Shown: piece by piece, positions 1 through 11,036 of the stretch
How the letters are laid out: every line of letters begins with the position of its first letter
How positions within the stretch are numbered: the stretch's first letter is position 1
NCBI GenBank assembly: GCA_023515725.1
Contig: JALDTO010000154.1
Span: 380,447 to 391,482 of the forward strand
From: Amoeboaphelidium protococcarum X5
Lineage: Eukaryota > Fungi > Aphelidiomycota
Direction of reading: 5' to 3'
Length of the DNA: 11,036 bases
Notes under the pieces: model-generated
What the model was told of the DNA's origin: nothing
What the model saw: the letters and a program-made list of their open reading frames with translations, nothing else
Databases searched by the model: none
Program-made: the position numbers and the translations under genes

Positions 1-24
1 GGGGGGGGGGGGGGGGGGGGGGGG
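1..24. repeat. poly-G homopolymer at window edge
   Basis: 24 consecutive G at positions 1-24; may be a sequencing or assembly artefact. Confidence 0.8.
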
Positions 25-544
25 ATGGAATATTAGTAGTAACAGCCACAGCAGCAGCAACAGTGTTACCTGCAGAAGCAGTAGTGAGCTACTCGCAGTA
101 AGAGCAGCGTTAGGGGCAGAATTAGGACTAGTGGCGCCGGGAGAGAGCATCGTTCTGCAATACTGTATTGTGGAGAGGACAAACTTGTTACACCATTGCA
201 TGGCAGTTAGATTGTCTTGAAGTAGAGAACAATCCAGCAGCAGATGTGCCATCGTTTTTTATTTCTCACCACTTGTTTCTGTAAGAAATTAATAAGTGGG
301 GGTCGCTAGTAGCTTTGGGCGTTGGTGGTGACGTAAACAATATTAGACGTATCAAGTTCACTTGCAGACATTAAAGACTTTTTATCCACCAGCGCATCAT
401 AGTCAGAGTCTTTAAACTTCTTTTAAGCAAGCAAGATTTATCATATCACGCGGGCTGTGGCGATCAGGGATGCGTTAAAGAGTATCCAGGAACTCGACAT
501 CAATAACATACTCGAATCCTGCTGACTGCAGTTGCGCGTATAAC

Positions 545-840
545 GCGTTCTTCCAACGCCGAGCATATATGTCTAGAGAACCAGAACTCTAACAGGACAT
601 AAATCAGGCACGTGATGATCAGCCCATAAAATAAAACATTTTCTCACAGGATCGCATTTACATTACGATTGGATCCGTCATACAGACCCGCCACAGAAGA
701 TATCCCAGATTTCATGATTGATCAATGGTACTTTGTCTCTTTCAAACAATTCAAACCGTCAGTGCATCAACCAACTGATACTCTAATCAACGCGATCATC
801 CTCATGCATAGTGGGCAAAAGGTTTACAATACTTCCACAC
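545..840 (-). pseudogene. degenerate coding remnant, possibly a tyrosine-recombinase (Crypton/DIRS-like) fragment
   Basis: Minus frame reads ...HEDDRVDQSISWLMH*RFELFERDKVPLINHEIWDIFCGGSV*RIQSQCKCDPVRKCFILWADHHVPDLCPVRVLVLQTYMLG, with two internal TGA. The LW-D---P-LCPVR-L segment resembles the CPVR motif of eukaryotic tyrosine recombinases. Flanking protein-like stretches (~25-1365) switch frame. Confidence 0.3.
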
Positions 841-1493
841 GATCTTTGAACTCAAAAGACAGTATTTATACAAAATATTCAAGGCGGCTAACAACAGCAA
901 TACTGCACGTACACTACTCAATTTACTTTTATATCTTATCATATAAATAGAACCATTTTACAGAGCTACACGCTGTTTGACATCTTTGTCAATGGGACTA
1001 AGTTCTCTCTTCCAGTGCAACTGCTGCTAAAAGGACACCAGCCTCTCTTTTGCATCTAGGTGCAGCTGATCCTGCAGGATTTATCCGCGGTACACCTAAC
1101 TAAACATCCTTTATATTTTAAAAGCCTGTTGGACACATCCTCGAAAGTGCCAGTCTTTATTTTAGCAAACTTTGCAACTGCTTTCAAAAAATGCGTACTA
1201 CTGTATTTCGAAGCAACATGTACAGTATGTCTACAAGAATTTAAAACTACTGTACCACTATAATGCAGATTAGGCCATCCTATACCAGCATAGTACTTGG
1301 CCATTTAACAAAACTATGCGATAGTCTCAAAAACCATTTAGTACAATCTGATCTTCTCCATCATATCACGCTTAACTCAAAAAACCTTGCAGTAATGGAG
1401 CAAAACATACGTTCTGACAACAAGCAAACCTCTAAGGTTGCAGATTTACTACTTCATGCGAGAATAAGAAGGAGACGCAGATGCTAAATCTCC

Positions 1494-1498
1494 AAAAA
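1494..1498 (-). terminator. RNA polymerase III terminator (TTTTT)
   Basis: T5 run immediately 3' of the tRNA discriminator base on the minus strand. Confidence 0.85.
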
Positions 1499-1570
1499 GG
1501 GGACCTGCCGGAATCGAACCGACGACCTCTCCGACCCAAACGGAGAATTATACCCCTAAACCAAGGTCCC
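1499..1570 (-). tRNA. tRNA-Pro (anticodon TGG), 72 nt, intronless
   Basis: Reverse complement GGGACCTTGGTTTAGGGGTATAATTCTCCGTTTGGGTCGGAGAGGTCGTCGGTTCGATTCCGGCAGGTCCCC. Acceptor stem GGGACCT/AGGTCCC, anticodon loop TTTGGGT (TGG at 1538-1536), B box GGTTCGATTCC, no encoded CCA. Confidence 0.96.
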
Positions 1571-1579
1571 ATATTTGGA

Positions 1580-1583
1580 TGAA
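1580..1583 (+). repeat. target-site duplication TGAA (left copy; right copy 7099-7102)
   Basis: TGAA directly precedes the TG start of the 5' LTR and directly follows the CA end of the 3' LTR. Confidence 0.9.
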
Positions 1584-1881
1584 TGTTAGCACACGCGTCG
1601 ATCAAGTATCAACAACTAACTCTGTGGGGCTTAGTTGATCAACATTGTTTCAAGTGCGCGCCTCTCTCATCATTGACGTCTCGAATAGGCAAGTATCTGC
1701 AGTATATTTGCGCGCCACTTATGAACATTGATTTCTTCCACTTAACGTGTTAATAGAGTATTTATCTTATTAACATATTTTATCTTCCTGTACTTCTGTT
1801 GGTGTCTCTGTTTGACTCTTAATCTTTGTATATAGCTTCCCGTTTGTCCCTATTGTGTTTATAGTCTGTCCAAGAGTATCA
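1584..1881 (+). repeat. 5' LTR (298 bp)
   Basis: TGTTAGCACACG...AAGAGTATCA; no differences from 6801-7098 found on manual comparison. Confidence 0.97.
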
Positions 1882-1882
1882 C

Positions 1883-1892
1883 TTAACACGTT
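1883..1892 (+). promoter_or_regulatory. self-priming primer-binding site (Tf1-type)
   Basis: TTAACACGTT, 1 nt after the 5' LTR, is the exact reverse complement of AACGTGTTAA at 1744-1753 inside the LTR. No TGG-initiated tRNA PBS is present. Confidence 0.8.
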
Positions 1893-1905
1893 CTCTGTAA
1901 TAGTA

Positions 1906-2856
1906 ATGTCTGGCACTAACACTCCTCCCGTTGATATCAATTAACTGATGGCCATTAATCAGCAGCTCTAGAATTAAATATAATTCCTCTCTGACTAAAT
2001 GACTTTATTACAACATCACGCTGCGCACTCAACTTCATCAGCGCCGCCTCCGCCATCTGCATTATAGAAGCGTTAAATTGTCTATCCTGAGAAATTCGAT
2101 GGTAATGTAACTGAGTTCCGCTCATTCGTCAATTAATGCTAATTGATGTTTGACTTACATCCTGAAGCGTTTGCATCTGATGACATCAAAATCAAGACTG
2201 TTGGCTCTTTGCTCTGCAAGAAGGCAAGCAAGTACTATGATCCGATTATCGAATAGCCGGACCAGTACAAGGATGAGCTGAAATCTTATGATTCATTCAT
2301 TTAGTGCCTTAAGGATTGGTTATGCCCCGCTAGCTAGCGTGATAATGATGAGAAAGCACTACGTAAGCTGAAACAAGGCACTTCCTCTGTCTCCGCCTAT
2401 GCGGCTGAATTTAGATATCTCTCTTCTGGAATTGGTTGGAATGATACTTCCTTAAAGTCTGAATTTAGAGAAGGATTGAACAATGATGTCAGACTGCTTA
2501 TGTTATCTACGGATGAGCCGGAGTCTTTGTCTGAGTTGGTAAAATTAGCCATCCGTTGTGGTGAACGCGTTGCTGATATGAAGACCTTAGGTGGTGGTTA
2601 TCGTCACTTCAGAAAGTAGCATTCATCCAGTGGATCTTCTACTGCTTCTGCTTATTCTAACTCTTCTACTTCTGCTTCTCATTCTTCTTCTGGCCCTTCT
2701 CATCCAGACAATATGGAAATTGATCAAGTAAAGCGTGGTCCTCTGTCTGCAGAAGAACGCCAGCGTAGACTGACTGAGAGATTATGTTTATACTGCGGTG
2801 GTGCTGGACATATTAAATCTGACTGCTCTGTGTTGAAGAATCGTACTCAAGGGTGA
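1906..2856 (+). CDS. gag: Gag (capsid plus CCHC zinc knuckle), 316 aa with TAR=Gln
   Basis: ATG at 1906, MSGTNTPPVDINQLMAINQQLQNQIQ...; motifs PEKFDG, LRKLKQGTSSVSAYAAEF, FREGLN, MEID, CLYCGGAGHIKSDC; ends at TGA 2854-2856. Confidence 0.95.
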
Positions 2857-5800
2857 CTCTCGAATGAATATATTTTTAGTCTAACTTCAGCTACTTCATC
2901 AAAGATGATTCTTCCTACTTTATTAAAGTATGGCCCGCAGAATATCCACCTTCCTTTCCTCTTAGATTCTGGTGCTGACAGCTGCTTCCTTAATGAAAGT
3001 GTCGTTTCTTAATTTAATATTCCCGTCGTCAGATGTAAGAGTAAAGTCCGAGTATCTTTCGCTGATGGAGACAGGCAGAATAACGTGTACATAACGCATC
3101 AAACTGTACCCTTGTAAATGCATATTGGTACTCATATTGAAACCATTACGTTCTATGTGATTAAACTTGCTCATAGTGGAATTATTGGGTACTCATGGTT
3201 GAAACTGCATAATCCAGAGATTGATTGGTCTGCTGAAACTATTAAATTTGCATCGCCGCATTGTTTGACTAGTTGCGTTAACTCTCCGGAAACGATTTCA
3301 ACTTCCGTGGCCTCAGAAACCGCTTGTTCAGTAGTATCTTCCGAAAGTTAGCCTGTATACGTGTCTCTCCCAGATTCTCGCAATTCTCTTAGTCCTGAGT
3401 CAGTCCCTGCTGCAATGTCTGCATTCCATTCCGTCCCTTAACTTCCCTCTGCTGAGAATAATCCAGTTTTTGAATCCTTTGCTGTTGCTGTGCCTTAACC
3501 TGTCGGTGAGGATGCCATTATTGATGTTGTCTCTGATATTAATTAGTTTGACTCTTGTGTCTCTGTTTCCGTTTCTGATTCTTCGTCTATGTCCACTCCA
3601 TTAAATGTTAGGAGTGATTCTACTTCTGTCACTGCTTCTGTCTCTAGTCTCGATTCTGCTTCTGTCGCTACTTCCGTCTCTTGTCTCGATTCTGCGTCTG
3701 TCATTACTTCTGTCTCTAGTCTAGATTCAACTTCTGTCTCTGGTCCCTCTTGTCTCAGCATTAATGCAGCAATTCTTGGTATGTATGAGAAGGATTCTGA
3801 TAACACTATTATTCCTGGTTTCATTTATGAGGCTGAAGATGGTTCAATTAATTATCGATGCTTATCTGATGTTATCCAAGAGTAAGTTTGTTTAATGAAA
3901 GAGGATGCCGATGCATCTAATTCAACTCTCCCTAATTAGATTAAGGATTTTGGTGATGTATTCATGAAGTAGCAGTTAAATGAGCTTCCACCTCATCGTG
4001 AACAAGACTGCACTATTGACTTGGAGCCTGGTAGCAAGCCTCCTGTTGGTAAAATGTATAAATTGACTTAGGAAGAAGATTCTGTCATGCGTGAATGGTT
4101 ATCAAAGAATCTGGATCGTGGCTTCATACGCAAGAGCTAGTCACCTTATGGTGCTCCCTGTTTCTTTGTTCGCAAGGCTGACTGGACTAATGATTCTAAG
4201 TTACGACTCTGCATGGATTACCGTGGATTGAACAAGATTACCATTAAGAATCGGAATCCTCTGCCAAACATATCTGACATTTTCCGCTCTCTTTAGAAAG
4301 GAAAGTTGTTTACTGCATTGGATTTAGATGGTGCATTTGAGCTTCTGCGTGTCAAAGCTGGCCATGAAGCTAAAACCGCTTTTCTCACTAAATATGGTCA
4401 ATACGAATTTCTGGTGATGCCTTTTGGTTTGGCAAACGCTCCCGCTTAATTTCAAACATTCATGAATGATCTATTTAAGAACTAGATTGGCAAATTTGTT
4501 GTGGTTTATCTGGATGATATTGTTGTATATACTGATGGTGATGAAAAGGAACATTGGTAACATGTACGCGAAGTTTTGTAGATTCTCCGTTTTAATAAGC
4601 TTTACTGTAAACTGTCAAAGTGCAAGTTCGCTTAATCTTCTACGTCTTTCCTCGGCTATATTTTGTCCAAAGATGGTATTCTCATGGATCCTAGAAAAGT
4701 CGAAGCTGTTACTCAATGGCCAACGCCAAAGAATGTAAAGGATGTGATGATGTTCCACGGCTTTGTGAATTTCTACCGTAAATTCATTCCGCACTTTGCA
4801 GATCTGACGCGTCCTCTGACTTAACTACTCAAAAAGGATGTTGTTTTTACTTGGGATGCCGAGAGGTAGCACGCATTTGACTCGCTGAAGAAGATGTTTA
4901 ATAGTAATATTGTACTAAGTCATCCTGATGAAGAGAAACCTTTCGTGGTTGAAGCAGATGCGTCTGACTATGGCATTGCCGGTGTATTGTCTTAGTAGTC
5001 TGACTCTGGAGAATTTAAACCTGTCGCTTTCTATTCAAGATAACTCAATCCTGCTGAGCGTAATTATGAGATCTATGATAAGGAATTACTGGCAATTCAT
5101 CAATGCTTCAAAGAATGGCGCCACTTTCTGCAAGGTGGTAAGCATCAAGTTACAGTCTTGACTGATCATAAGAGTTTGCAATATTTCACGACCACAAAGC
5201 AATTGACAAGGAGATAGGCTAGATGGTCTCTATTCTTCTCTGAGTTTGATTTTGTCTTGACACATCGTCCTGGTGCCAGAAATGGTAAGGCTGATCTGCT
5301 CTCTAGACGCTCAGATTATGCGGTTGACGAAGAGAAATACAATTTTAGATGTTTGTTAGATCCTTCGAAGTTTGTGACTCCGTAAGAGTTGGATCTGTTT
5401 TCCATGTCCGTTGGTCAAGAGCTGTAGTGTTAGATGATCAGAAGTGATGTACTCAATAAGGAATTTGATGAAGAGCGTGACTGGCCTATGGTAATTGCGC
5501 ATTTCCTGTTGACGGACGAATGGTTGGATGTATCTAGTGACATATTGGATAAATGTAAGCAAGAGTGTCAACATTTCATCATGGTGCATGGAAAGTTACA
5601 CAGAATCCTGGCTGATAATCGATCGAAGAGACCTTACTTGCTAAAGTCTGATAGAGATGCTCATATAGCTCGATTCCATGATGGACTTGGTCATTTTAAG
5701 TATCATTCCATAGTTGACCTCATTGAACGCCGTTTCTGGTGGCCTGATATGCATGCCGACATTAAGTAGTATATTAAAGAGTGTGCGCAATGCTAACTTG

Positions 5801-6855
5801 ATGCTTCTAAGAATTAGTTCACGCAAAAGACTCTTCTGCGTCCTATTCCTCCCGTTGCTCTCCCATTCGAGAGATGGGGTATCGACTTTGTGCAGGATCT
5901 GTAAACGACTAAATCTGGTAATAATCACATCATTACCGCTATTGATTACGCTACTCGTTGGGTGGTTGCTAAAGCTGTGAAGTTTAGAGATTCTGATACT
6001 GTTGCAGATTTCCTCTACAATGATATCTTTATGAATTACGGTGCACCTTATGAGATTTTGTCTGATAGAGCAAAGTCATTCTTAGCTGATGGTATAGCGA
6101 AATATGAAAGAATGCAAGGTGTTAGACCAATTGCTACTGCACCTTATCACCCTCAAACTAATGGTATGGTAGAGAGAATGCATTCTATGCTCAATCACGC
6201 GATAACTACTTTAACTAATGGGCGTCCGGAAAGATGGGACGAGTATCTGAAGTAAGCTTTGTTTGGTATACGCTGCCGAACTCATGCAGTGACCAAGAAG
6301 TCACCATTCTACATGCTTTATGGTGTGGAGCCTCGTTTACTAGGTGATTCGCGTCCTCCTGAGTGCACTTTGCAGCCGTTGGATGAGATTGAGTAGCTTG
6401 AGGAGAAAGGAGAAATTATGGCAAGAACCTTTGAAGCTATGGGAGATTCCAGAGCTGCTGCGTATGAGAGATCTAAGACTTAGGCTGAAAGTATGAGAAG
6501 ACGTCACAATCTTGATCCGAATGCTCCAGAATATTACTTCAAGATTGGTGATTGGGTCAAGTTAAAGCATCACAGCATGAATAAGTTTGAATTCGATTGG
6601 AAGGGACCATATCATGTTGTCGACGTTGGATTCCCCGGTACCTACTGGTTGATGTCACCTGATGGAATACGATTTGATGCTACAGTTAATGAAAGAGATC
6701 TTGCTCCTTTTTTGGCAGCTACTGAGAAGAATAAAGACTATTTCTATGATGGATCTTCAAGGAGTTCTGTGGATTAGCTGCCGTTTAGAGAGGGGGCTAG
6801 TGTTAGCACACGCGTCGATCAAGTATCAACAACTAACTCTGTGGGGCTTAGTTGA
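2857..6855 (+). CDS. pol: Pol polyprotein (protease-RT-RNase H-integrase), 1332 codons, same frame as gag
   Basis: No TGA from 2857 to 6852. Protease LLDSGA (D 2965); [26 protein letters not shown] (4507-4518); RNase H EADASD, DKELLAI, TDHKSL, ADLLSR; integrase HHCC (H5677, H5692, CAQC), D5884/D6064/E6172 (D,D35E), GPY motif ~6604; stop TGA 6853-6855. Confidence 0.96.
3616..3756 (+). repeat. 36-bp coding tandem repeat (~4 degenerate copies) in the PR-RT spacer
   Basis: Encodes [12 protein letters not shown] / [12 protein letters not shown] / [12 protein letters not shown] / [11 protein letters not shown]; units start at 3616, 3652, 3688, 3724. Confidence 0.9.
6787..6796 (+). promoter_or_regulatory. 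polypurine tract
   Basis: AGAGAGGGGG, followed by CTAG and then the 3' LTR start at 6801. Confidence 0.85.
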
Positions 6856-7098
6856 TCAACATTGTTTCAAGTGCGCGCCTCTCTCATCATTGACGTCTCG
6901 AATAGGCAAGTATCTGCAGTATATTTGCGCGCCACTTATGAACATTGATTTCTTCCACTTAACGTGTTAATAGAGTATTTATCTTATTAACATATTTTAT
7001 CTTCCTGTACTTCTGTTGGTGTCTCTGTTTGACTCTTAATCTTTGTATATAGCTTCCCGTTTGTCCCTATTGTGTTTATAGTCTGTCCAAGAGTATCA
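6801..7098 (+). repeat. 3' LTR (298 bp)
   Basis: Direct repeat of 1584-1881, TG...CA. Confidence 0.97.
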
Positions 7099-7338
7099 TG
7101 AAATCGAAGGCACGCATACAGTATATACCACATTTGCATTTTTACAATCTGTTACAATCTTTATGCCAAAGTTTCGCCATTGAAAGCTTTGCCAGCAAGT
7201 AACGTTAAGAAATTTACCTTAATCAACTCAAAGTACGATCAACGCAATCCGGACTTATCGTTTCACTTTCTAATTGTTTCGAGATTTGAGGAATATTGCA
7301 AACTTTATAGTCAAATTTGCATTAATCATAGTTCATCA

Positions 7339-8607
7339 ATGAGTTTAAGTAGGCCACATTCTAGAAGCAAAAGCGCAGTAAGATTTTCTTTATATGATGA
7401 TGTTTGATCAATCTCACTATATCATATTTGTAGTCTTCAGCGATATCATTTGGTGCTTTTGGATCGTCTTTAAAGGCAACTCCGCAAATATAGTATAGCT
7501 AATCTGCGGATGAATACGAACTACTGAATGTAATTGGAATTATGGATGATATATCTCAAGCATATTGTGCAAAATTCAAGCCCGCTTCAATGGATGTTCC
7601 GTCTCTAGTCAACAAGCGAGATATAGTCACTGTCAAAGTCACCGATCTTAGTCTATCTACAGATTATGAGCTTATACTGGAAATGATAGTAAGCACTTAT
7701 GCCTTGAATATTATTTTGATTCACCCCAATGAGTATGGTAGAACATTGTGAGAAACACTAAACTGTGTCGCCATCCCAACATCTTGCAATACTATACTTG
7801 TTTTGTGGATCAGAGCGAGAAGCTGTGGACAATCACTCAGCCTGTTCGCATGGGATCTATCAAGCAGCTGATGATGGACTACTATCCAGATGGTCTTCCA
7901 AGCGAACAAATAGTCGCCACCATTACAAAGGAAGTAATTAAAGGCCTAAATTATCTCCACGAAAAACATCTCATCCACAAGTAAGTACGCAATTTATGCA
8001 TATTGATCCGACTCCGACTTGTAACATATATAATTTATAGTAACATACGTGCTGACAATATCTGGCTTGATGTGACGGGGGAGATCAAGATCACCGGGAT
8101 GCATCAATTGATCGATAAAATGTCTAAAGGCACTTTGAAACCTTCCGTGTATAAATTTGTGGGAGATCCGGAATGGTAAGCTCCGGAAGTAATTAGTCAG
8201 GTAGGAATTACAAGACGTGATGGCTGATGTTCTCTTTTATAACTGACATATTGTAGGCAACAACGTTTAACCAGAAAGTGGACATTTACTCTCTGGGAAT
8301 CACAGTGTGTGAAATGATACATGGCAAAACTCCATTCAGTCAATGGCCTGCTCTCAAGATACTGTTATGCAAGCTGCATTATGAGGTGCCAACAATGTAA
8401 GAGCAAGGTGAGAGTGAAAAGACAATGTCCAAAAATTATCAACGCTTCACCGAAAGATGCCTCACCAAGAATCCTCTGCAGAGACCAAATTGCTCTGAAC
8501 TCTTGGATGATCAGTTTGTAAAATCCGGCAGAGACGCTCATTACTTGGAGATCAATCTGGTGAGACCTATTAAAAGCAAATCCAGTGCATCAAAGTATAC
8601 TCAATGA
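7339..8607 (+). CDS. STE20-family (OSR1/SPAK/STRAD-like) pseudokinase, ~347 aa, 5 exons: 7339-7377, 7434-7688, 7742-7980, 8041-8200, 8257-8607
   Basis: Four GT-AG introns of 56, 53, 60 and 56 nt give a continuous frame: ADEYELLNVIG, VTVKVTDL, CRHPNILQYYTCFV, GLNYLHEKHLIHNNIRADNIWL, IKITGMHQ, FVGDPEWQAPEVI, VDIYSLGITVCEMIHGKTPF, CLTKNPLQRPNCSELL; TGA 8605-8607. The first exon is the least certain. Confidence 0.88.
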
Positions 8608-8692
8608 TTATGCATTGTTAAATGCAATATATAAGTTTATTTACACTAAAGTCACAACCACTCAATTCAACTTCATATTACAGCAATAAAAC

Positions 8693-9057
8693 TCAAGACC
8701 ATAGCTAATCGTAGGAGAATGTTATTAACAACTTGTCTTCAATAGCATGGCACTACATTAATCGAACATAAAAAAACGCATTCCGATTCTATATAATGTA
8801 AACAATACACGAAAGATATTGGCCAAGATTTCATCCGGTAGAGGGACAAAGGCATTATTAATGTAAGTGTAAACGCGTCTTGAGGCTATGTGAGCAGAGT
8901 CATCTTTGAGAAACTGCTTCTGTAAAAAGTCAGTCACCATCTTGAACGTCTGTTTCGAGCTTATTTTCACCTTATTTTGATTTAAATTAGGTGCATTACC
9001 GGCAGACTTGAATTGTATGATAATCTTCTCAGGACACTGCGAAAGTTCCAGCGGCAT
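8693..9057 (-). CDS. ATG12: ubiquitin-like autophagy protein ATG12, 102 aa, exons 9057-8809 and 8752-8693
   Basis: KIIIQFKSAGNAPNLNQNKVKISSKQTFKMVTDFLQKQF...VYTYINNAFVPLPDEILANIFR, then a 56-nt GTATTG...GTAG intron (8808-8753), then CHAIEDKLLITFSYDQLWS-TGA. Matches the ATG12 pattern G-AP-L...F..V..FL-K...Y-N--F-P-PD. Confidence 0.9.
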
Positions 9058-9228
9058 GGTTTCCGTGCTTCAGACGGACCGAGAGTGAAAGGGGAAAGAA
9101 AACGCTCAGAAAGCAAACACTGTTCAAAAGCTTAACATACTGATTTTTTATCGCCATTGCTATCAATCTTGTTGCCACTCTAAAATGTCTTTTCTCGTCT
9201 TGGTATACCACCTACACAAGTTTGTCGA

Positions 9229-9457
9229 CATGAAGCATCACACTTAAAAATCTCGTGCCTGATTCATGCATGTGGGTTAATCGATCATTGGTACACTTTA
9301 TAAAAGCTCCAGCAATCTTTTCATTGGGGTCCCCACATAGCCCCTTAATAGCAGAGTAACAGTATAGTACGAGCATAACGATAAGCAATTACAAAACACT
9401 TCTATGATTTAGTGATCAGATGTTAAGCAAGGCGCAATAGAGTCTCTTGCAAGACCT
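9229..9457 (-). ncRNA. candidate Fanzor omegaRNA scaffold region (boundaries uncertain)
   Basis: Non-coding stretch just 3' of the Fanzor-like ORF with adjacent inverted repeats: ATGTGGG/CCCACAT (9338-9332/9276-9270) enclosing AAAAG/CTTTT, and CATGAA/TTCATG (9268-9263/9234-9229). The assignment rests mainly on position. Confidence 0.4.
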
Positions 9458-11036
9458 TCATATGGACATCACGAACTCCTTGTATAGTGTCTAATCCGCT
9501 TAGTTCGCAGTAATCAATTTCAATTCTTCCTTAGAAAAACTTCGAGACATAACATTACATGATCCAACATTATCCCGATATGCACGAAAATCACCCAACA
9601 TGAAGTACTCATCAGCACCAAGACAGTTATGTAGCACATTCTGAAACGGATGTTGTTTCGACGTAAACTCCTCCGTTGTCACGAGCACTTACTTTCCAGA
9701 TCTAAATATATTAGCTTATGCCATTGCAATAAGTTTCATACGACACTTGTAATGGCTAAACGCCAATAGAGTCTTCCGCGTATTTTTATGGAGAATATGC
9801 CCAGAATTTTATTAACCACGCGAGTGTGTTACCAGTACATCGGCCGTATCACTTAGAACGGGAGGTAGATTCAAACGCTTTCTCCGTTTCTTCACCATCT
9901 TAATAGTCAGAAACTCGGGAAGAATGATTAGATCATAATGCCGCATCAAAAAGTTGCCAATTCGGTTATGCAAATTCGATACATATGCAGAGAATTTGGT
10001 GTAAGCACGACTAATGCCAATATCAGTGGGAACAACATTATTCTTTGATTACTTCCATGTGTGCCATAATTCTTTCTTCTACGCTTTAAACTCCTCCAGA
10101 CTCAATTGTCCATTCTGTAAAGCAGCTGCGCGATTATCCATCTAATCTTTCAGAGACTATGCATTGGAAATCTATTCACTCTTATTCTTATAAAGCTACT
10201 TGAAATCAGGCGCAATCGCAATGAATGACCTGCGATCCAAATCGAAGACGGTCATGCTCACTCTAACACCTGGATCCACCGAGCAAGTGTTTCCAGTTTA
10301 ACGGCAACGCGCATCACGGCGGCTTATAAATGATCTAGCACCTTCAAGATTCTCATCTGCATTATTCATATCTTGCAGTTGCTAGTAATACCAATCAGTG
10401 AATGGACCTTATATACAGGAGGCATCATACGAAACAATCACAAAGAACTTTTTTCTTCTTTTCACGAGCTTGAACTCTCTTCCTCTGCCATAGCCAAACT
10501 TGATGAAACGGGGCCAGTAGTCAATCTTGCCAGGCTCTTAGAATAGAGGATCTTTGGCATACAGTTTCCCAAAGCTCTTGAGGAATGAAGGCAGTAGGCG
10601 GACGCGATTGCTATCTGGATCTACACGGGCATCTTACGCTTGAAACTGGAGCATCTAAAACTAATCATCATCTCTATTTGGCATAAAGTTGTAGTCTTTG
10701 ATATCACCCTTTGTATACTTCTCATGAGCCGCATAGTAATACGTGCGAGTCGCATTAATAATCTCATCTTGCACTGTAGATGGCATTCGCATCCAACGCA
10801 ATCTTGGGTCGTCATCAGGCACGCGGCACTTTTTGGCTTTGACTTAACTTAGCGCAACATGGTTCCTTAGCGCTTGTATTGACACCTTTTCTCCTTAATC
10901 TCTGGAATCATTCAAAATGTTAATGATGAAATTGACCATTTGAAACTTGAGATCCAGCCATTCATTGAATTTGTGTATGAACTTCTTATCAGGGAATATA
11001 CGAATATTAATCGAGCGTATCTGATCATACTGATTC
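9458..11036 (-). CDS. Fanzor2/TnpB-like RuvC endonuclease, 5'-truncated by window edge, at least 525 aa
   Basis: Single TGA-free, intronless frame 11035 to 9458 with TAR=Gln: IRSINIRIFPDK (TnpB-like N-terminal strand), RuvC-I SVDPGVRVSMTVFD (D 10276-10274), LHNRIGNFLMRHYDLIILPEF, LLAFSHYKCRMKL, VLVTTEEFTSK (E 9673-9671), RuvC-III YRDNVGSCNV (D 9574-9572); TGA 9460-9458. Confidence 0.88.

What the first reader, a model, noticed from the sequence alone, without database searches (positions are those of the whole stretch)
1499..1600. Gypsy element inserted 13 bp upstream of a tRNA gene: likely Pol III-targeted integration
Seen: 13 nt (1571-1583) separate the tRNA-Pro 5' end from the LTR, in divergent orientation, with a 4-bp TSD. 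Rebuilding the empty site puts TATATA (7122-7127) at -33 to -38 of the tRNA. Established: yeast Ty3 (via TFIIIB) and Dictyostelium DGLT-A insert just upstream of tRNA genes as a safe haven in compact genomes. Inference: a further, possibly independent, origin of tRNA-gene targeting in this lineage.
Basis: partly seen in the sequence, partly recalled or inferred. Interest (0 to 1): 0.8.

Follow-up and report, generated by a model that had tools for sequence, protein, structure and literature searches.

The report
Retrotransposon aimed at Pol III start sites
A young, intact gypsy-type jumping gene of the alga parasite Amoeboaphelidium protococcarum sits 13 bases upstream of a proline tRNA gene because its family inserts, almost to the nucleotide, at the start sites of tRNA and 5S rRNA genes, as yeast Ty3 and Tj1 do; close relatives in a chytrid fungus also sit at tRNA genes.

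Summary
tRNA-Pro(UGG) lies at 1499-1570(-). A 13-nt spacer follows, then a 5,515-bp Ty3/gypsy element (1584-7098) with identical 298-bp LTRs, pointing away from the tRNA. The 4-bp duplication is TGAA. A paralogous empty site in the same genome carries a single copy of it and shows the TATATA at -33 to -38.

It is not chance. Of 35 assessable LTR sites genome-wide, 27 lie 2-36 bp upstream of tRNA (24) or 5S (3) genes, in both orientations (P below 1e-56). Six more abut an unannotated Pol III-like gene or a stacked LTR at a tRNA gene. At 5S genes, and at tRNA genes carrying the shared TTCATC motif, the junction is 2-5 nt before the inferred Pol III start.

The element also self-primes (inferred) and has one conserved in-frame TGA between gag and pol. 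These three traits match fission-yeast Tj1.

The "independent origin" idea is not supported as a trait private to this lineage. The closest named relatives, in the chytrid Batrachochytrium salamandrivorans, have the same design, and two of six examined sit 6-8 nt upstream of tRNA genes. The relation to Ty3/Tj1 is unresolved.

This scan had already reached the same reading on sister copies elsewhere in this genome. Verdict: a new member of a known kind.

The parts
1494..1498 (-). T5 run directly after the tRNA 3' end: Pol III terminator
   Evidence: read directly
1499..1570 (-). tRNA-Pro(UGG) gene, identical to three other copies in the genome
1571..1583 (-). 13-nt spacer, TTCATCCAAATAT on the tRNA strand: inferred pre-tRNA leader. 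The inferred Pol III +1 is the A opposite window position 1580
   Evidence: the +1 is inferred from 5S genes
1580..1583 (.). left copy of the 4-bp target-site duplication (TGAA; TTCA on the tRNA strand)
   Evidence: a single copy in the empty paralogous site L098
1584..1881 (+). 5' LTR, 298 bp, TG...CA. TATA-like box at 1702-1709. Inferred R start near 1744
1744..1753 (+). LTR-internal AACGTGTTAA, a 10/10 complement of the PBS: inferred 5' end of the transcript used for self-priming
1883..1892 (+). primer-binding site TTAACACGTT (self-priming type, no tRNA complementarity needed)
   Evidence: the same layout is in the chytrid relative
1906..2856 (+). gag (Retrotrans_gag; CCHC knuckle at 2785-2826), ending at the only in-frame TGA (2854-2856). 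TAA/TAG are read as Gln
2857..6855 (+). pol in the same frame as gag (readthrough inferred). PR DSG 2962-2979; RT YLDD 4507-4518; RNase H 4870-5214; IN HHCC 5677-5793; IN core 5875-6252; SH3-like CTD from 6547; conserved FYDG tail 6742-6756. The stop is TGA 6853, inside the 3' LTR
3350..3885 (+). Ser/Thr/Val-rich linker with 36-nt tandem repeats between PR and RT; its length varies between copies
6787..6796 (+). polypurine tract AGAGAGGGGG just before the 3' LTR
6801..7098 (+). 3' LTR, identical to the 5' LTR
7099..7102 (.). right copy of the TSD (TGAA)
7122..7127 (-). TATATA, the tRNA gene's original upstream TATA-like box (-33..-38 from the mature end, about -23..-28 from the inferred start), now moved 5.5 kb away
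   Evidence: similar boxes 26-29 nt before the start motif at unoccupied tRNA genes

Best explanation
The window holds a recently inserted, apparently intact Ty3/gypsy LTR retrotransposon of Amoeboaphelidium protococcarum. Its integrase complex is directed to the transcription start sites of RNA polymerase III genes. Integration makes a 4-bp staggered cut that spans or lies just upstream of the Pol III +1 (here TTC|A, 10 nt before the mature tRNA-Pro), in either orientation, between the upstream TATA-like box and the start site. Shown here: the anatomy, the real empty site, the genome-wide association with tRNA, 5S and one further Pol III-like gene, the nucleotide-level position, and the same behaviour in chytrid relatives. 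Inferred: the tether is a protein of the Pol III pre-initiation complex. TFIIIB (TBP/Brf1) bound at the TATA box is the most likely candidate, as for Ty3 (about 50%), with TFIIIC or Pol III itself as alternatives. The contact surface must differ from Ty3's, because the integrase ends 25-45 residues after its SH3-like domain and has no room for a Ty3-type chromodomain. A conserved C-terminal N-x-x-F-F-Y-D-G motif is a candidate tether. Also inferred: reverse transcription is self-primed (Tf1/Tj1 style), and pol is made by readthrough of the single gag-terminal TGA.
For: Anatomy. Empty paralogous site with one TTCA. Genome-wide: 47 LTR matches reduce to 36 sites. tRNA genes with the 5' end facing the LTR lie at 8-36 nt, and 5S genes at 2, 3 and about 4-12 nt. 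Five further sites abut a 285-nt gene that starts T(T/C)CATCC and ends in a T-run; all 6 copies of that gene are occupied. Statistics: P 5e-57 or lower; orientation 12:15. Start-site inference: 5S +1 is the A of TTC|ATCGACG. The same TTCATC motif sits at unoccupied tRNA genes (13 of 43 against 5.9 expected), with a TATA-like box 26-29 nt upstream in 10 of 13. Where the motif is present, LTR junctions lie 2-5 nt before that A. Activity: all five full-length copies keep one open frame with 47-52 TAR codons and exactly one TGA at the same gag/pol position; four have identical LTR pairs. Relatives: Bsal elements lie 8 nt (divergent, TSD TGTT) and 6 nt (tandem) from tRNA genes and share the PBS/LTR/PPT design; chance about 1e-6 to 1e-7. 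A related element in another assembly has its 3' LTR region followed by TTCATCC and tRNA-Gln. Precedent: Tj1 and Ty3 (PMC4600332, PMC5911963).
Against: No transcription start site was measured; the +1 rests on 5S genes and a shared motif that only about a third of unoccupied tRNA genes carry in strict form. No de novo integration was observed, so selection after integration cannot be excluded formally. Three sites (L025 at a contig end, L036, L037) have no Pol III gene nearby. Some paralogous sites may be duplications of one insertion, not independent events (for example L023/L035 and L024/L031). No protein contact is shown; the one complex prediction gave no verdict. In B. salamandrivorans four of six elements examined lie in TE nests without a detectable tRNA gene next to them.
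Confidence: 0.88

Rival explanations
1. Same targeted integration, but the tether is TFIIIC (as for Dictyostelium DGLT-A, whose RNase H binds Tfc4) or a Pol III subunit (as for Ty1), not TFIIIB.
For: The raw distance to mature tRNAs (8-36 nt, either orientation) also fits the DGLT-A range of 13-33 nt (PMC5911963; PMC6101501). The integrase lacks the C-terminal chromodomain that Ty3 uses to hold Brf1. The N- and C-terminal integrase pieces have no sequence match to Ty3.
Against: The position is fixed relative to the start site and TATA box, not to the internal A/B boxes. It is the same at 5S genes, which have a different internal promoter. Leader length varies while the junction stays at the start motif.
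Confidence: 0.3
2. Integration is guided by DNA sequence: the integrase recognises the TTCA/TTCATC motif itself.
For: TSDs are often TTCA, TCAT, TCCA or TTCC, and the motif abuts many junctions.
Against: About 15,000 TTCATC sites are expected in the genome, yet copies are found almost only at those in front of Pol III genes. Several targets lack the motif (L003 TSD AAAC, L008 AAAT, L013 AATT; Bsal TGTT).
Confidence: 0.05
3. Integration is random, and only copies in the harmless space in front of tRNA genes survive selection in a compact genome.
For: The genome is small (23.6 Mb), so selection against genic insertions should be strong.
Against: Selection would leave copies spread over all intergenic DNA, not within a 2-5 nt window at Pol III starts. 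Even copies with identical LTRs (window, L043, L044, L045) are at such sites.
Confidence: 0.03
4. Chance neighbourhood of one element and one tRNA gene.
For: None beyond the single case.
Against: 27 of 35 assessable sites, P below 1e-56.
Confidence: 0.001

Closest known systems
Tj1 of Schizosaccharomyces japonicus (Ty3/gypsy; Guo, Singh and Levin 2015, PMC4600332)
   Same: Integration a few bp upstream of Pol III start sites, at tRNA and 5S genes. Self-primed reverse transcription. A TGA stop at the end of gag with pol downstream.
   Different: In the S. pombe assay, all 16 Tj1 insertions at Pol III genes had one orientation; here both occur (12:15). S. japonicus tRNA genes lack upstream TATA boxes, whereas here the element lands between a TATA-like box and the start. 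Host is an aphelid with TAA/TAG = Gln. Sequence relationship not tested.
Ty3 of Saccharomyces cerevisiae
   Same: Ty3/gypsy order. Integration within a few nt of the Pol III start, at tRNA, 5S and other Pol III genes, in both orientations. Best solved-structure match over RT-RNase H (7q5b/4ol8, E 4e-102 and 2e-79).
   Different: Ty3 uses a tRNA primer and a +1 frameshift (own knowledge). Its integrase holds TFIIIB through the CTD plus a vestigial chromodomain of about 66 residues. Here pol ends 25-45 residues after the SH3-like CTD with no such domain. TSD is 4 bp here, not 5. The IN core scores closer to PFV integrase than to Ty3.
DGLT-A of Dictyostelium discoideum
   Same: A gypsy element 13-33 bp upstream of mature tRNA coding sequences, in either orientation.
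   Different: DGLT-A contacts TFIIIC subunit Tfc4 through its RNase H. No full-length DGLT-A copies survive, whereas five intact copies exist here. 5S targeting and start-site precision are shown here.
Unnamed gypsy elements of Batrachochytrium salamandrivorans / B. dendrobatidis (annotated only as hypothetical proteins)
   Same: Closest named relatives: 71-72% identity in the IN core and 53% over 973 residues of pol. LTR starts TGTTA(T/G)CACAC. The PBS begins CTTAACACG and complements an LTR-internal 10-mer. Similar PPT; 4-bp TSD; two copies 6-8 nt upstream of tRNA genes.
   Different: Standard genetic code. LTR bodies are not alignable. Most copies seen are degenerate and nested. No paper describing their tRNA association was found.

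Membership tests
Ty3/gypsy (Metaviridae) LTR retrotransposon | Two LTRs (TG...CA) flanked by a short target-site duplication | tested here: met
   298-bp identical LTRs and TSD TGAA. The empty paralogous site has one copy of the TSD.
Ty3/gypsy (Metaviridae) LTR retrotransposon | Domain order gag - PR - RT - RNase H - IN (integrase after RT) | tested here: met
   Pfam hits in that order on the stop-free pieces and on the annotated family protein P0201. The best PDB match is the Ty3 polyprotein.
Ty3/gypsy (Metaviridae) LTR retrotransposon | PBS next to the 5' LTR and PPT next to the 3' LTR | tested here: met
   PPT at 6787-6796. The PBS at 1883-1892 is of the self-priming kind.
Pol III start-site targeting elements (Ty3, Tj1, Tyl3/Ylt1/Tyl6 type) | Copies lie within a few bp upstream of tRNA gene transcription starts | tested here: met
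   24 tRNA-adjacent sites. Where the start motif is present, the junction is 2-5 nt before the inferred +1. The start is inferred, not measured.
Pol III start-site targeting elements (Ty3, Tj1, Tyl3/Ylt1/Tyl6 type) | Other Pol III genes (5S rRNA) are also targets | tested here: met
   Three 5S genes with an LTR 2, 3 and about 4-12 nt upstream, plus a 285-nt Pol III-like gene occupied in all 6 copies.
Pol III start-site targeting elements (Ty3, Tj1, Tyl3/Ylt1/Tyl6 type) | Integrase binds TFIIIB (shown for Ty3 only) | not testable with these tools
   One complex prediction (IN C-terminal piece with the aphelid TBP core) gave no verdict.
Ty3 proper | C-terminal vestigial chromodomain after the SH3-like CTD, which contacts Brf1 | tested here: not met
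   No chromodomain hit by Pfam. Across 20 clade members pol ends 25-45 mostly variable residues after the CTD. No fold test was done.
Tf1/Tj1 self-priming group | The PBS is complementary to the 5' end of the element's own transcript | tested here: inconclusive
   A 10/10 complement between 1883-1892 and 1744-1753, which lies 35-40 nt after a TATA-like box. Chance is about 0.004. The transcript 5' end is not mapped.
Tf1/Tj1 self-priming group | Tj1: an in-frame stop codon ends gag and is needed for activity | tested here: met
   A single TGA at the same place in five copies of two subfamilies whose gag is only 71% identical; context TGA-CTC or TGA-CTA. Need for activity not testable.
Tf1/Tj1 self-priming group | Tj1: one fixed orientation relative to the Pol III gene | tested here: not met
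   12 divergent against 15 tandem.
Chromoviruses | Chromodomain at the integrase C-terminus | tested here: not met
   No PF00385 hit in the window pieces, P0201, P0202, Bsal P0214 or P0011.
DGLT-A | [quoted passage not shown] | tested here: met
   8-36 nt in both orientations. The variation is explained by leader length.
DGLT-A | RNase H domain binds TFIIIC subunit Tfc4 | not testable with these tools

The most novel reading that the evidence does not exclude
Pol III start-site targeting is an old, shared trait of a chromodomain-less, self-priming gypsy clade that spans aphelids and chytrids, including the amphibian pathogens Batrachochytrium. It would be tethered by a short conserved integrase C-terminal motif (N-x-x-F-F-Y-D-G), not by a Ty3-type chromodomain. 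That would make it either the ancestral state from which the ascomycete Tj1/Ty3-type targeting descends, or a third independent solution.
Probability: 0.3. Interest if true: 0.7.

Novelty: new member of a known kind. Interest (0 to 1): 0.55.

Why it matters
Targeting of Pol III genes is the textbook safe-haven strategy of retrotransposons in compact genomes. According to the 2018 review read here (PMC5911963), it is known for LTR elements only in ascomycete yeasts and dictyostelid amoebae. This family extends it to aphelids, the sister group of fungi, and by its relatives to chytrids, with several intact and probably active copies. That makes the old question of single or repeated origin testable by phylogeny and by binding assays. 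Two points differ from the models. The element lands between a TATA-like box and the start site, so it should disturb the tRNA promoter, which the Tj1 authors argued Tj1 avoids in its own host. And its integrase lacks the domain that Ty3 uses to hold TFIIIB.

Tried and rejected
- Complex prediction of the integrase C-terminal piece with the aphelid TBP core gave 'no answer'. It is not evidence either way.
- The PDB sequence search with the integrase N-terminal piece found nothing. The C-terminal piece found only a weak MLV integrase CTD match and no Ty3 match.
- A tree placing the element relative to Ty3, Tj1, Tf1 and DGLT-A was not built.
- Most metagenomic relatives sit on contigs of about 5 kb that hold the element only, so they say nothing about targets.
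- Rfam at a relaxed threshold did not name the 285-nt Pol III-like gene, and its fold is no more stable than shuffles (z 0.37).
- Chance, selection-only and pure DNA-motif explanations were considered and rejected (see rivals).
- The idea that the tRNA is part of the element was rejected, because the neighbours are many different tRNAs and 5S genes and an empty site exists.

Full report
**What is at the site.** ARAGORN and Rfam call one tRNA gene in the window, tRNA-Pro(UGG), at 1499-1570 on the minus strand. A T5 terminator follows directly at 1494-1498. Thirteen bases beyond its 5' end (1571-1583) a 298-bp LTR begins (1584-1881). An identical copy lies at 6801-7098 (298/298, TG...CA). TGAA flanks both ends (1580-1583 and 7099-7102). 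A polypurine tract (6787-6796) precedes the 3' LTR.

**Genetic code and coding capacity.** Under the bacterial table the 4.9-kb interior has no long ORF. One frame, however, reads as a continuous gag-pol with 47 in-frame TAA/TAG codons and only one TGA. The in-frame TAA/TAG sit where relatives have Gln, for example NAPA-Q-FQ and CxxC-Q-L. The genome carries tRNA genes with UUA and CUA anticodons. Annotated proteins of Amoeboaphelidium protococcarum match this family at 98% (P0201). The host is therefore this aphelid, which reads TAA/TAG as Gln; that this code is published for the species is my own recollection. Pfam gives Retrotrans_gag, zf-CCHC, aspartic protease, RVT_1, RT_RNaseH, Integrase_H2C2, rve and an SH3-like integrase CTD, in gypsy order, with no chromodomain. 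The best solved-structure match is Ty3.

**A real empty site.** The genome has four identical tRNA-Pro(UGG) genes. The upstream region of the one at G000:C264:2480541 (L098) is the paralogue of the window's two flanks joined together. It contains a single TTCA and the TATA-like box at the same distance. This proves a 4-bp duplication and a clean insertion. It also confirms that TATATA (7122-7127) stood at -33 to -38 of the tRNA.

The LTR finds 47 matches in the 23.6-Mb genome, which reduce to 36 sites: five full-length elements and about 30 solo or partial LTRs.
- At 24 sites a tRNA gene lies 8-36 nt away with its 5' end facing the LTR. One of these is an intron-bearing tRNA-Ile and one a tRNA(UUA).
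- At three sites a 5S rRNA gene lies 2, 3 and about 4-12 nt away.
- Five sites abut a 285-nt repeated gene that starts T(T/C)CATCC and ends in a T-run. All six genomic copies of that gene carry an LTR end at the same place, one of them from another LTR family.
- One site (L005) is separated from its tRNA-Glu by a solo LTR of that other family, a stacked insertion.
- Of the remaining three sites, L025 ends at a contig edge and cannot be assessed, while L036 and L037 have no Pol III gene nearby.

With a generous upper bound of 1,300 Pol III genes, 27 of 35 assessable sites has P about 5e-57. Orientation is unbiased at 12 divergent to 15 tandem.

**Where exactly it inserts.** 5S rRNA is not trimmed at its 5' end (established knowledge), so its first base marks the Pol III start. 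That base is the A of TTC|ATCGACG, and LTRs end 2-3 nt before it. The same TTCATC motif stands in front of many tRNA genes, including unoccupied ones. There it occurs in 13 of 43 genes against 5.9 expected, and a TATA-like box starts 26-29 nt upstream of it in 10 of those 13. Where the motif is present at an occupied site, the LTR junction lies 2-5 nt before its A, and the duplication is typically TTCA, TCAT, TCCA or TTCC. The distance to the mature tRNA varies from 8 to 36 nt only because leaders differ in length. All tRNA-Lys(CUU) copies, for example, have a conserved leader and insertions at 28-30 nt in both orientations. In the window the duplicated TTCA is -13 to -10 of tRNA-Pro, so the inferred +1 is the last duplicated base. 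The start site is inferred, not measured.

**Other traits of the element.**
- Ten bases just after the 5' LTR (1883-1892) are a perfect complement of 1744-1753 inside the LTR, which lies 35-40 nt after a TATA-like box. This is the Tf1/Tj1 self-priming layout.
- The only in-frame TGA ends gag, and pol follows in the same frame. The TGA is kept at the same place in all five full-length copies, including a subfamily whose gag is only 71% identical. Its context is TGA-CTC or TGA-CTA. In a genome where TGA is the only stop codon, this implies programmed readthrough.
- Four of the five full-length copies have identical LTR pairs, and all keep the frame open, so the family is very probably active.

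**Comparison with the known.** The review table of Pol III-targeting LTR elements lists only ascomycete elements (Ty3, Ty3p, Tj1, Tca8, Tyl3, Ylt1, Tyl6) and dictyostelid ones (DGLT-A, Skipper-2). Tj1 combines the same three traits: self-priming, a required gag stop codon, and integration 1-10 bp before Pol III starts including 5S genes. In the S. pombe assay, however, its insertions at Pol III genes all had one orientation, and its own host's tRNA genes lack TATA boxes. Ty3 holds TFIIIB through its CTD and a vestigial chromodomain of about 66 residues. In this clade pol ends 25-45 residues after the CTD. Those residues are variable except for a conserved N-x-x-F-F-Y-D-G motif. No paper linking aphelids or Batrachochytrium to tRNA-targeted elements was found.

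**Is it a private invention of this lineage?** A full-library search with the integrase core found 42 representatives below 1e-30. Most are 5-kb lake-metagenome contigs holding only the element.
- The closest named relatives are in Batrachochytrium salamandrivorans: 71-72% identity in the IN core and 53% over 973 residues of pol.
- Of six B. salamandrivorans elements examined, L108 has identical LTRs and a tRNA-Gly 8 nt from its 5' LTR (divergent, TSD TGTT). L109 has a tRNA-Gln 6 nt after its 3' LTR. Chance is about 1e-6 or less.
- The other four lie in TE nests, one of them with LTRs stacked 4 nt apart.
- The chytrid element shares the LTR start, a PBS beginning CTTAACACG that complements an LTR-internal 10-mer, the PPT and the 4-bp TSD.
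- A third relative, in an unidentified assembly, shows its 3' LTR region followed by TTCATCC and a tRNA-Gln.

The trait therefore belongs to a clade shared by aphelids and chytrids. Its relation to Tj1/Ty3 remains open.

**Earlier work of this scan.** Sister copies in this genome were already read as Ty3/Tj1-like start-site targeting with self-priming. I re-derived those claims independently from the window. I add the empty site, the sixth Pol III-like target family, the chytrid relatives and the missing chromodomain.

**Verdict.** Pol III targeting is strongly supported. An independent origin is not supported as a lineage-private trait. This is a new member of a known kind, of moderate interest.

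Noticed in passing
L091:1501-1790 (G000:C249:552058-552343) and five other copies (L092-L096): An unannotated gene family of about 285 nt with six copies at 93-100% identity. It starts T(T/C)CATCC, has a B-box-like GGTTCGAGAC and ends GCTTTT. Every copy has an LTR end abutting its start. Rfam does not name it, and its fold is no more stable than shuffles.
   Followed up: partly
L108:4593-11063 and L109:562-7100 (B. salamandrivorans GCA_021556675.1): Full-length gypsy relatives with identical LTRs lie 8 nt and 6 nt upstream of tRNA-Gly and tRNA-Gln. They have the same self-priming PBS design as the aphelid element. No published description was found.
   Followed up: partly
L102:4726-5097 (NCBI GCA_013565735.1, organism not identified): A related element that uses the standard code. 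Its 3' LTR region is followed by TTCATCC and a tRNA-Gln(UUG), the same start motif as in the aphelid.
   Followed up: partly
window 7075-7081 (and the same bases of the 5' LTR, 1858-1864): The LTR carries TTTATAG 18-24 nt from its 3' end. In tandem insertions this falls 27 to 21 nt before the target's start, where the displaced native TATA-like box used to be. It might restore the tRNA promoter. It is absent from the chytrid LTR.
   Followed up: no
window 6742-6756; alignment A2: The motif N-x-x-F-F-Y-D-G near the very C-terminus of pol is conserved in 20 clade members (F and G invariant), while the tail around it varies. It is a candidate short tethering motif.
   Followed up: no
window 3350-3885; L044, L045: A Ser/Thr/Val-rich linker with tandem repeats lies between PR and RT. 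Interior lengths differ among full-length copies (for example 4,752 against 4,803 nt in the two copies of one subfamily), probably through repeat number in this linker.
   Followed up: partly
L044 (G000:C249:262250-267589), L045 (G000:C158:363613-369003): A mosaic subfamily whose pol 3' half is 96% identical to the window copy, while gag is only 71% identical and the LTR 91%. This suggests recombination between families.
   Followed up: partly
L094:1330-1500, L005, L036: A second LTR family with its own CGTGTTAA motif occupies the same kind of site, sometimes stacked with the first family at one tRNA gene.
   Followed up: partly
L046-L089 (44 tRNA loci): Many tRNA loci come in pairs with upstream flanks about 85-95% alike, as in a duplicated or hybrid genome. 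This is how the window's empty site could be found.
   Followed up: no
L010:1811-1885, L089, L021:843-916, L082: tRNA genes with anticodons UUA and CUA, the decoders expected for TAA/TAG = Gln. One tRNA(UUA) gene has a solo LTR about 12 nt upstream.
   Followed up: partly

Follow-up and report, generated by a model that had tools for sequence, protein, structure and literature searches.

Serine-terminated ATG12 in the aphelid Amoeboaphelidium protococcarum suggests a lineage-specific switch to non-covalent ATG12–ATG5 assembly

Introduction

The C-terminal glycine of ATG12 is needed for its adenylation by ATG7, its transfer by ATG10 and its linkage to a lysine of ATG5 (PMC13434597; PMC11764061). 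This covalent route has been lost in some lineages. In Apicomplexa (Plasmodium and Toxoplasma gondii) and in Komagataella phaffii, ATG10 has been lost and ATG12 binds ATG5 non-covalently while autophagy is supported, according to Pang et al. (2019) as cited in PMC11764061 and PMC12005411. Loss of ATG10 or of the ATG12 glycine is counted on at least 16 occasions in a set of 94 eukaryotes in the work of Zhang et al. (2022), again as cited in PMC11764061.

Here we describe the ATG12 gene found in an 11,036-nt stretch of DNA from Amoeboaphelidium protococcarum X5 (assembly GCA_023515725.1, contig JALDTO010000154.1, positions 380,447 to 391,482 of the forward strand), which is referred to in full as the window and in which position 1 is the first letter. 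A. protococcarum, an aphelid that lives as a parasitoid of green algae, has a genetic code in which UAR is read as glutamine (PMC5304391). The published assembly comprises 24.7 Mb at 40.5% GC with 13,180 genes, compared with 7,568 genes in A. occidentale (PMC10608142); these gene numbers fit the observation that every gene sought in A. protococcarum in this study was found in two diverged copies. The ATG12 gene of the window ends in serine at the position of the conjugating glycine, and the accompanying set of autophagy genes resembles that of the organisms in which ATG12 and ATG5 assemble non-covalently.

Results

An ATG12 gene ending in serine

The ATG12 gene lies on the minus strand of the window and is split into two exons. 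Exon 1 (8809–9057) starts with an ATG at 9057 and is translated without a stop through 83 codons, from Met1 to Arg83. It is followed by a phase-0 GT..AG intron of 56 nt (8753–8808) and by exon 2 (8693–8752), which encodes CHAIEDKLLITFSYDQLWS and closes with a TGA stop codon (8693–8695). Direct reading of the minus strand gives CHAIEDKLLITFSYD-TAG-LWS-TGA for exon 2, in which the in-frame TAG (8705–8707) corresponds to Gln99 and the TCT codon (8696–8698) to the terminal Ser102. The product is thus 102 residues long, and the 19 residues contributed by exon 2 complete its UBL domain. Glycine is absent from exon 2 and from the rest of the last 80 residues of the protein.

The two exons were analysed apart: exon 1 was searched singly, and the whole product was represented by two database proteins, P0151 and P0001. 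Exon 1 alone matched positions 1–67 of the 87 positions in the Pfam APG12 profile (PF04110) with an E-value of 2.3e-14, and its score of 54 bits, well above the cut-off of 22.8, places it in the ATG12 UBL family. In a word-index protein search, the sole match of exon 1 was P0001, a 102-residue 'hypothetical protein' of A. protococcarum that is the product of a second ATG12 copy (see below). The 90% identity cluster of P0001 contains P0151 (NCBI KAI3638154; A. protococcarum, 102 residues), whose sequence matches exons 1 and 2 together exactly when TAG is translated as Gln. P0151 follows the same exon model, so the NCBI annotators had arrived at the same ATG12 gene; the identical 102-residue protein appears under several NCBI accessions. 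The splice and the 3′ end of the gene, as predicted here, rest on comparative evidence and on this identical NCBI model.

When P0151 was compared with the PDB using phmmer, it aligned over its full length with Arabidopsis ATG12b at E 3e-12, with human ATG12 at E 8e-10 and with yeast Atg12 at E 2e-7. Trp101 paired without gaps with the penultimate tryptophan of the human protein (4gdk_A, 90/91) and of the Arabidopsis protein (1wz3_A, 95/96), which places Ser102 at the position of the terminal glycine. An earlier note on this DNA had read the gene as ending in Ser (TCT) instead of Gly, had aligned its end without gaps to the C-terminus of human ATG12, and had taken the TAG as a glutamine codon. 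The first of these readings is borne out by the direct reading of the minus strand and the second by the PDB alignment of P0151; the third agrees with the ordinary CAG found at the same codon of the second copy.

About 55 nt past the ATG12 stop is an AATAAA hexamer (8636–8641, minus strand), which is present in both ATG12 copies within a conserved TAGTGTAAATAAA stretch and may serve in polyadenylation. A convergent protein-kinase gene on the plus strand ends beyond it, with its stop codon at 8605–8607, 85 nt from that of ATG12.

Two ATG12 copies under purifying selection

A six-frame search of the whole A. protococcarum genome (G000; 23.6 Mb, about 40% GC) with the Pfam APG12 profile identified four loci, namely the ATG12 gene of the window, a second copy (L001, contig C264), and two ATG8 genes (L003 and L004). 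The second copy is 93% identical to the window gene at the DNA level. It ends GAT-CAG-CTG-TGG-TCC-TGA, so the terminal serine is specified by a synonymous codon, Gln99 by CAG, and the TGA stop is kept. The CAG at the Gln99 codon confirms that the TAG in the window gene is read as glutamine.

The genome-wide search revealed one further ATG12 locus and no ATG12 ending in glycine. The possibility, raised in the earlier note, that the gene is a non-conjugating paralogue is therefore rejected, because the only two ATG12 loci in the genome both end in serine. The sole ATG12 of A. protococcarum, present as two diverged copies, is Gly-less yet constrained. Its orthology to ATG12, as opposed to an ATG8-like paralogy, is indicated by the identity of the remaining APG12 loci, which are ATG8, and by the synteny and intron it has in common with A. 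occidentale.

The differences between the two copies bear on whether this end is maintained. In exon 2, seven differences are synonymous and none is non-synonymous in the ATG12 frame (pN/pS 0/0.618), compared with 2 synonymous and 6 non-synonymous, and 1 and 6, in the other frames. Exon 1 contains 7 synonymous and 6 non-synonymous differences (pN/pS 0.031/0.129). ATG12 is under purifying selection. Because all seven differences in exon 2 are synonymous, the serine end is real and itself under selection; it is due neither to chance nor to sequencing error.

A product translated through a retained intron (..ISYG..) was considered and rejected. Its frame is not ATG12-like and accumulates 2 synonymous and 6 non-synonymous differences. 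The intron measures 56 nt in one copy and 58 nt in the other, in neither case a multiple of three, and after retention the two copies would no longer share a reading frame.

Loss of the terminal glycine in the A. protococcarum lineage

A full HMMER search collected 432 relatives of ATG12 at E ≤ 1e-3. Among the 150 best representatives, 112 are Gly-terminal, and most of the non-Gly ends arise where a gene model has run on into the conserved intron. Entries P0002, P0006, P0028, P0094, P0096, P0136, P0137 and P0143, together with others, continue in this manner after ..NL[FY][KR]. Loss of glycine was rejected for these entries, whose truncation and odd C-termini are annotation artefacts at the conserved phase-0 intron.

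True Ser-for-Gly ends were found in six of the 150 best representatives, including the A. protococcarum protein, and serine is the replacement in every true Gly-less end of this set (6/6). The five others (P0020, P0030, P0044, P0050 and P0083) end in ..AW-S or ..AY-S; the foraminifer Nonionella stella accounts for two of them and environmental or run assemblies for three. Two Ser-ending genes close with AGT-TAA and TCG-TAA (L025, 3390–3411; L026, 1670–1687). The Ser-ending lineages are regarded as independent on the basis of taxonomy and not of the ATG12 tree, which was built from 95 columns, is poorly resolved, and has starred branches that force only one change of the Ser label.

The orthologue in A. 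occidentale (P0153; KAI3657827) retains the glycine. It ends ...LQEVYG with the codons GGT-TAA, and its end reads ...LLINYSLQEVYG. The position of the phase-0 intron is common to A. protococcarum, A. occidentale and the nearest relative (L020), and a protein-kinase gene lies tail-to-tail with ATG12 at both A. protococcarum copies and in A. occidentale (JALGPX010000094.1; L022, 5001–8812; 7339–9057 in the window). The most similar sequence, P0002, ends ...SPAYG once its exon 2 is read. Retention of glycine in both A. occidentale and P0002 indicates that its loss is, as judged from these sequences, specific to the A. protococcarum lineage.

An N-myristoyltransferase gene is located near ATG12 in A. 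occidentale; in L020 (2290–3429) it lies immediately upstream of ATG12. Its position adjoining ATG12 suggests that the closest relative is an aphelid-like organism too.

In the ATG12 tree, the stem of the A. protococcarum proteins measures 1.73 changes per column, compared with a median of 0.47 for terminal branches and 0.48 for A. occidentale, which makes the A. protococcarum branch about 3.6-fold longer than that of its congener. The long stem is consistent with a past phase of accelerated change or a shift in constraint, followed by the strong constraint seen now. It could also be taken, along with the parasitoid habit of the organism, as a sign that the last codon was misassembled or that the gene is a pseudogene decaying after a reduction of autophagy. 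Such an explanation is extremely unlikely, however. It is contradicted by two independent loci that use different synonymous serine codons, by the occurrence of the identical protein under several NCBI accessions, and by reading frames and splice sites that are intact; the 7 to 0 ratio of synonymous to non-synonymous differences in exon 2 and the retention of the full ATG8 and ATG5/ATG16 machinery, described below, also speak against it.

The remaining conjugation machinery

ATG10 was not detected in a six-frame search of the genome at E ≤ 10 with a single HMM, PF03987 (Autophagy_act_C), which covers the ATG3 and ATG10 family and was applied exon by exon. The search returned only ATG3, again in two copies. 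C98 carries one copy. The second is divided between the end of C189 (L006, 7266–8195) and the end of C13 (L007, 157574–157711), so these two contigs are probably neighbours in the genome. The N-terminal ATG3 exon on C13, which spans 44 profile positions, was still detected at 24.6 bits, showing that the search is sensitive to small exons. A short, intron-rich and divergent ATG10 could nevertheless be missed by an exon-wise HMM search.

ATG5 (C235 and C179), ATG16, ATG7, ATG3, ATG4 and ATG8 are each present in two copies. Both ATG8 genes end ...YSGENTFG-AEH-TGA. Both ATG5 copies contain ..EVFYSLLKQS.. within a match to the Pfam ATG5_HBR profile (profile positions 6–57, E 4e-9); a phmmer comparison of the stop-free ATG5 pieces with the PDB yielded no ATG5 alignment. 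The lysine in ..FYSLLKQS.. is a candidate acceptor, which would correspond to K130 in human ..HFMSCMK130EAD... The acceptor lysine of ATG5 seems to be kept, which is neutral for the non-covalent reading.

About 2 kb downstream of one ATG5 copy (L008) lies an ATG5 UblB-like fragment (L010; G000:C235:151399-151512) that matches profile positions 45–80 at 23 bits and contains a TGA in frame. The fragment probably arose by partial duplication of the ATG5 C-terminus and has since decayed.

An apparent acceptor lysine, a search for ATG10 that was HMM-only and exon by exon, and a splice and 3′ end known from comparison and the NCBI model would leave room for a system that is still covalent. This would need a divergent ATG10 that was overlooked, together with a usable ATG12 end supplied by an alternative 3′ exon, by read-through or by processing. 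Several observations make this combination highly improbable. Processing cannot expose a glycine, because exon 2 has none. Read-through finds no coding pattern past the TGA, where a 1-nt indel separates the two copies about 35 nt downstream and substitutions lack three-base periodicity. The convergent kinase gene is close downstream at all three loci, and in the window its stop codon, 85 nt away, is too close for another 3′ exon of ATG12 to fit in between. A [W/F/Y]-Gly-stop ending was not found on the minus strand of 7300–8810, and the NCBI model is the same 102-residue protein.

Discussion

Neither ATG12 copy of A. protococcarum has the exposed C-terminal glycine of the canonical covalent system, and the E2-like ATG10 of that system was not found by the one HMM applied exon by exon. 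With Gly replaced by Ser and no other glycine in the last 80 residues, ATG12 can be neither activated by ATG7 nor transferred to ATG5. The protein is nonetheless kept under selection together with ATG5 and ATG16, from which non-covalent binding to ATG5 follows as the most likely arrangement. A switch to a non-covalent ATG12–ATG5(–ATG16) E3, with the complex and its E3 activity both predicted, is accordingly considered a likely explanation of the data, and the overall inventory (a Gly-less ATG12 under selection, no ATG10 detected, ATG5 and ATG16 present, and a full ATG8 arm) matches the non-covalent pattern. The earlier note had proposed an independent switch to non-covalent assembly. The switch is supported by a sole ATG12 that lacks the glycine under selection, by the failure to detect ATG10 and by the retention of ATG5 and ATG16; its independence is supported by the syntenic A. 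occidentale orthologue, which still ends in glycine.

In such a system, the dedicated E2 ATG10 would apparently have been lost, and ATG12 would bind ATG5 through the usual ATG12–ATG5 interface without a covalent bond. ATG16 would dimerise and target the ATG12–ATG5 complex, and the resulting ATG12–ATG5–ATG16 assembly would be the E3 by which ATG3~ATG8 is recruited to the membrane. The work of ATG7, ATG3 and ATG4 would then be confined to ATG8.

ATG12 might instead be kept for a role independent of ATG5, with ATG8 lipidated by ATG5–ATG16 alone or without an E3. The binding of ATG12 to ATG5 in A. protococcarum is itself a prediction, the long stem branch could reflect a changed function, and some lineages are reported to lack the whole ATG12 system while having ATG8 (PMC11764061). 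This explanation is nevertheless unlikely, given that two copies each of ATG5 and ATG16 have been kept and that ATG12 is under purifying selection. The core of the family is also kept, with Pfam and PDB matches that run the full length of the protein and include the C-terminal strand and Trp101, and in every experimentally tested Gly-less case, as covered in PMC11764061 and PMC12005411, the two proteins still bind.

Within the non-covalent ATG12–ATG5 reading, the change of genetic code offers a conceivable trigger. There is no processing protease for ATG12, and read-through of an ancestral UAA stop would therefore cap the glycine and disable conjugation; reassignment of UAR to Gln would thereby have pushed the lineage to the non-covalent complex before the TGA stop was fixed. 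A. occidentale still has the UAA stop after Gly (GGT-TAA). That the code change triggered the loss of covalent conjugation in A. protococcarum is very doubtful, however. URM1, another ubiquitin-like protein dependent on an unprocessed Gly-Gly end, retains ..LHGG-TGA in the same genome (L028, 1740–1776; G000:C207), which weakens the idea, as does the occurrence elsewhere of Ser-ending ATG12s with ordinary TAA stops. If the idea were true, the A. protococcarum and A. occidentale pair would form a natural experiment in which a code change led to the rewiring of a UBL pathway.

In the literature covered, in which Zhang et al. (2022) was represented by citations of it, no work linking aphelids with ATG12 and ATG10 was found. 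A. protococcarum would provide a clean, lineage-specific case of the transition from covalent to non-covalent assembly in the sister group of Fungi. The syntenic orthologue that keeps the glycine in the same genus could show which changes at the interface allow the covalent bond to be dispensed with. The 'hypothetical protein' label of the NCBI entries can be corrected to ATG12.

The A. protococcarum protein shares with human ATG12 (4gdk) and Arabidopsis ATG12b (1wz3) a full-length UBL similarity, a C-terminal strand that aligns without gaps, and the penultimate tryptophan. It differs from both in having serine for the terminal glycine, in lacking the N-terminal disordered extension, and in the replacement of the glycine of the DG motif before the last strand (..IEDK..). 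The A. occidentale ATG12 has the same phase-0 intron position, the same tail-to-tail kinase neighbour and the UBL core; it is about 39% identical to the A. protococcarum protein, and unlike the latter it ends ...VYG and has an N-terminus that is 14 residues longer.

As in Toxoplasma gondii, Plasmodium and Komagataella phaffii, as far as these systems are presented in PMC11764061 and PMC12005411, a conserved ATG12 without the terminal glycine is accompanied in A. protococcarum by ATG5, ATG7 and ATG3, and ATG10 was not found. Binding and function are experimental in those organisms, whereas we infer them for A. protococcarum, in which ATG16 is clearly present. The change in A. protococcarum would be a separate event from theirs, because A. 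occidentale keeps the glycine and the lineage belongs to Aphelida, sister to Fungi. It is of the same kind as the recurrent losses of Zhang et al. (2022), as these are cited in PMC11764061, and, involving no new mechanism, it adds one more instance to a known kind of event.
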